DNA from: a virus | Length of the DNA stretch: 39,456 nt | Strand: one strand, 5' to 3' | Virus genome (UHGV): UHGV-0205415 | Part shown: positions 1-39,456 of the stretch, piece by piece | Numbering within the stretch: position 1 is the first letter of the stretch | Layout: the number at the start of each line of letters is the position of its first letter | Program-made: the position numbers and the translations under genes | Notes under the pieces: model-generated | Databases searched by the model: none | Seen by the model: only the letters and a program-made list of their open reading frames with translations | What the model was told of the DNA's origin: nothing

Positions 1-59
1 TGACGTAGTTAAGTTGTTTGAGTTTGATACATTCGAAAGCCCAGCAAAGGAGGCAACCA

Positions 60-740
60 GTGAGCAAGATTGATTATCAAAAGCTTCGTGAAATCGCTGA
101 AAAAACAAAAATTGCTGGTGAAGCACCTGTAATGCCCTTCGATCAGCGAATTAATGCGCTTAACGATTTTATGAAGCACTTTTCGCCAGATATCGCGCTG
201 GCACTACTGGATGAACGGGAAAGAAACCAGCAATACATCAAAAGCCGCGACCAGGAGAACGAGGAAATTGCGCTAACGGTAGGGAAGCTGCGTGTTGAGC
301 TGGAAGCAGCAAAAAAGCGCATAGCAGAACTGGAAGCCGAACCTGTAAGCCAAGCTTACAACTTGGCAGAATTAATCGAAGGCATGGAAGTTTCCATTGA
401 TGTAAGCACTTGTGATGCTGATTTAGGTAATCGCTATTTCGGCACCGTCACCGAGGCGTTAGAACTTGATACTGCCAAGAATGGTCACATCCTCCTGGTT
501 CAGGACGCAGAGCCAAACTTCGATGTAAATGGCAACTCTCCGGTAACTCCGGATGCCTGGATAAGCTGTAGTGAGCGAATGCCGAACGACGCGCAGTGGT
601 GCGTAGTTGACGCCGAAGGCGGGTATTACGTGCAATGCTGGTCTGAAGGTCAAGGATGGCTTGGAGATGACATCAGCCTACGTGATTGCGATGTAATCAG
701 ATGGATGCCGCTACCAGAGCCGCCGCAGGAGATGAAGTGA
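60..740 (+). CDS. Ead/Ea22-like early protein with C-terminal DUF551-like motif (WMPLPEPP)
   Basis: ORF 18..740; GTG at 60 preceded by AAGGAGG; coiled-coil N-terminus and C-terminal motif typical of lambdoid Ea22/Ead proteins (recalled). Confidence 0.55.
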   Translation: MSKIDYQKLREIAEKTKIAGEAPVMPFDQRINALNDFMKHFSPDIALALLDERERNQQYIKSRDQENEEIALTVGKLRVELEAAKKRIAELEAEPVSQAYNLAELIEGMEVSIDVSTCDADLGNRYFGTVTEALELDTAKNGHILLVQDAEPNFDVNGNSPVTPDAWISCSERMPNDAQWCVVDAEGGYYVQCWSEGQGWLGDDISLRDCDVIRWMPLPEPPQEMK

Positions 741-1024
741 TGGACTCCTTCGCGAAATATACGATTATTGACTGGATGGCATCCCTTCAGGTTTTGCTCA
801 TCTGGTTTTATATGGCTTACAGGAGTGGACAGTGGATTGTCAGTGTAGCATGTGGCAAGGGATGGCGTTGGTGGAACCGAAAGAATAAAAAAGCACTAGC
901 CTTGGATTCGTTTTACGAAGCATTCAATCTTAACAGCCTTCAGCCTGGTTCTGTCATTGTAGTCACCACTCAAAGCGGCATGACGATACAAATTCACAAG
1001 CCAAAGGAGGAAGGTCGTGGCTAA
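740..1024 (+). CDS. hypothetical protein
   Basis: ATG at 740 overlaps upstream stop (TGATG); track ORF 686..1024 trimmed to this start. Confidence 0.4.
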   Translation: MDSFAKYTIIDWMASLQVLLIWFYMAYRSGQWIVSVACGKGWRWWNRKNKKALALDSFYEAFNLNSLQPGSVIVVTTQSGMTIQIHKPKEEGRG

Positions 1025-1301
1025 CCTGCAACTTGCCGTCAAAGGTGAATACTTCGATGCAATGATTCGCGGAGAGAAAACGGAAGAGTATCGCTTGTGT
1101 AATGACTACTGGAATAAGCGAATTATGTTCCGGGAGTATGACCGCCTGATTATCACAAAGGGATATCCGAAGCGCGACGATTCCAGCCGTAGAATTGATG
1201 TTCCGTATGACGGATATGAAATCAAGACAATCACACATCCGCACTTCGGCGATAAACCGGTTAAGGTATACGCGATAAAGGTAAATATCGGCACTGAATA
1301 A
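1017..1301 (+). CDS. ASCH/PUA-like domain protein (tentative)
   Basis: GTG start preceded by AAGGAGG; small protein resembling phage ASCH-domain proteins (recalled, weak). Confidence 0.45.
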   Translation: MANLQLAVKGEYFDAMIRGEKTEEYRLCNDYWNKRIMFREYDRLIITKGYPKRDDSSRRIDVPYDGYEIKTITHPHFGDKPVKVYAIKVNIGTE

Positions 1302-1305
1302 CAAT

Positions 1306-1362
1306 CCTCGCACTCGCGGGGATTTCTTTTATCTGAACTCGCTACGGCGGGTTTTGTTTTTT
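1306..1362 (+). terminator. tandem intrinsic terminator candidates
   Basis: CCTCGC-actc-GCGGGG hairpin then ATTTCTTTT; second CTCGC-tacg-GCGGG hairpin then TTTTGTTTTTT. Confidence 0.45.
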
Positions 1363-1372
1363 GGAGATGATT

Positions 1373-1672
1373 ATGGCCTGTTCAACATTCAACCCTCTAA
1401 CATTACAGAAATACCAGCCAGACCCTGAAGATTTATGCTCACTGTGTGGCGGAAATCATGGTAAAGCCGCCATGATCGAATGTAAGGACAAAATCCACAT
1501 TTGCCTTAATTGCGTTGATGTCCTCGTTGATATCAAAAATGAGAGAGAAGATAAAAAGCGTAGCGAGGCTGTTCGCGCCTTAGATTCATGGATGCGAGAT
1601 GGGTATAGTGCTGCGCAAATTTATGACTTAGCCATTTCAAAAGGCGAAATACCAGGTGTGCGAATCGAATAA
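1373..1672 (+). CDS. hypothetical protein with Cys-x2-Cys pairs (possible zinc ribbon)
   Basis: ORF 1361..1672; ATG at 1373 six nt after GGAG; CSLCGG...CLNC motif. Confidence 0.45.
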   Translation: MACSTFNPLTLQKYQPDPEDLCSLCGGNHGKAAMIECKDKIHICLNCVDVLVDIKNEREDKKRSEAVRALDSWMRDGYSAAQIYDLAISKGEIPGVRIE

Positions 1673-1707
1673 GAAGCGCACTCAAGCATCTTTTGGAGAA
1701 ATCACAA

Positions 1708-1875
1708 ATGCACTTCCGAGTCACAGGTGAATGGAATGGAGAGCCATTCAACAGAGTTATCGAAGCCGAGAACATCAGCGACTGCTATGACCACTGGATG
1801 CTGTGGGCGCAGATAGCACATGCAGACGTAACCAATATTCGAATTGAAGAACTGAAAGAACACCAAGCCGCCTGA
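1708..1875 (+). CDS. hypothetical small protein
   Basis: ORF 1693..1875; internal ATG at 1708 after GGAG. Confidence 0.35.
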   Translation: MHFRVTGEWNGEPFNRVIEAENISDCYDHWMLWAQIAHADVTNIRIEELKEHQAA

Positions 1876-1901
1876 TGGCGGTTTTTTATTGGAGACAAGA
1901 A

Positions 1902-2246
1902 ATGTCAGATTTGGCTATGAAGGTTTTGAAATGGCAATCGACAGGCGATGTCGGCATCAGTAGCGCAACTCTTGCCTCAATCGCATGTGGACTGAAAAAG
2001 AATATCTATGGTCATCACTTCGGCGCTCCACATGACGCAGCCGATTTCCGGCGATGCGTTGCACTTGTTGAGCAGATTCCAGAAATCAGAGATTCATTCG
2101 GCAAGGTTGCAAAGCGCGTTCCGGCATTCAAAGGAATCCTCAACGAATGGGATTCACTCGTTGCTCTGTTGAAGTCTGAAATGAAGATACACGGAAACAA
2201 AGCACCAGAGACTTACAGAAGAATTAGCGAGTTACGCAAGGACTAA
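1902..2246 (+). CDS. hypothetical protein
   Basis: ORF 1875..2246; ATG at 1902 after GGAG; CCGCC-tgat-GGCGG plus T7 hairpin at 1868..1888 just upstream. Confidence 0.4.
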   Translation: MSDLAMKVLKWQSTGDVGISSATLASIACGLKKNIYGHHFGAPHDAADFRRCVALVEQIPEIRDSFGKVAKRVPAFKGILNEWDSLVALLKSEMKIHGNKAPETYRRISELRKD

Positions 2247-2250
2247 CCAC

Positions 2251-2328
2251 AGCCTCACACTCGATGAGGCCTGTTCATTTCTCAAGATATCCAGACCTGC
2301 CATTGCCGCATCAATGCGGTTTTTTTAT
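2251..2328 (+). terminator. intrinsic terminator candidates downstream of the ea-region cassette
   Basis: GCCTCA-cactcga-TGAGGC hairpin at 2251..2270; CCGCA-tcaa-TGCGG followed by TTTTTTTAT at 2306..2328. Confidence 0.5.
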
Positions 2329-2371
2329 TGCCTGATTTGCAGGTTCGATTCCCTATTCGGAGATAGCACTC

Positions 2372-2572
2372 ATGCAACACGAACTACAACCTGATTCACT
2401 GGTTGATTTGAAATTCATCATGGCTGATACTGGCTTCGGTAAAACCTTCATCTACGACCGGATTAAGTCCGGCGACCTGCCAAAAGCCAAAGTTATCCAC
2501 GGGCGAGCAAGATGGTTATATCGTGACCATTGTGAATTCAAAAATAAGCTCTTAAGCCGCGCCAATGGGTAA
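2372..2572 (+). CDS. xis: AlpA-family excisionase/transcriptional regulator
   Basis: 66-aa HTH protein immediately upstream of integrase on same strand; resembles AlpA/Xis family (recalled). Confidence 0.6.
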   Translation: MQHELQPDSLVDLKFIMADTGFGKTFIYDRIKSGDLPKAKVIHGRARWLYRDHCEFKNKLLSRANG

Positions 2573-2821
2573 AATAGCGGGTAAAATATTTCTTACATCT
2601 AAAAAACATCATTCCAATCAATCCCCTGCCGCGCCAAGTAGATGTCTGCAGGGGACACCATTTATCAGTTCGCTCCCATCCGTACTAGTCCGCAAAATCC
2701 CCTGCATATCAAGCCTTCCATAGATTCACAGTTCGTAATGGTTCGCGTCAGATCGTTGACAGCCGCACACCATGACGGGTAAAAAGTGGATAAAATAATT
2801 TTACCCACCGGATTTTTACCC

Positions 2822-3979
2822 ATGCTCACCGTTAAGCAGATTGAAGCAGCAAAGCCGAAAGAAAAACCATACCGCCTTCTCGATGGTAATGGCCTGTACC
2901 TTTATGTTCCTGTATCCGGGAAAAAGGTATGGCAGCTTCGCTACAAGATTGACGGTAAGGAAAAAATACTGACCGTCGGAAAATATCCGCTTATGACTTT
3001 GCAGGAGGCAAGGGATAAAGCATGGACCGCGAGGAAAGACATCTCGGTTGGCATCGATCCGGTAAAAGCGAAAAAGGCTTCGTCTAATAACAATTCCTTT
3101 AGCGCCATTTACAAGGAATGGTACGAGCACAAGAAGCAAGTATGGTCAGTAGGGTATGCGACTGAACTTGCCAAAATGTTTGATGACGACATTTTACCCA
3201 TCATCGGCGGCCTTGAGATTCAGGATATTGAGCCGATGCAACTGCTGGAAGTAATCCGCAGATTTGAAGATCGCGGTGCAATGGAGCGAGCCAACAAAGC
3301 CCGCAGAAGATGCGGCGAGGTTTTCCGTTACGCTATTGTCACCGGAAGGGCTAAATATAACCCAGCACCTGACCTTGCTGACGCCATGAAAGGATACCGC
3401 AAGAAGAACTTCCCGTTTCTTCCAGCAGACCAGATCCCTGCATTCAACAAAGCACTGGCAACATTTTCAGGAAGCATCGTATCGCTCATTGCGACCAAAG
3501 TTTTACGCTACACAGCCCTAAGAACGAAAGAGCTTCGTTCCATGCAATGGAAGAACGTCGATTTTGAAAACAGGATTATCACTATCGACGCCAGTGTGAT
3601 GAAGGGCCGCAAGATTCATGTTGTTCCTATGTCAGACCAGGTGGTTGAACTTCTCACTACGCTAAGCTCCATCACTAAACCAGTATCAGAGTTTGTTTTT
3701 GCCGGGCGCAACGATAAGAAGAAGCCAATCTGCGAGAACGCGGTATTGCTTGTGATCAAACAAATCGGCTATGAGGGTCTGGAAAGCGGTCACGGATTCA
3801 GGCATGAATTCAGCACGATTATGAACGAGCACGAATGGCCTGCCGACGCCATTGAAGTGCAACTGGCACATGCCAACGGCGGTTCTGTGCGCGGGATTTA
3901 CAACCATGCTCAGTATCTCGATAAGCGCAGAGAAATGATGCAGTGGTGGGCGGACTGGCTTGATGAGAAGGTGGAGTGA
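2822..3979 (+). CDS. int: tyrosine site-specific integrase (Arm-binding N-terminal domain type); alternative GTG start at 2786
   Basis: MLTVKQIEAAKPKEKPYRL N-terminus, C-terminal HxxR...Y catalytic region typical of phage integrases. Confidence 0.9.
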   Translation: MLTVKQIEAAKPKEKPYRLLDGNGLYLYVPVSGKKVWQLRYKIDGKEKILTVGKYPLMTLQEARDKAWTARKDISVGIDPVKAKKASSNNNSFSAIYKEWYEHKKQVWSVGYATELAKMFDDDILPIIGGLEIQDIEPMQLLEVIRRFEDRGAMERANKARRRCGEVFRYAIVTGRAKYNPAPDLADAMKGYRKKNFPFLPADQIPAFNKALATFSGSIVSLIATKVLRYTALRTKELRSMQWKNVDFENRIITIDASVMKGRKIHVVPMSDQVVELLTTLSSITKPVSEFVFAGRNDKKKPICENAVLLVIKQIGYEGLESGHGFRHEFSTIMNEHEWPADAIEVQLAHANGGSVRGIYNHAQYLDKRREMMQWWADWLDEKVE

Positions 3980-4003
3980 ACCACCTTAACCACTATCGAA
4001 GAG

Positions 4004-4037
4004 CACAAAGCATTGCAATCAAGTGCAAAGCTTTGTG
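4004..4037. other. 14-bp-arm inverted repeat (one mismatch) with 6-nt spacer between convergent int and tailspike genes; candidate attP core or bidirectional terminator
   Basis: CACAAAGCATTGCA-atcaag-TGCAAAGCTTTGTG read directly from sequence. Confidence 0.3.
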
Positions 4038-4059
4038 TCTAACACTTATTTAAACAACA

Positions 4060-6057
4060 TTATATTGCAGATATTATAAAACATAATAATTCTTCATATC
4101 TTATTCCATATCGCTCACCCCCTTCTATAGATATTCTGCGTTCTCCAGTATCATATTCAATTAATTTTTCATCACCGGATTCTTCATCAAAAATTATCTT
4201 TTTAGCAATTACTGGTTCGTATTCAGTTTCCCATTTATCATAGCAAAAAAGACCATAGTCGTTTGCATCAAGCCCTTCTTCAGCAAATGCTTTATATACA
4301 TCTTGGGCAATAATGCCAAAATGTAATCTAGCATTTTCTCCTTTTTCAATTACTGAATCTATAAATCTAAAACAACAAACCAAACCCTTTATTTTATATG
4401 CAACACGTCTCTCTGCATCAGTAATCGGTCTTTTATCAGTCTTAACTCGACCATCCGATGTGTTAATCGTTGAAGTGCCAGCAAATATTGTATTCCACCT
4501 TCTGGATGCTGAACCGCAATTTCTAGCGTTATCTGTTGCTGGTTGTACCGACGCATCAAAACGAGCATAATTATTCTCATCAGAAACAGGTCCCATCAAT
4601 CCACTCAAAAAAGGGAGCCCGCTCTGATTAGCAATTATTAATTGGTTGTCACCTGAAGAAATTGCCGAACCGGCATTGGTTCCGATAAATATATTACCTG
4701 TTCCAGAGCTTAACGATCTACCAGATCTATATCCAAGCATTACATTGTTACTTGCCGAACCAATAGAATTAAGTGAGTCGGCTCCTACTGCGACATTATT
4801 CATCCCTGTAGATGTGCCTGTATAAGGGTTATCTATAGAAGAAATCCCTCTTCCTGATCCGCTACCAATATATGTATTGTTATCTCCATTTGTAATCTCC
4901 CTTCCGGATGCATTGCCTATAAATGTGTTATTATTTAGAATGTTATAAGACAACCTTTTGCCTGATTGGTCTGTAACAATTCCAGCTCGCATTCCAGCCG
5001 CTCGACCTATTGCAACATTACCACTACCAGTATGAAGTTGTTGTAATGCACTTGATCCTACTGCAACATTAAAATTTCCTTCTTTATTTTCATTTAGGGC
5101 ATCGCGCCCAATTCCAATTATGTTACTAGCTGTGGTTGATTTTTTGCACGCATTCACACCAATTGCTACAATCTCAGTGCCAGTGCATGGCGATGTATCT
5201 GTGAGATCGTCTTGAAGGGTATCACCTGATAATACACCTGTCCCAATTGCTGTAATGTTATTGCCCGTGCTAATGTTTCTTCCTGCACTTGGTCCAATCG
5301 CAACAACTTGCCCGGATATATCATTTCCATTATATATCTTGCCAGCATCAAAACCAAAAAAAACATTTCCAATTGTCTGAGCAGGATTTGCAAATGGAAT
5401 AGGTTCGTCTCCTTTACTTTGTATTATTTTACCAGGGCCATAAAATTTTCCATTAATATAGTTCTCAATTAAATAAGTACCTTGTGGAACATAAACACCG
5501 TCAGGTGAAACTGAAGATGCATAGGAAAATATATGTGTTGCGTCAATATTGCCATTAACAATGTCGCTAACATCTTCATGTTTTACAAAATCAAGAATAC
5601 TAATATTCTCTGCATTTTTATCATGCTGTGTTCGTTTTGTAGAATTAATTAAAGGTTGTTTTACTGTGATTAATGAATCACCAAGCCCATCATCTGAACT
5701 TAAAAGTTCTTGCCTTAACTGATCCGGGTCATACTTCAGCACATTAGGAAAATAAAACTGCTGCGCACCATATGCATCATAAACAGCCATAGAATGGCCT
5801 TGCACAGTTACGAACTTGGCAATCTGTCCGTTATATACCGGATATCCGGCAGCGTTAATGATTATTGGTTGCGAAACAGGAATGTGAGAACCGTCTTCGT
5901 TCTCTACATAAACCTGAATCTGGTTTTCAGGATTTACCGGGTCAGTGTCAATTTTACCGATATAAATTTTGCCATTGGCTACGGCTTTAAAAGAACGCGC
6001 CATAGTGAAGAGTTGCGAAGGCATACTCACTACAACATTGGCTGTAATGTCTGTCAT
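4060..6057 (-). CDS. tailspike protein: P22 gp9-like head-binding N-terminus, repeat-rich central domain, C-terminal S74-type intramolecular chaperone domain
   Basis: N-terminus [11 protein letters not shown]...[11 protein letters not shown]...VTVQGHSMA...LKYDPDQ matches P22 tailspike head-binding domain (recalled); C-terminus resembles autoproteolytic chaperone of endosialidase/tail fibers. Confidence 0.85.
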
Positions 6058-6189
6058 TTAATTTGCTCCAGATACAAGGAATGGCCGCAGCATGGCTACG
6101 GTTGGTATTTGTTGCATACCGAAACGGTACGATTGTTGATTTGTACAGTAGGTTTTACGATGCCATTCCACCCATTTGGTGAGGCATTG

Positions 6190-6447
6190 ATGATGTACAG
6201 CAAATACGATGAGGCGCAGTTCCACTTGAGGCTTACGCACGAGTTGCACGCTAAGATTAAGCAGCGTGCAAAAATGAATAACAGGTCTATCAATTCCGAA
6301 ATTGTGGCTACGATGGAAGAATCACTCTCCAAACCATCACCTGTAAGCGGGTATCGTGATGAAGAAGAGAGGCTGGCCTCATTAATCTCGGAACGAGTAA
6401 AAGAAGTTGCGGCTGATATCCTTAGAAAAGAAAAAACCCGCGATTAA
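6190..6447 (+). CDS. mnt: Mnt-like ribbon-helix-helix repressor
   Basis: Only the C-terminal 86 codons of track ORF 5794..6447; NNRSINSEIV and SKPSPVSGYR motifs match P22 Mnt (recalled); GGTGAGG RBS before ATG. Confidence 0.75.
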   Translation: MMYSKYDEAQFHLRLTHELHAKIKQRAKMNNRSINSEIVATMEESLSKPSPVSGYRDEEERLASLISERVKEVAADILRKEKTRD

Positions 6448-6456
6448 GCGGGTTTA
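6426..6456. terminator. bidirectional intrinsic terminator between convergent mnt-like gene and antirepressor operon
   Basis: A-run, CCCGC-gattaa-GCGGG hairpin, T-run; U-tract on minus strand directly follows the hairpin. Confidence 0.5.
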
Positions 6457-6461
6457 GTTGG

Positions 6462-6683
6462 TTAGTTATCAAAAAGTCCGTACGTTTCTTCTTCTTCAGG
6501 TGTAAGGGGAAGAATCTCTACTCTATCTATAGATACCTTTTCAATGTACCCATGAGGTCTACTTAAAATTAAAGCTCTCTCATGCCACAGAACTCCAAGA
6601 ATGTGATACCTCCCAGCATCGCCTTTTACCCTGGCTCTTCCTTTGATTCTTGGCGGCATAATGCCATATTTTTTCTTTGCCAT
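6462..6683 (-). CDS. hypothetical basic 73-aa protein, translationally coupled to upstream gene
   Basis: ATG overlaps upstream stop (TAATG); no family recognised. Confidence 0.4.
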   Translation of the reverse strand: MAKKKYGIMPPRIKGRARVKGDAGRYHILGVLWHERALILSRPHGYIEKVSIDRVEILPLTPEEEETYGLFDN

Positions 6684-7411
6684 TATGCAACATTACTCCC
6701 ATGAATCAGGTGTTGTAGTGCTTTAACACCTTCCGCATTGTAGCGGAATGCTTCCACCTGTTTGCTGGAATGCGCAGATTTATCCAGGAAGAACTTACCG
6801 TACTGCTCAGTTTTGAGGTTGTTTGCGTTAGCAATGCGACCAATCTTGTTGGCCGTTACTCCAAGCTGCTCTGCAACCTCCCCTGCTGAGTAGTAATGCT
6901 CTTCTATTGCTGGAAGAGGTATTGCATTAAAACCAACGATCGGGTTTATTATGCTTGCTGCCGCAGTCTGCTTTGCTTCCGGCGCAAGATTTGGCATCAA
7001 ATCGAACAGATTGGTAACAGCTTCAACCGTCATTTTCAATGTTCGCGCCTGGCGATACTCAACAAGTCCACTCGACGATTTACCGCTTTTAATGTGCGCT
7101 TCTTGCATACTTTCAAGTTGGTCTACAAGTGAGCGGCGAACAGCTTTAGATTCACGAGCAGCCACTCGAAGGGCTTGCTTAATTGACATAACAACTTTTT
7201 CAGAAGTTGTCTTGTTTGATTTTTGAACTACGAAAATTTCGTAGTGCTCACCTTCAAGTTCATCCTTAATGCGTGCAATAAAGTCGTTATTGCGGACTTC
7301 TTTTTCCCCGCACTGTCTACGAGCATGATTGACCATCTCTAACAGGTACTGGCTATCAATGGTTTTATCCGTGACAACGGATCCGATGTTTGCTACATTC
7401 TTAAAAGTCAT
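6683..7411 (-). CDS. Rha/antirepressor-family regulatory protein (tentative)
   Basis: ORF 6683..7462; ATG at 7411 with AAGGA RBS; domain resemblance to phage Rha/KilA-C antirepressors (recalled, moderate). Confidence 0.5.
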   Translation of the reverse strand: MTFKNVANIGSVVTDKTIDSQYLLEMVNHARRQCGEKEVRNNDFIARIKDELEGEHYEIFVVQKSNKTTSEKVVMSIKQALRVAARESKAVRRSLVDQLESMQEAHIKSGKSSSGLVEYRQARTLKMTVEAVTNLFDLMPNLAPEAKQTAAASIINPIVGFNAIPLPAIEEHYYSAGEVAEQLGVTANKIGRIANANNLKTEQYGKFFLDKSAHSSKQVEAFRYNAEGVKALQHLIHGSNVA

Positions 7412-7449
7412 TAGGCATTCCTTATGTGGTAGTAAGGGTGTGACATAGG

Positions 7450-7480
7450 CCGCCAGCAGCACACTGGCGGTTTTCTTTTT
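7450..7480 (+). terminator. plus-strand intrinsic terminator-like hairpin inside the minus-strand antirepressor operon
   Basis: CCGCCAG-cagcaca-CTGGCGG followed by TTTTCTTTTT. Confidence 0.3.
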
Positions 7481-7499
7481 GCGCCGTCCGGCGCACCAA

Positions 7500-8138
7500 T
7501 CAATGAATCCATTCCTCGCCGCGAAGTTTTGCCAGCATTGGCTGAGCGTTCTTTACGACAAAATTGTTGGTATCAAGATTCTTCATTTCACGAAGAAGTG
7601 ATTTCTTGGTTTCTTCTGACATGTAGCGAGTCTCATATGCAATATCGTAAATCCTTCCAGAAAGCTCAGAACCAATTTGCTTCATTCCTGGGTAGATGTG
7701 TTTGCACATTTGTTGACTCTTCTCCATCCACAATTGTAAGTAGCAGAGATTAACCAGCTCTTCGTCAGTAAACTGTTTTGCAATCGGTGAGCATTCTGCC
7801 TGCCGATCCAAAATATCCAGCACCCAGCGGCGGAACTCTTTGGCCTTGGGCGTAGAAGCAAACATCGCCACCAAGTGAGCGCCTCGGAGCGAGTAAACTC
7901 TGACCGATTTGTTACGTAAGCTATTGTTTATCCCGTTGACCTTCATATTGAGGGTCAATGACATTGAGTCGGAAAACTCGTCAGCATTACGGGCATAAAT
8001 TTGGCTGATGGCATCAGTTTTTTTATAGCCGAGAGCCTTAGCTAGTTCGGTGGAGGTAAACCAGATAGACCCACCCTCTGTTACAGGGTTAAAGGTGAAT
8101 CCTTGGAAGTTATAATCTGATTTTGCTACAATGTTCAT
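7500..8138 (-). CDS. ant: antirepressor with BRO-N-like domain
   Basis: ORF 7500..8222; ATG at 8138 with AAGGAAA RBS; BRO-N-like segment FTSTELAKALGY...VRVYSLRGAHLVAMF. Confidence 0.7.
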   Translation of the reverse strand: MNIVAKSDYNFQGFTFNPVTEGGSIWFTSTELAKALGYKKTDAISQIYARNADEFSDSMSLTLNMKVNGINNSLRNKSVRVYSLRGAHLVAMFASTPKAKEFRRWVLDILDRQAECSPIAKQFTDEELVNLCYLQLWMEKSQQMCKHIYPGMKQIGSELSGRIYDIAYETRYMSEETKKSLLREMKNLDTNNFVVKNAQPMLAKLRGEEWIH

Positions 8139-8214
8139 GTTAGTTTCCTTGCATACGGTTACTGACATAGAGGCCCGGTTTGTGTTCGCGCACTGCCGGG
8201 CTTCACTATTTTTA
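8123..8214 (+). ncRNA. candidate sar-like antisense RNA covering the ant ribosome-binding site
   Basis: Perfect TATAAT at 8111..8116 on plus strand inside ant 5' end; GCCCGG...CCGGGC hairpin plus T-run in arc-ant intergenic region; analogy to P22 sar RNA. Confidence 0.3.
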
Positions 8215-8385
8215 CTGGGCATTAACTCTTTCCTCTCTCAGGCTTTTAGCCAGTCGCTGCACAATCGCAGAGTTGATAGAAATTCCATCCATTTCAGCAA
8301 CACGTCTAATCTCCTCCTTCATTCGCGCTGGCAAACGAAGCTGGAAACTTTGACTTTTACGACCTGTGTAAAGCACATCTTTCAT
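8212..8385 (-). CDS. arc: Arc-like ribbon-helix-helix repressor
   Basis: ORF 8212..8412; ATG at 8385 with GGAGG RBS; FQLRLPARMKEEIRRVAE...ISINSAIVQRL resembles P22 Arc. Confidence 0.7.
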   Translation of the reverse strand: MKDVLYTGRKSQSFQLRLPARMKEEIRRVAEMDGISINSAIVQRLAKSLREERVNAQ

Positions 8386-8413
8386 AAGTAATCCCCTCCA
8401 CAATGATACCAAC

Positions 8414-8455
8414 TTGGTTCTAGAACCAATTTAACACCATTTATTTTGATGTCAA
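8414..8455 (-). promoter_or_regulatory. Pant-like promoter (-35 TTGACA, 16-nt spacer, -10 TAAATT) overlapped by 16-bp perfect palindrome TTGGTTCTAGAACCAA (operator candidate)
   Basis: Read directly from sequence; sits in divergent region between arc and the second mnt-like gene. Confidence 0.5.
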
Positions 8456-8497
8456 GTTGGTGCTATTGTTTAGCGAACATCTTTACGTTGAGGTCAT

Positions 8498-18854: not shown

Positions 18855-21053
18855 TTACTGCTGTGGTTGTTGCCGGGTTGATTTTTGCAGGATGCTGCTG
18901 ATGTCCATGCGCTGCGCATGGCCCTGTGCCTGACTTTTCAGGACAAGCTCTGCATCAGCACGGGCATTGTCTCCTTGCTGTTGCTGGAACTGTCCGAGCA
19001 GTTTCAGAGCCTCGCGGATATCAGATTTCTGCTGGCTATCGGCAGATGCGAGTATTTTCACAACATTTGCCGCTGCAACCTGAGCATCAGTCTGTGCCTG
19101 GAATGCTTTAACCTGAATGGCTGCCTGTTCGTTCTGCGCTTTCTGCAATTCAGCCTGACCAGCCAGAAGCTGACCTTGCGCTGCAACCATAGCCGGATCC
19201 GGCTGACTGGCCTGTTGTTGTTTCGCCTGCTCAACCATCTGCTGTTCTTCAGGCGTTCTCGGCTTGATAACGCCAGACAGAAGCAACTGATTGCGGTTGT
19301 ATTCTTTCAGGTCGTCCATCCCTTCGCCGTCCATATTGTCGAGAATCATCGACGATACAAGGTCGTGCTTCGGCGTTCCTGGTGGGATAAGTGCCAGCAT
19401 GGAAAGTAACGACTTAACCGTTGCATCACGGCGAGTAGCGAACGACTGACCGACATCGACAGTCACTTCATAGTTACCCTGCGAAAGGTCGTTAAGCGCG
19501 ATAACCTGCCCTGTCTGACGGTCAACCACTTCACCAGTCATCAGCGCCACGTCATCGCTGCCGTCCTCATTAACGATACGCATCGGCGTATCGCTGCCAT
19601 AGACTTCACGCGCCATAGAAAGCCACACAACGCCAGCGCGACGCATGGATTTAGCCATGTTGTCCATGTAGATATAGGACTGCGTATCCATCCGGTTAAA
19701 GATGCTATCAACGGTATCGGTAGCGACGTTGCTCGGCATGTTCTCAAGCTGCGACGCACCTGTAATTTGCTGAATAGCCGTTCCGGTGTACTGCAATAGC
19801 CCGGCAAGAGCTGGCGGCATTTGTGTCGGAGGTGTATAACTGCTGACCTGAGCCTGCGCAGTAATATCTCCGTTTTTGTTTTTCAGACTGACCATCGGCA
19901 GGAACGCCGGGCGCTTTTTGTTGCGCTCCGCCCAATGAGTGGCGAGAGGACCAGGAATCATGTCAACATCAACTACAGGAATACCATCACCGCCAGCCTG
20001 AGTGGCGTTATCTGCAATCATGGAAACCATCAGGTTCTCAAGACGCTGTGCATCCATCGCTTTTGCTGCGTGGCCTTCGATTCGCTCCTGATTATCAACA
20101 AATGAACGACGCCCATATACCGGGATGAGAGGAATATGTTCGCCCGGAATACGCTTCGGTTCTTCCAGCCATTCAGCGCCAGACAGAAGACCGCAATAAA
20201 CTCGGCGTTTCTTCACTGTCCGCTCACCAATCAGTTCGAATGCACCATCGGTTAGCTCGTCGACAATATCTTTGATTTGCTCTTCATCATAGATTGCCGT
20301 TTCTCCGCTAACAGGGTTGCGCCATGCCGTGAGCTTCACCTTCTCTATGCGAACTTCGTAGTAGCGACCAACATAGATGGCATCTGGCGTTGACCAGTCA
20401 TATTGAGTGCCAGTGTCATCACGAGAAAGGCTTGCCGCGATGGAATCAGGGTATTCAGCCTCGAACGCTTTAGGCGTCATGGAGAACATTTCCATAGCCC
20501 ACATAGCATCAGAGCGGTCATATTGCTTGCTGTCCTGATCGAAGAAGACGCATGTCGCTGGGTCGTAAACAGGAAGAAGGCTGATGCGTCGCTGCTCGTT
20601 ACTCGGATCCATTTCATCTTCGTAATCGGCACACATGCGGAAACAACCGAATCCGCCCGTTACAGCATCATCAAATGCGTTATCACACGCTTCGCCACCG
20701 GATGTTTCCTGATAGTCAGCGCGGAATTTGCCGTTCATCTTTTCGGCTAACGCTTCCGATGCCTTATCGTCCTTCGGCCTGAATTTAACGCTGATGCGAT
20801 TCTGTCGATACTCGCCAATGATGCGATCACATTCACGGGCAATCTTATTCAGTTCAAAGCGCGGGTAATGCTCAAACCTTCCTTCATCAAATGAGTAACC
20901 AGCGTTTGTGCTGCCTTCCCACTGTGCGCCGGACACCCGGACGAAACGTTGAGCCTCAATAATCTGCTCACGCATATCCTGCGTTGCTGACCAGGCATTA
21001 TCAAAGTTGCACAGCACCTTGCGATGCCAGTCAGTCATCTTTTTTTCTGCCAT
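18855..21053 (-). CDS. portal protein
   Basis: 732 aa, follows large terminase; P22 gp1-like size and order. Confidence 0.9.
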   Translation of the reverse strand: MAEKKMTDWHRKVLCNFDNAWSATQDMREQIIEAQRFVRVSGAQWEGSTNAGYSFDEGRFEHYPRFELNKIARECDRIIGEYRQNRISVKFRPKDDKASEALAEKMNGKFRADYQETSGGEACDNAFDDAVTGGFGCFRMCADYEDEMDPSNEQRRISLLPVYDPATCVFFDQDSKQYDRSDAMWAMEMFSMTPKAFEAEYPDSIAASLSRDDTGTQYDWSTPDAIYVGRYYEVRIEKVKLTAWRNPVSGETAIYDEEQIKDIVDELTDGAFELIGERTVKKRRVYCGLLSGAEWLEEPKRIPGEHIPLIPVYGRRSFVDNQERIEGHAAKAMDAQRLENLMVSMIADNATQAGGDGIPVVDVDMIPGPLATHWAERNKKRPAFLPMVSLKNKNGDITAQAQVSSYTPPTQMPPALAGLLQYTGTAIQQITGASQLENMPSNVATDTVDSIFNRMDTQSYIYMDNMAKSMRRAGVVWLSMAREVYGSDTPMRIVNEDGSDDVALMTGEVVDRQTGQVIALNDLSQGNYEVTVDVGQSFATRRDATVKSLLSMLALIPPGTPKHDLVSSMILDNMDGEGMDDLKEYNRNQLLLSGVIKPRTPEEQQMVEQAKQQQASQPDPAMVAAQGQLLAGQAELQKAQNEQAAIQVKAFQAQTDAQVAAANVVKILASADSQQKSDIREALKLLGQFQQQQGDNARADAELVLKSQAQGHAQRMDISSILQKSTRQQPQQ

Positions 21054-21054
21054 A

Positions 21055-22470
21055 TCAACCTACACCACAAGGAATTGAGTAACTGGAATAGTCGGGTTGC
21101 GCAGCCGACTCCGGGCAATGCATACACATCATCAGAGCATCAGCCAGGTTAGGAGATGGAATACCGAGCTTCTGCTTCATTTCGACCTTAGTCATAAGCT
21201 CCAGCTTCCCGTTGTTATTGAATTTGCGCTGAATCTGCGTCAGTTCTGCAAACAACTTCTCCAGCATCTTCTCGCCTATCGCTTCTTTGTCGAAACTCAG
21301 CATGTCGTCGGGGTCTGCATACTCACCGTGGACAACCGCCCGATATGTCATATACAGCCTGTCAGCCAGCGCGTAATAGAATTGCGCTCGCTTATTGCGG
21401 AACACATCGCCAATAGTGCGAACGTTGTCGCCCTGCACGACTTCATCAGCCCATGCTCCGGCCTGATAAGGCGCATCTTCATCGAATGGCGATTCGCTGC
21501 CCTTGAACATCGTGGCGGTGATTTTCTTGCCGGAGAACGCTTCCGTTGTCTGTCTGCGTAGCCCGGCACCAACACCATCACCATCCCACAGGTAATGGTC
21601 AGCGCCGTCTTCAATCGCCAGCGAAGTAGCCCAGTCAGCACCCTCGTTGATGTCCATCAGCAGACCTTCGGCAATGCGCTTAACTACCGAACCGTGACGC
21701 GATGCATAACCTTTAGCATCCGGTCCTGTATCTGACGGGTCATGCGCAGAGACAACAGCGCCTTTCGCCTTCCATCCGAGTTTCTTGTGCGCATCGGTTG
21801 CGGCTTCAAGCCATTCACGTTTGATGATTGCCATATCACTTGCGCTCACTGGCTCACCAAGCCAGATGTGACGATACAGTGTCGGATTTCTGCGTTTGCA
21901 CTCTTCCATCTCCAGACGGAGGACTTCAGGAAAGTGCGGGTTGTCGGTGTAGTTCACCGTCAGCAGACAAATATCATCGGGAGGATTTACAACGAATCGC
22001 TGATAGGTATCGTCGAGTATGTTCTTCGGGTTAAAGCTCACCCATATTTCAGAGAACGGCTTACGGATGGTTGGTATCAGGATATCCCATGATTCCTTCG
22101 TTACCGCTTCCGCTTCTTCCACCCAGCAGATATCAATACCTTCGAGCGATTTAATCTTCGTCGGGTTGTTTTTAATGCCGTAGAACATGAATTCAGCATT
22201 CGTTCCGAGATGACGAATCATTGAACGCTGAATTTCAAACTCAGCCGAATACCCTTCCCGCTCTATGGTGTCTTCAAGCAACCGAATTACCGAATCGCTG
22301 ATACTGTTTTGCAGCTCACGAGCGCAAAGTATGCGCACAGGCTGCCGACGCGCCGCTTCAACAAGCAGCCTCGCAATTGCCCATGACTTACCGCTACCTC
22401 GACCGCCTTTGGCGACTTTGTAGCGATGCGCCTCAATGAACGGTTCAAAGATAGGATTAATCGAGGTCAT
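21055..22470 (-). CDS. terminase large subunit
   Basis: Walker A-like KGGRGSGKS near N-terminus; ATPase-nuclease architecture. Confidence 0.9.
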   Translation of the reverse strand: MTSINPIFEPFIEAHRYKVAKGGRGSGKSWAIARLLVEAARRQPVRILCARELQNSISDSVIRLLEDTIEREGYSAEFEIQRSMIRHLGTNAEFMFYGIKNNPTKIKSLEGIDICWVEEAEAVTKESWDILIPTIRKPFSEIWVSFNPKNILDDTYQRFVVNPPDDICLLTVNYTDNPHFPEVLRLEMEECKRRNPTLYRHIWLGEPVSASDMAIIKREWLEAATDAHKKLGWKAKGAVVSAHDPSDTGPDAKGYASRHGSVVKRIAEGLLMDINEGADWATSLAIEDGADHYLWDGDGVGAGLRRQTTEAFSGKKITATMFKGSESPFDEDAPYQAGAWADEVVQGDNVRTIGDVFRNKRAQFYYALADRLYMTYRAVVHGEYADPDDMLSFDKEAIGEKMLEKLFAELTQIQRKFNNNGKLELMTKVEMKQKLGIPSPNLADALMMCMHCPESAAQPDYSSYSIPCGVG

Positions 22471-22907
22471 TTTCCGAATAGAGTACTCATCGGTGATGTT
22501 TCAATCTGAATTGCGCCGCCGTCTTTGCCTGTTAGTTCGTGATCAACCTTGTCGCGCCATTTATCCTTCTGTCGGTTCTTAAGCCAGAAGATGGCAGCTG
22601 TTGTATCAGGCGGGTAATACTTCTCAAGCGGAGTTTCGACAATTCTGTTTTCAATAACACGAATATCGATGTCTGGAGCCACGAAGCCCATAGCGCGTTG
22701 ATAAAGACGATCACTAACTTCTGCATCAGCGACGGCCTTACCCTTTTTTATGGACTCTAAAAACTCCGGATATTCCAATTTCCAATTGTTGATTGTTGCC
22801 TCGCTAACTTCAAAGAAGTCCGCGAGTTCGGCGTCTGTATAGCCCAGCAAGCACAGTTTGCGTGCCTGTTCGGCATACGCCTCTTGATACTTCGTTGGGC
22901 GCGCCAT
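22467..22907 (-). CDS. terminase small subunit (P22 gp3-like)
   Basis: 146 aa directly upstream of and overlapping TerL. Confidence 0.8.
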   Translation of the reverse strand: MARPTKYQEAYAEQARKLCLLGYTDAELADFFEVSEATINNWKLEYPEFLESIKKGKAVADAEVSDRLYQRAMGFVAPDIDIRVIENRIVETPLEKYYPPDTTAAIFWLKNRQKDKWRDKVDHELTGKDGGAIQIETSPMSTLFGK

Positions 22908-22909
22908 GT

Positions 22910-23152
22910 TTATGCTCCGGTAGTGAACAGGTCTAACGCTTCCTTCGATTTACGCACCGCTTCGATAGTGCGGGTCGTGATATCTGAATTAGCGCCGCCT
23001 GACTGGAAGTGAATTTTGAATAGCTCAAGCTTCAGCTCGTCAGTGCCAATGAACTGAAATGCTTCTTCTGCGGCTGCGTTCTGGTTCATGACCAGTTTGT
23101 AAATCTCTAACTGGAATTTCTGTTCTTCAGTCATGGGAATAATCTCTGCCAT
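22910..23152 (-). CDS. DUF2560-like small protein
   Basis: 80-aa ORF typical between lysis and packaging genes (recalled). Confidence 0.55.
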   Translation of the reverse strand: MAEIIPMTEEQKFQLEIYKLVMNQNAAAEEAFQFIGTDELKLELFKIHFQSGGANSDITTRTIEAVRKSKEALDLFTTGA

Positions 23153-23599
23153 TGTTGGCTCCGTTTATCCGTTAAAAGGGATATCAGTTAAGTTATCCCG
23201 TGTAGGGTATAAGCCATTGTCGAGACCACTCATTGAATGGCCTCTGCAATAACCGATGTCTTTCCATCAGTCCGCCACCACAAAGAATCTTTTTTGCCAT
23301 AAGGCTGGAGGTTCATCTTTCAGTGGCTGCCAGTGTTATTTCCCCACTTACTGGCTTGGGTTGTTTCGCGGTACTGCCGTAACTGGTTGCCCAGAATAAA
23401 TTCCGGTTTCATTATCAAGCCCACCCGTAGATAGGCTTTGTAATGAACTGGCTCTTATCTCAACGCAGCCCCTTACCGCGCGCCAGATGCTCAACTTCAA
23501 GCATCAGCAATGAGATGTTTAATCTGGATTCACTCCAGAAGTGATCACCACCCTGTCTACAGAGCCAGATGTGAAGGATGATGAGTAAAATTATCGCTA

Positions 23600-24037
23600 T
23601 CATCGAAGGCATTGCGTCCTGATGTATTCCTGCAGGTAGTTAACCTGCGCGGTTATCCTGTCGATTCCACTTCGGAGACGGTAATAATTGAGTTCAGCAT
23701 CTGCTGTAAGTCTTGGGCTTTCTCCATCGCCCATGCTGCTGGCTCCGGTCGTTGACTTTGCACAGGTGGCGGCGACTTGCAGGCGCTTACGACCAGCAGA
23801 AACATCAGCACGGAGACTTTCGATAGTCGCGTTAGCATCAGCAAGCTCCTTTGTATATCTGGCGTCGAGTTCTGCTACGTCACGTTGACGCTTCTGCATG
23901 TCAGCGATGATGGATGTGGCTTTGTCGCGCTGGGCTTTGTAGGCGATGGCGTTATCACGGTAATGATTAACAGCCCATGACAGGCAGACAATGATGCAGA
24001 TAACCAGAGCGGAGATAATCGCGGTGACTCTGCTCAT
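23600..24037 (-). CDS. Rz: i-spanin Rz (N-terminal part lambda-identical, C-terminal part divergent)
   Basis: [31 protein letters not shown] matches lambda Rz (recalled), rest diverges. Confidence 0.85.
23653..23844 (-). CDS. Rz1: o-spanin Rz1 lipoprotein embedded in Rz in +1 frame
   Basis: Signal peptide ending in lipobox Cys (LLVVSAC) followed by proline-rich [16 protein letters not shown]. Confidence 0.75.
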
Positions 24038-24510
24038 ACCTCAATCTCTCTGACCGTTCCGCCAGCCTCTTTGAATTTTGCAATCAGGCTGTCAGCCTTA
24101 TGCTCGAACTGACCATAACCAGCGCCCGGCAGTGAAGCCCAGATATTGCTGCAACGGTCAATTGCCTGACGAATATCACCACGATCAATCATCGGCAAAG
24201 CGCCACGCTCCTTAATCTGCTGCAATGCCACAGCGTCCTGGCTTTTCGGAGAGAAGTCTTTCAGGCCAAGCTGCTTACGATAGGCATCCCACCAACGGGA
24301 AAGAAGCTGGTAACGTCCGGCTGCTGTTGATTTGAGTTTTGGGTTTAGCGTGACAAGTTTGCGAGGGTGATCGGAGTAATCAGTGAATAGCTCTCCGCCA
24401 ACAATGACGTCATAACCATGATTTCTTGTTTTTTGACGTCCGTTATCAGTTCCCTCTGACCACGCCAGCATATCGAGGAACGCCTTACGTTGATTATTGA
24501 TTTCCACCAT
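24034..24510 (-). CDS. R: endolysin, lambda R lytic transglycosylase
   Basis: Protein sequence essentially identical to lambda R as recalled. Confidence 0.95.
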
Positions 24511-24817
24511 CTTCTACTCCGGCTTTTTTAGCAGCGAAGCGTTTGATAAGCGAACCAATCGAGTCAGTACCGATGTAGCCGATGAACACGCTCGTTATAT
24601 AAGCGAGATTGCTACTTAGTCCGGCGAAGTCGAGAAGGTCACGAATGAACCAGGCGATAATGGCGCACATCGTTGCGTCGATTACTGTTTTTGTAAACGC
24701 ACCGCCATTATATCTGCCGCGAAGGTACGCCATTGCAAACGCAAGGATTGCCCCGATGCCTTGTTCCTTTGCCGCGAGAATGGCGGCTAACAGGTCATGT
24801 TTTTCTGGCATCTTCAT
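24494..24817 (-). CDS. S: holin/antiholin, lambda S with dual start (MKM)
   Basis: Protein sequence essentially identical to lambda S107 as recalled. Confidence 0.95.
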
Positions 24818-25212
24818 GTCTTACCCCCAATAAGGGGATTTGCTCTATTTAATTAGGAATAAGGTCGATTACTGATAGAACAAATCCAGGCTACTGTGTT
24901 TAGTAATCAGATTTGTTCGTGACCGATATGCACGGGCAAAACGGCAGGAGGTTGTTAGCGCAACCTCTTGCCACCCGCTTTCACGAGGTCATGTGTAGAA
25001 GTCCGCAGCGTAACTATCACTGATGAATTCAGGATAGCCAGTGGCTACGGCTCAGTTTGGGTTGTGCTGTTGCTGGGCTGCGATGACGCCTGTACGCATT
25101 TGGTGATCCGGTTCTGCTTCCGGTATTCGCTTAATTCAGCACAACGGAAAGAGCACTCAATGCATTTAAGCCAAGCCCCATAAGGGAGAATGCTCTTACC
25201 TGTTGCACAGGT

Positions 25213-25270
25213 ATAAAAAATCCCGAAACCGTTATGCAGGCTCTAACTATTACCTGCGAACTGTTTCGGG
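25213..25270 (-). terminator. tR' terminator of the short pR' (6S) transcript
   Basis: CCCGAAAC...GTTTCGGG stem followed by TTTTTTAT on minus strand; matches lambda tR' region as recalled. Confidence 0.75.
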
Positions 25271-25407
25271 ATTGCATTTTGCAGACCTCTCAGCCTGCGA
25301 TGGTTGGAGTTCCAGACGATACGTCGAAGTGACCAACTAGGCGGAATCGGTAGTAAGCGCCGCCTCTTTTTATCTCACTACCACAACGAGCGAATTAACC
25401 CATCGTT
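25213..25407 (-). ncRNA. 6S-like short pR' transcript (about 190 nt)
   Basis: Distance from predicted pR' start to tR' matches lambda 6S RNA length. Confidence 0.55.
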
Positions 25408-25442
25408 GGGTCAAATTTACCCAACTTTATTCAAAAAGTCAA
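25407..25442 (-). promoter_or_regulatory. late promoter pR' (-35 TTGACT, 17-nt spacer, -10 TAAATT) with adjacent qut region
   Basis: Hexamers read from sequence; region matches lambda pR' as recalled. Confidence 0.7.
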
Positions 25443-25484
25443 TATCATGCCGTTAATATGTTGCCATCCGTGGCAATCATGCTG

Positions 25485-26108
25485 CTAACGTGTGACCGCA
25501 TTCAAAATGTTGTCTGCGATTGACTCTTCTTTGTGGCATTGCACCACCAGAGCGTCATACAGCGGCTTAACAGTGCGTGACCAGGTGGGTTGAGTAAGGT
25601 TTGGGATTAGCATCGTTACAGCGCGATATGCGGCGCTTGCTGGCATTCTTGAATAGCCGACTCCTTTGCATCTTCCGCACTCTTTCTCGACAACTCTCCC
25701 CCACTGCTCCGTTTTGGCTATATCAACCGCACGGCCTGTACCGTGGCAATCTCTGCATCTTGCCCCCGGCGTCGCGGCACTACGGCAATAATCCGCATAA
25801 GCGAATGTTGCGAGAACTTGCAGTACCTTTGCCTTAGTATTTCCTTCAAGCTTTGCCACACCACGGTATTTCCCCGATACCTTGTGTGCAAATTGCATCA
25901 GATAGTTGATAGCCTTTTGTTTGTCGTTCTGGCTGAGTTCGTGCTTACCACAGAATGCAGCCATTCCGAATCCGGCCTGTGATTGCGCCATCCCCATAGC
26001 AGCCATCACATCAGTACCGGAAAGAGAGTCAGAAGCCGTGGCCCGTGGTGAGTCGCTCATCATCGGGCTTTTTGGCGAATGAAATTTAGCTACGCTTTCG
26101 AGTCTCAT
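25485..26108 (-). CDS. Q: late gene antiterminator Q
   Basis: 207-aa protein essentially identical to lambda Q as recalled. Confidence 0.95.
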   Translation of the reverse strand: MRLESVAKFHSPKSPMMSDSPRATASDSLSGTDVMAAMGMAQSQAGFGMAAFCGKHELSQNDKQKAINYLMQFAHKVSGKYRGVAKLEGNTKAKVLQVLATFAYADYCRSAATPGARCRDCHGTGRAVDIAKTEQWGRVVEKECGRCKGVGYSRMPASAAYRAVTMLIPNLTQPTWSRTVKPLYDALVVQCHKEESIADNILNAVTR

Positions 26109-26293
26109 CGTCTTCCTCTCTTGCCCTGTTTGACCATCAGGACGCCGTTAACTATTACGTGACGCTCGCCTTTGCTGTCTCGGTTGTACTTGAGCACTGT
26201 TCCTCTTGCGCAGGAAAGCATCCTCGCCACTTCGGTCTGATTGCCTCGTGTCTGGATAAGAAGCTCTGGTATCGTTTGAATTGTGGCGTTCAT
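26105..26293 (-). CDS. ninH: NinH-like protein
   Basis: TIPELLIQTRGNQTEVARMLSCARGTV resembles lambda NinH. Confidence 0.8.
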   Translation of the reverse strand: MNATIQTIPELLIQTRGNQTEVARMLSCARGTVLKYNRDSKGERHVIVNGVLMVKQGKRGRR

Positions 26294-26652
26294 ACGTTCT
26301 CCAGTTCGGTGATTTTTATTCCAAGCCGTCCGCCTGGTACTTTCACACCACGAATTACGCGAATGTCATCGAATTGCTCGTCGTCTTCCGCAAATCAGGC
26401 GTGGATAAGGGAGTCGAGTAAACCTTTCAGGATGTTATCGAGGTCGCGGCGGCGGGAGTCTGGAACGTCTGCGATGACTTTGATGCGGAGTCGTGATTTG
26501 GTGAAAATGTCTAACTTAAGTTGGCGGATGATTTGCTGAACGTCTTTTCGGTATTTCTGGCCTTTATCGCTGATGTAGTATTGGCTTCCCCGTCTTCGCC
26601 AGTAGGTATTCACCGACGGCGGGTATGGAAGCACAAACTGATATTCGTTCAT
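26290..26652 (-). pseudogene. rusA: rusA-like Holliday junction resolvase interrupted by in-frame TGA at 26395..26397
   Basis: 85-aa ORF matches RusA N-terminal part (DSRRRDLDN motif); the same frame continues after TGA for 33 codons resembling the RusA C-terminus and ends overlapping ninH start. Confidence 0.7.
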
Positions 26653-26939
26653 GGCTTAATCTTCCCCTCCTTCAGTAGTATCGCCTGCGTCCTGATCACG
26701 CCTTCGAGGTGGTAAAGTCTGGCGTCTTTGTTGTCGAGAATCCTTGTGCGTCGGTCGATCTCCGCGTGGCAGTCACTACAAGCCCATGCACCGATCAGGT
26801 CGTCAGGCTTCATTCCCGTTCCGCAAATTCCAGCCATCCGGTAATGTGCCAGAACTGTAGTTTCAGGGTTGCCATTGCATACGCCGTAAATACGTACCTG
26901 GCATTCTCTGCCGCGCGCTTCTTTGCGTAGGTTAGCCAT
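26649..26939 (-). CDS. DUF1364/YbcO-like protein
   Basis: ECQVRIYGVCNGNPETTVLAHYR...CSDCH pattern as in DLP12 YbcO (recalled). Confidence 0.65.
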   Translation of the reverse strand: MANLRKEARGRECQVRIYGVCNGNPETTVLAHYRMAGICGTGMKPDDLIGAWACSDCHAEIDRRTRILDNKDARLYHLEGVIRTQAILLKEGKIKP

Positions 26940-27664
26940 TAAGCAGCCTCCCCTGTTACTTTCAGCATTCCGTTATCGAGCAGCTTTCTGGTCAGCCACT
27001 GTTGACCACGCCCGGTGATTTTTGTAGTGAACGATATCTGTATTCCGTGATTTGTGTTGACCGCTGTTTCTTTCACTGTGAAATAGCCGCGATCCATATA
27101 TTCCTGCATTGGCACATTGCGCCGGGAACCTGAAGCAATAAGGATTTTGTGATCGCGCATCCACGCAAACAGTTTGTTTTGACCAATTCCAACAACCTTT
27201 GCAAAGTTTCCAATCAAAATTCCACTGGCCTCGCCAACGCGATCGGCAAACTCAACTTTAGGTGCGGCAATTGCGAGCTGGTTTTCCAGTTGCATTTTCT
27301 GCTCAGCAAGATCAGCAGCAAGGCGCAACGCTTCCGGTAGCGTTTTGGGGATATTAACCGCAGCTTCTTCAAGCTCTCGCCAACGGTCAACAAGACGAGC
27401 GGTGAACTCTGGCGACAACTGGGCAACGACAATAATGCTGTCTCGCTTTCCTTGTTCGCCCTCGAAGACGTAGAAATCACGCCTCCCGGTAATAACACAT
27501 AAATCATTGATTATGTTAGTGTGCTGCAATGCAGGAGGCTTGATAACGCCACGTTTCACCAATCTATCTATGGATACTTTTACATTGCTATGGCGGCTTT
27601 CTACCAACTCAGCGATTTCAATGCTTGTCATTTTGATGGCATTGCCATTTATTAACTCATTCAT
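26939..27664 (-). CDS. Rha/KilA-C type antirepressor-like regulatory protein
   Basis: N-terminal Rha-like region and C-terminal KilA-C-like region (recalled). Confidence 0.6.
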   Translation of the reverse strand: MNELINGNAIKMTSIEIAELVESRHSNVKVSIDRLVKRGVIKPPALQHTNIINDLCVITGRRDFYVFEGEQGKRDSIIVVAQLSPEFTARLVDRWRELEEAAVNIPKTLPEALRLAADLAEQKMQLENQLAIAAPKVEFADRVGEASGILIGNFAKVVGIGQNKLFAWMRDHKILIASGSRRNVPMQEYMDRGYFTVKETAVNTNHGIQISFTTKITGRGQQWLTRKLLDNGMLKVTGEAA

Positions 27665-27833
27665 CGTCTTCTTCCTCGTACATTGAGCTATTCGGATCGC
27701 TCATCAGTTCTGCGCAGCAGTGCTCACACACGTGAACTTCCAGCACATGCAGCTTCTGGCCGCAGTTAGCGCACGTTAAAGCCCGCTCGACGCTTTCTTT
27801 CTGGTATTGAAGGGATTGGGATGGGCTAAGCAT
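27657..27833 (-). CDS. ninF: NinF-like protein
   Basis: MLSPSQSLQYQKESVERALTCANCGQKLHVLEVHVCEHCC nearly identical to lambda NinF (recalled); track ORF 27657..27890 trimmed. Confidence 0.8.
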   Translation of the reverse strand: MLSPSQSLQYQKESVERALTCANCGQKLHVLEVHVCEHCCAELMSDPNSSMYEEEDDE

Positions 27834-28227
27834 GGCTTTCACCATTAAAAAGTCGCTTGTAAGCATCAATGTCTCGTTTTGCTTCACCAAGCTTTCGTCT
27901 TAATTCCATGTTTTCTGATTCAAGCTTTTCCATGTCTTGTTGGTATCGATCGCGGTGTTCTTTCCATGCTTTTTGATACGCCTTCATGTATGTCATGTTG
28001 GCCTTTCTCTTTGCCTGACGAACTGCGTGGTGGTTTTTCACAAACCAGTCAGGGTCGTTAAATGCTGCTCTGGCGCATGTATACCAATAATTTGTTGCCT
28101 CCCTGTTTAGCCAATAAATACTGATAAATGGCAACCGGATAGACACCATTTTTCGTTGTGACTCTTTCTCGCCAAACATGTGGCCTTTTTTGATGCTAAG
28201 TCCAAATCCAGGTTGAATTAAAAGCAT
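27826..28227 (-). CDS. hypothetical protein inserted between ninE and ninF, AT-rich 5' half, coiled-coil C-terminus
   Basis: ORF 27826..28269; ATG at 28227 after AGGAAA; no family recognised. Confidence 0.45.
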   Translation of the reverse strand: MLLIQPGFGLSIKKGHMFGEKESQRKMVSIRLPFISIYWLNREATNYWYTCARAAFNDPDWFVKNHHAVRQAKRKANMTYMKAYQKAWKEHRDRYQQDMEKLESENMELRRKLGEAKRDIDAYKRLFNGESHA

Positions 28228-28229
28228 TG

Positions 28230-28406
28230 TCATTTCCTCGCACGATATCTTAGCCACCGGATATCCCACAGGTGAGCTGTGTAATTGAAGGTTTTTACGT
28301 CAGATTCTTTTGGGGTTGGCTTGCGTTTATTTCTGGAGCGTTTCGTTGGAAGGTATTTGCAGTTTTCGCAGATGATGTCGGTGATACTTCGTCGCTGTCG
28401 TCTCAT
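28230..28406 (-). CDS. ninE: NinE-like protein (58 aa, below ORF-track size cutoff)
   Basis: Manual translation [30 protein letters not shown]... matches lambda NinE (recalled); ATGA overlap with ninB stop. Confidence 0.8.
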
Positions 28407-28813
28407 TCGTACCTCCTGTCGGTAAATCTGACACCCTGACCAATAGCCCAGGCTGTTGTGTACTCGATCAGACTTGCCATGCGCTTCACGCTCATCTGCG
28501 CGCTGCTTTCGCGAATGTTGACGTATTCGCCTTCAAGCCCGGGCAAAACATCAGCTTCCAGGTTTGTTGCCACTGCATGACCGCTAATCAACAAAACCTT
28601 CCATTGTTCCGGTTTTAACCATTTGCCGCACCATTGAACCTGACGAGCGATATCCGCCAGCATCACGTGAAATTTTGCGTTCTGGTCAAGGTTGCGCTTG
28701 TAGTCAGTAATGCGGATGGTGACTGGCTTGTCTTTATCGAGTGGTGTTGCGAGGATGGCATTTATTGCGGCTTGCTGTTGTTGCTTAGTTCGGAGGAAGA
28801 TTGTTTGCTTCAC
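28403..28813 (-). CDS. ninB: NinB-like recombination protein
   Basis: [31 protein letters not shown] resembles lambda NinB pattern. Confidence 0.7.
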
Positions 28814-28824
28814 TGAATACTCCT

Positions 28825-29016
28825 TTATTTTTTATGCCTGTAACCCCATTCTTCCAGCAACCTTGCGGCGTACCACCCAAGAAACAAAGGAAAGAACATT
28901 ACAATGAGATATTCCCCGCCACGGTCAATGTTCGAAATTGACCAGATTACGATGTAACCAGTGCAGGACAGGAATATTACAAACCCCAAAAAGCTACTTC
29001 GTCGACTCATGCTCAC
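28825..29016 (-). CDS. small membrane protein (two hydrophobic segments)
   Basis: ORF track; hydrophobicity only. Confidence 0.35.
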   Translation of the reverse strand: MSMSRRSSFLGFVIFLSCTGYIVIWSISNIDRGGEYLIVMFFPLFLGWYAARLLEEWGYRHKK

Positions 29017-29297
29017 TCCTTCACTTTGATTCCAGCGGCGCGGATGGATTCATCGATATCGTCACGGTCGTACACAGCAATAGCATCACTGACAAACCAT
29101 ACAGGCAACTCAATTTCAATAGCTGCTCGCGATGCCTGCCACGTTTGCCAGTGGCCTTGAACATCGTCCATCACGTATTGACCACCAATATCACCACTGC
29201 CAATTTCATGGTGATTTTCAGGGTAACGGATAAGGTCTGATGATTCGCCTCCACGTCGCAACCAACTTTCTTCAAACTGCTTTCTTGATTCGTCCAT
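29013..29297 (-). CDS. hypothetical acidic protein
   Basis: ORF track; overlaps neighbours by 4 nt. Confidence 0.4.
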   Translation of the reverse strand: MDESRKQFEESWLRRGGESSDLIRYPENHHEIGSGDIGGQYVMDDVQGHWQTWQASRAAIEIELPVWFVSDAIAVYDRDDIDESIRAAGIKVKE

Positions 29298-29314
29298 CGA
29301 TACTTACCCTCAGT

Positions 29315-29521
29315 TCAACTCACAAAACGCCACGCCATTTTTGCTACAGCGACAGGCATAACACCGATAATCACCCAGACAAATGCAGCGCCAAACAACG
29401 TATACCATGGTTCTTTACCGTCATTCACAAGACGAATGTAGCTATGCAGAACAATAAAAAACGTCAGAAGAATCCATCCAACGCCAACGAATTTGAGTGC
29501 GACGAGCATAAACTCAGCCAC
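29315..29521 (-). CDS. small membrane protein (two hydrophobic segments)
   Basis: ORF track; GTG start; hydrophobicity. Confidence 0.4.
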   Translation of the reverse strand: MAEFMLVALKFVGVGWILLTFFIVLHSYIRLVNDGKEPWYTLFGAAFVWVIIGVMPVAVAKMAWRFVS

Positions 29522-29535
29522 GATTCACCATCCCC

Positions 29536-29568
29536 CAAATAAAAAGGCCTGCGATTACCAGCAGGCCT
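29536..29568 (-). terminator. intrinsic terminator downstream of helicase gene (tR2-like position)
   Basis: Perfect 8-bp stem AGGCCTGC/GCAGGCCT followed on minus strand by TTTTTATTT. Confidence 0.6.
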
Positions 29569-29596
29569 GTTATTAGCTCAGTGATGTAGATGGTCA

Positions 29597-32062
29597 TCAG
29601 AATCCTCCTTTCTTCTTGGACTGCGGTTCCTCGCGTTCACGGCGGCGCATTTCAGCAGACTGTTGGTCTGTGTCATAAATAGCGCCATTTGCCTGAATGC
29701 AATACACCGTGCCGGTATTGCCATGACGATTGAGACGAAGGATTAGTTCGGTTTCACCAGGTGGAACACTGTCATCAAAAGCACCTTCACGATGGATCCC
29801 CACCCAATAATCGCAATCCTGTTCAATCTGCCCTGTATCTCGTGAGTCACTTGGTAATGGGCGTTTATTGGTTCGGCTTTCCAGTGCGCGGTTAAGCTGC
29901 GTCAGAAGCACAACAACGCAATCAAGCTCTTTGGCAAGGTTCTTCAGTCCTTTGGTGATCATGCCGTAAGCAAGGTCGTTGCGATCGGCCTTCTCAGCGG
30001 TCATTAGTGTCAGGTAATCGACCAGAATCATGCCAACACATCCTTTTTCTCGCTTGATTCGACGGCTTTCGCTAACGATTTGAGCCAGAGATAATCCCGG
30101 CGTGTCGTCGATGTAAAGCAGGTCGATTTCACTCAAACGATTAGCTGTTTCGATCGCCCTGTTGAAGTCACCATCGTAATCACCCTGATAGCCGTCATCA
30201 GCGTCATTTGTCGCCGGAAGGTAAAAAATATTCGGGTTAACACCAGACTTCTGCCCTACCAGTTTTTCCAGTATCTGATCACCTGGCATTTCAAGGCTGA
30301 ACATCAGAGCGGGCTTTTTCTCATGCACTGCGCAGTTGATTGCCATCTGGCTGTATAGCGTGGTGTTGTGGGTTAGAATGTATCCGTCAGTTGCATACAA
30401 ATGTCTCTCGTGGGATACCATGATGCAAATGCACTCTTCACGTCCAATATACTCAACCGACGTGATAACAGGCGCACTTGTTTTGATGCGTTTTGCAGTG
30501 AATTTTTGCTTCAGGCGTGGAGATTTTATGTGTGATAGAACCTCATCAGGCAACCTGATTGCGCAAATATGGGCATCCATACCTTTGCGCATTTCTCCCT
30601 TATAACTGAATTTCGGCTCCTGTTTGGTTGTCATACGACACACGCCACCAAGAGAATGCACCAGCCGCTTTACACCATCTGACAGGAACTTGCTTGCCGA
30701 GCTAAAGCGCAGGGCATTATTTCCTTCAACCCAACCATCGGTTTCAAGTAATCCGCATAGAACATCAATACGAGTTTGCTTATCAGCAGAAAAAATAATA
30801 TCCGGGATAATTTTAATCTCTGACATCCGGCCGTAGATACCAAGCCGTTGCATAACCCGCGTAAGAGATAATTTGCGGCTAAACTTGTGAGATAGGGAGT
30901 AATCGCAGCCAGAAACATGCCTGACTTCAATATCGTCACCCACTTCAGATCTTACTCGCTCAATGATGTATGGTTCCGTCATGCTGATTCGTGGCGTACC
31001 TGCAAGATTTCCATCGCCAAGTAACGCACCTAACAGCCATGGGCTAATCCCTAAATCAACAGGCAATCCGAAGTCACCGCTAATACCAGGAACATGAATG
31101 CGGCTTTGATAGCGAACGCATTCCATCATGTCCCGTAGGCGGCAGGTGTCTACAACATCAACGCCACCGGTAATACGGTTACTATGAATTTCCCACAAAT
31201 GATCATCCGCGCAATCAACGGTTCTTCCGTCAGAGAACGTAACTCGGTAAATATCTCGCTCCCCTTGAGGAAAAACTCCAGACACGAATGATGGTTGTCC
31301 ATCCACTGATGCTAGGGAATCTCCAACACATACGTCACGAAATGTTGTCCATGAACCATCAGCAAGCAAAATGCGTGAATTAAGCGGTTGCGCTTTCCCC
31401 ATCTTAGGGCGAGCGCCAATGACAAACAGAGAGCCTTTCACCAGACCTTTCGGTGACAGCATCCTGTCCAGCGATGGGATCCCTGTGCTCATTCCTCGTT
31501 GTTCGCCTGACGGGTCAAATCGCTTCTCAAGGTCGCTAACCCAGTCTTCCATGACCTCACCAAATGAGCGAAGGCCGCGACGCGATCCGGTTTTTGCATG
31601 GTCTGTCAGTTGCGTGAAAATCGCCTGAATAGCTTCGTACTTCTGCGTTGCAGTCATTCCGTTGCGGGAATAGAGCAATTCCGTCGCTTCAGTCATGCGG
31701 TTGATGGCGTAGCGTTCCATTGCGGTTTCACGAACCTGCATTGCATAGGCAACGATGTTTGCTGCGCTTGGCGTGTTCTTTGCGATCTCAGCGATATAAG
31801 CAAAACCGCCAACAGACGCCGTTAACGATTTACGCTCCAGTTCATCGAAAAGCGTCAGGCCATCTACTGGCTTTTGCTCCCGGTGCATTCTGGTTATTTC
31901 TTCGAAAAGGATTTTGTGTGGTCGGCAGTAAAATGAATCAGGCTTCAGCATCGCCAGAACTTTCTGGACGCGCTCACTGCTGTCATCATCCAGAAGCAAT
32001 CCACCAATCACCGCCTGCTCTGCCTCGATGCTATGGGGCGGCGCATAAAAATTATCGGTCAT
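29597..32062 (-). CDS. replicative DnaB-family helicase interrupted by an intein
   Basis: ORF 29597..32077; ATG at 32062 after GAGGGTG; DnaB motifs GARPKMGK ... TTLYSQMAINCAV ... LMFSLEMP flank a 343-aa insertion. Confidence 0.85.
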   Translation of the reverse strand: MTDNFYAPPHSIEAEQAVIGGLLLDDDSSERVQKVLAMLKPDSFYCRPHKILFEEITRMHREQKPVDGLTLFDELERKSLTASVGGFAYIAEIAKNTPSAANIVAYAMQVRETAMERYAINRMTEATELLYSRNGMTATQKYEAIQAIFTQLTDHAKTGSRRGLRSFGEVMEDWVSDLEKRFDPSGEQRGMSTGIPSLDRMLSPKGLVKGSLFVIGARPKMGKAQPLNSRILLADGSWTTFRDVCVGDSLASVDGQPSFVSGVFPQGERDIYRVTFSDGRTVDCADDHLWEIHSNRITGGVDVVDTCRLRDMMECVRYQSRIHVPGISGDFGLPVDLGISPWLLGALLGDGNLAGTPRISMTEPYIIERVRSEVGDDIEVRHVSGCDYSLSHKFSRKLSLTRVMQRLGIYGRMSEIKIIPDIIFSADKQTRIDVLCGLLETDGWVEGNNALRFSSASKFLSDGVKRLVHSLGGVCRMTTKQEPKFSYKGEMRKGMDAHICAIRLPDEVLSHIKSPRLKQKFTAKRIKTSAPVITSVEYIGREECICIMVSHERHLYATDGYILTHNTTLYSQMAINCAVHEKKPALMFSLEMPGDQILEKLVGQKSGVNPNIFYLPATNDADDGYQGDYDGDFNRAIETANRLSEIDLLYIDDTPGLSLAQIVSESRRIKREKGCVGMILVDYLTLMTAEKADRNDLAYGMITKGLKNLAKELDCVVVLLTQLNRALESRTNKRPLPSDSRDTGQIEQDCDYWVGIHREGAFDDSVPPGETELILRLNRHGNTGTVYCIQANGAIYDTDQQSAEMRRREREEPQSKKKGGF
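30365..31393 (-). mobile_element. intein with LAGLIDADG homing endonuclease motifs inserted in helicase Walker A (P-loop)
   Basis: Insertion between GK and TT of P-loop; ends in THN with Thr as +1 residue; LLGALLGDGN and LCGLLETDGW motifs; begins with Ala (no Cys/Ser nucleophile). Confidence 0.75.
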
Positions 32063-32951
32063 CGTGTTCACCCTCACGAACTTTCAGGTAGGTATTATCG
32101 TTAAGCAGGAAATCAAATCCCTTTTTGTGCCAGACGGTTCCGCGCTGATGGTTTGGGCGCTCTTCGAACATCCATCGGCAATTTTCGCCTACGTAGCTCA
32201 AATAATTTCTCCAGTCCTGCATCGTGAACCCATGCCCGTCAAGCTGGCGGGTTATCACTCCGGCTTTGCGCCAGAACGTTCGGATCTGGTTTTTACGCTT
32301 GTCATTCAGTGCGCGGATTTTTGGCGCTTCAGGAAGGATTTCGTGGTAAGCATCGACAACATCCTGACAGCTAACGGAAGGTTTTTTCTTGTCAGACTTT
32401 TTGTCTGCTGCGGTACTCTCTAATACGTCAGTATTAGAGATAATATTATTATATTCTTTATCTGTGGTAATTTGCTGGTAATCTGCTGGTACAGTATTGC
32501 TTGCAGGCATTGGTATTGCTGGCTTTGAGGTGGTAATTTGCTGGTAATCTGCTGGTACAAAATTTGACTGATAATCGTCATATTTCTCTACCGAGAAAAC
32601 TGAGAATTTACCGTGTGAAACCCAGTCAATCATGCCGAGTTTTTTGAACTTTCTAAGCAGGTACTGAACGCGATCTGGTTTGAGTCCTGTTTCAAACGCC
32701 AGAGAGTTTCTACCGCCAAGTAGCTTCCCTCTGCCTACCAGAATTTCTCCTGCGTCAGTCATTACATACTCAGGCGTATGCTTTGCTTTGAGGATTAAGT
32801 GAACCCACAGATGCGCAGCTTCTGCGTCCTTGTAAAACGGCACATCCATAATTTTACGGTGCAGCAAGGCATACCCCTTACCGCTGCTTTGATGCGGTTG
32901 TTGTAGCCTTCTGGCCTCTCTGGCTTCGGCTAGATTAGATATGTTACTCAT
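32052..32951 (-). CDS. replication initiator (O / P22 gp18-like) containing origin iterons
   Basis: Position upstream of helicase; internal DNA iterons encode repeated peptide [10 protein letters not shown]. Confidence 0.6.
32420..32565. repeat. candidate origin of replication: two identical 29-bp repeats (32465..32493, 32531..32559) built from TGCTGGTA-type iterons plus adjacent AT-rich tract
   Basis: Direct repeats and AT-rich stretch 32425..32460 read from sequence. Confidence 0.6.
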
Positions 32952-33090
32952 GACCTTTCTCCTTCTGCATCAGCTTCACTTTTTCCAACTCAGCCCGGAA
33001 TCGACCAGGCTGCTTGAAGCTGGACAGGAAGCGATCACGTAGTATGTGTTTGTGAATTTTGTCCTGGTAAGGACTGAGTTGTTTTGTCAT
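32944..33090 (-). CDS. small 48-aa ORF between cII and replication initiator (below track cutoff)
   Basis: ATG at 33090 six nt after AGGAG; stop overlaps initiator start; function unknown. Confidence 0.25.
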
Positions 33091-33094
33091 AATG

Positions 33095-33168
33095 ACTCCT
33101 GTGGATTGATCCAGTCTTTCTACATCAGGCCTCGAAGAATTCGCCGTTCTTCGGGGCTTTTTCTTTTG
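33095..33168 (+). ncRNA. candidate oop-like antisense RNA ending in a terminator inside the cII 3' end
   Basis: Hairpin CTCGAAGAA-ttcgccg-TTCTTCGGG followed by CTTTTTTCTTTT on plus strand at 33131..33168; analogous to lambda oop. Confidence 0.3.
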
Positions 33169-33403
33169 TCAGCATTCTGGCTACTTTCTTAGCCAGTTCC
33201 GCCAACTCCTCGTCTTCAACACCCCATTCAAGAACAGCCAGAAGCATTCCCATTTTTGGGATGAAGCTGTCTTTCCATCGCGAAATTTGCGATTCATTAA
33301 TCCCTAACGCGTCGGCAACCTTTCGCTGACCACGTACAGCAATTCGATTCAGGATGTTGCTTGTAATTGCATTCGCTTTCTTGCGAGTACTTGTAAGTTG
33401 CAT
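33125..33403 (-). CDS. cII: CII-like transcriptional activator
   Basis: SQISRWK...[10 protein letters not shown] motif as in lambda CII. Confidence 0.8.
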
Positions 33404-33420
33404 ATGTAAGTATTTCCTTA

Positions 33421-33454
33421 ACTAATAAGAAGTTATGCGCATCAACTTATGCGC
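33421..33454 (-). terminator. tR1-like terminator candidate between nutR and cII
   Basis: GCGCA/TGCGC hairpin with moderately U-rich tail on minus strand; weak. Confidence 0.3.
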
Positions 33455-33461
33455 GTTGTAT

Positions 33462-33505
33462 TCCCGCATTTCGGCGGGAATGAGGACCATGACTGTTAAA
33501 GAGCG
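33462..33505 (-). promoter_or_regulatory. nutR: boxA (CGCTCTTTAACAG) followed by boxB hairpin
   Basis: boxA matches lambda consensus; boxB stem-loop TCCCGC-cgaaat-GCGGGA, the same sequence as in nutL. Confidence 0.55.
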
Positions 33506-33511
33506 GTGTTA

Positions 33512-33712
33512 CTATTTGTTTTTCTTGTTGCTTGGGAAAGGACGAACTTCCTCTCCAATCACACTGCCATCAGGCTTTACCGTAACCATAATGTTACGGC
33601 CTGCCAGAATGGCCTTGCTGATAGCGCACTGGATTACACCAAAGTCACTGGCTGCTTTAGCCTGTCCATGGATTTTGGCGTAATCGGCAAGTGTCATTCG
33701 AATCATATGCAC
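33512..33712 (-). CDS. cro: Cro repressor
   Basis: [20 protein letters not shown]...FPSNKK resembles lambda Cro. Confidence 0.85.
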
Positions 33713-33735
33713 TCTCCGTTATTAACCATGAACAA

Positions 33736-33806
33736 AGAATACTACAGGTATTCAAAGCAATCAATACTTAGGGTATTTTTAGTTTAAGTACCTTAGCTAT
33801 TAGAAT
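33736..33806. promoter_or_regulatory. OR region: three 15-bp operators of type AATACnnnnnGTATT (33738..33752, 33763..33777, weaker 33787..33801) with divergent pR and pRM
   Basis: Operators spaced about 25 bp; pR -35 TTGATT and -10 TATTCT overlap first two; TAGAAT 7 nt before cI ATG suggests leaderless cI mRNA. Confidence 0.6.
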
Positions 33807-33812
33807 TAAGCT

Positions 33813-34529
33813 ATGGAAAATAAAAAATCACTGACGACAGAACAGCTGGAAGACGCTAAGCGGCTTAAGGCTTTGTATGAGTCAAAAAAGAAAGAATTGG
33901 GAATAACCCAATACTCAATCGCTGATGAACTGGGTATCACCCAAGGAGCGGTAGGGCATTATCTTAATGGCAGAAATGCGCTAAACGTTGAGGTTGCATC
34001 TGGTTTTGCACGATTGTTGCAAGTCTCAATTGCTGATTTTAGCCAGTCAATTGCTGCCAAGGTTGCAGAACAGGCAGAAAGCCTTAAGAGCGATGCCAAC
34101 GTAAGGTATGCAGGGGAATACAGAGCAGGAAAGAGGTATCCGGTGTTAAGCAGTATCCAGGCTGGCTCGTGGTGTGAAGCATGCGAACCATACACCATTA
34201 AAGACATAGATGTTTGGCTTGAGTCTGACGCGCATATTCAAGGTAATGCGTTCTGGCTTAAAGTGGAAGGTGATTCAATGACGGCACCGGTTGGGTTAAG
34301 CATTCCAGAGGGAACATTCGTTCTTTTCGATACCGGAAGGGAGGCGATCAACGGCAGCTTGGTCATAGCAAAACTTTCTGACTCTAACGAAGCAACATTC
34401 AAGAAGCTGATAATCGACGGTGGAAATAAATACCTCAAGGGACTTAATCCTGCATGGCCTCTCGTGCCAATCAATGGAAACTGCAAGATTATAGGCGTTG
34501 CAATTGAGACAAAACTCAGACTGGTTTGA
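33813..34529 (+). CDS. cI: CI repressor (HTH plus S24 LexA-like autocleavage domain)
   Basis: LTTEQLEDAKRLKALYE N-terminus and C-terminal FWLKVEGDSM...FKKL resemble lambda CI. Confidence 0.9.
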   Translation: MENKKSLTTEQLEDAKRLKALYESKKKELGITQYSIADELGITQGAVGHYLNGRNALNVEVASGFARLLQVSIADFSQSIAAKVAEQAESLKSDANVRYAGEYRAGKRYPVLSSIQAGSWCEACEPYTIKDIDVWLESDAHIQGNAFWLKVEGDSMTAPVGLSIPEGTFVLFDTGREAINGSLVIAKLSDSNEATFKKLIIDGGNKYLKGLNPAWPLVPINGNCKIIGVAIETKLRLV

Positions 34530-34547
34530 TCACGCAAGGGGGCGCTT

Positions 34548-34916
34548 ATGGTTGGAACCGCTATAGCAAGCTTTTTTGGGATGTTGGCAATCTCGACAAT
34601 TTACGGCTTAGCGCATGCTTTTATTGCGAAATCTCTATCAGAAAAAATAAGCCAGGCTTGGGCGCATAGATCAGCTCGTTTCATGATTCTGGTGATCATA
34701 GCAATACAAGGGATATCTGTATTTATCCTCTATGGATCAAGCTTATACCTATTGTATCAAGGCGCGACATTTACGCCTTACACCAGTGATTACGGAACTC
34801 TATACGATGGTAGTGAAGACATCACTGTGGCTTGGATCGTCTTTGGTTTATCTATGGCCGTGTCTGTTGTAGCAGACATCATTAAGGTAATTCTCGTCTT
34901 AACCTTCGCTGACTAA
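34548..34916 (+). CDS. three-transmembrane-segment membrane protein immediately downstream of cI (rex position)
   Basis: AAGGGGG RBS; three long hydrophobic segments; co-oriented with cI, 18 nt after its stop. Confidence 0.5.
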   Translation: MVGTAIASFFGMLAISTIYGLAHAFIAKSLSEKISQAWAHRSARFMILVIIAIQGISVFILYGSSLYLLYQGATFTPYTSDYGTLYDGSEDITVAWIVFGLSMAVSVVADIIKVILVLTFAD

Positions 34917-35002
34917 CCTATAATCCCGGCAGCAATAGCTATCGGGATCCACTTCACATATCCCGCATAAAAAGCACTGAACAAGCAGACACCGAAAAAA
35001 TA

Positions 35003-35089
35003 AATATCCTTTGTATTCATCTGTTTATCATTATTCCATCAAAAATAAATACCCTGGGTATTTACACAATAAAATACCTACAGTATTCT
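35003..35089 (+). promoter_or_regulatory. OL region and pL: operators AATATCCTTTGTATT, AATACCCTGGGTATT, AATACCTACAGTATT; pL -35 TTTACA, -10 TATTCT
   Basis: Same operator family as OR; promoter hexamers 17 nt apart overlapping operators. Confidence 0.55.
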
Positions 35090-35134
35090 TTAGCCATCAG
35101 CAGGACGCTGGTAGCCAAACGGAACAGATTGGCA

Positions 35135-35176
35135 GGCTCTTTAACATTGATGGGATTGTCCCGCCGAAATGCGGGA
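35135..35176 (+). promoter_or_regulatory. nutL: boxA-like GGCTCTTTAACA and boxB hairpin TCCCGC-cgaaat-GCGGGA
   Basis: Identical boxB sequence to nutR; located between pL and N. Confidence 0.5.
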
Positions 35177-35283
35177 ACCAAAGAGTAGTTGGCTTTGGGG
35201 TGATGTGAAGTGCAGCTGCACGACGGCAACCGGAAGATAAGCACCCGGCGCGTCACCGCCAAAGTCAATCATCGGAGGTCAGC

Positions 35284-35583
35284 ATGACAGTAGTCATTAC
35301 ATATCTGGCTGACGATAACGCCAGAAATCGCCGCAGAGCACGCAGACAGGATCAACGTGAACAGGCAATGCAAGAACAGCGACTGGCGCGAAAAATTGCG
35401 CTAAAGCTCTCTGGTTGCGTCAGAGCAGACAAAGCAGCATCACTCGGAAGCCTTCGCTGCAAGAAGACAGAAGAAGTCGAGAGTAAACAGAATCGTATTT
35501 ACTACCGCAAGCCACGCAGTGAAATGGGTGTGACTTGTGTTGGTCGCCAGAAAATGAAATTAGGCAGCAAACCACTTATTTGA
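35284..35583 (+). CDS. N: N-like antiterminator
   Basis: Arg-rich motif NARNRRRARRQ near N-terminus, C-terminus GVTCVGRQKMKLGSKPLI like lambda N; GGAGG RBS. Confidence 0.75.
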   Translation: MTVVITYLADDNARNRRRARRQDQREQAMQEQRLARKIALKLSGCVRADKAASLGSLRCKKTEEVESKQNRIYYRKPRSEMGVTCVGRQKMKLGSKPLI

Positions 35584-35594
35584 GAGGAATTAAT

Positions 35595-36218
35595 ATGTCA
35601 TCAATCCGCTTAACTACGAGAATGAAAGAGGAAATCGCTCGTAACGCTTTAATTAAGTCTGGGGTTTTCACTGAACTTGAAGAAGTAACAAAGTTAAAGA
35701 ACCAGCTTGCACTTGACGCCAGAGTTATTGCGTTTGGCGGTAAAAAGAAAACTGAGGAAGTGGATCAGTTATCATCCAAGTTGGTAGCTATAAGTGAAGA
35801 ACTTGAAAAGATGGGATGTTCATTTTACTCATACGATGTTCGTTCTACTTCAATTTATCTTACTGTATCTGGCAGAAGGGTTGGATGGCATTCATATGGG
35901 AAAGACGGCAACGGCGAAGATATATTGCTCCCTACTCCGACAAAAGATAAATGCATGTTTGACGCAGAGCACGAAATAACAAAAAGGTTTGATGAAATCT
36001 GCGCATTACAACAAAAATTTGAAGCCAAGAAAAAGGATATCGAATCAAATGTATGGGCTGCTTTAAACTCAGTCACAACAGTTAAGCGACTCATTGAAGT
36101 TTGGCCTGAAAGCAAAGAATTGCTACCAAAAGAAGCAGATAAAGCAAGTGCAGCACTTCCTGCTTTACGGGTAGAAGATTTGAATAAGATGATTGGACTT
36201 CCTTCCGAGGCCGCGTAG
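35595..36218 (+). CDS. hypothetical 207-aa protein directly downstream of N
   Basis: ORF 35535..36218; ATG at 35595 after GAGAGGA; no family recognised. Confidence 0.5.
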   Translation: MSSIRLTTRMKEEIARNALIKSGVFTELEEVTKLKNQLALDARVIAFGGKKKTEEVDQLSSKLVAISEELEKMGCSFYSYDVRSTSIYLTVSGRRVGWHSYGKDGNGEDILLPTPTKDKCMFDAEHEITKRFDEICALQQKFEAKKKDIESNVWAALNSVTTVKRLIEVWPESKELLPKEADKASAALPALRVEDLNKMIGLPSEAA

Positions 36219-36233
36219 TCGGCCTTTATTTTT
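36208..36233 (+). terminator. tL-type terminator overlapping the stop codon of the preceding gene
   Basis: AGGCCG-cgtagt-CGGCCT followed by TTATTTTTGG. Confidence 0.5.
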
Positions 36234-36352
36234 GGCATAAACAACAGAATAAACACTGCACTGTGTATTCATTCCCTCGAGTGAATACACGGAGCAATGT
36301 CGCTCGTAACTAAACAGGAGCCGACTTGTTCTGATTATTGGAAATCTTCTTT

Positions 36353-36376
36353 GCCCTCCAATGTGAGGGCTTTTTT
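36353..36376 (+). terminator. strong intrinsic terminator upstream of cIII
   Basis: GCCCTC-caatgtg-AGGGC followed by TTTTTT. Confidence 0.65.
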
Positions 36377-36442
36377 ATATGCATACCAATAACGCTTCAC
36401 TAGAGGCGTTTTCGTTATGCAATCAAACAGAAGGAGCATCCT

Positions 36443-36613
36443 ATGCAACAGTTCGCTATTGCAGGGGCGGCATCGGTTCGCCCTTTCAACCCGATTTTAT
36501 CGGTACAGCATTCACGAAAAAACATTTTAACCGGAGCAGACTTTAAACAACCAAGAATGAAAAGTTTGCTCGAAAAGCTTTGGGATATTTTGAAACAACA
36601 AGGCCGCCCATGA
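36443..36613 (+). CDS. cIII: CIII-like protease inhibitor (56 aa, below track cutoff)
   Basis: AAGGAG RBS; MQQFAIAG N-terminus and KSLLEKLWDIL helix resemble lambda CIII (recalled). Confidence 0.55.
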   Translation: MQQFAIAGAASVRPFNPILSVQHSRKNILTGADFKQPRMKSLLEKLWDILKQQGRP

Positions 36614-36714
36614 GTTTTACAGATAACTGGTCAGACGAAGAATTCATTCGTCAGATGAACAAAATGCTCAATCAGCACAAAGAACAGGAGAAAGATGATG
36701 ATTCTGACTCTGAA
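36610..36714 (+). CDS. small acidic 34-aa ORF translationally coupled to cIII
   Basis: ATGA overlap with cIII stop; speculative. Confidence 0.2.
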
Positions 36715-37006
36715 TGATAAGCGTGAAATATCGCAAATAATCGCAAGTTTTACTGATGAAGATTACGAGCGAATCAACAGTGAAGTTGATCGTCTCTGCA
36801 AACGTTGCGACCCAATAAGCGAAATGCTTCGCTCATATAAACCAGATGAACACACTAAGGACGCTATCGACTGGCTGGAAGATGATGACTGTAACTATCA
36901 GGAAAAAGCCGCTGAATGGTTCTGGGATGCAATAACCGAAAGAGTTAAGGCTGAATATGCCTTCGCAATATTCAAACGCAGACACATTTATGGAGAAGCA
37001 GCATGA
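36695..37006 (+). CDS. hypothetical protein
   Basis: AGGAGA RBS 5 nt before ATG; ORF track. Confidence 0.45.
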   Translation: MMILTLNDKREISQIIASFTDEDYERINSEVDRLCKRCDPISEMLRSYKPDEHTKDAIDWLEDDDCNYQEKAAEWFWDAITERVKAEYAFAIFKRRHIYGEAA

Positions 37007-37905
37007 GCAATATCGTTGAATTCGTTAAACAGCAGGAGCAGTTATTCTGCGGAGCATTGACTGAACAGACGGTGACATGGGCTAAGGAAAGCCAGTTTGC
37101 AATTCAGTATTTCCAGAAAAATGATTACCTGGCTAAAACGGCACTGGCAAATCCAACCAGTGCACAGAACGCCATCATCAATGTTGCGGCGATCGGCATC
37201 ACCTTAAACCCGGCCAGCAAACTGGCTTATCTGGTTCCGCGCGACGGCATGGTTTGCCTTGATATCAGCTATATGGGATTACTTCATCTTGCGCAATCGA
37301 CAGGCTCAATTAAGTGGGGGCAATGCAAACTGGTGTACTCAAACGACACCTATGAATCAAATGGCCTTGATTCAGCACCAACTCACAAATACAACGCATT
37401 TGGAGAGCGAGGCTCTATTGTTGGTGGTTATTGCACGGTAAAAACAGCAGATGGTGACTACCTGACTGAAGAAATGAGTCTGGCAGAAATTAAAGCAGTG
37501 GAAGCAACGAGCAAGGCAAAGAATGGACCGTGGAAAACATTCTGGGAAGAGATGGCGCGTAAAACAATAGTTAAACGCGCCAGCAAATACTGGCCTAAAG
37601 CCCAGCGACTGGATAATGCCATTCACCTGCTTAACGAAGATGAAGGTATGCATCAGGAACCAGTTATGCCGCACAAATCAGAGGAAGATATCCGCGAAGA
37701 TGAACGGAAACGCCAGCAGGAAATAATGGATAAAGCACAACTTCTTTGCGATGAAATGGCTCAGGCAGAAAACATGGATGATTTGAAGCGATATTTTGCA
37801 GAAGCATATCGCCTGACATCTGGAATGAAATTGCAGCAGAACGTACAAGCCATTTACATAGAATGCAAAGCGAAACTGGAGGTTGCCAGTGAGCAAACTG
37901 TATGA
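37003..37905 (+). CDS. recT: RecT-family single-strand annealing recombinase
   Basis: RecT-like pattern NPTSAQNAIINVAAIGITLNP...AYLVP...GGYC (recalled). Confidence 0.75.
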   Translation: MSNIVEFVKQQEQLFCGALTEQTVTWAKESQFAIQYFQKNDYLAKTALANPTSAQNAIINVAAIGITLNPASKLAYLVPRDGMVCLDISYMGLLHLAQSTGSIKWGQCKLVYSNDTYESNGLDSAPTHKYNAFGERGSIVGGYCTVKTADGDYLTEEMSLAEIKAVEATSKAKNGPWKTFWEEMARKTIVKRASKYWPKAQRLDNAIHLLNEDEGMHQEPVMPHKSEEDIREDERKRQQEIMDKAQLLCDEMAQAENMDDLKRYFAEAYRLTSGMKLQQNVQAIYIECKAKLEVASEQTV

Positions 37906-38371
37906 AATAGCCAATGAATACGCAAAGCTGATGGATTCAGATTTAGAGCCAGAGATGATTGCTGACACAATAGAAGGCATGGAAGGAGAATTTACCGATA
38001 AAATAGAGCAACTTCTTGCCATTATTAAAAATGAATCTGGTTATGCTGAACGCCTCAAGGACGAGGCAAAGTCACTGAATGAACGAGCAGCAGTAATTCA
38101 AAATAAGATTGATAGCATTATGGCATATATAGCCTCATCGCTTGAAATGGTTGGCAAGAAAAAGATTAGAGCAGGTATTCACCAGGTAACAATCCGCAAA
38201 CCGTCAGAAACTGTAGAAATCATCGACTCAAGCGCCCTTCCTCCTGAATACGTTGAGTTTGAAACGACAATTAAAGCCGACAAGTTGGCAATCAAGCACC
38301 AACTAAAAGCAGGAATAAATATCCCAGGCGCTCAACTCAAGGTTGGGAAACCTTCACTTCTTATCAAATAA
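37889..38371 (+). CDS. Gp157-like protein (tentative)
   Basis: ORF 37883..38371; GTG at 37889 six nt after GGAGG gives N-terminus SKLYEIANEY typical of Gp157-family proteins (recalled, weak). Confidence 0.45.
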   Translation: MSKLYEIANEYAKLMDSDLEPEMIADTIEGMEGEFTDKIEQLLAIIKNESGYAERLKDEAKSLNERAAVIQNKIDSIMAYIASSLEMVGKKKIRAGIHQVTIRKPSETVEIIDSSALPPEYVEFETTIKADKLAIKHQLKAGINIPGAQLKVGKPSLLIK

Positions 38372-38382
38372 CGGTATCGACT

Positions 38383-38697
38383 ATGAAAAAGACTCCATGG
38401 GAGAAATGGGAAGTCGATTTCTTGCGCGAAGTGGCGGCGACAATGCCAGTTGAAGTTATCGCTGAAAAACTGGAAAGGACTGAAAAAGCAGTTATGGCGA
38501 AAGCAACAAGGATTGGCGCTGACATTGTTAGCCGACTTCGTGGAAGACGCTGGACAAGAGCCGAAGTATCACTTTTCGGTAAGTTCTCCGCAGAAGAAAT
38601 AGCAATTGCAACCTGCCGCTCAATTTATTCAGTAAGAGCTATGCGATACAAGCTAAAAAAACTCGATGAAGAAAGAGCAGGCATACGAATAAATTAA
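38383..38697 (+). CDS. hypothetical protein
   Basis: ORF track; early-left operon. Confidence 0.4.
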   Translation: MKKTPWEKWEVDFLREVAATMPVEVIAEKLERTEKAVMAKATRIGADIVSRLRGRRWTRAEVSLFGKFSAEEIAIATCRSIYSVRAMRYKLKKLDEERAGIRIN

Positions 38698-38713
38698 CAT
38701 GGAGTAATTAACA

Positions 38714-38995
38714 ATGAAGCTAAACATCGACCTCGGAAAATACGTTATTACCGGAACCAAACACGATCTGATTCTTAGCGAAAGAGGAATTATCAAAGAA
38801 GGCGAGAATGCAGGGAAAGAAACACTAAGCCGTATCGGTTATTACAGCAAGTTTGAGCATCTGGTTAAAGAATTATGCAACCGTGAAATCCTGTTATCTC
38901 AGGCGCAGACGCTACAGGATATTCAGCAGCATATCGAGACTTTAGGTGTGTCACTTAGCATGGCTATTGACCAGTTCGTGGAGAGTAAATCATGA
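38714..38995 (+). CDS. hypothetical protein
   Basis: ORF track; early-left operon. Confidence 0.4.
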
Positions 38996-39156
38996 GAGGA
39001 CTTGCATACAACCCCGGCATTCTTCCGGCAGAAATGATTATTCGCCAACGCGTAAAGCCAATGCCATCGAGAGAAGAATTGCTTAAGAGAAATTCTTTTC
39101 CATCAGTGAATCAAAACAAATATCTGAATGCGATGTGGCGGAGTGGGAAGAAATGA
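38992..39156 (+). CDS. small 54-aa ORF coupled by ATGA overlaps on both sides
   Basis: Manual translation; below track cutoff. Confidence 0.3.
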
Positions 39157-39456
39157 AACAAATGTCACTAATTGAGATGGATGGATTTCTGAAAGGTAAA
39201 TGCATCCCACGAGATTTAAAGGTTAACGAAACAAACGCTGAATATCTGGTGCGTAAATTTGCTGAAGCGGAGGCCAAGTACGCGGCGCTGGCAGCGGAGA
39301 ATGCGGGGCTAAAGGCGATATGTGATGACCGTCGCAGGTTCATCATGAATGGGGTGCAGATGGGTTATATCAAGGTGCCAGCAGCGGAAACAGATCCAGA
39401 CCTTGAGACAATTCGCATTGCTATATCACCACAAAAGCCCATTCCAGCCACCGATG
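39153..39456 (+). CDS. partial CDS running off the window end (coiled-coil early protein)
   Basis: ATG at 39153 overlapping upstream stop; open to window end; preferred over antisense track ORF 39083..39346. Confidence 0.4.

Follow-up and report, generated by a model that had tools for sequence, protein, structure and literature searches.

Three accessory genes set among terminator-like hairpins at the xis-proximal end of a lambdoid pL operon form an ordinary mosaic of catalogued parts

Introduction

What might explain why three small genes in the early-left region of a phage genome are set among terminator-like hairpins: do they form a self-contained cassette, a moron carried by the phage, or are they something more familiar? 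The locus lies in UHGV-0205415, a stretch of viral DNA of 39,456 nucleotides (hereafter the window), in which the original prediction saw a three-gene accessory unit bracketed by terminators and encoding proteins of no recognisable family. The region is an ordinary mosaic of three already catalogued accessory genes and not a new self-contained cassette, because the genes are shuffled independently of each other, and the terminators are widely conserved and appear to double as recombination joints. Nor is it a moron in the strict sense, since neither a promoter-like site nor a shift in composition was found. It is a textbook lambdoid early-left mosaic, the ORFs and terminators of which have been present in GenBank records for decades.

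Results

The window represents a lambdoid phage of the P22 type, similar to HK620 and Sf6; its end joins its start in frame, and it is circularly contiguous. A cI-like repressor gene lies at 33813-34529 and an N-like gene at 35284-35583, with RecT (37003) and other early genes on the same strand, and the order on the + strand runs from the N-like gene and RecT through an Ea22-like gene (60-740) and genes 1-3 to xis (2372) and int (2786); the tailspike gene is on the opposite strand. Genes 1-3 form the part of the N-antiterminated pL operon nearest to xis, the region known as "exo-xis" in lambda and "ea" in P22. They follow the recombination genes, precede xis/int and share the strand of the N gene, and homologues are placed in the same way in lambda, 434, HK022, 933W and Sf6; more distantly related genes occupy this place too, immediately 5' of xis/int, in prophages of Enterobacter, Klebsiella and Citrobacter. 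The putative antitermination apparatus is also present: the N-like gene matches phrog_271 ('anti-termination protein N-like', E 3.8e-36), and about 130 nt upstream of it a boxA-like CTCTTTAACA and a hairpin make up a predicted nutL-like site. The exo-xis region is described in the literature as pL-transcribed, with orf55 named as its last lambda gene. The elements of the locus are the following.

1303-1334, + strand: first hairpin and U-rich tail of the tL4 pair, a predicted terminator (stem AAUCCUCGC/GCGGGGAUU, loop ACUC; terminator scan)
1335-1362, + strand: second hairpin of the tL4 pair, a predicted terminator (GAACUCGC/GCGGGUUU plus UGUUUUUU; terminator scan and folding)
1373-1672, + strand: gene 1, 99 aa, of the Sf6 gp19/933W L0063/Sakai H0073 family (phrog_3680, full-length, E 1.8e-69)
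1708-1875, + strand: gene 2, 55 aa, lambda orf55 (lambdap35), 434 ORF55 (phrog_676, full-length, E 5.5e-40)
1866-1890, + strand: copy 1 of a t'I-type predicted intrinsic terminator (GCCGCC-UGAU-GGCGG plus U6AUU; scan and folding)
1902-2246, + strand: gene 3, 114 aa, 434 ORF114/HK022p30 (phrog_1229, full-length, E 2.4e-51)
2248-2301, + strand: non-coding 54-bp 5' relic of a P22-type (HTH_17) xis (codons ~4-20, HSLTLDEACxFLKISRP; start codon absent)
2305-2327, + strand: copy 2 of the t'I-type predicted intrinsic terminator (GCCGCA-UCAA-UGCGG plus U7; scan)
2328-2365, + strand: pI-like region with putative promoter activity (TTGC-N5-TTGC cII/C1-type activator site at 2328-2340, read from the sequence)
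2372-2572, + strand: HkaC/TorI-type excisionase gene, first of the integration module (phrog_66 excisionase; PGAP name TorI)

The excisionase gene, with homologues in HK620 (hkaC) and Sf6 (gene 18), belongs to the context of the locus, outside the accessory set. The pI-like region, which adjoins the T-tract of t'I copy 2 at the start of the integration module, is homologous to the 'promoter: phage integration' and 'cII protein' binding site of HK620 and to the pI annotation of Sf6.

All three genes are real. Each is open on the + strand with GGAG 7-9 nt before its ATG, matches a PHROG over its full length and is under purifying selection (dN/dS 0-0.16; synonymous sites are saturated against distant homologues). 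The statement that none of the proteins was of a recognised family was not borne out, as each gene belongs to a family of named phage genes. The amino acid sequence of gene 1 is 100% identical to Sakai H0073 (pS 0.13), and gene 2, which is annotated as ORF55 in the 434 record, is 96% identical to lambda orf55 (29118-29285) over 54 aligned residues, with a dN/dS of 0.13-0.16. The view of the genes as early-left and accessory was correct: each is found in only 51 to 62 of 50,697 phage records (51, 58 and 62) and is missing from close relatives.

At its N terminus the gene 1 protein has a domain that resembles the C4 zinc-binding domain of ClpX; a charged helix and a variable region follow, and GKIPxIRI(D/E) is conserved on the C-terminal side. 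Its Cys-x2-Cys pairs had already been noticed; C22-x2-C25 and C44-x2-C47 are invariant across the family, whereas C3 and C37 are not. The resulting spacing, C-x2-C-x18-C-x2-C, and a CSxCG...IC..CVDL motif are common to gene 1 and the ClpX N-domain (PF06689; PDB 1OVX, 2DS5-8), and the four ligands align to ClpX C14, C17, C36 and C39. Gene 1 matches PF06689 with an E value of 0.014 and 15.7 bits, under the gathering cut-off of 27, and 18 of 22 family members give similarly weak matches (best E 1.3e-3), all below the cut-off. Comparison with the ClpX domain by hhalign gives a probability of 92.6% and a score of 38.6, against 14.2 +/- 3.9 (maximum 27.1) in 200 shuffles with the cysteines fixed, and beside scores of 24.0 for TraR, 16.9 for DksA and 13.4 for Ea8.5. 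Judged from these comparisons, the similarity goes beyond the cysteine pattern. NCBIfam yielded only weak ClpX matches for gene 1 and no matches for genes 2 and 3; sequence searches of the PDB with single sequences found weak ClpX matches only, and searches there with the family profiles A1 (gene 1) and A6 found no match. Unlike gene 1, ClpX possesses an AAA+ domain, and the family-specific C-terminal half of gene 1 is without a ClpX counterpart; the likeness stays below the Pfam threshold, and the fold is unsupported by the AlphaFold2 model of gene 1, in which the zinc region (pLDDT ~54) is mis-modelled as helices, too poorly for a fold search. The only lead to which we commit is that gene 1 would dimerise or bind a partner through a treble-clef zinc module like that of the ClpX N-domain, reminiscent of the anti-sigma factor CsfB, which is also a small and probably dimeric zinc module. 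Ea8.5, a zinc protein from the same region, was rejected as a relative of gene 1 (hhalign probability 0.5%), and position also opposes this kinship, Ea8.5 being upstream of tL4 and gene 1 downstream.

Gene 3 encodes an all-alpha seven-helix domain belonging to a very large unannotated family of more than 2,800 clusters, absent from Pfam, with the invariant signature S-S/P-x-D-x-x-D-x-x-R-C/W. Remote homology searching, which had been suggested as a check, supplied a ClpX-type zinc domain lead for gene 1 but no solved-structure match for gene 3. Among 35 longer members of the gene 3 family there is one informative domain fusion, with a CCA-adding-type nucleotidyltransferase, and since it is the only one, the fusion data are too thin to build on. 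In gene 2, W9, N43, R45 and E47 match residues of Orf55 that are discussed in PMC8614690, where a Gp2-like fold and modulation of RNA polymerase by binding to its beta' jaw are modelled for Orf55 in what the authors themselves describe as a speculative model. A kinship of Orf55 with T7 Gp2 at the sequence level was rejected: the hhalign score of 10.8 (probability 0.4%) was matched by 36 of 200 shuffles.

The three proteins are probably small host-modulating factors. They might more specifically serve in counter-defence or host takeover, gene 1 as a decoy N-domain acting on ClpXP, Orf55 on RNA polymerase and gene 3 as an enzyme or inhibitor directed against host defence, a reading that we consider possible though doubtful. 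It would suit small, early, dispensable and highly mobile proteins that are kept under purifying selection, and it draws on the ClpX likeness of gene 1, the fold modelled for Orf55, and the invariant polar residues and nucleotidyltransferase fusion of the gene 3 family. However, PADLOC returned no match for genes 1-3 or for the upstream ASCH-like gene, the Orf55-Gp2 score is one that shuffled sequences reach, and the part given to gene 1 is weakened by its sub-threshold Pfam match and the poor model of its zinc domain. Nothing specific on exo-xis genes in counter-defence came out of a literature search. Still bolder, and in our estimation improbable, would be the pair of claims that gene 1 is a ClpX N-domain zinc mimic reprogramming ClpXP early in infection and that, independently, gene 3 founds a large Pfam-absent family with a fold new to solved structures, perhaps an enzyme or a specific inhibitor. 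If that were true, the mimic would pair with the ClpX N-domain or compete for N-domain-dependent substrates or adaptors, and might stabilise ClpXP-labile proteins of the phage, its replication initiator or others.

Are the hairpins what they seem? The genes are indeed punctuated by terminator-like hairpins, as scanning and folding agree. The terminator scan found + strand sites at 1303-1324, 1335-1354, 1865-1884, 2252-2270 and 2305-2320, and 11 sites over 1-4200 against 4.2 +/- 1.9 in shuffles; the RNA folding z-score is -5.0 for 1296-1372, -3.1 for 1855-1901 and only -1.7 for 2244-2335. The stem-loop and U-tract anatomy of predicted terminators is found at 1303-1334, 1335-1362, 1866-1890 and 2305-2327, and is strong at all of these. 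The first tL4 hairpin begins 2 nt past the stop codon of the upstream ASCH-like gene and aligns with t-L4 of the 434 record (M60848) and tL4 of the HK022 record (X51962), and the tail of the second is followed without a gap by the gene 1 ribosome site, GGAG. The gap between genes 1 and 2 contains no hairpin by scan or folding, which leaves gene 1 without a terminator of its own. Between genes 2 and 3, where a hairpin followed by seven Ts had been described, the hairpin is present but the tail is T6-A-TT and the orf55 stop codon lies in the loop; the ribosome site (GGAG) of gene 3 is directly 3' of it. A sequence identical to this first t'I copy is labelled t'I in the P22 record L06296, by identity to lambda 29106-29165, and the element shows 100% conservation across lambda, P22, Sf6, HK620, Sakai, Kapi1 and 434.

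The second t'I copy is a direct repeat of the first (repeat D1, 81%), in which the loop-closing pair has changed from C-G to A-U in compensatory fashion, and its homologue is annotated as t'-I in the 434 record. It is chimeric, a 434/HK022-type stem and loop being joined to an HK620/Sf6-type T-tract and right flank (alignments A8 and A9). Terminators had been placed at 2251-2328; of these, 2305-2327 alone is convincing, because the palindrome at 2252-2270 has a poor U-tract (2252-2280 tail CUGUUCAUUU) and is located inside the xis relic. The DNA of the relic itself is 90-96% identical to the beginning of the xis genes of P22 and of Enterobacter and Citrobacter prophages with which it aligns, compared with only ~70% for the neighbouring genes. 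The labels tL4 and t'I come from GenBank annotations in which the function is itself given as inferred; among the papers available to a literature search, none tests tL4 or t'I, and none mentions tL4 together with lambda and xis.

The hairpins that bracket the genes are not private to them. Elements named tL4 and t'I are annotated in the 434, HK022 and P22 records, and both are far commoner than the genes: the tL4 island (1297-1371) is present in 293 phage records, 160 of them at a coverage of at least 80%, and the t'I island (1824-1895) in 169, against 58 that have the rest of orf55. The t'I island includes 40 nt of orf55 coding sequence 5' of the hairpin that is 98-100% conserved even in phages without the rest of orf55, something that neither termination nor recombination alone obviously explains. 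Conservation of the islands could owe less to termination, which would then be incidental, than to another task, be it in the processing or stability of the transcript, as a regulatory RNA or protein site linked to control of pI-xis-int, or purely as a recombination linker. The extension into orf55, the fact that t'I invariably has a ribosome site next to it or else the cII site of pI, and the presence of a recombination junction in the hairpin itself all point that way. We nevertheless think this unlikely: the stems are canonical, GC-rich and followed by a U-tract, the compensatory change between the t'I copies preserves the stem, and the upstream 40 nt is without predicted structure (z = +0.7). 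An Rfam search of the window also gave no family that reached the gathering threshold, and within 1200-2900 there was none even at E <= 1.

Could the genes be a true moron or lysogenic-conversion cassette, with its own promoter and insulating terminators and expressed from the repressed prophage to the benefit of the host? The moron concept reportedly stems from the work of Juhala and Hendrix on lambdoid phages. As in lambdoid morons, each gene here is extra DNA between genes that are adjacent in some close relative (gene 3 relative to Kapi1, gene 1 relative to 434, HK022 and Gally, and both relative to lambda). Terminator-like hairpins flank the block and follow genes 2 and 3, though not gene 1; internal promoters have, moreover, been predicted in published work elsewhere in exo-xis regions. 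Against this, no sigma-70-like site was found on the + strand between 1300 and 2340 in a scan with a simple consensus, which weak or activator-dependent promoters could escape, and composition is ordinary, with a GC of 0.43, 0.49 and 0.47 for genes 1, 2 and 3, where the window as a whole has 0.469 and the pL operon 0.444, and no deviation in GC3. The genes are also co-oriented and tightly packed within an antiterminated operon, the flanking terminators occur in phages without the genes, and gene 1 ends without one. A moron in the strict sense is thus very improbable.

The notion of a single three-gene cassette fails because the genes assort independently among lambda, Sf6, 933W, 434, HK022, Gally, Kapi1, WGPS8 and c341. 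One gene alone is carried by lambda (orf55), by Sf6 and 933W/Sakai (gene 1) and by WGPS8 and c341 (gene 3). Genes 2 and 3 occur together in 434, HK022 and Gally, and genes 1 and 2 in Kapi1; in H19J gene 1 is followed by orf55, and no record in the phage collection has all three at a coverage of at least 80%. Gene 3 invariably lies beside xis/int. The complete block was found in 41 of 5,426 complete E. coli genomes, where it is joined either to a lambda-type xis/int at torS or to a TorI-type xis, and roughly 2,800 E. coli prophages contain some part of it. That the three proteins are interacting partners in one functional system, selected as a unit, is very hard to credit and largely refuted by this independent assortment and by an Enterobacter gene 1 homologue that is followed by an unrelated 54-aa gene, even though those 41 genomes keep the block intact between differing flanks and the order gene 1-orf55 recurs in Kapi1 and H19J.

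Where, then, are the modules joined? Local blastn comparison with 12 phages placed breakpoints at 1295-1299, 1367-1371, 1674, 1691, 1824-1828, 1884-1891, 2282-2301 and 2305/2324. Homology to lambda, 434, Gally, WGPS8 and c341 stops at 1367-1371, and within the second t'I hairpin the homology to 434, HK022 and Gally stops at 2324-2325, while that to Sf6, HK620 and Kapi1 starts at 2305. The islands are therefore short conserved sequences between non-homologous neighbours, with breakpoints at their edges.

The closest parallels are other lambdoid phages. In 434 and HK022 (M60848, X51962; annotated t-L4, ORF55, ORF114, t'-I, xis and int), DNA identity to 1691-2324 of the window is 94-95%, and tL4, orf55, ORF114, the xis relic and the second t'I come in the same order and on the same strand. 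These phages are without gene 1, so that tL4 leads directly into orf55, and they continue into a lambda/HK022-type xis-int, whereas the window continues into the HkaC/IntS type. Kapi1, like Sf6 and HK620, shares its backbone and integration module with the window; it is 98% identical to 1297-1891 of the window (tL4, gene 1, orf55 and t'I) and 96% identical to 2305-2662 (t'I, pI and xis), but has a single t'I and no gene 3. In lambda (ea8.5, tL4-like island, orf55, t'I, pI, xis), the tL4 and t'I islands are 94-97% identical to those of the window and orf55 occupies the same place as gene 2, at the end of the pL operon immediately before pI/xis; unlike the window, lambda has ea8.5 upstream of the tL4 island, and it is without genes 1 and 3. 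Gene 1 of Sf6 (gp19) and 933W/Sakai (L0063) is 97% identical, and in Sf6 and 933W what it adjoins is just the final ~50 nt of orf55; HK620, a Lederbergvirus as is Sf6, is without genes 1 and 3.

Discussion

It is quite probable that the locus consists of three single-gene modules at the xis-proximal end of the pL operon, expressed in N-dependent, delayed-early fashion, with the terminators serving as recombination linkers. Expression of genes 1-3 would probably require both derepression of pL and an RNA polymerase that the N-like antiterminator has modified. Modified polymerase would pass the tandem tL4 pair and both t'I copies, whereas unmodified polymerase would stop at them, and it is this that would make the genes N-dependent and delayed-early. 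The t'I element, adjoining the cII-type activator site of pI, would also block read-through into pI-xis-int.

Together with the TTTTTT(A)TTGGAG ribosome-site motif, the terminators make up short islands that are conserved even where lambdoid phages are otherwise unrelated, and the modules would be shuffled by recombination at them. It looks as if a Kapi1-type backbone (gene 1, orf55, t'I, pI, hkaC and intS) acquired an ORF114 module from a phage of the 434/HK022/Gally type, through one crossover in orf55/t'I and another inside the second t'I hairpin, which would have left t'I duplicated on either side of gene 3. Boundary features named 'bsq' are annotated in the HK620 and Sf6 records (cited via PMC3029335). 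Like the islands, the bsq linkers are short conserved sequences between non-homologous modules, with breakpoints, and bsq2 of Sf6 spans t'I/pI. Compared with bsq linkers, those of the window can be identified as particular elements, predicted intrinsic terminators with a ribosome or cII site, and one junction falls within a hairpin of ~20 nt. The illustrative value of the locus is that its recombination joints fall inside conserved terminators and can be located to within ~20 nt. One joint is marked by a duplicated, chimeric t'I and a fossil of a P22-type xis start, in support of the linker model of module exchange for this region.

The practical leads are the proteins themselves, which are found in about half of complete E. 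coli genomes, Shiga-toxin prophages included: the ClpX-like zinc module of gene 1, and the huge family of gene 3, which is missing from Pfam and has no solved structural relative.

Genomic context of the three genes

The phage is a P22-type lambdoid phage, near HK620, Sf6, HF4s and Kapi1. Its last ORF runs to the window end at 39456 and has its stop, TGA, at window positions 1-3; the end of the window therefore joins its start, and the 39,456-bp sequence has the appearance of a complete, circularly permuted phage genome. RecT and other early genes share the + strand with the repressor and N-like genes.

Features of the early-left region, in genome order across the junction
33813-34529, + strand: cI-like repressor gene
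35284-35583, + strand: N-like antiterminator gene
35535-36218, + strand: Nmad5-domain gene ('nucleotide modification associated domain 5', full-length, E 6e-71)
60-740, + strand: Ea22-like gene
Between the Ea22-like and ASCH-like genes, + strand: DUF4752 gene
1017-1301, + strand: ASCH-like gene (94 aa, phrog_625), directly upstream of tL4
1303-1362: tL4, a tandem hairpin pair
1373-1672, + strand: gene 1 (99 aa)
1708-1875, + strand: gene 2, orf55 (55 aa)
1866-1890: t'I hairpin, copy 1
1902-2246, + strand: gene 3, ORF114 (114 aa)
2305-2327: t'I hairpin, copy 2
2372-2572, + strand: xis, TorI/HkaC-type
2786-3979, + strand: int, IntS-type

Upstream of the N-like gene, at 35050-35200, an operator-like palindrome ATACCCTGGGTAT, a boxA-like site CTCTTTAACA and a hairpin, CCCGC-CGAAAU-GCGGG, were read by eye, a combination that resembles pL/oL and nutL. 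Given the gene order on the + strand from the N-like gene to xis/int, genes 1-3 therefore form the xis-proximal end of the early-left pL operon, the region named exo-xis in lambda and ea in P22. The Nmad5 gene of this operon starts within or just past the N-like gene. The ASCH domain was matched weakly in the ASCH-like gene, over the first 23 residues only (E 0.06); homologues bear the PGAP name 'ASCH domain-containing protein', the HF4s name is putative RNA-binding protein, and the GTG start overlaps the DUF4752 gene stop.

Identity of the genes and their proteins

The three ORFs of the original prediction are genuine genes: a GGAG lies 7-9 nt before each ATG, each ORF matches over its full length a PHROG family with no assigned function, homologues with up to 50-60% identity occur in Enterobacter, Klebsiella, Citrobacter and Cronobacter, and dN/dS is 0-0.16 across them. 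They had been thought to belong to no recognised family, which is not the case. Gene 2 is lambda orf55 (lambdap35, 29118-29285; 96% identity), a 1991 phage 434 record has genes 2 and 3 as ORF55 and ORF114, and gene 1 is Sf6 gene 19, 933W L0063 and Sakai H0073, the last being 100% identical in amino acids with a synonymous difference of 13%. The feature is already known, both in kind and in detail; what it still offers is a gene 1 protein with a ClpX-like zinc module, a gene 3 protein from a large family that lacks annotation, and a clear case of modules exchanged at terminator hairpins.

The gene 1 protein has four invariant cysteines, C-x2-C-x18-C-x2-C, with the spacing of the ClpX N-terminal zinc-binding domain. 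PF06689 was matched by 18 of 22 family members, all below the Pfam cut-off, and aligning the family with E. coli ClpX 1-65 in hhalign gave a probability of 92.6% and a score of 38.6, versus 14.2 +/- 3.9 (maximum 27.1) for 200 cysteine-keeping shuffles; TraR, DksA and Ea8.5 scored 24.0, 16.9 and 13.4. The AlphaFold2 model is poor across the putative zinc domain. The small anti-sigma factor CsfB also has a ClpX-type treble-clef dimer, and by this analogy the putative module of gene 1 suggests a role in dimerisation and in binding a partner, which need not be ClpX itself.

For Orf55, others have published a model with three strands and one helix, a fold like that of T7 Gp2, and have speculatively proposed that it modulates RNA polymerase (PMC8614690); our sequence comparison of Orf55 with Gp2 gave no support for this relationship. 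The gene 3 model is confident (pLDDT 93.5) and has seven helices; its only resemblances are to phage proteins that are themselves uncharacterised, among them one of a Clavibacter phage, and the family has no relative of solved structure. A profile search returned 2,839 clusters (50% identity, E <= 1e-3), and none of 96 family members scanned had a Pfam domain covering the gene 3 domain. Residues W11, S20, P43, D45, D48, R51, C52 and W83 are invariant. One 558-aa protein (P0305) carries the domain C-terminally, fused to a CCA-adding-type nucleotidyltransferase that includes an HD domain; another (P0201) has two tandem copies. The Citrobacter homologue is the last gene before xis/int, as here.

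Hairpins and the xis relic

A terminator scan of 1-4200 found 11 terminator-like sites, compared with 4.2 +/- 1.9 in shuffles, 5 of them on the + strand inside 1300-2330. The upstream pair had a folding z of -5.0 and the middle hairpin one of -3.1, but 2244-2335 reached only -1.7; between genes 1 and 2 neither folding nor the scan found a hairpin. The predicted hairpins are present where proposed, but the palindrome at 2252-2270 is discounted as a terminator because it has a poor U-tract and lies inside a relic of xis. This 54-bp relic (2248-2301), between gene 3 and the second t'I hairpin, derives from the 5' end of a P22-type (HTH_17) xis, codons ~4-20 (HSLTLDEACxFLKISRP). It is 90-96% identical to the live xis of P22 and of Enterobacter and Citrobacter prophages, versus only ~70% for neighbouring coding sequence. 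The end of gene 3 stands where the start codon was, and the reading frame is dead. The relic also accompanies the ORF114 module in 434, HK022 and Gally.

In the phage 434 record, ORF55 is preceded by an annotated terminator t-L4 and ORF114 is followed by t'-I; the HK022 record likewise annotates tL4. A P22 ea-region record gives the name t'I, on the basis of identity to lambda 29106-29165, to a sequence identical to 1866-1890. These GenBank labels are themselves inferences. Among the papers searched there was none on tL4. The t'I copies at 1867-1887 and 2305-2325, one on either side of gene 3, share 81% identity; at the loop-closing pair, C-G in the first copy corresponds to A-U in the second, a compensatory change. 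Judged by its sequence, 2305-2327 is the real downstream terminator. Its T-tract leads straight into a TTGC-N5-TTGC site homologous to HK620 and Sf6 annotations of cII binding and pI, the promoter region before xis/int, and in lambda and 434 a t'I-type hairpin adjoins TTGCGTGTAATTGC; these elements thus normally occur together in the order t'I, pI, xis, int.

Independent assortment of the modules

Is the block a single cassette? Local blastn of window 1-2900 against twelve phages showed its parts in differing combinations.

Parts of the block shared with twelve phages
lambda: tL4 island (the conserved DNA holding the hairpin pair) and orf55
434, HK022, Gally: tL4, orf55 and ORF114
Kapi1: tL4, gene 1 and orf55
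Sf6, 933W/Sakai: gene 1 and the last ~50 nt of orf55 only
WGPS8, c341: tL4 and ORF114
P22, HK620: a 64-81-nt t'I island only

Homology breakpoints in these comparisons cluster at 1295-1299, 1367-1371, 1674, 1691, 1824-1828, 1884-1891, 2282-2301 and 2305/2324, the edges of hairpins and of a TTTTTT(A)TTGGAG motif (repeat D6) upstream of each gene. Of 50,697 phage records, 293 contain the tL4 island and 169 the t'I island (1824-1895), compared with 51 for gene 1, 58 for the 5' part of orf55 and 62 for gene 3; the whole three-gene block was in none of the phage records searched. Of 5,426 complete E. coli genomes, 2,770 carry some part of it and 41 the whole, which is joined there to either lambda-type xis/int at torS or TorI-type xis. 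A scan of 1300-2340 found no promoter-like site, and base composition is unremarkable. The varied combinations, lack of a promoter-like site and ordinary composition therefore identify genes 1-3 as accessory modules independent of one another and aligned with the operon, whose terminators are common punctuation rather than private insulators. The original description as accessory, early-left and terminator-punctuated stands, but not as one cassette, nor as a moron in the strict sense.

Origin and expression of the present arrangement

By blastn, Kapi1 is 98% identical to window 1297-1891 and 96% identical from 2305 on, but it carries only one t'I and lacks gene 3, whereas the window has two t'I copies around gene 3. 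Copy 2 is, in sequence, chimeric: its stem and loop GCCGCATCAATGCGG are of the 434, HK022 and Gally type, and its T-tract and right flank TTTTTTTATTGCCTGATTTGC of the HK620, Sf6 and Kapi1 type. Homology with the former group stops at 2324-2325 and with the latter starts at 2305, which places the right-hand crossover inside a ~20-nt hairpin and the left-hand one in orf55/t'I. We infer that recombination at these points gave the present arrangement. Such a crossover pattern is a prediction of the conserved-boundary-sequence model of lambdoid mosaicism (cited via PMC3029335), and the Sf6 and HK620 records annotate boundary-sequence features.

By analogy with lambda, polymerase from pL, modified at nutL by the N-like protein, would read through tL4 and t'I, so that genes 1-3 would be N-dependent delayed-early genes. 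Unmodified polymerase would halt at tL4/t'I, which would keep such transcription out of xis/int and leave int to pI control.

The last ~40 nt of the orf55 coding sequence (1824-1865), upstream of t'I, are 98-100% conserved in ~110 records without the rest of orf55, including P22, Sf6, HK620 and 933W; structure prediction for this segment found no RNA structure. In Enterobacter prophage DNA (L019, 4328-4366) a t'I-like hairpin, CCGCCGCAATGGCGG plus TTTTTTATTGGAGA, lies downstream of a distant gene 1 homologue (54% identical) and upstream of an unrelated 54-aa gene; a terminator and ribosome-site linker is thus kept across genera despite diverged or different flanking genes.

Follow-up and report, generated by a model that had tools for sequence, protein, structure and literature searches.

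A predicted sar-like antisense RNA between arc and ant in the immI-type region of a P22-like phage genome

The arc-ant operon and its surroundings

The stretch of DNA analysed here, the 39,456 nucleotides of the virus genome UHGV-0205415 (hereafter the window), carries on its minus strand an operon in which an arc-like gene is followed by ant and by two more open reading frames (Table 1). According to the Pfam matches and the ORF list, the Arc-family gene lies directly upstream of the antirepressor gene and is accompanied by a divergent ribbon-helix-helix gene. According to the ORF list and the annotation of Escherichia phage JEP4, the module is situated between the DNA-injection genes and the tailspike gene. 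Its gene content and order mark the region as an inverted immI-type antirepressor module from a P22-like phage, with predicted repressor functions. The late genes, arc and ant all lie on the minus strand of the window. JEP4, which belongs to the genus Lederbergvirus, is 98.4% identical to the window over positions 7400-8218, and its annotation gives the same genes and the same limits of ant; no small RNA is given there at the locus that we describe below as sar-like.

Two Arc/Mnt-like ribbon-helix-helix genes, both on the plus strand, stand on either side of the arc-ant operon. The gene at 8498-8881 occupies the divergent mnt position, and the gene at 6199-6447 adjoins the tailspike gene and is convergent with the operon. 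The C-terminal motif of the product of the latter gene, SKPSPVSGYRDEEERLA, resembles P22 Mnt by eye. The region 8408-8462 contains a perfect palindrome of 16 bp, TTGGTTCTAGAACCAA (8415-8430), that shares positions with the -10 element of the candidate Pant promoter, and CCAACTTGG/CCAACTTGAC motifs are repeated around its -35 element; a similar sequence occurs in Klebsiella phage KP12 (locus L123, 2806-2860). The palindrome and the repeated motifs are candidate Arc/Mnt operators. In addition, the interval between ant and the next minus-strand gene contains a strong intrinsic-terminator-like site at 7447-7473 (+), with a 10-bp stem and then TCTTTTT, that points against the operon. Plus-strand transcription from the Mnt-like gene at 6199-6447 might end at this site.

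Table 1. Features of the arc-ant region in the window, with the corresponding entries of the P22 record.
Feature	Position	Strand	Basis
Tailspike gene	4060-6057	-	gene order
ant, target gene, 212-aa antirepressor with Bro-N and P22_AR_C	7500-8138	-	ORF list, Pfam
Candidate -35 TTGGAA, 18-nt spacer, in ant codons 11-12	8103-8108	+	promoter scan; tentative assignment
TATAAT of the preliminary description	8111-8116	+	complement of ant codons Asp8-Tyr9-Asn10; within the homologous promoter's spacer
Extended -10 TGcTACAAT, homologue of P22 Psar TGcTATACT	8124-8132	+	alignment with annotated P22 Psar
Complement of the ant ATG	8136-8138	+	sequence
Predicted sar-like antisense RNA, about 71-75 nt	8139-8213	+	5' end G8139 by homology; 3' end in the T-run
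Hairpin I, 8139-8144 / 8161-8166	8139-8166	+	folds; loop is anti-Shine-Dalgarno UUUCCUU (8144-8150)
ant Shine-Dalgarno AAGGA	8150-8146	-	7 nt upstream of ATG; complement of 8146-8150
Hairpin II, terminator stem 8170-8179 / 8195-8204, inner stem 8182-8185 / 8190-8193	8170-8204	+	folds
Terminator tail ACUAUUUUU, overlapping the arc stop codon	8205-8213	+	sequence
arc stop codon	8212-8214	-	sequence
arc-like ribbon-helix-helix repressor gene, first in the arc-ant operon	8212-8385	-	ORF list; Pfam Arc, E=9e-12
Candidate Pant promoter: TTGACA, 16-nt spacer, TAAATT, with TG	8428-8455	-	promoter scan, 10/12 matches
Divergent ribbon-helix-helix gene, position of P22 mnt	8498-8881	+	ORF list, Pfam Arc-like
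P22: end of the arc CDS	15022		P22 record
P22: sar RNA	15021-15090		P22 record
P22: sar terminator	15021-15058		P22 record
P22: start of the ant CDS	15091		P22 record
P22: sar promoter	15097-15125		P22 record; 6-34 nt inside ant

The promoter of the predicted antisense RNA

A preliminary description of this locus placed the promoter of an antisense RNA within the 5' part of ant, at TATAAT, which matches the -10 consensus perfectly. The hexamer is indeed present on the plus strand, which is the correct strand, 22 nt inside ant, and it is scarce, with four copies on each strand in 39 kb. A working promoter at this position would produce an RNA of about 90 nt that starts near 8123 and covers the ribosome-binding site, the start codon and the first five codons of ant; when folded, this longer RNA keeps both of the hairpins described below. 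However, TATAAT lacks a TG extension, its best -35 match at any position reaches 3/6 in our own reading, and the promoter scan made no call at 8111-8116. The window contains eight copies of TATAAT, versus 16.7 expected from shuffles; thus, the hexamer alone is no more frequent than chance.

A different element is indicated by the alignment with the annotated P22 Psar, which pairs P22 AAATTGCTATACTATTCATGTTGGTTT with ATTTTGCTACAATGTTCATGTTAGTTT of the window. The homologue of the P22 promoter is an extended -10 element, in which the TG occupies 8124-8125 and the hexamer TACAAT occupies 8127-8132, and the homologous start is G8139. The promoter scan reported the same element as TTGGAA-18-TACAAT with TG at 8103-8132. 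An extended -10 promoter has little need of a -35 element, and TTGGAA can therefore be assigned this role only tentatively.

The two candidate elements differ in their conservation. For this comparison, we used 41 unique upstream sequences from viral relatives, which had been gathered with a search pattern that did not include the promoter. The hexamer at -12 to -7, counted from the G after CAT, has A at its second position and T at its sixth (TAnAnT-like) in 40 of the 41 sequences. Its commonest forms are TACAAT (19 sequences) and TATACT (13), and TG occurs at -15/-14 in 29/41. This -10 element is kept across Ant proteins with differing N-termini, including MNIVAKSD, MNSIAILE, MKSIANKE, MNSVQNNE and MTSIAI. 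By comparison, the position of TATAAT is -10-like in only 11 of the 41 sequences. The hexamer TATAAT itself is found only in the closest relatives of the window and depends on Tyr9 being encoded by TAT; the commonest sister variant, TAC, changes it to TGTAAT, and TAAGAT, TGAGAT and other forms also occur within the same ant family. The P22 sequence at this position is CTGCTT. Codon usage in 25 unique sequences of the same Bro-N ant family gives a similar picture: the two third-codon positions inside the -10 hexamer TACAAT are invariant, versus variation at 11 of the 12 remaining third-codon positions, and four of the six positions of the TATAAT hexamer vary.

Because TATAAT is located in the spacer of the conserved promoter, simultaneous occupancy of both is impossible. 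On these comparisons, the working promoter is probably the extended -10 element at 8124-8132, which lies 16 bases downstream of the hexamer first proposed and whose activity is predicted. TATAAT, as read from the codons, is a by-product of Asp-Tyr-Asn. It may serve as a minor extra start in this phage; however, with a variable sequence in relatives, no TG and no good -35 match, it is unlikely to be the main promoter. If active, the extended -10 element would represent a clear case of a promoter that lies within a gene and limits the choice of the first codons in unrelated proteins.

In phage SPN3UB, ant and its embedded promoter are 95% identical to those of the window, and the similarity ends at about the ant ATG (locus L147, 2192, versus window 8140). 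Beyond this point, the sar body and arc of SPN3UB are a different variant. The antisense promoter and the antisense RNA body are therefore on opposite sides of a mosaic joint.

Structure, strand and relatives of the predicted RNA

An RNA that starts at G8139, one base before the ant ATG, would cover the ribosome-binding site and the leader of ant but not the start codon, as in P22. The proposal of an antisense RNA over the ribosome-binding site and start codon can thus be retained for the former, and the start codon falls outside the predicted RNA. The GCCCGG...CCGGGC hairpin and T-run previously pointed out in the arc-ant spacer are also present, and these two hexamers (8173-8178 and 8196-8201) form the core of a longer stem, hairpin II, which encloses an inner 4-bp stem. 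The TTTTT of the tail (8209-8213) overlaps the arc stop codon. The fold of 8139-8214 (+) has a free energy of -33.3 kcal/mol (z = -6.2), and none of 200 shuffles was as stable. Hairpin II is a candidate intrinsic terminator with a strong GC-rich stem and a U5 run that is set off from this stem by 4 nt; owing to this gap, the terminator scan made no call for hairpin II. The annotated tail of the P22 sar terminator, AACUUUA, is weaker than that of the window.

The two hairpins are supported by compensatory changes. RNAalifold on 54 unique RNAs yielded both hairpins, with pairing in 99.7% of cells and 7 of 18 pairs changed on both sides; within hairpin II, compensatory changes affect 7/12 pairs. 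Hairpin I is invariant in the viral set by construction, as the search pattern fixed it, and the -10 element is likewise invariant by construction in the set from bacterial genomes, where it formed part of the pattern. In the genome set, hairpin I was free to vary, and single-sequence folds recover it in 24 of 25 elements, with the Tatumella element (L141) as the sole exception. The stems of hairpin I in this set include GUCGAU/AUCGAU, GUCAA/UUGAC and GUCUA/UAGAC. In alignment A4, which was guided by the model and comprises 50 elements including the genome relatives, 96.8% of cells pair and 13/18 pairs show compensatory changes, including all six pairs of hairpin I, versus 38-50% pairing in controls with the partners slid by one to three columns. 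Fitting to the model favours the structure in this alignment; the independent single-sequence folds agree with it. A MAFFT alignment of 77 unique RNAs (A3) misaligned the 3' arm of hairpin I in members of the GUCGAUA type, and A4 was used for the pair counts instead.

An inverted repeat is present in both strands, and its function could in principle lie in the minus-strand arc-ant mRNA, where a hairpin between the two genes might cause attenuation, provide a processing site or stabilise the message, with no antisense RNA being produced. The repeat does occur in that mRNA, in which a weaker version of the structure folds. However, the reverse complement of the predicted RNA reaches only -19.5 kcal/mol (z = -2.0) and has no U-run after the stem, and many conserved G-U pairs correspond to A-C mismatches in the mRNA. 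All 77 unique family members fold more stably on the plus strand (means of -29.8 versus -19.1 kcal/mol), and a T-rich tail follows the stem on the sar strand in 40/77 relatives, compared with 6/77 on the opposite strand. The structure is therefore selected on the plus strand. Moreover, a hairpin acting in the mRNA leaves the conserved -10 element inside ant unexplained. We consider this explanation highly unlikely, and we rejected the more specific possibility of a minus-strand terminator or attenuator because of the strand asymmetry and the lack of a U-run on the minus strand. An antisense RNA that begins at TATAAT is somewhat likelier than this explanation; given the conservation of the downstream promoter, we regard such an RNA as improbable.

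Relatives of the predicted RNA were gathered mostly with sequence patterns. The hairpin I pattern recovered at least 120 viral contigs, and a pattern combining the -10 element, the ATG and the terminator stem recovered 23 stretches in representative genomes. The genome set includes Hafnia, Xenorhabdus, Photorhabdus, Pectobacterium, Citrobacter, Klebsiella, Pluralibacter, Tatumella, Rouxiella and other genera, and Klebsiella phage KP12 was found as a relative by BLAST. In SPN3UB and Oslo, two phages classified outside Lederbergvirus, model searches also located a sar-like element in the arc-ant interval; Oslo has a tape measure gene. Across 77 unique RNAs, identity to the window RNA forms a continuum from 57% to 100%, with P22 at 68%. 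At 95% identity or more, the variant of the window occurs in 71 of 5,426 complete E. coli genomes, and no noncoding RNA is annotated under the match in 12 E. coli genomes among the matches listed. E. coli strain E7476 carries a prophage of this type, with 99.5% identity to window positions 8060-8260.

The Rfam model of sar, RF00262, scores 97.8 bits on the P22 control but gave no match in the whole window at its gathering threshold (43 bits) or in 7950-8550 at E<=10. It passes 3 of 20 related loci and misses the other 17 as well as the window. Thus, formal membership in RF00262 does not apply to the RNA described here, and the RF00262 model is evidently too narrow. The only Rfam near-match in the window, SymR (21.8 bits, E=0.11), is at chance level, and we rejected it as anything other than an analogy. 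A non-circular test was provided by covariance model R2, which was built from 27 relatives, P22 sar included, that are each at most 72% identical to the window RNA. This model finds 8139-8214 (+) over its full length with 46.3 bits (E=3.8e-7), and this is its only significant match in the 39-kb window; model R1 gives the window RNA 83.1 bits. It might be argued that a promoter-like hexamer and a hairpin have come together here by chance and lack any function, in keeping with the chance-level frequency of TATAAT. However, the conservation, the covariation and the model matches extend across Salmonella, Escherichia, Klebsiella, Citrobacter, Xenorhabdus, Photorhabdus and other genera, and we consider a chance origin extremely improbable.

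Both sar models also produced a second, weak, full-length match at 33101-33176 (+), with about 21-22 bits and E of about 0.02. This site, which has a hairpin and a U-run, begins immediately beyond the 3' end of the gene 33125-33403 (-) and extends into that end in antisense orientation; Rfam gave no match at 33101-33176. The gene may be read as cII/C1-like from its sequence. We rejected this site as a second sar, since an RNA antisense to the 3' end of a cII-like gene occupies the position of the lambda/P22 OOP RNA, and it looks like an OOP-type RNA.

In several of the related loci, sar-like elements occur in groups of two to four within a few kb (L057, 2158-5766; L128, 2295-4066; and L130, L137, L138 and L140 (Xenorhabdus)), which suggests tandem antirepressor modules that each have their own antisense RNA. 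In a Photorhabdus asymbiotica locus (L145), the Rfam sok antitoxin RNA is found at 4080-4228 (+) with 102 bits, about 2 kb from the sar-like element.

Proposed mechanism and comparison with known systems

In P22, Ant inactivates the prophage repressor, Pant is repressed by Arc and Mnt, and base pairing of sar with the ant leader prevents the translation of Ant, also from late-operon read-through transcripts (PMC2629481, PMC11016777, PMC12111858, PMC13397905). The primary descriptions of P22 sar are those of Liao et al. (1987), Wu et al. (1987) and Schaefer & McClure (1997), as cited in PMC2629481.

The likeness to P22 sar that the preliminary description had suggested is borne out by the homology, the covarying structure and the strand asymmetry. 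Because of these lines of evidence, together with the geometry of the locus and the conserved promoter, we interpret the interval as a diverged homologue of P22 sar that starts at about G8139 from TGcTACAAT and likely blocks Ant translation, and we assign this interpretation a probability of roughly 85%; transcription, pairing and repression are carried over from P22. RNA polymerase would start from the extended -10 element within ant codons 3-5, one base upstream of the ant ATG, transcribe the arc-ant spacer on the plus strand and stop at the GC-rich hairpin and U-run (8170-8213) that overlap the arc stop codon. The resulting RNA of about 71-75 nt would fold into two hairpins and offer its anti-Shine-Dalgarno sequence in the loop of hairpin I. 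Its full complementarity to the ant leader would allow it to pair with arc-ant mRNA, whether this originates from Pant or from read-through of the late operon, and the pairing would occlude the ribosome-binding site and turn off Ant synthesis after an early burst. The late genes, arc and ant share the minus strand of the window, and the read-through logic of P22 would therefore apply here as well.

A sar-like RNA is the expected regulator of an immI-type antirepressor, and no concept in phage biology is changed by our interpretation. This kind of element is well known; by sequence, the present variant goes with a Bro-N/P22_AR_C antirepressor and is outside the Rfam model. The practical value lies in the narrowness of RF00262, in a variant that is without annotation in JEP4 and in the 12 E. 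coli matches listed, and in the example of a predicted promoter embedded in a gene. A wider and more doubtful reading, which we put forward as speculation, is that a large and diverse sar superfamily has been missed by the current Rfam and RefSeq annotation. Such a superfamily would span P22-like podoviruses, SPN3UB, Oslo and prophages of Xenorhabdus, Photorhabdus, Hafnia, Pectobacterium and other genera, sometimes with several copies per locus. The variants of hairpin I could then represent antisense specificity classes, in which the variable stem and loop would let each immI module silence its own ant, and only that ant, in mixed infections. The same reading would imply that the embedded promoter forces unrelated antirepressors to start with Met-x-(Ser/Ile/Thr)-(Ile/Val)-Ala.

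Among known systems, lambda OOP RNA and the cis-antisense RNAs of plasmids and toxin-antitoxin modules, such as SymR, are also short and cis-encoded, combine a 5' recognition hairpin with a 3' terminator hairpin and act on an overlapping mRNA. However, OOP and SymR have no sequence relationship to the window RNA, and their targets differ (the 3' end of cII and the 5' end of symE, respectively); these RNAs are analogues only. The closest comparison is with P22 sar. Sar has already been noted in other P22-like phages, e.g., epsilon34 and UAB_Phi20. Unlike P22 sar, the window RNA is missed by the Rfam model, and the identity between the two RNAs is about 68%. The terminator stem of the window has another sequence and an internal loop, whereas that of P22 is a continuous 14-bp stem, and the window RNA is about 5 nt longer with a better U-run. 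The target also differs, as the Ant protein of the window belongs to another family (212 aa with Bro-N and P22_AR_C, compared with the 300-aa P22 Ant). Nevertheless, the two RNAs have the motifs CATGTTrGTTT, TTACTGACA and GGGCTTCA in common. Both lie between arc and ant, are antisense to the ant leader and ribosome-binding site, and have a 5' end 1 nt before the ant ATG, which in the window is placed by homology. Both are preceded by an extended -10 promoter that reads outward from ant codons 3-5, and the 3' end of both overlaps the arc stop codon. Moreover, both are predicted to form two hairpins, of which the first presents an anti-Shine-Dalgarno sequence in its loop and the second is the terminator.

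Follow-up and report, generated by a model that had tools for sequence, protein, structure and literature searches.

A candidate Mnt-type operator of new specificity in the secondary-immunity region of a P22-like E. coli prophage

Genes of the region

The window, i.e. the whole stretch of 39,456 nt that was analysed, is a P22-like E. coli prophage with flanks that match epsilon34, CUS-3 and HK620. Of 5,426 complete E. coli genomes, 71 contain the region studied here. From left to right it contains the tailspike gene (4060..6057, minus strand), mnt1 (6193..6447, plus strand), a gene of 73 aa, two antirepressor genes and an arc-like gene, followed by an intergenic region, mnt2, a membrane/coiled-coil gene of 107-123 aa and a homologue of gene 16, an ejection-protein gene (9250..11361, minus strand).

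Both antirepressor genes are on the minus strand. Antirepressor gene 1 (7500..8138) has the Bro-N (PF02498) and P22_AR_C (PF10548) domains and matches phrog_245, anti-repressor Ant (E 4e-50), and antirepressor gene 2 (6683..7411) has no Pfam match and matches the anti-repressor family phrog_1726 (E 2e-100). The arc-like gene (8212..8385, minus strand) encodes 57 aa with the beta-strand SFQLRLP, and its product shares 42% identity with P22 Arc across 48 aa. On the other side of the intergenic region, mnt2 (8498..8881, plus strand) encodes a 127-aa ribbon-helix-helix (RHH) repressor with the strand DRFNIRLP at residues 10-17. The first-pass annotation had called these flanking genes arc-like and second mnt-like, and both match the Pfam family Arc (PF03869), mnt2 with an E-value of 1e-16.

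The full length of Mnt2 matches phrog_3178. Among solved structures, Mnt is the best relative (1mnt, E 2e-8), with residues 10-53 against Mnt 5-48 and RFNIRLP aligned to HFNFRMP. The identity with P22 Mnt is 50% and is confined to the RHH domain, residues 12-53. No similarity to the C-terminal tetramerisation domain of Mnt was found beyond residue 53, and the last 74 residues are unrelated to it. In a single-sequence AF2 model this C-terminal part is all-helical, with low confidence (pLDDT 56). The product of mnt1 is a true homologue of Mnt over its full length and shares 47% identity with P22 Mnt across 73 aa, in an alignment that runs through the C-terminal domain.

Between arc and ant we found a sar-like antisense unit (8103..8218, plus strand). 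It consists of a promoter, TTGGAA-18-TACAAT (8103..8132), with a start predicted near 8139, and a predicted RNA of about 80 nt that ends in a hairpin and a T-run and is complementary to the ribosome-binding site of ant. The fold of this RNA has an energy of -33.8 kcal/mol (z = -5.6). None of the 9 pairs of the terminator stem is broken in 16 diverged loci, 4 show compensatory changes, and the T-run that follows is conserved. A comparison with Rfam gave no family match, only a sub-threshold match to symR. The predicted RNA would be a functional analogue of P22 sar.

The palindrome and the two predicted promoters

The 112-bp gap between the arc-like gene and mnt2 contains TTGGTTCTAGAACCAA (8414..8429), which is identical to its own reverse complement and includes an XbaI site. 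It had been described as a perfect 16-bp palindrome that overlaps the -10 and the predicted start of a minus-strand promoter with a TTGACA -35, and this description is correct. Our consensus scan finds TTGACA-16-TAAATT at this place. This Pant-like promoter (8428..8455, minus strand) is formed by TTGACA (8455..8450), a spacer of 16 nt, a TG (8436..8435) and TAAATT (8433..8428), i.e. ten of twelve consensus matches plus a TG extended -10. Downstream of it are the arc-like gene, the first gene of the operon, and then the two antirepressor genes. The start is predicted near 8421 from the spacing only. The palindrome shares two nucleotides with the -10 hexamer, the last two of TAAATT, and its centre (8421/8422) is located 6.5 nt downstream of the -10, approximately at the predicted start.

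On the plus strand we propose a promoter for mnt2, Pmnt2 (8461..8469), from an extended -10, TG-c-TATTGT, with a predicted start near 8476. A simple promoter scan does not call it, because it has no good -35.

The arms of the palindrome are found again in its vicinity. A third copy, TTGGTGCTA (8457..8465, plus strand), is a direct repeat of 8414..8422 and overlaps the -10 of the proposed Pmnt2; we propose it as an autoregulatory half-site. A weaker candidate arm, ACCAA (8408..8412), is located in the arc leader and forms ACCAAcTTGGT with the left arm of the dyad. The half-site-like motifs that the first-pass annotation saw on both sides are indeed present, CCAACTTGG at 8409..8417 and TCAAGTTGG at 8452..8460, and both contain additional copies of the arm. 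Both fall within an imperfect inverted repeat of greater length, 8400-8416 / 8453-8469, which is 82% complementary.

How much of this is expected by chance? Given the size and composition of the window, 0.69 perfect palindromes of at least 16 bp are expected and one is observed. As chance alone would give about one in the window, the mere existence of the palindrome is not significant, and the argument is built on its position and on comparison. For the 112 bp of the intergenic region alone, about 0.002 are expected (112/4^8, by our own arithmetic). The 9-mer TTGGTKCTA occurs four times in the window, three of them within the 52 bp of 8414..8465; 0.49 copies are expected, and none of 100 shuffled sequences reaches four.

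In a search for further copies in the window, TTGGTN6ACCAA is unique at zero mismatches. One match with a single mismatch (24543) and the fourth copy of the 9-mer (12164) are both inside ORFs, and the matches with two mismatches that cluster at 36.4-36.7 kb are incoherent, with no repressor gene nearby.

Conservation of the arms and covariation with Mnt2

The Salmonella phage Oslo is about 76% identical to the window over arc, the intergenic region and mnt2. Here, the block 8400-8472 is nearly invariant and both mRNA leaders have diverged. In a sliding window, the identity for the whole region peaks at 93-97% over 8400-8430, i.e. on the palindrome, and exceeds that of any coding segment.

For a broader comparison, 137 related loci were collected from IMG/VR. 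Both genes are present in 117 of them, and these contain 59 distinct intergenic sequences. According to the beta-strand of Mnt2 they can be divided into six classes, and the window belongs to class A. Twelve class A representatives with a pairwise identity below 94% were aligned. The invariant columns are TGGT (8415-8418), C8420, A8422 and CCAATTTA (8426-8433) in the left part, and CA (8435-8436), TT (8440-8441), TGTCAAGT (8450-8457) and GGTGCTA (8459-8465) in the right part.

Many of these columns belong to promoters. The Pant hexamers and the TG are invariant in class A, and TGTCAA is found at the same place in all six classes, as a common promoter skeleton. The TG-n-TAnnnT of the proposed Pmnt2 is kept in 12 of 12 class A representatives with a varying hexamer (TATTGT, TACCAT, TATCCT, TACTAT, TATTAT), and class B has TGCTACTGT at the equivalent position. 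After removal of the promoter columns (the Pant -10, its TG, the -35 and the plus-strand TG-n-TAnnnT at 8461-8469), what is left invariant is TTGGT and CC(AA), from the two arms, and the AGTnGG of the third copy, where AGT-n-GGTGCTA is invariant in class A. TTGGT (8414-8418) and CC (8426-8427) are thus invariant or near-invariant outside any promoter element.

The six central base pairs vary, and they do so asymmetrically (TCTAGA, TCTAAA, TCTACA, GCTAGT, ACTAGA, GCCAGA and others). Because the arms are conserved and the centre is variable, the conserved feature is TTGGT-N6-ACCAA, with 11 bp from centre to centre. Judging by the alignment, the perfect 16-bp symmetry is a special case of the lineage of the window, and in the relatives conservation is limited to the 5-bp arms TTGGT/ACCAA. 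As for C8420 and A8422, their invariance may be due to the transcription start (T at -1, A at +1 and G at +2 on the minus strand) and not to protein contacts. The upstream arm at 8408..8412 is partly kept in class A, as ACCAA, GTCAA or ACCTA, and in some relatives (L134, L020, L025) it yields perfect palindromes of 13 to 19 bp.

These comparisons bear on two explanations that need no Mnt-like protein. The palindrome could be a chance occurrence with no function of its own, conserved only through the overlapping promoter. About 0.7 such palindromes are expected per window, the -10 includes the AA of the right arm, and the start site may coincide with the centre. However, the arms TTGGT and CC are invariant outside the promoter elements, a third copy is present at 8457, the strongest peak of identity with Oslo falls on the palindrome, and each of the other classes has its own dyad array at the equivalent place. 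We consider it exceedingly unlikely that the palindrome is accidental.

It is just as hard to credit that the palindrome works at the RNA level, by forming a hairpin in the arc leader or in a late transcript, or that a host factor or the main immC repressor binds it. Palindromes can form hairpins, and GntR-type host regulators recognise TGGT/ACCA arms. However, the fold of the arc leader has a z-score of -0.59, with 54 of 200 shuffled sequences folding equally well, and the predicted start is inside the palindrome. No compensatory change accompanies the conservation of the arms, and variation at the centre is asymmetric. As for the host-factor and immC alternatives, no cluster of similar sites is found elsewhere in the window, which disfavours both. 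Further, the arms are separated by 6 nt, compared with 3 nt in PdhR-type sites.

The six classes differ in both the strand and the dyad. Below, the three residues aligned with the base-contacting positions of Mnt (R11/N13/R15 in Mnt2, H6/N8/R10 in Mnt) are given for each class. Class A, with the strand DRFN(I/V)RLP, has the dyad TTGG-N8-CCAA in 34 of 35 regions (R/N/R with TTGGT-N6-ACCAA). Class B, ERFT(V/I)R(M/F/L)P, has CATCA-N3-TGATG in 13 of 14 (R/T/R). In class C, PVFNLRMP, the dyad is ACCCCAC(C/G)GTGGGGT in both regions (V/N/R with ACCCCAC-N-GTGGGGT), and in class D, APFGLRMP, it is CACGGTG-N9-CACCGTG in all five (P/G/R). Class E, DKFNLRFP, has ACACCAT-N5-ATGGTGT in two of two regions by eye (K/N/R), and the single region of class F, DKFMLRLP, has ATGTCATAATGACAT (K/M/R).

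In each class, between two and five of the class's own arms are arrayed at constant distances from the Pant -35. In classes B to F, the number of class A arms per intergenic region is 0.0. In class D relatives the class-specific arm is also found beyond the -35, at +20/+21. The strand of class C is the closest to that of P22 Mnt, HFNFRMP, and the class C dyad resembles P22 Omnt and is found at the P22 offset. H6, N8 and R10 of Mnt reportedly contact DNA, and the operator specificity of Mnt is said to be set by its N-terminal residues, findings attributed to Knight and Sauer 1992 (as cited in PMC2777438) and Knight and Sauer 1989, respectively.

Could the palindrome instead be the operator of the arc-like protein, an analogue of Oarc, with the arc-like protein shutting off its own operon and Mnt2 binding elsewhere? 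The arc-like gene is the first downstream gene and a true Arc homologue, Arc represses Pant in P22 according to the annotation, and no separate site for the arc-like protein was found. However, the dyad does not follow the arc-like protein. Its strand FQLRLP is paired with class A 29 times, with class B 13 times and with class D once. An identical SFQLRLP strand and a gene about 95% identical go with three unrelated classes of dyad. The arms of class A, in turn, persist with four arc strands, FQLRLP, FNLRLP, FSLRLP and FTLNLP. The operator does not covary with the beta-strand of arc, as would be expected of a site bound by an Arc-type protein. Together with the recombination junction at the arc start codon described below, this makes an Oarc analogue very unlikely.

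Natural swaps show the same pattern from the side of Mnt2. In L004 and L005 the arc-like gene is about 95% identical to that of the window and has the identical strand QSFQLRLP, and the intergenic region is wholly different, with the dyad ATGACATCAcCATGATGTCAT at the equivalent place. The N-terminus of their mnt2 product reads ERFTVRMP compared with DRFNIRLP in the window. In L002 and L003, the palindrome and residues 1-25 of Mnt2 are kept, and the remainder of Mnt2 is replaced. Breakpoint mapping places a cassette common to L002 and L004 at 8100-8385 (the 5' end of ant, the sar-like region and arc), and a second cassette, shared only within the palindrome class, at 8386 to about 8560. The second contains the arc leader, the operators, the two promoters and roughly the first 21 codons of mnt2, and the recombination junction is at the arc start codon. 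In these swaps, which are correlative evidence, the class of the dyad tracks residues 1 to about 21-25 of Mnt2, whatever the rest of the protein.

The covariation was also approached from the DNA. A scan with TTGGTNCTANNACCAATTTANCA of one genome per species (185,579 species) gave seven matches, three of them in the full promoter context (Xenorhabdus, Izhakiella and Erwinia). The other four are in unrelated phyla, with no such context, and about four matches are expected by chance for 19 specified bases (our own arithmetic). All three genomes with a match in context encode QEMDRFNVR(L/M)P followed by unrelated C-terminal domains, and the neighbouring arc strands differ: FSLRLP, FTLNLP and FNLRLP. 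Among 50,697 phage records, the class A cassette was found only in Oslo and in three Klebsiella phages.

The covariation is confounded by linkage, as the N-terminal codons of Mnt2 are about 70 bp from the dyad. However, of the two start codons that of arc is the nearer to the palindrome, at 29 bp compared with 69 bp for that of mnt2, so that simple linkage would favour arc; yet arc is the uncoupled partner.

mnt1 was also considered as the source of the dyad-binding protein and was rejected. The identical protein is encoded beside class A and class B regions, and it is absent from L001. A search for a dyad of at least 7 nt upstream of mnt1 found none.

P22 Oarc is located between the -35 and -10 of Pant, and the corresponding spacer in the window, ACACCATTTATTTTGA, has no conserved dyad and varies in Oslo. 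The sole candidate site for the arc-like protein is a weak one, the spacer element ACACCATTTATTTTGATGT (8434..8452), a degenerate dyad (5/7) at the P22 Oarc position. Among intergenic regions with the same arc strand, the only common motifs are ACACCATT and the -35 flank, and their offsets are inconsistent. By eye, the arc strand variants (Q vs N) show no clear pattern with the changes inside class A regions.

It is conceivable that the array is partly shared with the arc-like protein, which has to bind at some place and for which our comparison yielded no separate site. In such an arrangement both RHH proteins would use one ACCAA-like array, Mnt2 the TTGGT/ACCAA arms and the arc-like protein CACCA-type sites in the spacer, possibly with cooperativity. 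Related motifs do follow each other at distances of about 10-11 bp, with centres near 8410, 8416, 8427, 8438, 8448 and 8459. Further, classes A, B and E have a single non-promoter k-mer in common, ACACCATT (8434-8441). A perfect form of the spacer dyad, ACACCATTTAAAATGGTGT, is found in L019 and L025 at the position of P22 Oarc. However, the window has a degenerate form of this dyad, Oslo does not conserve it, and the offset of ACACCATT from the -35 is 16 nt in class A and 27 nt in class B. The CA and TGT in ACACCATT are already accounted for by the extended -10 and the -35. We therefore regard a shared array as improbable.

The proposed operator and its relation to P22 immI

Taken together, the palindrome is probably the main Mnt-type operator (the proposed O1 of Mnt2), with a new specificity, of an immI-type secondary-immunity switch in this P22-like E. 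coli prophage. The first-pass annotation had suggested an Arc/Mnt-type operator over a Pant-like promoter, and the immI-like gene order, the strong conserved promoter and the position of the dyad support this suggestion. It can be sharpened: the dyad is most likely the analogue of Omnt, since it tracks the divergent Mnt-like protein and not the arc-like one.

We infer the binding of Mnt2 and its stoichiometry, the start sites, the repression and the autoregulation from the sequence, and the proposed mechanism is as follows. Two Mnt2 dimers would bind on one face of the helix, inserting their beta-ribbons in the major groove at TTGGT (8414-8418) and ACCAA (8425-8429), 11 bp from centre to centre. 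Dimers of dimers are the usual mode in which RHH proteins bind inverted repeats (PMC2777438), and in Arc-type binding the inverted half-sites are about 11 bp apart (PMC2777438; Raumann et al. 1994, as cited there). Cooperative binding of the two dimers is assumed, because Mnt2 does not have the tetramerisation domain of Mnt and its structure model is of low confidence. As the dyad spans the last two nucleotides of the -10 to about +8 of Pant, bound Mnt2 would exclude RNA polymerase. The arc-like gene and the two antirepressor genes would then be kept silent in the lysogen by Mnt2. The third arm (8457-8465), over the extended -10 of mnt2, would probably serve autoregulation. The specificity would reside in the cassette of about 175 bp (8386 to about 8560), which would be exchanged between phages as a unit.

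For comparison with P22 we used the annotated record NC_002371. The Mnt/Omnt pair at Pant is described in work by Sauer et al. 1983 and Vershon et al. 1985 (as cited in PMC2629481). In the record, the layout is TTGACA, Oarc (ATGATAGAAGCACTCTACTAT) filling the spacer, TATATT, ctcaat and the core of Omnt (AGGTCCACGGTGGACCT). The region in the window agrees with P22 immI in its location between gene 16 and the tailspike gene and in the Mnt-like RHH repressor gene divergent from arc and the antirepressor genes. At the sequence level it also agrees in a strong Pant with a TTGACA -35 and a dyad of about 16-17 bp just downstream of the -10, over the start. The RHH domain of Mnt2, half identical to that of Mnt, and the predicted sar-like antisense RNA between arc and ant are further similarities.

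However, there are clear differences. The dyad of the window, TTGGT-N6-ACCAA, is unrelated to the AGGTCCAC-G-GTGGACCT of P22; the first-pass annotation had stated that the sequence differs from the P22 operators, and the annotated Oarc and Omnt core bear this out. The centre of the dyad is about 8 bp closer to the -10, an extra arm is found at the repressor's own promoter, and the predicted starts are about 55 bp apart compared with about 37 bp in P22, an estimate from the annotated hexamers. The C-terminal 74 residues of Mnt2 have no counterpart in the tetramerisation domain of P22 Mnt. In addition, the window contains two antirepressor genes and, at the far end, a second and true Mnt homologue, mnt1. 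With respect to Arc, the arc-like protein is an Arc homologue and the first gene product of the Pant operon in both. However, Oarc fills the Pant spacer in P22 and no conserved dyad is found there in the window, and the palindrome is not tied to the arc-like protein in our comparisons.

The region between gene 16 and gene 9 of P22-like phages, the "ant moron", is highly mosaic with a variable content of mnt, arc and ant, and only the P22 version of immI has been studied (Villafane et al. 2008, PMC2629481). The window fits this picture, and its flanks are common with epsilon34 and CUS-3. However, that paper gives no operators or specificity classes for the non-P22 versions, and our literature search found no description of the palindrome sequence or of non-P22 immI operators. 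The operator is most likely an example of new specificity in a well-known switch and not a new kind of element.

A more speculative reading, possible but unlikely in our opinion, is that the arc-like protein, unlike P22 Arc, has no operator of its own class and that the specificity is set wholly by the swappable cassette. It is suggested by the observation that one arc-like protein serves at least three unrelated sets of operators. If this is true, the arc-like protein could recognise only an element common to the classes, ACACCATT or the -35 flank, or it could work by contacting RNA polymerase or the DNA-bound Mnt-like repressor. The cassette of about 175 bp, "operator plus first ~21 codons", of which there are at least six natural versions, would then set the specificity of secondary immunity.

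No new mechanism is revealed by the palindrome. The main value is in the six pairings of strand and operator, and in how one arc-like protein serves several operator classes. The Arc/Mnt system of P22, studied in a single phage, would be extended to a family with at least six natural pairings of operator and beta-strand. These pairings provide material for testing how the beta-strands of ribbon-helix-helix proteins read DNA, they would supply orthogonal pairs of repressor and operator, and they may help to predict the cross-immunity of prophages at the antirepressor level.

The arc-like protein and its candidate sites

Operator sets of at least three unrelated kinds accompany the single arc-like protein (8212..8385 in the window, minus strand) in the window and in the related loci L004, L050 and L065-L144; the protein carries the SFQLRLP strand and is 80-100% identical between loci. 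A common site was sought across the operator sets that carry this protein, and none was found besides ACACCATT and the -35 flank. In two other loci, L019 and L025, the spacer of Pant, the minus-strand promoter of the arc-like and antirepressor genes, is filled by a perfect 19-bp dyad, ACACCATTTAAAATGGTGT, at the equivalent of window 8434..8452, which is the position of Oarc in P22. The arc strand in these two loci is VFNLRLP, and the version of the dyad in the window is degenerate only.

Among the species-genome motif matches, L147 (Xenorhabdus hominickii) has two arm/-10 units, because the AACCAATTTAGCA element upstream of the match, consisting of the arm plus the -10, is tandemly duplicated in the intergenic region. 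A recently solved structure of a 79-aa "Arc family DNA-binding protein" (PDB 9pio, chain G) matches both RHH proteins weakly, with E-values of 6e-3 and 3e-5.

Antirepressor genes and the sar-like RNA

Behind arc lies a tandem pair of different antirepressor genes followed by a 73-aa gene (6462..8138, minus strand), as seen from domain and PHROG matches. The first antirepressor gene has Bro-N and P22_AR_C domains and matches phrog_245, the second matches phrog_1726, and the conserved 73-aa gene, of no assigned function, matches phrog_4977. To the left of ~8100 the first gene differs from its versions in L002 and L004. In comparison with Escherichia phage JEP4 (MT740315), window 7400..8218 is 98% identical across the antirepressor genes up to the arc stop codon, and arc and mnt2 are not common to the two; the boundary at ~8218 is another mosaic junction.

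A sar-like antisense RNA unit is located between arc and ant (8103..8218, plus strand), as predicted by promoter scan, RNA folding and covariation. Its promoter is TTGGAA-18-TACAAT with a TG. The RNA is predicted to fold into two hairpins (z = -5.6) and is complementary to the ant ribosome-binding site, and compensatory changes are found in the terminator stem among 16 diverged loci. No Rfam family was matched by the unit, with symR at 8136..8207 a sub-threshold hit only.

Mnt-like proteins

The second Mnt-like gene, mnt1 (6193..6447, plus strand), is the true full-length homologue of P22 Mnt; the two are 47% identical over a 73-aa alignment that takes in the C-terminal region. The antirepressor operon is convergent to it and the tailspike gene divergent. 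Inverted repeats of at least 7 nt are absent upstream of mnt1, where only TACCGaaaCGGTA was seen by eye, at ~6118..6130. An identical mnt1 protein adjoins each of two different operator classes.

For Mnt2, the proposed binder of the class A palindrome, the C-terminal domain (residues 54-127, window 8657..8881) was compared with L002, L147, L148 and L150. The same N-terminal ~25 residues carry at least five unrelated C-termini, in proteins of 127, 106, 94, 88 and 99 aa, none of which resembles the tetramerisation domain of P22 Mnt. These sequence comparisons indicate that the C-terminal domain of this Mnt-like repressor is freely exchanged.

Follow-up and report, generated by a model that had tools for sequence, protein, structure and literature searches.

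The Holliday junction resolvase gene rusA, an accessory gene of the phage genome UHGV-0205415, which was analyzed over its whole length of 39,456 nt (referred to as the window), carries an in-frame TGA in place of the glycine codon at position 86. We consider this TGA86 to be an ordinary loss-of-function allele and not a recoding signal, with a probability of roughly 0.8. It is a nonsense allele of a well-characterized family at a well-known genomic position and, as such, nothing categorically new. In terms of annotation, the locus is best treated as a pseudogene or a nonsense allele of rusA rather than as a gene for a short RusA protein or a recoding site.

The window represents an E. coli phage with a mosaic, P22-like (Lederbergvirus-type) genome, which is matched best by phiv205-1, Kapi1, E212, HK620, and CUS-3 (95 to 97% identity across about half to two thirds of the query). 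The integrase gene adjoins the tailspike gene, so the window reads as a whole phage genome and not as a chromosomal prophage with host flanks. Pfam matches of the neighboring genes place rusA within a lambdoid nin region, in the order ybcO/DUF1364, rusA, ninH, upstream of the Q gene (Table 1), and the end of ybcO overlaps the start of rusA as ATGA. The same nin gene order is found in phages Gally, phiv205-1, and Kapi1, as well as in Escherichia coli 631.

Table 1. Coordinates of rusA, its parts, and its neighbors in the window
Feature	Position	Strand	Basis or remark
rha/ant-like antirepressor	27664..26939	-	Gene order
ybcO/DUF1364, intact, upstream of rusA	26649..26939	-	Pfam YbcO, 148 bits
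rusA, with premature stop	26652..26290	-	ATG 26652..26650
rusA codons 1-85, surviving ORF	26398..26652	-	Pfam RusA; alignment to 1Q8R
Premature in-frame TGA, rusA codon 86	26395..26397	-	Reads 'tca' on the + strand
rusA codons 87-120, untranslated remnant	26293..26394	-	Translation; matches commonest intact allele
Natural rusA TGA	26290..26292	-	Forms ATGA with ninH ATG 26291..26293
GGAG Shine-Dalgarno-like motif, inside rusA remnant	26299..26302	-	5 nt upstream of ninH ATG
ninH, intact, downstream of rusA	26105..26293	-	Pfam Phage_NinH, 85.7 bits
Q-type late antiterminator, intact, last in early-right operon	25485..26108	-	Pfam Antiterm, 192 bits

A preliminary description of this locus, which used plus-strand numbering for the minus-strand gene, had interpreted the 85-aa ORF as the N-terminal part of RusA ending at the in-frame TGA (26395..26397) and the frame past this TGA as resembling the RusA C terminus. 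Profile comparisons bear out both statements. The ORF scores 45.4 bits against the RusA domain (Pfam ID PF05866), over positions 1 to 93 of the 124-position profile, and the read-through product, with the stop replaced by Gly, scores 62 bits over positions 1 to 123; the family cut-off is 22.8 bits, and both forms qualify as members. The E. coli RusA (PDB ID 1Q8R) aligns with the window without gaps over residues 1 to 119 (E = 3e-26), and the stop falls on its Gly86, in line with the GGA-to-TGA change that had been proposed. After TGA86, the rusA frame runs for 34 more sense codons, to the natural TGA that overlaps ninH. The ATGA overlap had therefore been described correctly, whereas the numbers given for the remnant and the intact protein, 33 codons and 119 aa, need to be corrected to 34 codons and 120 aa. 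The protein encoded by the 3' remnant is identical to residues 87 to 120 of the commonest intact allele, which rules out a chance pattern of ORFs.

Residues D70, D72, K76, and D90/D91 are critical for the endonuclease activity of RusA, and its cation site consists of D70, D72, and D91 (PMC1636454). The 85-aa ORF keeps R69, D70, D72, and K76 but not D90 and D91, which are encoded in the remnant together with Q93, G108, and the β-strands formed by residues 94 to 101 and 109 to 117. In an alignment of 47 homologues (44 to 88% identity), D91, Q93, and G108 are invariant, and G86, D90, F94, D95, I97, R101, G102, G107, R109, and I114 show a conservation of 90% or more. AlphaFold2 models the intact allele, with a mean pLDDT of 89, as strand 3-9, helix 14-17, strands 18-21 and 24-27, helix 29-44, strand 54-62, helix 71-84, and strands 94-101 and 109-117, with the position of the stop directly past helix 71-84. 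Thus, the gene belongs to the RusA family, and its product fails two defining features of that family: the full catalytic and cation-binding set (D70, D72, K76, and D90/D91) is not contained in one polypeptide, and the full α/β fold of about 120 residues is not attained, as its last two strands lie beyond residue 85. Since TGA86 removes one catalytic acidic residue and two strands, the 85-aa product would be catalytically dead and probably unstable. It is predicted to be unable to form the metal-binding active site, which would leave the phage without a resolvase of its own, and it probably fails to fold.

The changed base is at position 26397 of the plus strand, with A in the window and C in its relatives (a G-to-T change at position 256 of the coding strand). 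Codon 86 is GGA in the sequences of phages Gally and HZ41 aligned with the window, and a search of IMG/VR with a 29-mer that had N at the variable base returned G at this site in 122 of the 122 matches listed (at least 120 contigs). An 81-bp probe centered on the stop has matches in 941 complete E. coli genomes and 52 phage records; the 81-bp stretch is 100% identical in none of the 941 genomes and none of the 52 records, and the best matches listed have 80 of the 81 bases identical. The exact TGA-bearing 29-mer is absent from IMG/VR and from GTDB contigs (one genome per species), and the exact TGA-bearing 22-mer is absent from JGI metagenomes. Apart from codon 86, the RusA of the window is the commonest protein allele, found in 20 of 116 relatives from IMG/VR, and its DNA is the same as that of an intact haplotype, L092, except for position 256. 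Because the rest of the gene equals L092, the stop can be attributed to a single G-to-T transversion on the coding strand. The comparison with related phages, which the preliminary description had called for, accordingly gives good support to a recent nonsense mutation, the first of the three readings that it had offered: GGA is found in every relative examined, including Gally, HZ41, and all 122 IMG/VR matches listed, and L092 is one base apart. Sporadic nonsense alleles of rusA are not rare, at about 2%: two of the 116 IMG/VR relatives (among loci L003 to L122) have other nonsense codons, in place of K46 and S53, respectively.

An exact-sequence look-up of the 85-aa product in a collection of about 15 billion proteins finds it on 23 contigs; the protein is also present in NCBI as DAF70657.1, under the RusA family name. 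In five of these contigs (L125 to L129), rusA is internal to the contig. These carriers are contig JAEOLH010000027 of GCA_019365005.1, from NCBI, and four SRA-derived contigs, from SRR5633156, SRR27214094, SRR34443511, and SRR31716310. Each of the five reads TGA at codon 86 and retains the tail and the ninH overlap seen in the window, with rusA at positions 3001-3363 of its locus. A mutation private to the window can therefore be dismissed, the same TGA being present in five other assemblies. The remaining contigs among the matches listed contain partial genes cut by contig ends, an artefact of the exact protein length that was looked up; one of these genes has GG at codon 86. Five contigs that end exactly at codon 85/86 (L130 to L134) are meaningless in this respect, as proteins of just that length are what the look-up selects; partial RusA proteins also occur at many other lengths.

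The six carriers, including the window, represent four haplotype groups: the window, L125/L127, L126, and L128/L129. Within rusA the groups differ at 3 to 8 sites, and the 835-bp ybcO-rusA-ninH block has 51 differing sites; none of the groups is another's nearest neighbor. Compared with the window, the other carriers have 3 to 6 further base differences within rusA, flanks that are 93 to 98% identical, and different neighboring modules, with either a 207-aa Antiterm-type Q or a 172-aa Phage_antitermQ and with Dam present or absent. The two members of the L125/L127 pair differ at 23 of 4088 aligned bases and those of the L128/L129 pair differ at 10 of 3727 bases, with the TGA common to both members in each case. 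Because both non-identical pairs share it, TGA86 has been inherited in nature and is not only a miscall. A rare synonymous T at position 240, 16 bp upstream of the TGA site, occurs in four of the six carriers, against 5 of 118 copies with an intact gene (Fisher p = 2e-4, or 0.016 with the two pairs collapsed), which suggests a common origin of TGA86 in L125/L127 and L128/L129. Because the window and L126 lack 240T, TGA86 must have had one or more additional origins or else have been transferred on a very short conversion tract. TGA86 is, then, a real, rare, and partly recurrent allele.

These data also bear on the second reading, a sequencing or assembly error. Here the T would be a consensus miscall of a true GGA codon, in a phage genome that was probably assembled from a metagenome. 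Only one base is substituted, and G-to-T is a known class of oxidative-damage artefact; however, five independent assemblies contain the same T, and within two pairs of related, non-identical phages it is inherited. Although the allele is missing from the 941 complete E. coli genomes, 52 phage records, IMG/VR, GTDB representatives, and JGI metagenomes, and is known only from draft or Logan short-read assemblies, the true differences of the window from its nearest relatives amount to 1 to 4% per site, orders of magnitude above the consensus error rates of short-read assemblies. Further, the rest of the window shows no frameshift or coding-strand stop relative to its relatives. In tblastn comparisons of 1781 ORFs from 124 related loci with the window, coding-strand stops within high-identity alignments were seen in rusA only, and there were no frameshifted alignment pairs. 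General decay or low sequence quality of the window can be rejected on these grounds. Near cII, an apparent stop turned out to precede the true start of the gene, whose ORF matches Pfam positions 1 to 91 of 91. An error at codon 86 is accordingly quite unlikely, given that the same TGA is inherited in other phages and no other gene has a stop or frameshift; in the case of the window, a genuine mutation is far more likely.

The same base change on four backgrounds may reflect a mutational hot spot, gene conversion, or chance in a very large sample. The window offers no mechanistic basis for a hot spot and no support for a templated mutation or ectopic gene conversion: the mutated 16-mer occurs in it only once, its next best match having 3 mismatches, which is within chance, and there are no inverted repeats of at least 7 nt within 200 bp of TGA86. 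The consensus rusA sequence allows 50 single-step nonsense changes at 40 codons, and a handful of TGA86 occurrences among about 15 billion proteins, retrieved by a one-allele look-up, is not clearly above chance. If TGA86 were over-represented among nonsense alleles, a hot spot or selection against RusA activity would be indicated. We regard it as very unlikely that G256T is something other than random decay, recurring on at least four lambdoid backgrounds either through a hot spot or because a truncated or attenuated RusA is advantageous; the advantage may then lie, for example, in restraining a nuclease that damages certain hosts or in interfering with the resolvases of co-resident prophages.

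Even less probable, to the point of being extremely unlikely, is a selected truncation in which the 85-aa fragment is functional itself, for example by binding junctions without cutting them or by poisoning the full-length RusA dimers of co-resident prophages. Selection of this kind would account for the recurrence of this particular nonsense change on four haplotype groups that are not mutual nearest neighbors, but part of that recurrence is explained by shared descent, with 240T linked to the stop in four of the six carriers, and the huge size of the searched database adds to it. Likewise, the fragment retains R69, D70, D72, and K76 but is devoid of two core strands of the fold. The allele is also very rare, with no instance in five large collections, and the exact-match look-up picks out one allele, so its output is no evidence of an excess over the other 49 possible single-step nonsense changes.

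The third reading in the preliminary description, low-level readthrough of the UGA, holds only insofar as any UGA may be read through at a basal rate of a fraction of a percent, which can be presumed here as well; nothing indicates that it is programmed or selected. A functional leaky stop would mean that UGA86 is decoded by tRNA-Trp or another near-cognate tRNA to provide a useful low dose of full-length RusA with a substituted residue 86, the stop serving as an expression attenuator. The 34 downstream codons are indeed intact, in frame, and terminated by the normal ATGA, but an intact downstream frame is expected anyway of a young mutation, and the identical downstream sequence sits after GGA in all relatives. 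Similarly, the same TGA recurs on several backgrounds but is not conserved, being found in 0 of the 122 IMG/VR matches listed, 0 of the 941 E. coli genomes, and 0 of the 52 phage records. Although UGA is the leakiest stop codon of E. coli, the fourth base here is U, and UGA-U is reportedly, from work by Poole et al. in 1995, the most efficient UGA termination context in this organism. The importance of the fourth base for termination is documented, as is the dependence of termination at UGA on the RF2 allele, with non-K-12 RF2 terminating better at this codon (PMC5373646); the latter dependence would leave some room for a leaky stop.

Other features of the locus also argue against recoding. 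The folded RNA, 121 nt from just before the stop to the gene end (the stop plus 105 nt downstream), has a minimum free energy of -30.6 kcal/mol compared to -28.1 +/- 3.3 kcal/mol for shuffled sequences; it folds no better than shuffles (z = -0.76), which disposes of a readthrough-stimulating RNA structure. The window contains no tRNA genes detectable by ARAGORN, and TGA is an ordinary stop in this genome, closing 24 of the 56 long ORFs, among them both neighbors of rusA (including ybcO) and the natural rusA end. A suppressor tRNA or an altered genetic code can thus be set aside. In addition, Gly86 is at least 90% conserved, so a Trp at this position may not be tolerated. The locus accordingly displays neither a conserved in-frame stop nor a leaky context or stimulatory downstream RNA structure, nor a suppressor tRNA or UGA reassignment, as would be expected of programmed readthrough, and we find a functional leaky stop highly improbable. 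A split gene with re-initiation was considered as well and rejected: the sole in-frame start past the stop is the GTG codon 103, which is not preceded by a Shine-Dalgarno motif and would yield a C-terminal piece of fewer than 20 residues.

The allele is best explained as an ordinary loss of function with the following history. A single G-to-T change turned the GGA codon for Gly86 of the standard 120-aa lambdoid RusA into TGA, so that translation would stop after residue 85 and no phage-encoded resolvase would be made. This loss is probably tolerated, given that the nin genes are dispensable for plaque formation and that the host RuvABC and RecG are capable of processing Holliday junctions. The ninH gene would be translated from its own ribosome-binding site, GGAG; the location of this motif 5 nt upstream of the ninH ATG implies that ninH need not depend on ribosomes coming from rusA. 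N-type antitermination should protect transcription into Q across roughly 100 untranslated nt, and TGA86 is predicted to have no polar effect on either ninH or Q. The allele is also present, at very low frequency, in other prophages of the lambdoid and P22-like types, partly through descent and partly through recurrence or short-patch recombination; a rare, partly inherited, and partly recurrent pattern is what would be expected for a weakly deleterious or neutral null in an accessory gene.

The dispensability of the nin genes is well documented. Phage lambda still forms plaques when its entire nin region is removed, and none of the nin genes proves essential in individual knock-downs as long as Q is supplied (PMC10695390). 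In P22-like phages, the nin genes, with rusA as the junction resolvase among them, are likewise non-essential; they are tightly packed, with ATGA overlaps (PMC8022706). TGA86 represents a further case of an accessory nin gene lost from an otherwise intact temperate phage, which fits this dispensability.

Among the known systems, the RusA of the E. coli K-12 cryptic prophage DLP12 (PDB IDs 1Q8R and 2H8C/2H8E) belongs to the same family, has the same length of 120 aa, and carries R69, D70, D72, and K76 at identical positions. It is about 44% identical to the protein encoded in the window, in which codon 86 is a stop located before D90/D91 and the last two strands. The rus/rusA genes of HK620, HK97 (gp67), HK022, CUS-3, Kapi1, Gally, phiv205-1, and many E. 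coli prophages show 97 to 99% DNA identity to the window gene and occupy the same slot between ybcO/DUF1364 and ninH, with ATGA overlaps at both ends. Where annotated, they are listed as intact 363-nt genes with GGA at codon 86, in contrast to TGA in the window. The lambda Rap (NinG) protein, a structure-specific endonuclease encoded at the equivalent nin position, is an analogous accessory recombination nuclease that belongs to an unrelated family and is missing from the window. The nin region that encodes it is the dispensable one of lambda (PMC10695390).

Several other observations concern parts of the window outside rusA. The gap between Q and the holin gene (24818..25484) is without a tRNA gene, whereas Kapi1 has tRNA-Asn and tRNA-Thr there. 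The 665-aa tailspike (4060..6057, minus strand) combines a P22-type head-binding domain at residues 1-113 with a C-terminal Peptidase_S74 'chaperone of endosialidase' domain at residues 534-596; this self-cleaving-chaperone type of tailspike is unlike that of the closest genome relatives.

The gene for a DnaB-like replicative helicase (32077..29597, minus strand; 826 aa) contains a 343-aa in-frame insert (31393..30365) that sits exactly inside the Walker A motif (GARPKMGK / AQPL...YILTHN / TTLYSQ). Fourteen relatives encode an intein-free 478-aa helicase, and the intein-free forms match at 96 to 100% on both sides of the insert. The insert has a domain matching LAGLIDADG_3 (25.1 bits) and, weakly, a match to Hom_end_hint; it begins with Ala instead of Cys or Ser and ends with His-Asn, followed by Thr. 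The combination of an Ala start and a His-Asn end is the pattern of class 3 inteins known from phage helicases, and the insert is a probable class-3-type intein with a homing endonuclease. A split or disrupted helicase gene was rejected, the insert being in frame and an intein. At the megablast level, the intein DNA has no match in 50,697 phage records; it is found at 99% or higher identity in 18 of 5426 complete E. coli genomes. In the one example inspected, E. coli 631 (NZ_CP040263.1), the RefSeq/PGAP annotation lists the helicase exteins as separate 'incomplete' pseudogenes (positions 5332-6000 and 7030-7797 of the extracted locus, L135), and the 1029-bp intein is without any annotated feature. 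This is probably a misannotation of a functional gene.

Follow-up and report, generated by a model that had tools for sequence, protein, structure and literature searches.

The nin region of this phage is best explained, with a probability of roughly 0.8, as an ordinary nin region of the HK022/HK97/HK620 type, which carries the gene roi and an exchangeable cassette encoding a protein of 133 amino acids, and which would be transcribed as one delayed-early message. The window, by which we mean the whole 39.5-kb stretch of DNA analysed, belongs to a mosaic, P22-like phage or prophage of E. coli. At 94-97% identity, the half that encodes the virion matches CUS-3 and JEP4, and the half with the early genes matches HK620, Kapi1 and mEpX2. 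Roi, the conserved hypothetical protein of 133 aa and the order of the genes are all known already, from annotated phages such as HK022, HK97, HK620, Gally, HK629 and VT1-Sakai. A preliminary description of the region had singled out a 241-aa regulator of the Rha/KilA-C type and an AT-rich gene inserted between ninE and ninF, and had counted the regulator as a third antirepressor-like protein of the phage. Both open reading frames are located exactly where it had placed them (26939..27664 and 27826..28227, minus strand); their meaning turned out to be somewhat different.

The nin genes all have minus-strand orientation; in the direction of transcription they are ninB, ninE, the 133-aa gene, ninF, the 241-aa gene, ybcO/DUF1364, rusA, ninH and Q (Table 1). 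Upstream of them is a gene for a DnaB-like helicase, which contains an intein. A strong tR2-like intrinsic terminator follows the helicase gene, at a place equivalent to that of the tR2 annotated downstream of P in HK620, and three small open reading frames separate it from ninB. At the other end, the Q gene closes the nin region, and the lysis genes come next. The preliminary assignments of the genes that flank the two proteins of interest are confirmed by the Pfam scores, those of NinE, NinF and YbcO all being far above the respective cut-offs. The product of ybcO/DUF1364 also matches phrog_131 ("HNH endonuclease"). For ninF, phrog_672 matches residues 20-77 of a longer open reading frame; the ATG, at position 27833, shares the sequence ATGCTTAG with the stop codon of the preceding gene, which it overlaps, and the gene call in Gally is identical. 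Pfam RusA covers only profile positions 1-93 of 124 in the rusA product. Alignment with Gally, HK97, HK022 and HK629 reveals an in-frame change of GGA to TGA at positions 26395-26397 of this gene. No RNA family of Rfam was found anywhere in the window, and a repeat scan of positions 26900-28300 gave short repeats at chance level only.

Table 1. Features of the nin region, its surroundings and the immI-like locus, with positions in the window
Feature	Position	Strand	Remarks
DnaB-like helicase	29597-32077	-	upstream of the tR2-like terminator
tR2-like intrinsic terminator	29545..29568	-	8-bp stem with 6 GC pairs, then a T run
ninB (136 aa)	28403..28813	-	Pfam NinB, 181.7 bits
ninE (58 aa)	28230..28406	-	Pfam NinE, 141.6 bits, profile positions 1-58 of 58
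133-aa cassette gene	27826..28227	-	phrog_1511, 2.2e-86
ninF (58 aa)	27657..27833	-	Pfam NinF, 3.2e-12
roi (241 aa)	26939..27664	-	238/241 identity to HK022 Roi
IHF-consensus match in roi	27500..27512	-	AATCAATGATTTA; 13-nt consensus, gene nt 153-165
ybcO/DUF1364 (96 aa; hkbD in HK620)	26649..26939	-	Pfam YbcO, 148.1 bits
rusA with nonsense codon	26290..26652	-	85 aa instead of 120
ninH (62 aa)	26105..26293	-	Pfam Phage_NinH, 85.7 bits
Q-type late antiterminator (207 aa)	25485..26108	-	position and length as Q of Gally, HK97 and HK620
Mnt-like, divergent Arc-domain repressor	8498..8881	+	Pfam Arc, 1.1e-16; phrog_3178, 2.6e-59
Arc-like repressor gene	8212..8412	-	PHROG Arc-like families; upstream of the Ant-type gene
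Ant-type antirepressor candidate	7500..8222	-	P22_AR_C, 2.6e-13; Bro-N, 1.5e-10; phrog_245, 9.3e-64
Second protein labelled "anti-repressor"	6683..7462	-	phrog_1726, 3.1e-100, residues 18-259

When this layout is compared with those of known phages, the order ninF-roi-DUF1364-rusA-ninH-Q is the same in HK022, HK97, HK620, Gally and HK629, and the nin regions of HK620, HK97 and Gally have the same genes in the same order at 94-97% DNA identity, from which our phage is set apart by the nonsense codon in rusA. HK97 further differs in having a methyltransferase gene between ninB and ninE. In lambda, as had been stated, ninF comes directly after ninE (and ninG, in the lambda annotation, after ninF); in P22, too, ninG follows ninF, and roi-ybcO-rusA occupies the place of ninG in both phages. 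The layout ninF-roi-ybcO-rusA is the standard alternative to lambda ninG, used in HK022, HK97, HK620, Gally and many Stx phages. The 133-aa gene is absent from HK620, HK97 and HK022, but present in Gally, at 97% identity. The block from ninE to roi, with the 133-aa gene and ninF in between, is found at a coverage of at least 80% in 171 of 5,426 complete E. coli genomes (about 3%).

The genes from ninB to Q follow closely on one another, and start codons overlap with stop codons. The ATG of the 133-aa gene is located 2 nt past the ninE stop codon and its own stop codon overlaps the ninF ATG, so that it is translationally coupled on both sides; the start of roi, in turn, overlaps the stop of ninF. 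No sigma-70 promoter-like site was found among the genes from ninB to Q, and neither promoter-like nor terminator-like sites flank positions 27826-28227. The sole promoter-like site that was found is pR'-like and lies downstream of Q (25442-25414). Because of the packing and the lack of an internal promoter-like site, the nin genes are read as one delayed-early message, which, by the layout and by analogy with the biology of lambda and HK620, would run from pR past the tR2-like terminator.

The 241-aa protein is, by its sequence, Roi. It is identical to HK022 Roi at 238 of 241 positions, without gaps (the substitutions are G56C, K61R and P162Q), and its identity to Roi of HK97, HK620, Gally and HK629 ranges from 83 to 98%. 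In HK022, roi is likewise located between ninF and the DUF1364/ybcO gene, the difference being that our phage has the cassette gene upstream of ninF. The position reported earlier, between ninF and the YbcO-like gene, is therefore right, but it is not unusual, since it is the canonical place of roi. The carboxy-terminal part of the protein (residues 127-229) matches Pfam ANT/KilAC (PF03374) with 114.6 bits against a cut-off of 25.3, over profile positions 1-106 of 108. Phage_pRha (PF09669) scores 24.6 bits, below its cut-off of 29.9, yet the match, which sits in the N-terminal 100 residues, covers the whole profile (positions 1-91 of 91), and pRha matches are present in all six Roi alleles tested, the best with an E-value of 6.3e-9. 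With phrog_63 the E-value is 2.8e-93. Roi is thus predicted to consist of two domains, an amino-terminal helix-turn-helix domain of the pRha type and a carboxy-terminal KilAC/ANT domain, and given the two matches the "Rha/KilA-C" label is sound at the domain level; profile searches, which might have assigned the protein to an unrelated family, left that call standing. Roi has hundreds of phage homologues, and Roi-like genes are standard in Stx phages too. Within the window, tblastn revealed no paralogues of Roi, its sequence did not match any solved structure, and a single-sequence AF2 model, with a pLDDT of 38.9, was too poor to be of use. BLASTP gave no significant similarity to P22 Rha.

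The KilAC/ANT domain is common to Roi, to P1 Ant1/KilA and to the Listeria AriS proteins, with a relationship at the domain level only; the antirepressor activity of Ant1/KilA and the SOS-inhibiting activity of AriS belong to those proteins and are not demonstrated traits of Roi. One reading that follows from this kinship is that Roi is a true antirepressor, which is produced by the early operon, binds and inactivates the HK620-type cI (33813-34529) or the repressors of co-resident prophages, and would be the third of its kind next to the two proteins of the immI-like locus. These two were found as described earlier, at 7500-8222 and 6683-7462. The first is an Ant-type candidate preceded by an Arc-like repressor gene, an arrangement that matches the position of the arc-ant pair of P22. 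The second carries the label "anti-repressor" without matching a Pfam family, and likely starts at Met18 of the listed open reading frame. We consider the antirepressor reading of Roi quite improbable. The domain named after the P1 Ant1/KilA antirepressor family does match Roi strongly, PHROG and RefSeq both label Roi "anti-repressor", and trans-acting antirepressors encoded outside immI are known from Salmonella Gifsy prophages (PMC3121763). These labels, however, have been transferred from domain names, and the similarity of Roi to P22 Ant is not significant (E-value of 0.018 over 37 aa). Moreover, in papers that cite Clerget and Boccard (1996, J Bacteriol 178:4077), HK022 Roi, which is 99% identical to ours, is called a DNA-binding protein involved in lytic growth, and binding to a repressor is not reported in those papers.

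The position of roi speaks against this reading as well. The immI-like locus (6683-8881) has its own Arc-like and Mnt-like genes; roi, in contrast, does not form a controlled unit of its own. There is no promoter-like site near it, and it lies in the middle of the operon downstream of pR, outside any control of the Arc/Mnt or LexA type. From such a position it would be silent in a lysogen and so could not start induction. Roi can be counted as a third "antirepressor" on account of its annotation labels, and in that sense the preliminary description was correct, but judged from its sequence and position the statement is true only as a domain annotation.

The second reading suggested by the domain architecture is that Roi resembles AriS, with an amino-terminus that regulates phage genes and a KilAC domain that damps the SOS response of the host, probably via RecA. 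In AriS-like proteins the SOS-inhibiting activity is contained in the KilAC domain, and the amino-terminal domain alternates between AntA/B, Bro-N and pRha, the combination of pRha with KilAC being the architecture of Roi (PMC9043618). The activity is, however, known only from proteins of Listeria phages, which are about 30-77% identical among themselves; the likeness of Roi to them is one of domain architecture, and the E. coli work contains no link between Roi and SOS. A role of this kind for Roi appears very doubtful to us.

Under the preferred reading, Roi acts on DNA. The HK022 protein reportedly recognises a site that lies within roi, adjacent to an IHF site. Our roi contains a match to the IHF consensus at gene nucleotides 153-165, as does HK022 roi at the same nucleotides, and three roi alleles with diverged flanking DNA retain a match there. 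The whole 39.5-kb window contains three such matches, no more than expected by chance, and the codons under the match in roi encode the conserved residues I52, N53 and L55; for these two reasons the match is weak evidence for an IHF site. Roi alleles vary almost only at residues 22-64, from the middle of the helix-turn-helix region onwards, and the codons of this variable segment include the IHF-consensus match. By analogy with HK022, the most likely mechanism is that Roi and host IHF form a complex in the 5' part of roi, which would tune passage into, or expression of, the downstream part of the operon towards Q, and with it the timing of lytic growth. A literature search on roi of the nin region, on ninX and on Roi together with IHF returned nothing relevant.

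The other gene of interest, the 133-aa gene, is located in a slot with well-defined borders. The interval between ninE and ninF was aligned for the window, Gally, P22, HK97, HK022 and lambda. The window, Gally and P22 have identical junctions on both sides of the cassette: the left junction, GAAATGACAATG, is made up of the ninE stop codon, two bases and an ATG, and the right junction, ATGCTTAGCCCATC..., contains the stop codon of the cassette gene and the start of ninF. In P22, the gene between these junctions is ninX, followed by a ninF whose amino-terminus is identical to that in our phage, while lambda, HK97 and HK022 have a short ninE-ninF junction without a cassette. The earlier statement that the 133-aa gene is "inserted" is thus valid relative to lambda, but not relative to P22, where ninX fills the same slot. 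The two cassette products are different proteins, with no BLASTP alignment between the 133-aa protein and P22 NinX (112 aa) at E-values up to 100. When viral contigs were scanned for the exact left junction, at least 120 loci were listed; among the 91 that could be resolved, 70 are of the NinX type, with many alleles, and 21 of the phrog_1511 type. Given this split among the matches listed, the 133-aa gene is one of two common alleles and not a one-off insertion. Some phages carry neither gene. As the alignments indicate, the ninE/ninF boundary is a recombination-prone boundary between mosaic modules, which can be of the NinX type, of the phrog_1511 type, or empty, and the 133-aa gene would be a non-essential cassette that can be exchanged between the conserved junctions.

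The 133-aa gene itself is catalogued, as a conserved hypothetical, under phrog_1511, which it matches over the full length, and the boundaries of its gene call agree with those of the Gally orthologue (402 bp). A hypothetical protein of VT1-Sakai (H0039) and CP-933V, which belongs to the same phrog_1511 family and is also encoded next to ninF, is 100% identical to it, although these are Stx-converting lambdoid phages and ours is a P22-like podovirus; the identical protein is also present in other Stx1 phages. Intact copies of the gene are found in 58 phage records, adjoining ninF wherever the neighbouring genes are annotated. At 90% identity the family comprises 81 clusters, all from Enterobacteriaceae where an organism is named, and at 50% identity it has 54 representatives among 1.84 billion proteins, the full-length ones being 125-140 aa long. 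The dN/dS ratio relative to close alleles is about 0.23-0.28, a value based on only 8-11 substitutions. These phage homologues and records, clusters and dN/dS values show that roi and the 133-aa gene are real genes rather than chance open reading frames. The description of the 133-aa gene as AT-rich is accurate in a mild sense only: its GC content of 41.5% is lower than that of the window (46.9%) and of the neighbouring genes (46-51%), but 12% of all 402-bp segments of the window have a GC content as low or lower.

A rival explanation of the 133-aa gene is that it is a moron, or defence or counter-defence cargo, which arrived from outside and is expressed on its own. Its somewhat lower GC content and its presence or absence between otherwise similar phages would suit such an origin, as would its distant homologues, which occur among accessory genes in contigs of N15/PY54-like prophages, namely genes for Lar-like, Dam, N6_N4 methyltransferase and DinI proteins. 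Against it, the dip in GC content is within the normal range of the window (12th percentile), no promoter-like or terminator-like site accompanies the gene, its translation is coupled to both neighbours, and with PADLOC a 12-bit coiled-coil match was the only match. The gene context of the distant homologues consists only of strings of small early phage genes. We regard independently expressed cargo as rather unlikely; a counter-defence role would still be in keeping with a cassette of the early operon, so that this explanation overlaps with the preferred one.

The 133-aa protein is basic (pI 9.8) and matches no family of Pfam, NCBIfam or PADLOC, the Pfam search giving only sub-threshold coiled-coil noise. 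In the AF2 model (pLDDT 70), four short strands and a helix of residues 45-57 are followed by a long, confident helix of residues 67-127; the amino-terminal half is of low confidence, with a pLDDT of 50-66. Residues 78-127 follow a heptad pattern in which Asn106 occupies a core position. Conserved features of the family are a hydrophobic amino-terminus, the motif AFNDPDWF.NHHAVRQAKRKA and the carboxy-terminal heptad repeat. With Foldseek, the model matched nothing in the PDB and BFVD other than itself and short helices, and the best matches of its sequence among solved structures are generic coiled coils with E-values of about 0.1, headed by C/EBP chains at 0.09-0.15. Membership of the bZIP family was considered and rejected: the N-x7-R-x9-L spacing, counted from N65, misses the heptad core residue, and no Pfam bZIP family is among the matches listed for 20 members of the family.

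Most likely, albeit with low confidence, the product of the 133-aa gene is a parallel coiled-coil dimer with a small amino-terminal beta domain and a basic helix that continues into the zipper. The protein probably acts early in infection, and might, again with low confidence, do so by binding nucleic acid or a host protein. A bolder reading, which we rate as a long shot, makes a separate proposal for each of the two genes of interest: the 133-aa protein would be a new kind of small regulator or host-takeover factor, bZIP-like without bZIP ancestry, and the specificity of Roi and its site would form one module. As modelled, the basic helix could run straight into the parallel zipper, and the gene could be exchanged as an allele against ninX. 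If the Roi binding site is also contained in the DNA of the variable segment, protein specificity and site would be inherited together, as a single module.

For the biology of these phages, the analysis means that the antirepressor label of Roi should not be taken as proof of such an activity. Between ninE and ninF there is a clean slot for a cassette with two alleles, occupied by a gene of the NinX type or of the phrog_1511 type or left empty. Among the early genes of Stx phages, phrog_1511, itself a conserved hypothetical, is widespread.

The gene for the 133-aa protein of family phrog_1511 lies between ninE and ninF as a cassette, and the boundaries of the cassette fall at start and stop codons and are identical to those around the ninX gene of phage P22. 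The left junction was followed into the 91 resolvable viral contigs among the matches listed, where it leads into a NinX-type gene in at least 70 contigs and into a gene of the phrog_1511 type in at least 21. Distant homologues of the 133-aa protein, with identities to it of 30–48%, are encoded by two metagenome contigs, L009 and L010, in cro-Q-RdgC early operons and near genes for Lar-like, Dam, N6_N4 methyltransferase, DinI and HicAB proteins. Similar homologues are present in Yersinia phage PY54.

Coordinates of the features discussed
Feature	Position	Strand	Location or remark
217-aa ORF	5794-6447	+	beside immI-like locus; overlaps tailspike end
73-aa phrog_4977 gene	6462-6683	-	after second 'anti-repressor'
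rusA nonsense codon	26395-26397	-	in rusA (26290-26652); single in-frame GGA to TGA
IHF-consensus match	27500-27512	-	inside roi (nt 153-165)
ninE/ninF junctions	27826-27845 and 28220-28245	-	cassette boundaries
Three small ORFs (68, 94, 63 aa)	28825-29521	-	between tR2-like terminator and ninB
Intein	30365-31393	-	inside DnaB-like helicase gene (29597-32077)
133-aa protein homologue	L009 5001-5399		metagenome contig
133-aa protein homologue	L010 5001-5405		metagenome contig

Gene content between the tR2-like terminator and ninB varies among related phages. Two of the small ORFs found there in the window are assigned to PHROGs of unknown function (phrog_1165 and phrog_343), while one is without a match. 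The DnaB-like helicase P has 826 amino acids, compared to 478 in phage HK620. An insert of 343 residues splits its P-loop (GARPKMGK|T) precisely at the K223/T224 bond, and on either side of the insert the protein is 99% identical to HK620 P. Judged from its sequence, the insert is an intein, because it starts with alanine, ends in His-Asn and weakly matches LAGLIDADG_3. Its closest relatives in the phage collection, the inteins of Stx2 phage P genes, are only 46% identical. The DNA of the intein was found in 18 of 5,426 E. coli genomes; for the eight of these genomes shown, no annotated feature is listed under the match.

Within roi, the IHF-consensus match falls in the DNA coding for the variable Roi residues 22–64, and a match is retained at this position across three divergent roi alleles. 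RusA is cut to 85 of its 120 amino acids by a stop at a codon that is GGA in phages Gally, HK97, HK022 and HK629; the gene is a pseudogene, or else the stop is a sequencing error. Beside the immI-like locus, the 217-aa ORF contains another Arc-domain segment in its carboxy-terminal part, and the immI-like region looks more complex than its counterpart in P22.

Follow-up and report, generated by a model that had tools for sequence, protein, structure and literature searches.

A probable class 3 intein with a LAGLIDADG homing endonuclease in the P-loop of a P22/HK620/CUS-3-like phage helicase

The DnaB-type replicative helicase of a P22/HK620/CUS-3-like phage is interrupted in its P-loop, at DnaB site b, by what we judge, with a probability of roughly 0.8, to be a functional class 3 intein carrying a LAGLIDADG homing endonuclease. 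The window analysed here (39,456 nucleotides, UHGV virus genome UHGV-0205415) holds a full set of phage modules, namely integrase, tailspike, structural genes, nin region, immunity and recT, and is a complete temperate phage of this type from E. coli. Class 3 inteins were reportedly discussed by Tori and Perler in 2011. The DnaB-b insertion site, which lies within Walker A between Lys and Thr/Ser, has been described (PMC4760082, PMC5050341). An initial reading of the sequence alone had proposed a class 3-type DnaB P-loop intein with LAGLIDADG motifs, and both the WCT triad and the predicted fold agree with it. The features on which this assignment is based are collected in Table 1.

Table 1. 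Features of the helicase locus, with positions in the window
Feature	Position	Strand	Basis or remark
O-like replication initiator gene, upstream of helicase	32052..32951	-	ORF; homologue annotation
Intein-containing DnaB-type replicative helicase gene	29597..32062	-	ORF, Pfam and TIGR03600
N-extein, 223 aa	31394..32062	-	Corresponds to residues 25-238 in E. coli DnaB structures
First part of Walker A, GARPKMGK, at the N-extein end	31394..31417	-
Intein, 343 aa, HINT splicing domain with LAGLIDADG endonuclease domain inside	30365..31393	-	Exact 1029-nt insertion
Block A, AQPLNSRILLADG, with non-nucleophilic Ala1	31355..31393	-	Homologues in DnaB and other P-loop proteins keep AQPL(D/N) N-terminally
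Block B core DHLW: His65 (B:10), Trp67 (B:12, W of the WCT triad)	31193..31204	-
First LAGLIDADG motif, LLGALLGDG (Asp127)	31010..31036	-	Nearly invariant in alignment A1
Second LAGLIDADG motif, LCGLLETDG (Asp219)	30734..30760	-	Pfam and PI-SceI alignment
Block F start CICIMV: Cys323 (F:4), Cys321 (F:2)	30416..30433	-
Block G THN (Thr341 G:5, His342, Asn343) and Thr+1 codon ACC	30362..30373	-
C-extein, 255 aa and stop, begins TTLYSQ	29597..30364	-	DnaB_C profile positions 33-243

The helicase likely starts at the ATG at 32062, which is preceded by GAGG, rather than at an alternative GTG at 32077, from which the ORF (29597..32077, minus strand) would encode 826 aa. Read from the ATG, the precursor counts 821 aa with a predicted mass of 91.7 kDa; the sequence-only reading was right about a helicase of about 820 aa split by an insertion but gave no strand, and the gene lies on the minus strand. 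The ATG overlaps the stop codon of the upstream O-like gene, whose homologue in related prophages is annotated as DNA replication protein O, and this overlap suggests translational coupling of the two genes. Pfam DnaB (E 1e-30) and DnaB_C (E 2e-53) match on either side of the insertion and skip it, and the helicase scores 557.8 bits against TIGR03600 (phage_DnaB), whose curated cut-off is 498.65. Predicted masses are 53.5 kDa for the spliced helicase, near the 52 kDa first estimated, and 38.3 kDa for the intein. The identical 821-aa protein is already public as 'helicase DnaB', in a cluster with 449 members.

The same helicase, 98-99% identical in nucleotides but lacking exactly 1029 nt at the insertion point, occurs in 87 phage records and in some 370 genomes of E. 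coli. This exact gap makes the boundaries of the intein firm beyond a reading of motifs, and the extent originally proposed, 343 aa ending in THN and followed by Thr, proved exact against the intein-less alleles. Alternative boundaries were ruled out: at either end of the insert the terminal base differs from the adjoining extein base, so that the boundary cannot slide. The intein begins with AQPLNS and ends with LTHN, between GARPKMGK and TTLYSQ, which places the insertion point between the invariant Lys and Thr of Walker A (GARPKMGK / intein / TTLY), and the C-extein completes Walker A as GK-T. With the intein removed, Walker A is restored, and the resulting allele shares 99% identity with the helicase that VT2-Sakai and other phages carry without an intein; HK620 and VT2-Sakai, which carry intein-less alleles of this helicase, are viable.

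Class 3 signatures were taken from Tori et al. 2010 (PMC2807308) and from PMC3196547, and all of them occur in the insertion: Ala1, His65, Trp67, Cys323, Thr341, His-Asn and Thr+1. That the first residue is a non-nucleophilic Ala follows from the DNA boundary, which comparison with intein-less alleles fixes exactly. His65-Leu-Trp67 aligns with the HQW of Msm DnaBi1 (6bs8) and Mch DnaB1 (6rix), and DHLW is conserved in the homologue family alignment A1. Cys323, the predicted initiating nucleophile from its aligned position, corresponds to Cys118 of Msm DnaBi1 and to the engineered Cys of gp41-1_WCT, and Cys F:4 is kept in every homologue whose sequence extends to block F. Thr+1 is the Walker A Thr itself, and the THN/T junction is conserved across the homologue family. 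Homologues in DnaB, PhoH, UvrD and other P-loop proteins sit at the same GK/T or GR/T position and conserve DHLW, Cys F:4 and THN/T; the WCT triad is present in all database homologues. In the present intein Trp67, Cys323 and Thr341 align residue for residue with 6bs8 and 6rix, and the residues of blocks F and G whose absence had been named as the mark of an ordinary domain (Cys323, Thr341, His342 and Asn343) are all in place. Position 7 of block B is Ala62, where Msm DnaBi1 has Asp and the Bethlehem intein has Ser62, which is dispensable there (PMC2807308). Among PDB sequences the best natural-intein matches are class 3 inteins, and the overall top match is gp41-1, found both as the WCT-engineered form and as the natural class 1 form. 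A class 1 intein onto which WCT was grafted did not splice efficiently (PMC7664689), so the triad by itself is no proof of activity.

Both LAGLIDADG-type motifs proposed at the outset were located, each with its Asp, in a fold composed of HINT and LAGLIDADG parts. Pfam LAGLIDADG_3 scored 25.1 bits (cut-off 22.5), and Hom_end_hint, at 20.8 bits, stayed under its cut-off of 32.1; the second motif aligns with PI-SceI residues 298-365. The AlphaFold (AF2) model of the intein (pLDDT 91.3, pTM 0.91) found PI-SceI as its top overall structural match (TMq 0.74, E 3e-17) and matched the Msm and Mch class 3 DnaB inteins with TMt 0.80-0.85 (0.85 for 6bs8). Residues ~1-105 together with 301-343 of the model superpose on 6bs8, 6rix, Prp8 and DnaB/DnaE inteins, that is, on the HINT fold, and the endonuclease part matches PI-SceI, the Tli and Pho VMA inteins and PI-PfuI.

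The closest relative in sequenced phage is the intein of the Stx2 phages phi24B and Min27, 342 aa long, with 46-48% identity across all 343 aa of the present one. It shares Ala1, DHLW, Cys F:4 (in CLCIMV), THN/T and two LAGLIDADG motifs, the LCGLLETDG of the second being identical, and likewise sits between the GK and T of a P-loop in a replication gene of a lambdoid E. coli phage. The hosts are of unrelated architecture: the phi24B/Min27 'P' protein is a T7 gp4-like TOPRIM primase fused to a gp4d helicase (site NGHGK/TEVV), while the present host is a two-domain DnaB-type helicase (site RPKMGK/TTLY), and the DNA target sites differ. The phi24B intein was noted in 2012 (PMC3430580); its type occurs in dozens of deposited phage genomes and in many Stx2 phages, whereas the present one occurs in no deposited phage genome. 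The view that it is unusual for an enterobacterial lambdoid phage to carry such an intein was thus overstated, given this WCT-bearing GK/T homologue and its dozens of relatives.

With the same host family and the same DnaB-b P-loop site, Msm DnaBi1 and M. chimaera DnaB1 (6bs8, 6rix) share Ala1, His65 and Trp67 (with identical numbering), Cys F:4 and THN with the present intein. They are mini-inteins of ~139-145 aa without endonuclease, Msm DnaBi1 having lost its own (PMC6195587), whereas the present intein keeps one that is apparently under selection. They further differ by Ser+1, by Asp at B:7 and by residing in chromosomal, essential dnaB rather than in a phage, and where Msm DnaBi1 has its redox partner Cys48, the present intein has Ile48.

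The DnaB intein of mycobacteriophage Bethlehem is the class 3 prototype, in which splicing via a block F branched intermediate was shown experimentally; thiol lability of this intermediate and an absolute requirement for Cys F:4 serve as the biochemical criterion of the class (PMC2807308). It shares His65, Trp67, Cys F:4 (Cys320), Thr G:5 (Thr339) and Thr+1 (PMC2807308), and is close in size, Thr339 at G:5 implying ~341 aa. It starts with Pro1 after Gln-1, unlike the Ala1 after Lys-1 found here. An Ala start had been likened to that of the mycobacteriophage class 3 DnaB intein: Ala1 itself holds, but the precedent does not, since the Bethlehem intein begins with Pro1 (PMC2807308) and it is Msm DnaBi1 that has Ala1 (PMC6195587). 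A tblastn search of our intein against positions 30-52 kb of the Bethlehem record AY500153 gave no match, and the DnaB-like gene in that range has only 273 aa; the prototype intein either lies elsewhere in AY500153 or is absent from the record. PI-SceI (yeast VMA1) has the same bipartite architecture of HINT and LAGLIDADG domains, and both of its LAGLIDADG motifs align; it is otherwise a class 1 intein (Cys1, Cys+1) of 454 aa and ~15% identity, with an extra DNA-recognition region and a eukaryotic host.

We then turned to selection on the element. The intein-bearing ORF is intact through its 821 codons in 21/21 copies (8 from E. coli and the window taken together, 13 near-identical ones from IMG/VR). 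Compared with an allele 81% identical at the nucleotide level, the intein has an overall dN/dS of 0.062, the endonuclease domain taking a value of 0.076 and the splicing parts values of 0.03-0.05, at a dS of ~1.15 that is near saturation. Truncated or fused variants do exist (P0002, P0011). Short ORFs within the intein, in other frames and on the other strand, were taken as chance, the intein frame being the one under strong purifying selection. Base composition was also considered as a sign of foreign origin, and the gap between the intein (GC ~46%) and the exteins (~50%) is too small for this.

The element was found in 18 of 5,426 complete E. coli genomes and also in Salmonella and Shigella records; among 50,697 records of deposited phage genomes there was none. 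It occupies only ~4% of the copies of this helicase in E. coli, and ~7% of complete E. coli genomes hold the intein-less target helicase. Absence from phage records together with ~4% occupancy fits a recent invader, but fits a costly one as well. A scan of GTDB species-representative genomes for close relatives of the intein found none, a result that speaks for the representatives only.

Nucleotide diversity among intein-bearing alleles is 0.26% per site in the intein and 1.74% in the exteins, that is, ~7-fold lower in the intein. The same intein, differing at 3/1029 nt, resides in a helicase whose exteins are just 64-66% identical in nucleotides, and a third helicase type hosts a variant 87% identical in amino acids. 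The +1 codon is ACC in 22/22 intein-bearing alleles and ACG in 7/7 intein-less alleles of this helicase type. In their native states type A alleles have ACG at +1 and type B alleles GGT at -1 to -6, and the flanking bases GGGAAA and ACC move together with the intein; among the intein-less alleles of 357 genomes none matched the ACC junction perfectly. This reading of the flanks as co-converted is drawn from 18 versus 7 alleles for type A and 4 versus 4 for type B, and part of the type B signal could be due to shared ancestry. The low diversity, the divergent hosts and the co-converted flanks point to recent homing of the intein.

A rival reading would have splicing active and the endonuclease dead, so that the element moved solely by homologous recombination among mosaic lambdoid genomes. 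Flanking extein polymorphisms are indeed thoroughly mixed between alleles with and without the intein, the pattern to be expected of lambdoid phages given their high recombination, and decayed endonucleases are common in inteins, Msm DnaBi1 being an example (PMC6195587). We nevertheless consider a dead endonuclease unlikely: the domain evolves at the low dN/dS given above and retains both LAGLIDADG Asp residues, and the diversity of the intein lies well below that of the exteins. Moreover, the intein entered the 64-66% identical helicase with an exchange of only a few flanking bases, which argues for double-strand-break repair, as homologous recombination would rarely produce such short flanks in so divergent a helicase.

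Another explanation would be that the insertion no longer splices and the helicase is dead, leaving the prophage replication-defective or reliant on another helicase. PGAP (RefSeq) annotates the flanks as two incomplete pseudogene halves in 9/9 E. coli copies inspected and leaves the insertion unannotated; the element is missing from isolated phage genomes, and the class 3-like intein of Arthrobacter FB24 was experimentally shown to be a pseudogene (PMC3196547). The pseudogene call, however, arises because the pipeline fails to model an intein and not through any lesion, the frame being uninterrupted in every copy counted above. The Arthrobacter intein lacks Cys F:4 and His B:10, whereas all catalytic residues are present here; the splicing blocks are under strong purifying selection, and the exteins are still 99% identical to those of working helicases. 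A dead helicase is thus highly improbable. That the insertion is a permanent extra helicase domain that is never excised, for instance a phage-recruited nuclease domain, is scarcely credible, as nothing specific favors it beyond the capacity of a surface loop to tolerate, in principle, a large insertion, and against it stand the split of Walker A between its invariant Lys and Thr, the HINT fold with terminal His-Asn and Thr+1, and the many phages in which the same helicase works without it.

Under the preferred reading, that of a functional class 3 homing intein, we propose the following course of events. By homology, the 91.7-kDa precursor would be unable to bind ATP, GARPKMGK being split from its Thr. 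Cys323, positioned by His65, Trp67 and Thr341, would attack the Lys(-1)-Ala1 bond to form a thioester branched intermediate, and the N-extein would next move to the hydroxyl of Thr+1. Cyclisation of Asn343 would free the 38.3-kDa intein, and an O-to-N shift would leave the 53.5-kDa helicase, its GARPKMGKT loop now whole. Either the free intein or the precursor may then cut intein-less helicase alleles around ...CCTAAGATGGGGAAA/ACGACGCTATACAGC..., and repair with the intein-bearing copy as template would install the intein along with a few flanking bases. That replication of the phage would depend on splicing, as the sequence-only reading also held, is a sound inference.

The kind of element is known: phage helicase P-loops are the textbook setting for inteins of class 3, and the biology is not new in kind. 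In the literature on inteins in P22-like or lambdoid DnaB helicases we found no description of this element. The points that appear new are its distribution (18/5,426 E. coli genomes against 0/50,697 phage records), its mis-annotation as a pseudogene in nine copies and the signature of recent homing. The splitting by PGAP is a systematic error that conceals inteins from surveys and mislabels prophages as replication-defective.

It is possible, if rather doubtful, that the element is more than a passenger. It might serve as a weapon between phages: where a co-resident or superinfecting lambdoid phage has an intein-less helicase gene, the endonuclease would cut the DNA that encodes its P-loop. 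Or the Cys-rich active site, with Cys321-x-Cys323 and with Cys61 beside block B, might render splicing responsive to redox state or metals. Maturation of the helicase would in that case be under post-translational control, and with it lytic replication after induction, comparable to what has been proposed for mycobacterial DnaBi1. If true, either version would provide a genetically tractable intein system native to E. coli, a species that surveys had listed as inteinless. The population data catch the intein as it spreads: three helicase lineages are involved, and the co-conversion tracts span only a few bases. As the intein-less targets reside in the well-studied HK620 and VT2-Sakai, homing, the cost of splicing and conditional splicing would all be testable in E. 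coli.

The helicase ORF of the window can be read from a GTG, and its likely start is an ATG within the final codons of the upstream O-like gene, an overlap that would be typical of a coupled arrangement. Pfam and NCBIfam helicase profiles (DnaB, E 1e-30; DnaB_C, E 2e-53; TIGR03600 'phage replicative helicase, DnaB family', 557.8 bits for a cut-off of 498.65) matched both flanks and skipped the insertion, and residues 11-229 and 572-792 of the 826-aa ORF aligned to E. coli DnaB structures. In the protein, the junctions read VIGARPKMGK, then the insertion AQPLNSRILLADGSW ... YILTHN, then the C-extein TTLYSQMAINCAV. We found the same helicase at 99% nucleotide identity in 87 deposited phage genomes, including VT2-Sakai, Stx1 and Stx2 phages and Salmonella and Shigella phages, as two abutting alignment pieces omitting exactly 1029 nt. 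The DNA boundary of the insert cannot slide, because its end bases differ from the adjoining extein bases. The 343-aa insertion proposed by the sequence-only reading to split a DnaB-type helicase is confirmed by both the profile matches and this 1029-nt gap.

Coordinates of the features discussed (window unless a compared locus, L-number, is named)
Feature	Coordinates	Strand	Remarks
Helicase ORF	29597..32077	minus	826 aa from GTG
Probable helicase start, ATG	32062	minus	gives 821 aa; preceded by GAGG
Insertion (intein)	30365..31393	minus	exactly 343 aa
Integrase	2786..3979	plus	directly adjoins the tailspike gene
Tailspike	4060..6057	minus	P22 head-binding domain and endosialidase chaperone (Peptidase_S74) domain
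Nmad5 ORF	35535..36218	plus	Pfam Nmad5 (nucleotide modification associated domain 5), E 6e-71
Window ends	18..740; 37003..38371		same early-left operon (RecT ... Ea22-like)
HNH gene in relatives	L008 1..351; L012 1..119		immediately downstream of helicase
Pseudogene-annotated copies	L001 3233..5698; L004, L006-L009 (433..2898), L005, L035		

Against all PDB chains, the 343 aa matched intein splicing domains at both ends and PI-SceI-type endonucleases in the middle. Among natural inteins, the M. smegmatis (6bs8) and M. chimaera (6rix, 6riy) DnaB inteins, both of class 3, matched best; gp41-1 also ranked at the top, both as the natural class 1 intein and as an engineered variant with the class 3 triad (PMC7664689). 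His65-Leu-Trp67 aligned onto the block B His-x-Trp of the matched inteins, Cys323 (in ECICIMV) onto the catalytic Cys118 of Msm DnaBi1 and THN onto THN. The defining features of class 3 are a non-nucleophilic residue 1, Trp B:12, Cys F:4, Thr G:5 and Ser/Thr at +1, with Cys F:4 attacking the N-terminal junction to give a class-specific branched intermediate (PMC2807308; PMC3196547). The initial Ala had suggested a class 3-like element; the WCT triad was sought and found (Trp67, Cys323, Thr341), and the insertion carries every sequence feature of the class. Similarly, the two LAGLIDADG motifs noted earlier are both present with their terminal Asp (LLGALLGDG, Asp127; LCGLLETDG, Asp219), and the Pfam LAGLIDADG_3 score exceeds its cut-off. 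An AlphaFold model built from an alignment of 23 homologues was confident (pLDDT 91.3, pTM 0.91). In structural comparison it came closest to intein-borne homing endonucleases (PI-SceI, with E 3e-17 and TMq 0.74; PI-PfuI; the Tli and Pho VMA inteins), and its splicing part matched class 3 DnaB inteins with TMt 0.80-0.85. By sequence, the element is placed as a class 3, P-loop, LAGLIDADG-bearing phage helicase intein, and the sequence-only reading is essentially correct.

Homologues were few (28 in a large protein database), yet the family pattern is clear: DHLW, Cys F:4 and THN followed by T are kept in all four host contexts, namely DnaB helicases (GRPSMGK, AQPLDA...THN, T), PhoH-like ATPases (MRGR, SQPLDA...THN, TF), UvrD-like helicases (GAGSGK, AL...THN, T) and other P-loop proteins. 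The 'classic' P-loop insertion lies between the invariant Lys and Thr (PMC5050341), which in DnaB is site b (PMC4760082). The PhoH-like homologues (rows P0009, P0012, P0014, P0016, P0019, P0021 and P0022 of the homologue alignment A1) carry a related WCT intein whose first residue, after MRGR, is Ser and which has Thr directly behind its C-terminal end. They are class 3-like inteins retaining a potential N-terminal nucleophile, and resemble the few WCT inteins with Ser1 or Cys1 mentioned previously (PMC2807308). No match above 60% identity to the intein turned up among 50,697 phage genomes in a translated search; weaker matches were found in 595 records, 284 of them mycobacteriophages. The best were in Stx2 phages phi24B, Min27 and relatives, where a 342-aa intein interrupts the replication primase-helicase 'P' (NGHGK, then ACPLNEPILLADGTW ... 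YVATHN, then TEVV). The two inteins share Ala1, DHLW, Cys F:4 (in CLCIMV in phi24B/Min27 and CICIMV here), an identical LCGLLETDG and 46-48% identity over the full length; the host protein differs, being of T7 gp4 type there and of DnaB type here. The phi24B intein was noted in 2012 without classification (PMC3430580). Because of it, the present case, a class 3-type intein placed in a helicase P-loop in a lambdoid phage of E. coli, is not without precedent and not the oddity it had first seemed; this Stx2-phage intein, in a different helicase, is the nearest described relative.

By homology, the precursor would have no functional Walker A before splicing. Cys323 would attack the Lys-Ala1 bond, the N-extein would pass to Thr+1, Asn343 would cyclise and an acyl shift would leave the helicase (53.5 kDa, with GARPKMGKT) and the free intein endonuclease (38.3 kDa; both masses computed). 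The endonuclease would then target intein-less alleles in co-resident or co-infecting phages. Some caution is called for: residue B:7 is Ala, a class 1 intein was not converted by the WCT triad alone (PMC7664689), and the element was absent from every isolated phage genome in the collection searched. A class 3-like intein of Arthrobacter is dead, though it is without the key Cys and His (PMC3196547), both of which are present here. Splicing could also be conditional and so regulatory, as shown for Msm DnaBi1 under oxidative stress (PMC6195587): such a role is possible, with Cys321 two residues from the nucleophile Cys323 and Cys61 adjoining block B, although the Msm disulfide partner Cys48 is not conserved.

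An uninterrupted ORF was present in 21/21 intein copies examined. Compared with an IMG/VR allele (L026; 81% nucleotide and 87% amino acid identity), dN/dS was 0.062 for the whole intein, 0.076 for the endonuclease domain and 0.053 and 0.031 for the N- and C-terminal splicing parts, ratios that are rough because dS is about 1.15, near saturation. Purifying selection clearly acts on both splicing and endonuclease modules.

Among seven intein-bearing alleles of the window's helicase type (type A), diversity was 0.26% of sites in the intein and 1.74% in the exteins, which makes the element far younger than the variation of its gene. The same intein (3/1029 nt differ) occupies a second, divergent type B, whose exteins show 64-66% nucleotide and 64% protein identity to type A, and the L026 intein sits in a third type. 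Flanks read GGG AAA, ACG in intein-less type A and GGT AAA, ACC in intein-less type B, and in both types GGG AAA, intein, ACC when occupied (type B, 4 intein-bearing versus 4 intein-less alleles). The only type A extein site separating all intein-bearing from all intein-less alleles was the third base of the Thr+1 codon, ACC in 22/22 intein-bearing alleles of every helicase type and ACG in 7/7 intein-less type A alleles. None of 357 genomes with an uninterrupted site matched the ACC junction perfectly. Adjacent bases therefore travel with the intein into both backgrounds. Such a pattern would be expected from double-strand-break repair initiated by the endonuclease, with short co-conversion tracts, and would be hard to obtain by general recombination between 64%-identical genes. 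Selection on the endonuclease domain and the transfers across helicase lineages make it less likely that the intein is active but its endonuclease dead.

The window's helicase type occurs in 391 of 5,426 complete E. coli genomes, and the intein, at at least 99.6% identity, in 18 (16 type A, 2 type B). IMG/VR held 13 further near-identical copies and three more distant; the element was absent from the isolated phage genomes searched (50,697 records). In NZ_CP100895.1 (E. coli ET846; H47, H179), intein and type B helicase queries each match two chromosomal places, of which only L005 was read; this strain may carry two occupied helicase genes, perhaps through spread from one prophage to another in the same cell. 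Among homologues, P0011 (303 aa) is truncated inside the intein, and P0002 (565 aa; NCBI, 235,726-bp contig) joins the N-extein and the first ~110 intein residues to a P22-type DNA-stabilisation/head-completion protein (PF11134), which suggests that a decaying prophage has undergone a large deletion.

In public databases the exact 821-aa protein already has an entry, named only 'helicase DnaB'; its cluster at 90% identity comprises 449 sequences, from E. coli, Salmonella Alachua and Shigella boydii. In 9/9 E. coli copies inspected, RefSeq/PGAP gives the exteins as two separate pseudogenes ('incomplete; partial in the middle of a contig') and leaves the 1029 nt of the intein unannotated. The dead pseudogene implicit in this annotation is contradicted by intact reading frames, conserved catalytic residues and purifying selection; the labels are a systematic artefact, not a lesion. 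That the insertion is an ordinary, permanent helicase domain, for which block F/G residues should be missing, is excluded by the HINT-type PDB matches, endonuclease motifs and structural matches, the position inside Walker A and the intein termini, Cys323 and THN being present.

Window content and gene order are those of a complete P22-like genome, with HK620, CUS-3 and mEpX2 relatives at 95-98% identity in pieces: Ea22-like genes, integrase, tailspike, structural and lysis genes, nin region, helicase and O-like initiator, cII, cro, cI, Nmad5 protein (early-left region, between the cI-side genes and recT) and RecT. The integrase lies beside the tailspike and both window ends fall within one operon, an arrangement that suggests a complete phage genome of 39.5 kb, circularly permuted, and not an integrated prophage with host flanks. 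The best DNA match of the tailspike is K1-specific phage CUS-3 (endosialidase tailspike), which suggests a capsule-targeting receptor-binding protein. At the position where L008 and L012 have an HNH endonuclease gene standing on its own, ninB or small ORFs are found in the window and in others; this site is a second mobile-endonuclease hotspot of the helicase region. Phages of this P22-like group supply their own DnaB-type helicase, as is established for P22 gene 12; lytic replication would therefore be impossible unless the intein splices.

The value of the element is practical, not conceptual: E. coli phages have in it a native intein that is apparently active and now spreading, natural targets for it are plentiful, and reference annotation systematically records its gene as broken.

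Follow-up and report, generated by a model that had tools for sequence, protein, structure and literature searches.

Predicted operators of an HK620-type immunity region that keeps the lambda layout but not the lambda recognition sequence

Gene content and identity of the locus

The window, by which we mean the whole stretch of DNA analysed (39,456 nt), carries cI and cro in divergent orientation on the plus and minus strand, respectively, with start codons 107 bp apart (101 bp in lambda). The following genes and nut sites were located around them.

33125–33403, minus strand: cII, downstream of cro on the pR transcript (Pfam Phage_CII, E=1.8e-42; cII in the HK620 annotation)
33460–33505, minus strand: nutR (identical to nutR in AF335538)
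33512–33706, minus strand: cro, 64 aa, lambda Cro family (Pfam Cro, PF09048)
33813–34529, plus strand: cI repressor gene, 238 aa (Pfam HTH_3 and Peptidase_S24)
34548–34916, plus strand: gene for an hkaS-like hydrophobic protein of 122 aa (hkaS, function unknown, in the HK620 annotation)
35135–35176, plus strand: nutL (exact match to the AF335538 feature)
35284–35583, plus strand: N antiterminator ORF, 99 aa, with an arginine-rich N-terminus (N in HK620 and relatives)

The region was 98.7% identical to coliphage HK620 over the 1.9 kb that run from cro through cI and hkaS to OL, and the stretch cro-OR-cI-hkaS-OL-nutL shared 98.7–99.1% identity with the HK620 immunity region. The OR1–3, OL1–2, pR, pL and nutL/R features of the HK620 record (AF335538; Clark, Inwood, Cloutier and Dhillon 2001, J Mol Biol 311:657; the GenBank annotation was used) map onto window coordinates. 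Since cI, cro and the operators are near-identical to those of AF335538, with identical operator arms, the region is of the HK620 immunity type. In all likelihood it serves a lambdoid, P22-like prophage of the HK620 type as its primary immunity module, which controls lysis and lysogeny and has a lambda-style CI/Cro layout. Its operators, promoters and genes are already known from the HK620 immunity region annotated in 2001, and are not new. Homoimmunity with HK620 is expected from the sequences, because the CI N-terminal domain is 98.9–100% identical and the operator arms are the same. The assignment thus gives the immunity group of the prophage and hence the phages that it should exclude.

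Immunity regions of this type are common to HK630, HK140, mEpX2, HF4s and some Stx phages. The same region was present in 146 of 5,426 complete E. coli genomes, and the module also occurs in prophages of many other Enterobacterales genera. Outside the immunity region, the window is a different mosaic from HK620, with CUS-3-like virion genes, lambda-like Q-S-R and an intein-containing DnaB. A preliminary description of this DNA had spoken of a lambda-identical late region, which does not hold: only the Q-S-R segment (23789–26115) matches lambda, at 94%, and the virion genes are P22-like and nearest to those of CUS-3.

The hkaS-like gene sits between cI and OL, where it replaces lambda rexAB, and OR and OL are 1.3 kb apart here compared with 2.4 kb in lambda. 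Its product had no match in a Pfam search, and the gene is probably co-transcribed with cI. The N ORF is the first gene of the pL operon.

CI and Cro are homologues of the lambda proteins

The encoded CI combines an HTH N-terminal domain with an S24 self-cleaving C-terminal domain (Pfam HTH_3, Peptidase_S24), and is 99–100% identical to HK620-type CI and 43% identical to lambda CI over 233 aa. Its best PDB match was 3bdn, and the best solved structures were those of lambda CI (3bdn/1lmb). Conservation extends to the Ala-Gly, GDSM and FKK motifs; Q-A-G, G-D-S-M and F-K-K align with Ala111-Gly112, Ser149 and Lys192 of lambda CI, its cleavage site and Ser/Lys dyad. At the position of lambda CI Asp38, the positive-control residue, the window CI has Asp, as do 7 of 8 CIs in the alignment.

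Cro matched Pfam PF09048 with E=3.6e-26 and is 63% identical to lambda Cro. Its best PDB matches were lambda Cro (5cro/6cro, E=5e-19), and its recognition helix reads I-Q-C-A-I-S-K-A. At the sequence level, the homology of both proteins to the solved lambda proteins is unambiguous.

Operator sites and promoters are arranged as in lambda

Searching the whole window for AATAC-N5-GTATT returned four perfect sites (33738–33752, 33763–33777, 35048–35062 and 35073–35087), one pair in the gap that separates cro from cI and the other pair upstream of N; all four lie within these two regulatory gaps. Each of the clusters, OR and OL, contains a third, weaker site. The one upstream of N (35003–35017, AATATcctttGTATT) has one mismatch, whereas the one between cro and cI (33787–33801, AGTACcttagCTATT) has two. 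The preliminary description had listed six such sites, some with a single mismatch; the six sites stand, four of them perfect and one with one mismatch, but OR3 departs from the pattern at two positions. An operator matrix was built from 59 sites of other lineages (related phages) and scored on 39,440 window positions, of which the six sites took ranks 1–6. We have high confidence in these sites as predicted operators with the 17-bp pseudo-palindromic consensus N-AATACY-NNN-RGTATT-N. The predicted operators and promoters are listed below, the palindromes without strand.

33736–33764, minus strand: pR, -35 TTGATT (33764–33759), 17-nt spacer, -10 TATTCT (33741–33736)
33737–33753: OR1, GAATACTACAGGTATTC, perfect arms, identical to HK620 OR1, matrix rank 3
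33762–33778: OR2, CAATACTTAGGGTATTT, perfect arms, matrix rank 1
33786–33802: OR3, AAGTACCTTAGCTATTA, two arm mismatches, identical to HK620 OR3, matrix rank 6
33801–33806, plus strand: pRM -10 TAGAAT, 6 nt before the cI ATG (33813), colinear with lambda pRM
35002–35018: probable OL3, AAATATCCTTTGTATTC, one arm mismatch, matrix rank 5, centre 45 bp from OL2
35025–35041: OL3 according to the HK620 GenBank record, TTATCATTATTCCATCA, matrix rank 4,961 of 39,440
35047–35063: OL2, AAATACCCTGGGTATTT, perfect arms, matrix rank 4
35061–35089, plus strand: pL, TTTACA, 17-nt spacer, TATTCT, promoter scan 9/12
35072–35088: OL1, AAATACCTACAGTATTC, perfect arms, identical to HK620 OL1, matrix rank 2

Both OR2 and OL2 differ from their HK620 counterparts at central position 8 only. 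As had been noted at the outset, sites overlap the TATTCT -10 hexamers of pR (TTGATT-17-TATTCT, 33764–33736, minus strand) and pL (TTTACA-17-TATTCT, 35061–35089, plus strand). OR1 overlaps the -10 and OR2 the -35 hexamer of pR, and OL1 and OL2 do the same at pL. The promoter hexamers are enclosed by the pR (33729–33764) and pL (35061–35096) features of AF335538, whose sequences recur without change in the window. pR was located by pattern; the promoter scan missed it because its score of 8/12 was under the threshold of 9. On the other side of OR, OR3 overlaps the pRM -10 hexamer and OR2 adjoins a weak pRM -35-like hexamer, TTTAGT (33778–33783), so that three related 17-bp pseudo-palindromes overlap pR and pRM, an arrangement of the lambda type. 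The whole of OR is colinear with that of lambda: operator centres lie at -19, -43 and -68 from the cI start (-19, -42 and -66 in lambda), and the OR1–OR2 spacing is 25 bp instead of 24 bp.

The start of cI also follows lambda, where TAGATT precedes the ATG by 6 nt in a colinear position. Among 32 distinct relatives, all had a TAnnnT -10 hexamer 6–7 nt before the cI ATG and none had a Shine-Dalgarno sequence there, while a GGAG Shine-Dalgarno sequence was found before cro in 32/32; in the window, GGAG precedes the cro ATG (33706). It is thus very probable that cI is translated from a leaderless pRM transcript as in lambda, a proposal of the preliminary description with which the relatives agree. 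Neither pRM nor leaderless cI appears in the AF335538 annotation.

A lambda-like switch is the preferred reading

The searchable literature yielded neither binding or footprinting results nor transcript mapping for the CI or Cro of HK620-type phages; the 2001 HK620 description was represented by its GenBank annotation only, and a paper that treats lambda CI and related operators (PMC10742460) does not cover HK620. What follows on whether the proteins bind, in which order the sites fill, how pRM is activated and where transcription starts is inferred from the arrangement above. CI dimers, with an HTH N-terminal and a RecA-cleavable S24 C-terminal domain, and Cro dimers with the lambda Cro fold would bind the same 17-bp operators. 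OR1 and OR2 would cover the -10 and -35 of pR, which would transcribe cro-cII-O-P, and OR3 the -10 hexamer of pRM; OL1 and OL2 would cover pL, from which N would be transcribed, with a third, weaker site 45 bp further toward cI. CI bound at OR1/OR2 and OL1/OL2 would shut off pR and pL in a lysogen. CI at OR2, beside the weak pRM -35, would most likely activate its own leaderless transcript, the first nucleotide of which would be the A of the cI AUG or adjacent to it, and at high concentration would also fill OR3 and repress pRM. Once CI has cleaved itself in the SOS response, Cro expressed from pR would occupy OR3 before the other sites and so lock in the lytic course.

The operators could be real and yet serve a switch unlike that of lambda, in which CI binds without cooperativity, OR2 does not activate pRM, or the cI transcript of lysogens has a leader. 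Lambdoid switches do vary in such details, the 933W repressor being described as apparently non-cooperative (PMC3317979), and here OR1 and OR2 are 1 bp further apart than in lambda, and OL3 would lie 45 bp from OL2. Activation of pRM is moreover an extrapolation, because OR2 has its centre at -43 from the start of cI, 1 bp more than the -42 of lambda. Against these points, CI is homologous to lambda CI over its full length, C-terminal domain included, the operator geometry stays within 1–2 bp of lambda's, Asp is kept at the Asp38 position, and the -10 hexamer 6–7 nt before a cI that has no Shine-Dalgarno sequence recurs in every one of the 32 relatives. We consider a departure of this kind unlikely and prefer the lambda-like switch.

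The third left operator is probably misplaced in the reference record

In the cluster upstream of N, where the two perfect sites OL1 and OL2 overlap pL, it is ambiguous where the third site lies. AF335538 places OL3 at 35025–35041, a lambda-like spacing, and labels 34997–35027 as tIMM. Judged by the matrix, conservation and position, the true OL3 is probably 35002–35018 and the annotated one is probably misplaced. The former ranks fifth among the scored positions and the latter 4,961st. The arms of the 35002–35018 site are invariant within the HK620 lineage, and an AATAC/T half-site is kept at the same offset in four diverged lineages (L015, L119, L061 and L101); the annotated stretch, in contrast, varies among members of the lineage and is not conserved from one lineage to another.

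The 35002–35018 site overlaps the start of a 35-codon minus-strand ORF (34913–35020). It might accordingly be asked whether the annotated stretch is the third left operator after all, and the 35002–35018 palindrome a part of the tIMM terminator or of this small ORF, which starts at 35020. This is quite improbable in our judgment, somewhat more so than a non-lambda switch. A scan found no terminator-like hairpin on the plus strand at 34997–35027. The ORF was rejected as the cause of the conservation, because it is confined to the HK620 lineage and broken by frameshifts or a stop in three relatives, while lineages without it still have the half-site 45 bp from OL2. If OL3 does lie at 35002–35018, the left operator would have a geometry unlike that of lambda, in which OL3 and OL2 are 20 bp apart. 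The comparison flags a probable error in the reference record.

Site statistics, conservation and association with the CI helix

Site statistics, homology, geometry, conservation and the association between helix and operator were all observed directly here. Shuffling gave a chance expectation of 0.04 perfect sites, and none of 100 shuffles reached four. Matches with two mismatches, however, are frequent by chance (29 found, 16 expected), so the support for OR3 is positional and comparative: across 35 distinct related OR regions a third site takes up this position in nearly every relative, its left arm being degenerate in one lineage.

Across these 35 OR regions, whose CI and Cro are 64–100% and 46–100% identical to those of the window, arms and site positions were kept and centres and spacers varied. 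The same was true of OL, where arms were kept and centres varied across 44 variants. Within the HK620 lineage, 0 of 60 arm columns varied, compared with 18 of 113 other columns. This first comparative set (the 35 OR regions, the OL variants and the lineage polymorphism) was selected for perfect site pairs, and therefore the arm conservation of OR1/OR2 and OL1/OL2 is partly built in; free of that selection are only the OR3 and OL3 sites and a helix test on 80 loci. For the latter, the loci were retrieved with peptides from parts of CI other than the recognition helix. All 55 loci with the helix QG[AG]VGHY.NGR had the motif upstream of cI, and none of the 25 loci with other CI helices did. Five loci in which a QS..AQI CI helix was combined with the Cro helix Q-S-A-I-S-K had lambda-like TATAACCGC/TATCACCGC sites.

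That the palindromes are chance products of AT-rich intergenic DNA or mere promoter parts is extremely improbable: GTATTCT does contain the -10 TATTCT and two-mismatch palindromes do arise readily, but four perfect sites fall in two regulatory gaps, the arms are kept on both sides, including the halves outside the promoter hexamers, while centres vary, and the motif tracks the CI recognition helix.

Recognition differs from lambda at half-site base pairs 3 and 4

The preliminary description had held that the operators are not those of lambda, and this is correct. The lambda half-site is TATCACCGC, with which the sites here share only A2, A5 and C6(C7); the TATCACCGC half-site is absent, and CI helix 3, QGAVGHYLNG here and QSGVGALFNG in lambda, differs at 6 of 10 positions. 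To speak of a distinct operator family, as was done there, captures the changed recognition sequence but overstates the distance, for both proteins are homologous to those of lambda and the bases just named are retained in the half-site. Because the half-site is AATACY here and TATCACC in lambda, specificity would depart from lambda mainly at base pairs 3–4, AT here and TC there. The change is accompanied by Cys (Thr in relatives) replacing Ser at position 2 of the Cro helix, and by Gly replacing Ser45 in CI helix 3. At positions H2 and H5 together, Cro has Cys/Ser where lambda Cro has Ser/Asn.

The residue/base pairs that are retained are Gln-A2, Ala-A5 and Lys-C6. An "evolutionary code" for Cro has been published (Hall, Lefevre and Cordes 2005; Hall et al. 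2011; discussed in PMC6649833), and its three pairings all hold here, as they do in lambda (Gln H1 with A+2, Ala H3 with A+5, Lys H6 with C+6). The code does not extend to base pairs 3–4. Ser H2 of lambda Cro contacts base pairs 4–5 (PMC6649833). Across relatives, base pairs 3–4 co-varied with Cro H2, with Cys or Thr for AT, Ser for TC or TA, and Ile for GT. A switch of a single residue may be involved, at Cro helix position 2 (Cys/Thr, Ser or Ile) together with CI helix-3 position 2 (Gly or Ser), for which the half-sites may be AATAC, TATCAC and TAGTAC, respectively. We put forward only tentatively, at somewhat less than even chances, the combined proposal that OL3 lies at 35002–35018 and that such a single-residue switch retunes lambda-family repressors at half-site base pairs 3–4. 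If true, the switch would extend the published three-pair code.

Relation to other lambdoid switches

Beyond the shared half-site bases and Cro residues, the region resembles lambda in its homologous CI and Cro, in its tripartite operators of 17 bp, in which the central base pair is the odd one, and in the -10 hexamer 6 nt before the cI ATG. The operators also stand in the same places with respect to the promoters pR and pRM and to the start of cI. Like 434, P22 and epsilon34, the region has divergent repressor and cro genes, and palindromic operators recur over pR and pL. In 434 the operator has 14 bp (ACAA-N6-TTGT), and that of P22 has 18 bp and no central base pair. For epsilon34, the operator consensus is WTACRAWWTGTAT (PMC2629481). 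Among the 60 listed of 293 matches to the CI N-terminal domain, there was no 434 or P22 record.

As the HK620 annotation dates from 2001 and the module is common in E. coli, the finding matters little as a discovery; it is correct but ordinary. Its further use is as a natural close relative of lambda with altered specificity, which could be employed in orthogonal CI/Cro switches or to test rules of protein–DNA recognition.

In a genome-wide scan, pattern matches in Bacteroidota, Firmicutes and archaea had no CI/Cro homologue nearby and were treated as chance. The matches in Pseudomonas and Pasteurellaceae were associated with distant CI-like repressors that carry GAVGHW or GAIGHW helices, with the sites 0.4–2 kb from the gene.

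Operator sites of the HK620 immunity type

The exact motif AATAC-N5-GTATT occurred four times in the 39,456 bp window, starting at 33738, 33763, 35048, and 35073, against a chance expectation of 0.04, and none of 100 dinucleotide-preserving shuffles reached four. When one mismatch was allowed, 35003–35017 was the sole addition in the whole window. The third cro–cI site (33787–33801, AGTAC..CTATT) had two mismatches, a level at which the window contained 29 matches versus 16 expected by chance, so this site needs contextual support. The preliminary description had listed six sites, some with one mismatch; four are exact and one has a single mismatch, but OR3 has two. The promoters claimed there (pL, pR, and a TAGAAT upstream of cI) were all located.

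Features of the immunity region (OR, operators between cro and cI; OL, operators upstream of N)
33125–33403, minus, cII
33512–33706, minus, Cro, 64 aa, Pfam PF09048
33764–33736, minus, pR, TTGATT-17-TATTCT
33737–33753, HK620 OR1 17-mer
33762–33778, HK620 OR2 17-mer
33786–33802, HK620 OR3 17-mer
33801–33806, TAGAAT hexamer, then 6 nt, then the cI ATG at 33813
33813–34529, plus, repressor, HTH and Peptidase_S24, 238 aa
34548–34916, plus, hkaS-like hydrophobic protein, 122 aa, between cI and OL
35047–35063, HK620 OL2 17-mer
35061–35089, pL, TTTACA-17-TATTCT
35072–35088, HK620 OL1 17-mer
35284–35583, plus, N-like ORF, arginine-rich

Megablast of 33400–35300 against phage records generated full-length matches of 98.7–99.1% identity to HK620, HK630, HK140, mEpX2, HF4s, and several Stx phages, and 146 of 5,426 complete E. 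coli genomes contained the same 1.6 kb. The HK620 record (AF335538) annotates OR1, OR2, OR3, OL1, OL2, OL3, pR, pL, pRE, tR1, tIMM, nutL, and nutR. Its mapped 17-mers are the sites noticed previously plus one base on either side, with central position 8 as the sole difference in OR2 and OL2. Since the sites are already annotated, the finding is a rediscovery: the feature is the known HK620 immunity type. The observation was correct and its interpretation correct in essentials. In the searchable literature, neither binding nor transcript results for this immunity type turned up.

The hkaS-like gene, whose product had no match in a Pfam search, occupies the position of rexAB in lambda and may be a prophage-expressed gene for exclusion or conversion. 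Where other lineages share these operators, the cargo at this position differs, with ~110 to 2,600 bp separating the end of cI from OL2. The N ORF has 99 codons versus 90 for the N annotated in HK620; as the start is shared, the C-termini must differ.

Comparison with the lambda switch

Identity to the lambda counterpart was 43% for the window CI (over 233 residues) and 63% for the window Cro; in both cases the lambda protein was also the best solved structure. OR aligned colinearly with lambda OR at the DNA level; measured from the first base of the cI ATG, its operator centres lay at 19, 43, and 68 bp, compared with 19, 42, and 66 bp in lambda. The HK620 immunity type appears to be closely related to the lambda switch in both function and evolution, its operator specificity being altered. 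That the specificity would not be lambda's, as proposed previously, agrees with the consensus, which shares only A2, A5, C6, and C7 with the lambda operators (TATCACCGC...).

CI retains the counterparts of Gln44 and Asn55 of lambda and has Gly in place of Ser45, all three being contact residues in lambda. The Cro helix reads I-Q-C-A-I-S-K, compared with Y-Q-S-A-I-N-K in lambda. A published evolutionary code for Cro matches Gln H1 to A+2, Ala H3 to A+5, and Lys H6 to C+6; lambda Cro contacts base pairs 4–5 through Ser H2 and base pair 3 through Asn (PMC6649833). The window Cro keeps all three code pairs, and its changed residues are those facing the changed base pairs 3–4.

The window sequence TAGAAT-TAAGCT-ATG has the same spacing as TAGATT-TAACGT-ATG in lambda, where pRM transcription begins with the A of the AUG. 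A TAnnnT hexamer (TAGAAT, TAATAT, TACTAT, TACAAT, or TAAAAT) preceded the cI ATG in 32/32 distinct relatives, at 6 nt in 27 loci and 7 nt in 5, and the intervening bases varied. No Shine-Dalgarno-like 4-mer was found 4–16 nt upstream of cI in any of these 32 relatives, whereas all had GGAG upstream of cro. The hexamer spacing and the missing Shine-Dalgarno sequence strongly argue that cI is translated from a leaderless transcript as in lambda, in line with the earlier proposal.

Recognition helices and operator type

An IMG/VR scan requiring two adjacent perfect sites yielded 120 loci, 67 of which encoded both CI and Cro homologues. In all 31 distinct pairs (CI 64–100% and Cro 46–100% identical to the window), CI helix 3 was [TS]QG[AG]VGHY[LMI]NGR and the Cro helix Q[CT]AISKA. 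The system was also found in prophages of Lonsdalea, Tatumella, Pectobacterium, Providencia, Kluyvera, Photorhabdus, Pantoea, Phytobacter, Siccibacter, Lelliottia, and Scandinavium. Among 35 distinct OR sequences anchored at the cI ATG, three sites with conserved arms lay at fixed positions while their centres and the inter-operator spacers varied freely, and within the HK620 lineage 0/60 columns were variable in the arms versus 18/113 elsewhere; in this motif-selected set, arm conservation is partly built in by selection, the OR3 and OL3 arms being exempt. An operator matrix of 59 distinct sites, taken only from non-HK620 lineages (position 7, C/T; position 11, G/A), ranked the six window sites 1–6 of 39,440 positions.

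Distant CI-like repressors (29–43% identical; helices TPGAVGHWLNGKR or TQGAIGHWLTGRR) lay 0.4–2 kb from perfect site pairs in Pseudomonas cichorii and P. capsici (L193, L194), in locus L207, and in Rodentibacter and Glaesserella (L176, L177), which may reflect the same specificity outside Enterobacterales or coincidence.

Because the IMG/VR loci had been selected by the motif, 80 loci were fetched through CI peptides that do not overlap the recognition helix ([ND]E[AF]TFKK and RLKA[LI]YE[SKA]), and sites were counted up to 160 bp upstream of cI.

CI helix and operator sites in the 80 loci
[TS]QG[AG]VGHY.NGR, 55 loci: at least one perfect site in 55/55, plus at least two sites with at most one mismatch
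TKGAVSHW, 18 loci: no perfect sites
SQSAVAQI, 5 loci: no perfect sites
TQSAVGHY, 2 loci: no perfect sites

Overall CI identity was similar (62–67%) in the loci with other helices. The SQSAVAQI group had the Cro helix R-Q-S-A-I-S-K and lambda-like TATAACCGC/TATCACCGC sites, and the Fostie-like TQSAVGHY group had T-Q-I-A-I-S-K and TAGTAC-type sites. These results link the motif to the recognition helices and make position 2 of each helix the likely determinant for base pairs 3–4.

IMG/VR loci in the range L263–L270 (CI 65–67% identical, helix SQSAVAQI[FL]AGKN; Cro helix R-Q-S-A-I-S-K) carried lambda-like operators (TATAACCGC, CAACACCGC, TATCACCGC), indicating that operator type follows the helix rather than overall similarity. 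In phage Fostie (L211, PP925832; stretches 2200–2510 and 3200–3400) and loci L271 and L273, CI was 62–68% identical and differed in helix 3 by one Gly-to-Ser change (TQSAVGHYLNGRN), with TAGTAC/AGTACT-type palindromes replacing AATAC-N5-GTATT in the regulatory gaps of all three; the Cro helix was T-Q-I-A-I-S-K in L271 and L273. This change may be a one-residue specificity switch.

Placement of OL3

The OL3 annotated in HK620 (AF335538 7888–7904) corresponds to window 35025–35041 (TTATCATTATTCCATCA), which ranked 4,961 in the operator matrix, was polymorphic inside the HK620 lineage, and was unconserved in other lineages. The site noticed previously, 35002–35018, ranked 5 and had invariant arms within the HK620 lineage. 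An AATAC/T half-site was kept 45 bp from OL2 in lineages with CI only 72–87% identical, and in other lineages the spacing between OL2 and a third site was 21 or 30 bp. Of the two stretches, 35002–35018 is very probably OL3, in preference to the annotated site.

A 35-codon hydrophobic ORF (MNTKDIYFFGVCLF...; 34913–35020, minus), convergent with hkaS, has its start overlapping the probable OL3. It was not found outside the HK620 lineage, and in three relatives a frameshift or stop breaks it, which makes it an unlikely gene and rules it out as the cause of the conservation of 35002–35018.

The annotated OL3 is unlike the remaining five operators. The annotated tIMM (~34997–35027) encloses the better OL3 candidate, and no convincing hairpin was found there.

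Genome context

The late region had been called lambda-identical, which did not hold: BLAST against lambda matched only Q-S-R (23789–26115, 94%) and a few short patches (197–314, 1298–1891, 27662–28399, and 36216–36466). The virion genes are P22-like, closest to CUS-3 (~96%), and HK620 is the nearest match to the early region; positions 1–29500 are a genome mosaic.

29597–32077, minus, replicative DnaB-like helicase gene, 826 aa

In this protein, the DnaB_C domain lies in two stretches flanking a LAGLIDADG_3 homing-endonuclease-like insert, an arrangement that suggests an intein. Matching phage records call the gene only replication protein P, DnaB-like helicase, or DNA helicase.

Follow-up and report, generated by a model that had tools for sequence, protein, structure and literature searches.

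hkaS, a gene directly downstream of cI in HK620-type lambdoid immunity regions, encodes a predicted three-helix inner-membrane protein with a possible role in phage exclusion

The window analysed in this study is the whole 39,456-nucleotide stretch of DNA of the virus genome UHGV-0205415, and it contains a lambdoid immunity region with the gene order cII(-), cro(-), OR, cI(+), hkaS(+), OL/pL, nutL, N(+) (Table 1). The cI gene, whose product is 99.6% identical to the repressor of coliphage HK620, ends with a TGA codon at 34527-34529. It is followed by an 18-nt spacer, tcacgcAAGGGGGcgctt, and by an open reading frame that begins with ATG at 34548 and ends with TAA at 34914-34916. The ATG lies 5 nt downstream of a Shine-Dalgarno sequence, AAGGGGG. 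Coordinates and sequence thus bear out the description in the earlier note of a 122-residue gene with this ribosome-binding site, 18 nt past the cI stop. The note had also assigned the gene to the rex position. In lambda, rexA and rexB occupy the interval between cI and OL (cI-rexA-rexB-OL), and the order cI-hkaS-OL/pL-N in the window agrees with that assignment, with N forming the far edge of the slot. In addition to the PHROG match listed in Table 1, the N product matched Pfam N_peptide with an E-value of 0.0017, under the family cutoff. The pRM promoter, directed towards cI, must lie inside the OR segment. A putative -10-like TAGAAT at 33801-33806, recognised by eye, would give a near-leaderless cI mRNA.

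Table 1. Features of the immunity region of the window, with positions counted from its first nucleotide
Feature	Position	Strand	Basis
cII	33125-33403	-	window ORF
cro	33512-33712	-	window ORF
OR1-OR3 operators, between cro and cI	33737..33802	.	two perfect ATAC-N5-GTAT cores at 33739 and 33764; HK620 annotates OR1-3 equivalently
cI repressor, 238 aa	33813..34529	+	Pfam HTH_3 (E 8e-10) and Peptidase_S24 (E 5e-24); phrog_4, transcriptional repressor
cI-hkaS spacer with Shine-Dalgarno AAGGGGG (34536-34542)	34530..34547	+	read from sequence
hkaS, predicted inner-membrane protein of 122 aa	34548..34916	+	ORF; phrog_6534; AlphaFold2
hairpin, 7 nt past the hkaS stop, no U-tract	34923..34948	+	RNA fold of 34905-35010
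OL operators and pL	about 35002-35096	+	operator cores; half-sites kept across lineages; HK620 annotation
OL3-like site	35002-35018		operator core
OL2	35047-35063		operator core
OL1	35072-35088		operator core
pL, -35 TTTACA, -10 TATTCT	35061-35089		promoter-like match
N antiterminator, first gene of the pL operon	35284..35583	+	phrog_271, anti-termination protein N-like, E 3.8e-36

The open reading frame is hkaS, which was catalogued in coliphage HK620 in 2001 (GenBank AF335538; protein AAK28867, product "unknown"). The proteins of the window and HK620 are 98.4% identical, with two amino acid differences. The window protein matched phrog_6534, a family of unknown function, over residues 1-122 of 122 with an E-value of 1.2e-78, and its RefSeq entry is the hypothetical protein WP_000233129. 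With the HK620 annotation and the PHROG family in hand, the gene is therefore a known uncharacterised ORF and not a new gene. A literature search found no paper on hkaS, AAK28867, WP_000233129 or phrog_6534, and no report of a phenotype, expression or localisation; hkaS is also absent from the DefensePredictor supplements.

The segment of the window from 33400 to 35700 is 98-99% identical to the immunity regions of HK620, HZ41, HF4s, vB_EcoP-611R6, HK630, HK140, mEpX2, phi296, phi367 and two Stx2c phages. Between HK620 and the window, the immunity-region DNA is 98.6% identical, with cro, cI, OL/pL and N as common neighbours, whereas the cI-hkaS spacer is 17 nt long in HK620 and 18 nt in the window. 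The similarity stops inside N, near 35475, and the left arms past N differ: HK620 carries hkaQ and the putative exclusion gene hkaP where the window has a gene at 35535..36218 (+), with ATG 35595 as the likely start. The product of this gene, the first after N, matched Nmad5 (nucleotide modification associated domain 5; PF18757, E 6e-71) and phrog_1965 of unknown function.

Scrutiny of the sequences within and downstream of hkaS revealed several minor features. The palindrome at the OL3-like site, AAATATCCTTTGTATTC, keeps its ATAY-N5-RTAT half-sites in all four lineages with a variable centre, as do OL1, OL2 and OR1-3, and it looks like the true OL3. In the GenBank record of HK620, OL3 is instead annotated 23 bp further along, at what corresponds to 35025-35041, and 34998-35028 bears the name of the terminator tIMM; as a candidate for the transcript end, the hairpin just past the hkaS stop is better than this region. 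A perfect operator core inside hkaS, ATACCTATTGTAT (34745-34757), was considered as an extra cI site and rejected, since it is present in the HK620-type lineage only and has non-consensus flanks; it is probably a by-product of the invariant YLLY codons. A hydrophobic ORF of 35 amino acids at 34913..35020 (-), MNTKDIYFFGVCLFSAFYAGYVKWIPIAIAAGIIG, is convergent to hkaS with overlapping stop codons, and is an annotated gene in HF4s. As a type I toxin or partner of hkaS it was rejected, with a pN/pS of 1.19, indels in 21 of 80 copies, no equivalent in the diverged lineages, and an ATG that directly adjoins an operator-like site; it behaves like non-coding DNA and is unlikely to be a gene. Searches of the window for Rfam families and tRNAs gave no match.

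A promoter and terminator scan gave no promoter-like or terminator-like match in the cI-hkaS spacer. RNA folding of 34905-35010 gave a free energy of -17.6 kcal/mol (z -2.6) and the hairpin listed in Table 1, which the terminator scan did not call. Hairpins of differing sequence, none with a proper U-tract, occupy the same place behind hkaS in the Salmonella, L007 and Hafnia lineages. The cI-hkaS transcript probably ends at the hairpin of the window, which would serve as a terminator or a 3' stabiliser. In many lambdoid phages accessory proteins are encoded on the pRM transcript (PMC3564112), and the promoter of cI ranks with the most active ones of a prophage (PMC8585504). Taken together with the spacing and the lack of intergenic signals, these reports make it very likely that hkaS is co-expressed with cI in the lysogen. 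Co-transcription with cI had been proposed in the earlier note, and it is strongly implied by the spacer of 17-20 nt, the Shine-Dalgarno sequence, the signal-free intergenic region and the hairpins behind the stop codon in four lineages. In the lysogen, the transcript that carries cI and hkaS would then start at pRM, and during establishment at pRE.

Evolutionary rates were estimated against the Hafnia-type allele, which was chosen because synonymous sites are still unsaturated there. For hkaS, dS was 0.69 and dN 0.097 (dN/dS 0.14), and for cI, dS was 0.71 and dN 0.024 (dN/dS 0.034). The two genes have diverged together, with a dS of about 0.7 for both, and the protein encoded by hkaS changed about four-fold faster than cI, or four to five times faster when cI and cro are both considered. 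In the Salmonella and L007 lineages, which are more distant, identity is 86-89% for cI and 86-94% for cro, and 61% and 52% for HkaS. Once synonymous sites are saturated, dN of hkaS is 0.34-0.44, still far from saturation. HkaS keeps its length of exactly 122 amino acids without any indel even at 52% identity, and an alignment of seven sequences that reaches this level of divergence has 43 invariant positions. A Shine-Dalgarno-like AAGG(A/G) precedes hkaS in every lineage. Judged by these sequence comparisons, hkaS is under purifying selection.

Polymorphism was examined in 81 near-identical copies, consisting of the window and 80 IMG/VR loci. The segregating sites were 17 synonymous and 21 non-synonymous in hkaS, compared with 32 and 6 in cI, which corresponds to a pN/pS of 0.38 for hkaS versus 0.05 for cI (Fisher p = 6e-4). 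All of the 80 IMG/VR copies of hkaS are intact. Frameshifted alleles were observed in HF4s, P0006, P0007 and P0009, so that hkaS is dispensable for phage growth, as expected for an accessory gene. In these alleles the N-terminus comes from an overlapping frame (window 34526..34669, +) with a TTG start inside the cI stop region, and HF4s (locus L002, 2147-2514) annotates only a 77-aa remnant of hkaS. The pN/pS of 0.38 compared with 0.05 for cI, the frameshifted alleles and the narrowness of this orphan family would all suit a dispensable passenger without significant function, kept by its linkage to cI only. We regard this as very improbable, since dN/dS is only 0.14 at a dS of 0.7, dN stays at 0.34-0.44 despite saturated synonymous sites, and the exact length, the invariant residues, the Shine-Dalgarno sequence and the intactness of every IMG/VR copy have been preserved.

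The linkage of hkaS to cI was determined in the window, HK620, nine contigs (E. coli, Salmonella and Hafnia-like) and 79 of the 80 IMG/VR loci, the 80th being cut at a contig end. In all homologues examined with enough flanking sequence, hkaS lies 17-20 nt after a cI of at least 86% identity, with a Shine-Dalgarno sequence in front of it and OL/pL and an N gene behind it. The spacer was 17, 18 and 19 nt long in 63, 13 and 3 of the IMG/VR loci, respectively. These length variants arise within or beside the stretch of G residues in the ribosome-binding site (GGGG, GGGGG or GGGGGA), and the variation could alter the efficiency of hkaS translation. Carriers of the gene include P22-like podoviruses, lambda-like siphoviruses and Stx phages, and the flanking replication, recombination and N genes vary between the contig loci. 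The mobile unit is therefore cro-cI-hkaS-OL, and the function of hkaS, being carried by such different phages, is independent of the virion or lysis genes of the carrier.

HkaS formed 12 clusters at 90% identity in a word-indexed search that covered 5.8 billion proteins. When 1.84 billion representatives were searched exhaustively with a HMMER profile, one full-length cluster at 50% identity and one fragment were recovered. No chromosomal relative was found among these 1.84 billion representatives, and a scan of species-representative genomes gave no HkaS match. By these searches, HkaS forms a narrow orphan family limited to one immunity module. Among complete E. coli genomes, 146 of 5426 (2.7%) matched a cI plus hkaS query, all 146 covering at least 80% of it. 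In the prophage of E. coli O145:H28 RM12581 (locus L013, 3604-5693), an IS3-family element lies about 0.9 kb 3' of hkaS and the expected N is not annotated, with cI and hkaS intact.

This distribution bears on the idea that HkaS serves lysogenic conversion or host fitness without any connection to phages, by altering a host transporter, a sensor kinase or tolerance to envelope stress. It is common for small membrane proteins to work by binding to larger ones. The idea gains from the 2.7% of complete E. coli genomes in which hkaS is intact, and from the one carrier prophage with an IS3 element where N should be; expression would moreover be constitutive, from the most active prophage promoter (PMC8585504). 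However, no characterised gene of this slot has such a role, and the family is confined to one immunity module without chromosomal relatives. We consider a host-fitness role rather unlikely.

The interval between cI and N is a known mosaic hotspot, which also holds bstA (PMC8585504). In the window and all related loci, only one ORF lies between cI and OL, with no RexA-type partner. The equivalent slot of P22 is empty, the c2 stop being separated from the OL block by 38 nt. More distant cI relatives have other contents in the slot. In phage 434, whose cI is 52% identical, it holds hex. In Cronobacter phage ENT39118 (cI 65% identical; locus L095, 2193-3122), it contains an unannotated hydrophilic ORF of 120 amino acids and a short, S24-only 'CI-like repressor', unrelated to hkaS; this is a further instance of turnover in the post-cI slot. 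Exclusion is the usual function of accessory genes carried on the pRM transcript, as exemplified by rexAB, stk of 933W and hex of 434 (PMC3564112). The characterised genes of the slot, rexAB, stk, hex and bstA, all interfere with other phages.

BstA of BTP1 and Stk of 933W are prophage defence proteins, and their genes lie downstream of cI and share its promoter (PMC8585504; PMC3564112). In contrast to HkaS, both are cytoplasmic and domain-bearing: BstA acts at sites of phage DNA replication and Stk is a tyrosine kinase (PMC8585504; PMC3564112). The hex gene follows cI directly on the pRM transcript in the closest well-studied relative of this cI, as hkaS follows its own cI, and Hex excludes P22 and also lowers induction (PMC3564112). 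Unlike hkaS, however, hex overlaps the cI stop. The annotated Hex consists of a signal peptide and a hydrophilic, soluble body, and is therefore a different kind of protein from the polytopic HkaS. The annotated Hex ORF (lambda imm434, locus L096, 2109-2513) starts with a typical signal peptide, MIRIAALLSILLTTSANSEC, which sits oddly with the reported action of Hex on the cytoplasmic, RecA-mediated cleavage of the repressor; according to the record itself, the paper has a problem with the start codon.

The precedent of Hex raises the question of whether HkaS modulates the lysogeny of its own prophage, either by damping RecA-dependent cI cleavage, as reported for Hex, or by acting on membrane proteases that control cII, such as FtsH. 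A deletion of hex raises spontaneous induction in 434 (PMC3564112), the best-studied relative of the present cI. In favour of this reading, hkaS occurs with one cI lineage only (at least 86% identical), and the most conserved parts of HkaS, the loop KISQAWAHRxARF, part of which is modelled as helix 31-38, and the invariant C-terminus, are predicted to be cytoplasmic. On the other hand, HkaS and Hex are unrelated, with an hhalign probability of 0.1%, the short spacer would by itself produce strict linkage to cI, as for rexAB in lambda, and evolution four to five times faster than that of cI and cro is unexpected for a tightly co-adapted regulator. Such modulation therefore appears improbable to us, and more so than a role in host fitness.

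We then examined the protein itself. Kyte-Doolittle plots with 19-residue windows gave hydrophobic peaks at residues 9-27, 45-63 and 94-121. The AlphaFold2 model, built from an input alignment of only seven sequences, had a mean pLDDT of 92.6 and a pTM of 0.80, and contained helices at residues 2-29, 41-73 and 89-121, a short helix at 31-38, and a small beta-hairpin in the second loop. HkaS is thus confidently modelled as a three-helix bundle, and both the hydropathy peaks and the three modelled helices agree with the three hydrophobic segments described in the earlier note. The loop of residues 28-44 contains four K/R, whereas the loop of residues 71-93 contains none and has four D/E. From the positive-inside rule, an N-out/C-in topology is predicted, in which the N-terminus and the second loop face the periplasm, and the first loop and the C-terminus face the cytoplasm. 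An N-terminal signal peptide (AHA, residues 21-23) was rejected, as the AXA motif is not conserved.

Conservation is distributed unevenly over these parts. The cytoplasmic loop is the most conserved, with a mean pairwise identity of 71%, and the last ten residues, K-x-ILVLTFAD, are nearly invariant. The periplasmic loop is the least conserved (50%), a pattern that would suit a loop in contact, outside the membrane, with phage components that change. Invariant polar residues within the helices are Q54, S65, Y67, Y70, S106, D110 and K113.

Relatives of known function were sought by sequence, profile and fold. In Pfam, the sole transporter-like match was to Cation_ATPase_C, at 18.5 bits against a cutoff of 27.3 bits (E 0.0018), and it covered hydrophobic helices only; it is sub-threshold noise. 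NCBIfam gave no match, PADLOC-DB 2.0 returned no defence family at E<=1, and PHROGs contained nothing beyond phrog_6534 at a meaningful E-value. No RexB, Sie or Imm family of Pfam or PHROGs matched at E<=1. Pairwise hhalign comparisons gave probabilities of 0.7% with lambda RexB, 0.3% with P22 SieA, 0.1% with P22 SieB, 0.4% with P22 holin 13, 1.4% with GtrA, 0.1% with 434 Hex, and less than 1.5% with each of gp17, HK620 hkaP and hkaQ. A sequence profile search of the PDB found no match. In fold searches, no BFVD hit reached E<=0.001 and Foldseek found none in the PDB, only generic helical bundles being returned. The impression recorded in the earlier note that the protein resembles neither RexA nor RexB is supported by the RexB comparison. 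Similarity to a transporter fragment, which the note had named as counter-evidence, amounted to the sub-threshold Cation_ATPase_C match. Of the families for which it had recommended an HMM comparison, RexB and SieB yielded no relative by hhalign, and Imm none in Pfam or PHROGs.

In spite of the lack of detectable homology, HkaS as predicted can be compared with lambda RexB, which likewise is a small polytopic inner-membrane protein encoded in the slot between cI and OL/pL. RexB is expressed from the pRM transcript (PMC8585504), as hkaS would be, judging by its spacing and the signal-free intergenic region. RexB has 144 amino acids compared with the 122 amino acids and three helices of HkaS, and only RexB has a RexA partner. 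RexB is usually described with four membrane helices. HkaS could therefore be imagined as a membrane effector of abortive infection, like RexB or lactococcal AbiZ but encoded by a single gene: a latent channel or holin-like protein that, triggered by a component of the superinfecting phage such as a holin or an injected protein, depolarises the membrane or lyses the cell prematurely. The slot is common to rexAB, bstA and stk, all of which are abortive-infection genes. The three transmembrane helices and the N-out/C-in orientation, as predicted, correspond to the topology of class I holins, and the invariant Q54, S106, D110 and K113 inside the helices might form the lining of an ion path or the contact surface of an oligomer. 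Unlike class I holins, however, HkaS ends with LVLTFAD and lacks their typical charged, cytoplasmic C-terminal tail, shows no homology to them, and is encoded in the immunity region instead of a lysis cassette. The slot contains no RexA-like sensor and no other gene beside hkaS, the two loops, 17 and 23 residues long, give scant room for sensing, and the hhalign probabilities with RexB and holin 13 are as low as given above. We judge this mechanism to be unlikely, if less so than the readings considered so far.

P22 SieA, T4 Imm and HK97 gp15 offer another comparison. Each is a single small inner-membrane protein made by the resident phage and devoid of an enzymatic domain, as is proposed for HkaS, and SieA blocks DNA delivery (PMC10883804). 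The location of the genes differs, since P22 sieA lies in immI with its own promoter and not behind the repressor as hkaS does. The earlier note had named abortive infection, exclusion or lysogenic conversion as candidate functions, which is a reasonable reading. From position, topology and these precedents, we infer an exclusion function for HkaS. Our preferred, though tentative, proposal, to which we give somewhat less than even confidence, is that HkaS protects the lysogen against other phages by a membrane-level block to incoming phage DNA. HkaS has no domain big enough for sensing infection in the cytoplasm, which favours a passive block to entry over a triggered suicide channel. The precedents of the slot, together with membrane blockers of the SieA type, therefore lead us to rank the entry block first, followed by abortive infection, host fitness, modulation of lysogeny and, last, the lack of any function.

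According to the entry-block proposal, hkaS would be an accessory (moron) gene of the HK620-type immunity module, and its product would be a three-helix bundle inserted in the inner membrane, with the N-terminus and the variable acidic loop on the periplasmic side and the conserved basic loop and the invariant C-terminal K-x-ILVLTFAD on the cytoplasmic side. Present constitutively and non-toxic, HkaS would stop the DNA of incoming phages from crossing the inner membrane, acting like P22 SieA, T4 Imm or HK97 gp15 while being unrelated to them. Several observations speak against the proposal. In the searches described above, HkaS resembled no known exclusion or defence protein in sequence or fold, and the frameshifted alleles show that loss of hkaS is tolerated. 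Its faster evolution may be explained by weak constraint on lipid-facing residues. Its most conserved surface is predicted to be cytoplasmic, which would fit an intracellular host or prophage partner equally well.

In its wider form, the proposal is that HkaS is the founder of a new family of single-gene, 122-residue inner-membrane anti-phage proteins, unrelated in sequence or fold to RexB, SieA, Imm and the catalogued defence proteins. Its range would be a single immunity module passed around among the P22-like, lambda-like and Stx prophages of Enterobacterales, and the rapid change of the periplasmic loop would be the mark of an arms race with the machinery by which incoming phages bring in their DNA. 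We hold this wider form to be possible but short of probable.

If HkaS does exclude phages, a minimal and genetically tractable membrane protein joins the few known entry blockers, one that is easily testable in the classic K-12 phages mEpX2, HK630 and HK140. Since about 3% of complete E. coli genomes carry hkaS, including those with O111, O145 and Stx2c prophages, it could affect phage typing, the host range of phages in therapy, and the spread of Stx phages. If HkaS instead tunes induction, it would have a bearing on the release of Shiga toxin. Either way, hkaS is a further case of the post-cI position serving as a slot for defence or accessory genes, a rule that it does not break, and it makes a sound and cheap experimental target rather than a surprise.

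One further gene of the window, at some distance from the immunity slot, drew attention. The replicative helicase of the DnaB type encoded at 29597..32077 (-) has 826 amino acids compared with the usual length of about 445. About 330 inserted residues, with a match to LAGLIDADG_3, interrupt its DnaB_C domain, and the insertion is therefore an intein with a homing endonuclease.

Follow-up and report, generated by a model that had tools for sequence, protein, structure and literature searches.

An orphan Nmad5-family gene directly downstream of the N-like antiterminator gene in an HK620-like temperate phage

Introduction

Nmad5 (nucleotide modification associated domain 5) is a large named protein family to which no activity has been assigned, and in the literature found on Nmad5 no biochemical activity was reported for any member. 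In Pseudomonas phages, the hypermodification cassette of SN1/M6 includes an Nmad5 protein (PMC9476957). The synthesis of 5-NedU in M6 comprises four steps that are assigned to gp51-54, namely a transferase, a decarboxylase, a radical-SAM isomerase and a kinase (PMC8989533), none of which is labelled Nmad5. In Dhillonvirus, mutants that escape the Tmn defence carry the substitution K296E (or K216E) in Nmad5, and reverting this mutation restores sensitivity to Tmn (PMC11846954). Deletion of the Dhillonvirus gene is viable but does not lead to Tmn escape, the gene could not be cloned owing to its toxicity, and the data of that study point to a gain of function (PMC11846954).

In lambdoid phages, the slot downstream of N is occupied by ral and sieB in HK140 and by hkaQ and hkaP in HK620. 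The papers found that mention HK542, mEp235 or PhiR12 are silent on the Nmad5 gene that these phages carry, and nothing specific was found on a lambdoid anti-defence hotspot.

Here, we analyzed the virus genome UHGV-0205415 (39,456 nucleotides, hereafter the window), which corresponds to an HK620-like (P22-type) temperate coliphage. An earlier reading of the letters alone, referred to here as the original prediction, had pointed to a 207-aa gene without a recognisable family as the first gene after N, and had proposed that it lies in a host-interaction slot ahead of a regulated boundary.

Results

The Gene and Its Selection

The 207-codon open reading frame (ORF) begins with the ATG at 35595 and ends with a TAG at 36216-36218 (Table 1). 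Six nucleotides 5' of the start codon, GAGAGGAA provides a good Shine-Dalgarno site that overlaps the stop codon of the N-like gene. The predicted product has a maximum Kyte-Doolittle 19-residue mean of 0.6, a pI of 6.2 and no net charge. Thus the ORF, its strong ribosome-binding site, its position behind an N-like gene and the solubility of its product were all as originally predicted. A membrane protein was ruled out by the lack of a hydrophobic or transmembrane segment, and a DNA mimic by the pI and the absence of an acidic bias.

Selection was analyzed in 58 distinct alleles retrieved from 80 related viral contigs, where the median dN/dS was approximately 0.31 and variable sites fell mostly at third codon positions. 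Full-length, ungapped ORFs were found in 74 of 82 copies; two had an internal stop, and in the remaining six the match was one base short or gapped. On the basis of these values, and of the roughly 2700 clusters (at 50% identity) that make up the family, the ORF is a real gene and evolves under purifying selection. An opposite-strand ORF (35855..36256) was dismissed as a shadow ORF given the strong coding evidence on the plus strand.

Family Assignment

The absence of a recognisable family, as originally stated, did not hold. The protein matched the Pfam profile PF18757 (Nmad5) with an E value of 4.3e-71 and 239.7 bits against a cut-off of 27, and the match was full-length, with residues 4-203 covering profile positions 1-206 of 206. 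In line with this, PHROG 1965 was matched with an E value of 9e-84, and relatives in E. coli that are 95-99.8% identical bear the RefSeq/NCBI name "Nmad5 family putative nucleotide modification protein". The gene is carried by 211 of 5426 complete E. coli genomes and is also found in phages mEp235 (mEp235_037), HK542 (gp33), HK244 and PhiR12 and in Stx1-converting phages. Further, a profile search of 1.84 billion representative proteins returned 2692 clusters at E <= 1e-3, nearly all of about 200 aa, which are distributed among phages of Enterobacterales, Pseudomonas, Vibrio and Bordetella. No domain fusion was present in the approximately 170 hits with precomputed Pfam annotation, all of which were single-domain proteins. 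Judged by these profile matches, the 207-aa protein is a standalone member of the Nmad5 family that is already catalogued, and not a new kind of gene.

The residues R5, R43, G48, G93, T162, L166, W170-P171-E172, L176 and P178, as well as L196-N197 and G201-L202-P203, are all present in the protein; these signature residues are 83-100% conserved in alignments of 143, 102 and 66 sequences with 20-43% identity. Scans of the protein against NCBIfam and PADLOC gave no match, and a Pfam match to YfjL_C (E 0.0044, below the cut-off) was taken as helical noise. Homology to the Ral, SieB or Esc families, which would have counted against the original prediction, was not detected. The protein did not match Ral (PF11058, a 66-aa family), which the same library found beside the gene in a related locus (L006, E 2e-48), and for SieB/Esc there was neither a Pfam, PHROG or PADLOC match nor a hydrophobic segment. 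Homology to characterised anti-defence proteins was likewise not found with Pfam or with Foldseek against the PDB and BFVD.

Predicted Structure

Two AlphaFold2 models were obtained, from 23 and 66 sequences, with pLDDT values of 85.8 and 87.2 and pTM values of 0.70 and 0.74, respectively. Both predicted three long N-terminal helices, a beta hairpin at residues 86-100 and a 32-residue helix at 127-158, which is followed by short helices carrying TTVKRLIEVWPESKELLP. The pLDDT exceeded 90 over residues 11-170, except for a dip to 85 at 71-80, and was below 50 over residues 183-207 in both models. Despite its low pLDDT, the tail contains L196, N197, G201, L202 and P203, which are among the most conserved residues of the family, a pattern that would be expected of a docking motif folding only on its partner. 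Besides R5, R43, T162, E172 and N197, the near-invariant positions are occupied for the most part by Gly, Pro, Leu and Trp, and no classical catalytic residue set was recognised among them in the three alignments.

Sequence searches of the PDB with profiles built from 23 and 102 sequences returned only coiled-coil and designed-helix noise (E >= 0.02). A Foldseek search of the PDB with the better model gave a best E value of 0.94, for flagellin-like helical bundles, and a Foldseek search of BFVD gave only other Nmad5 proteins. The check by remote homology and structure prediction that had been proposed for this gene gave Nmad5 with sequence profiles, while the PDB sequence and Foldseek searches found no solved structure resembling the confident AlphaFold model.

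Transcription from pL

The window is 97% identical to HK620 over positions 34900-35475. The nutL site assigned from HK620 contains a boxB-like hairpin, CCCGC-CGAAAT-GCGGG, that could be read directly at 35160-35175. In addition to its PHROG match, the N-like ORF showed a weak match to the Pfam N_peptide profile (E 0.0017) and an arginine-rich N terminus. The cIII gene that had been predicted downstream was also recovered (Table 1).

Table 1. Coordinates of the features of the early-left region discussed in the text.
Feature	Position	Strand	Basis
pL early leftward promoter	35061..35096	+	TTTACA-17-TATTCT at 35061-35089; HK620 pL annotation, same position
nutL	35135..35176	+	position taken over from the nutL annotation of HK620
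N-like antiterminator gene, 99 aa	35284..35583	+	PHROG 271, E 3.8e-36
Shine-Dalgarno site GAGAGGAA of the Nmad5 gene	35582..35589	+	direct sequence reading
Nmad5-family gene, 207 aa plus stop	35595..36218	+	Pfam PF18757, PHROG 1965, RefSeq names, dN/dS ~0.31
Intrinsic terminator overlapping the Nmad5 stop codon	36207..36236	+	consensus scan, folding
Long hairpin, no T run, not a terminator	36253..36300	+	backbone element, recombination junction
HK620 tL2A-homologous terminator	36353..36376	+	aligns with the HK620 tL2A annotation
HK620 tL2B-homologous terminator	36391..36413	+	aligns with the HK620 tL2B annotation
cIII-like gene, first beyond the terminator cluster	36443..36613	+	PHROG 550 'CIII', E 1e-22

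On the plus strand, a consensus scan detected no terminator-like site from pL to 36207, and a simple consensus scan detected no promoter-like site other than pL from 34900 to the Nmad5 gene. Since, moreover, the N stop codon and the Nmad5 ATG are separated by only 11 nt, the Nmad5 gene should be co-transcribed with N and should not need antitermination, as far as this anatomy and the consensus scans indicate. Transcription from pL would then cover both genes, and Nmad5 would appear as an immediate-early product, ahead of N antitermination and with no need for it. Because pL is the sole upstream promoter-like site in the simple consensus scan, the gene is expected to be silent or repressed in the lysogen. 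A related arrangement was observed in prophages of Klebsiella and Proteus whose repressors are unrelated; there, the Nmad5 gene is promoter-proximal in the early-left operon and lies upstream of genes for Kil, RecT/YqaJ, AAA_24 and SSB.

Terminators and Hairpin Upstream of cIII

The first terminator-like site 3' of pL is the one at the Nmad5 stop codon. Its hairpin (36207-36226) has a 7-bp stem with five G-C pairs, a 6-nt loop and the tail TATTTTTGG, with a folding energy of -11.0 kcal/mol; the site is kept in HK542 and mEp235 and missing in HK620. Beyond it lies a long hairpin with 22-nt arms (36253-36274 and 36279-36300) and a 14-bp perfect stem, which folds at -24.9 kcal/mol (z -6.0), and none of 200 shuffled sequences folded as well. 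This hairpin is present in HK620. Rfam searches of the whole window and of 34900-36700 gave nothing at gathering score, and for the long hairpin only chance-level matches. The tL2A-like terminator, a hairpin at 36353-36370 with T6, folds at -11.1 kcal/mol (z -2.9), and the tL2B-like terminator at -9.9 kcal/mol (z -3.1). From their alignment with HK620, the two sites are identified as a lambdoid tL2-type terminator cluster upstream of cIII.

The two terminators of the original prediction, at the stop codon and at tL2A, are thus present, and a third one (tL2B) was missing from its list. The inverted repeat that it described with 9-bp arms exists as well, although it is part of the larger hairpin. 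As for the suggested regulated boundary, these elements do mark module boundaries, at which recombination breakpoints recur (see below), but control specific to Nmad5 was not borne out, because only the stop-codon terminator moves with the gene. The stretch from about 36241 to 36415, with the hairpin and both tL2 terminators, is common to HK620, which lacks the gene, and these three elements belong to the backbone. The proposed boundary is the ordinary terminator/linker scaffold of a cassette hotspot.

A Mobile Cassette in a Mosaic Interval

BLAST comparison of the 80 related viral contigs revealed recurring left breakpoints at 35428, 35497-35503, 35530, 35560-64 and 35575, and recurring right breakpoints at 36248-36298 and 36376-36381. 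Within the hairpin region, breakpoints of sister phages were located at 36248, 36258, 36263, 36292 and 36298, and in sister phages other cassettes of 300-1300 bp are inserted exactly at the recurring breakpoints. The Nmad5 cassette, consisting of the Shine-Dalgarno site, the ORF and its own terminator (approximately 35575-36248), is self-contained and mobile, and is flanked by N on one side and by the conserved hairpin/tL2A/tL2B/cIII backbone on the other. With regard to the features of a moron, an independent unit of promoter, gene and terminator, an own terminator that moves with the gene is present, while the consensus scan detected no promoter-like site between pL and the gene that could serve as its own promoter.

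Over the 80 contigs, the N-cIII interval constitutes a combinatorial array of cassettes. In 11 of the 80 loci a ral gene immediately precedes the Nmad5 gene, and in one (L005) a gene for Gad1 (PF25705, E 4e-67) immediately follows it. DUF2528 and PHROGs 1376, 1636, 1273 and 6949, which have no known function, occurred in many other N-cIII intervals. This array of accessory genes agrees with the host-interaction slot that had been proposed after N.

The related-locus search of genome contigs contributed only six loci; more distant contexts were taken from contigs encoding homologues and from phage records. Among these, the Nmad5 gene of Dhillonvirus SM_S22 and of Vibrio phage VchM-138 stands alone on the opposite strand, inserted among genes for the head or tail. 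An insertion sequence (IS) disrupts the Nmad5 gene in 48 records of Stx2a phages, which, together with the internal stops in two of the 82 loci, indicates that the gene is dispensable.

Genes for Nucleotide and DNA Modification

The association with nucleotide or DNA-modification genes that gave the family its name is found in Yuavirus-like and Ithacavirus-like members, but not here. Four loci, from divergent phages that hypermodify thymidine, keep the order HMUDK_hel, Nmad5, ThyA-like hydroxymethylase (Thymidylat_synt), and in three of them (L093, L111 and L112) the stop and start codons of these genes overlap or abut. The downstream chemistry differs among these loci, being of the PALP type in L093 and L113 and of the FAD type in L111. 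In Ithacavirus-like phages, the non-homologous ThyX (Thy1) is encoded immediately upstream of Nmad5 (L085 and L109).

By contrast, Pfam scans of 29 ORFs of the window, which comprise structural, lysis, nin, replication and recombination genes, detected no DNA-modification enzyme (methyltransferase, DpdA, kinase or transferase). Similarly, the full annotation of HK542 contains no DNA methyltransferase, DpdA, DNA kinase or aGPT-Pplase. It does list two glycosyltransferases, whose substrate is not known. The lambdoid Nmad5 copies are therefore orphans, in that no phage modification enzyme was found with them, and whatever lambdoid Nmad5 does, no phage modification enzyme would be involved.

The Residue Equivalent to the Tmn-Escape Site

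Inspection of SM_S22 CDS6 indicated that K296 and K216 of the Dhillonvirus protein are the same residue, numbered from different start codons. The segment TDKK(296)LIKAWPE of SM_S22 aligns with TTVKR(165)LIEVWPE of the protein studied here, so that K296 corresponds to R165. Since a single charge change at this position escapes Tmn, the signature helix is, to judge from the Dhillonvirus homologue, a surface where such a change shifts how the phage fares against a host defence system.

Discussion

The reading that we favour, tentatively and short of calling it probable, is that lambdoid Nmad5 is an accessory protein of host interference or counter-defence, made as an immediate-early product, that binds a partner and is not a catalyst. 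With moderate to low confidence, the protein would not be a base-modification enzyme and would instead act as a non-catalytic binding protein, because the M6 steps are assigned to gp51-54, a classical catalytic set is missing and fusions were not found. Residues 1-180 would form a rigid bundle of helices into which a small beta element is inserted, and residues 188-203 a conserved, predicted-disordered tail, LPA...DLNxxIGLP. This tail may dock on a widely conserved partner in the DNA or nucleotide metabolism of host or phage, or on a host immune sensor, and the basic R165 in the signature helix, TTVK[KR]L..WPE, could be part of the functional surface. In lambdoid phages, the role might be early host interference or counter-defence, like that of the slot neighbours Ral and Gad1, given the adjacency of these genes, the lone-insert contexts and the Tmn-escape allele at the R165 equivalent.

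Counter-defence is thus a reasonable but unproven proposal, based on guilt by association and on a single gain-of-function allele, which comes from a homologue of 24% identity. For many of the slot neighbours no function is known, and Gad1 adjoins the gene in one locus only. Further, the tight and repeated linkage to pyrimidine and DNA-modification genes in lytic phages fits nucleotide metabolism better than a generic anti-defence role, and the invariant E172 and N197 could, with R43, form an active site that has gone unrecognised.

The main alternative, which we consider unlikely, is that the family name is right and that Nmad5 is an accessory part of pyrimidine or DNA-base modification, either non-catalytic or cryptically catalytic, with a host counterpart as its target in lambdoid phages. 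It could scaffold or regulate thymidylate-synthase-type enzymes, or act as their specificity factor; in lambdoid phages, it would act on host ThyA or the dNTP supply and so bias nucleotide pools early in infection. The gene order strictly kept around Nmad5 in the hypermodifying phages despite their different downstream chemistry, the ThyX neighbour in Ithacavirus-like phages and the presence of Nmad5 in the SN1/M6 cassette all speak for such a role, and the cloning toxicity of the Dhillonvirus gene would fit interference with dTMP supply. However, no partner enzyme was found in this phage and no base-modification enzyme in the HK542 annotation, the steps of the M6 pathway belong to four other proteins, the protein has neither a recognisable catalytic motif nor an enzyme-domain fusion, and many family members occur in contexts without any nucleotide genes. 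SPN3UB gp56 comes after a gene annotated as queuine tRNA-ribosyltransferase, which could be counted in favour of a modification role, but this 'TGT' annotation had no Pfam support. Less likely again would be an accessory protein of replication or recombination, which would help the phage's own module by binding to DNA ends, to intermediates or to a component of the replisome. Invariably, the gene is found where early DNA metabolism is encoded: in temperate phages it precedes RecT/YqaJ/SSB, Erf, Sak or AAA_24, in lytic phages it adjoins an exonuclease, a primase and Pol A, and in eiAU it follows a helicase-primase. The basic residues R5, R43 and K/R164-165 are conserved as well. Against this, the gene is present whatever the type of recombinase (RecT here, Erf in HK542 and Rad52-like in mEp235), and the protein bears no net charge. 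The gene is also dispensable, as seen from the viable Dhillonvirus deletion and the IS-disrupted Stx2a copies, and it sits in an independent cassette that three terminators separate from the recombination genes.

Weaker still is the original suggestion for this slot, a SieB/Rex-type gene that the prophage would express for superinfection exclusion or defence, which we regard as highly improbable. [quoted passage not shown] Nevertheless, with pL as the only upstream promoter-like site, repression would be expected in lysogens; the gene shares its strand and operon with N; the protein has no transmembrane segment and no PADLOC match; and Nmad5 is abundant in strictly lytic phages.

Returning to the non-catalytic, partner-binding protein that we favour, its extension to the whole family would mean that 'nucleotide modification associated domain 5' is a misnomer, and that Nmad5 is a widespread non-enzymatic factor of counter-defence or host takeover whose tail and signature helix bind a conserved host sensor or nucleotide-metabolism enzyme. 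We hold this extension to be possible but doubtful. Under it, since the orphan lambdoid copies would be made with N, Nmad5 would act without a phage modification enzyme.

The lambdoid copies offer the simplest setting in which to solve Nmad5, as no modification genes were found that could act as confounders and the early slot is defined. In addition, the phages HK542 and mEp235 are genetically tractable, and the Tmn-escape allele singles out R165 as a candidate functional residue. Should a counter-defence role prove true, a broadly distributed family would join the anti-defence catalogue and the Nmad5 proteins of hypermodification clusters would have to be re-read; should Nmad5 manipulate thymidylate or dNTPs, this would be a new early step of host takeover for temperate phages. 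What is new is modest, comprising the orphan status, the proposed immediate-early placement, the Ral/Gad1 adjacency, the conserved tail with predicted disorder and the mapping of the Tmn-escape residue. Together, these points make a good experimental lead rather than a discovery.

Comparison with Known Systems

The nearest counterparts are the Nmad5 proteins of E. coli prophages, mEp235_037 and HK542 gp33, which consist of the same single full-length domain and are encoded between N (or Nun) and cIII. The present protein is 97-99.8% identical to such catalogued proteins, and no sequence-level difference sets it apart from them.

The Nmad5 proteins of the Pseudomonas M6/Yua/PAC9/SN1 type have the same Pfam domain (PAC9 ORF85, E 3.8e-32) and, in common with the lambdoid protein, a C-terminal core with the WPE and LN..GLP motifs. 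BLAST, however, aligns only residues 121-207 of the two types, at 31-44% identity, and the Pseudomonas gene is embedded between HMUDK_hel and the ThyA-like hydroxymethylase, whereas the gene studied here is an orphan in a temperate phage. Dhillonvirus SM_S22 CDS6 also has the same domain (E 4.5e-56) and forms a moron-like, independent and non-essential cassette. It differs in its length of 254 aa with a larger middle insert, in its identity of only about 24% to lambdoid Nmad5, and in its location on the opposite strand within the head-gene cluster of a virulent siphovirus. The Tmn phenotype is that of the Dhillonvirus protein.

Ral (anti-restriction) and Gad1 (anti-Gabija) are encoded in adjacent cassettes of the same N-cIII interval and, like Nmad5, as early genes of the pL operon. 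They have no similarity to Nmad5 in sequence or fold, so that the likeness is one of context and possibly of role.

The early-left region of HK620 has the order N - hkaQ - tL1 - hkaP - tL2A - tL2B - cIII. Its pL, nutL, most of N, hairpin, tL2A, tL2B and cIII are homologous to those of the window, and its accessory ORF hkaQ likewise lies between N and the first terminator. No similarity to HK620 was detected over positions 35475-36247 of the window, where the Nmad5 cassette with its own terminator replaces hkaQ and hkaP.

Cassette exchange between N and cIII

The interval between N and cIII is a combinatorial cassette hotspot in sister phages, as observed by surveying the interval equivalent to 35575-36440 of the window in 80 related viral loci from IMG/VR (L005-L084). 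The occupants included Ral (11/80 loci), DUF2528 (13/80), a 322-aa protein of PHROG 1376 that contains a long stretch rich in Glu, Ala, Lys and Arg (15/80), and Gad1 (in L005), together with members of PHROGs 1636, 1273 and 6949. By the same reasoning as that applied to Nmad5, several of the uncharacterised cassette proteins are candidates for anti-defence functions.

Short sequences were common to different cassette arrangements. The linker CTTATTTGAGAGGAATTAAT was identical before the Nmad5 ATG, regardless of whether the upstream gene was N or Ral, and the Nmad5 terminator has a tail (GTCGGCCTTTATTTTTGG) similar to GGTGGCCTTTATTTTC, which follows the Ral stop codon in the sister locus L006. 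Such linkers may serve as recombination substrates for cassette shuffling. Recurrent recombination breakpoints were also found on either side of a very stable conserved hairpin that matched no Rfam family; RNase III may process the transcript at this element, upstream of cIII, or the element may be no more than a recombination linker.

Features described in this section, with their coordinates
Feature	Source	Coordinates	Strand	Remarks
DnaB-type replicative helicase	Window	29597-32077	-	826 aa
Predicted membrane protein	Window	34548-34916	+	122 aa; directly downstream of cI
Tail of Nmad5 terminator	Window	36218-36240
Hairpin	Window	36253-36300		No T run; -24.9 kcal/mol, z -6; common to HK620
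Gad1	L005	5799-6773		In N-cIII interval
Post-Ral sequence	L006	2226-2262
Region of the truncated Nmad5 gene	L096	561-1461
Nmad5 homologue gp56 and upstream genes	SPN3UB (L003)	2049-4621
Two glycosyltransferase genes	HK542 (L114)	36330-38239		Record annotation; near right end

Nmad5 in other phages

In 48 records of Stx2a-converting phages, only residues 34-207 of Nmad5 were recovered by tblastn. The truncation is read as an IS insertion on the basis of the one record of the 48 inspected (Stx2_PV12-16, L096), since the DNA upstream of the residual gene has been replaced there and carries an ORF which, by eye, we take to be IS3-family OrfA-like. The longest ORF still present there has 152 aa, equal in length to cluster P0010 (152 aa; 232 member sequences).

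In Salmonella phage SPN3UB, gp56 is an Nmad5 protein (Pfam E 3e-74) preceded by genes for an Eaa protein and an annotated "queuine tRNA-ribosyltransferase". As this TGT-like product had no Pfam match at E < 0.01, a 7-deazaguanine link for SPN3UB Nmad5 is unconfirmed. Among the Nmad5-bearing lambdoid phages examined, the HK542 glycosyltransferases are the only conceivable modification enzymes.

Other genes of the window and their counterparts in known phages

The DnaB helicase domains (DnaB N, residues 13-117; DnaB C, 572-792) are separated by approximately 450 aa with a LAGLIDADG_3 match, and this insert is probably an intein carrying a homing-endonuclease domain; the HK542 homologue has about 478 aa. 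The predicted membrane protein encoded directly downstream of cI, a homologue of HK620 hkaS and a member of PHROG 6534, is a candidate prophage-expressed exclusion gene, and its position matches that of lambda rex.
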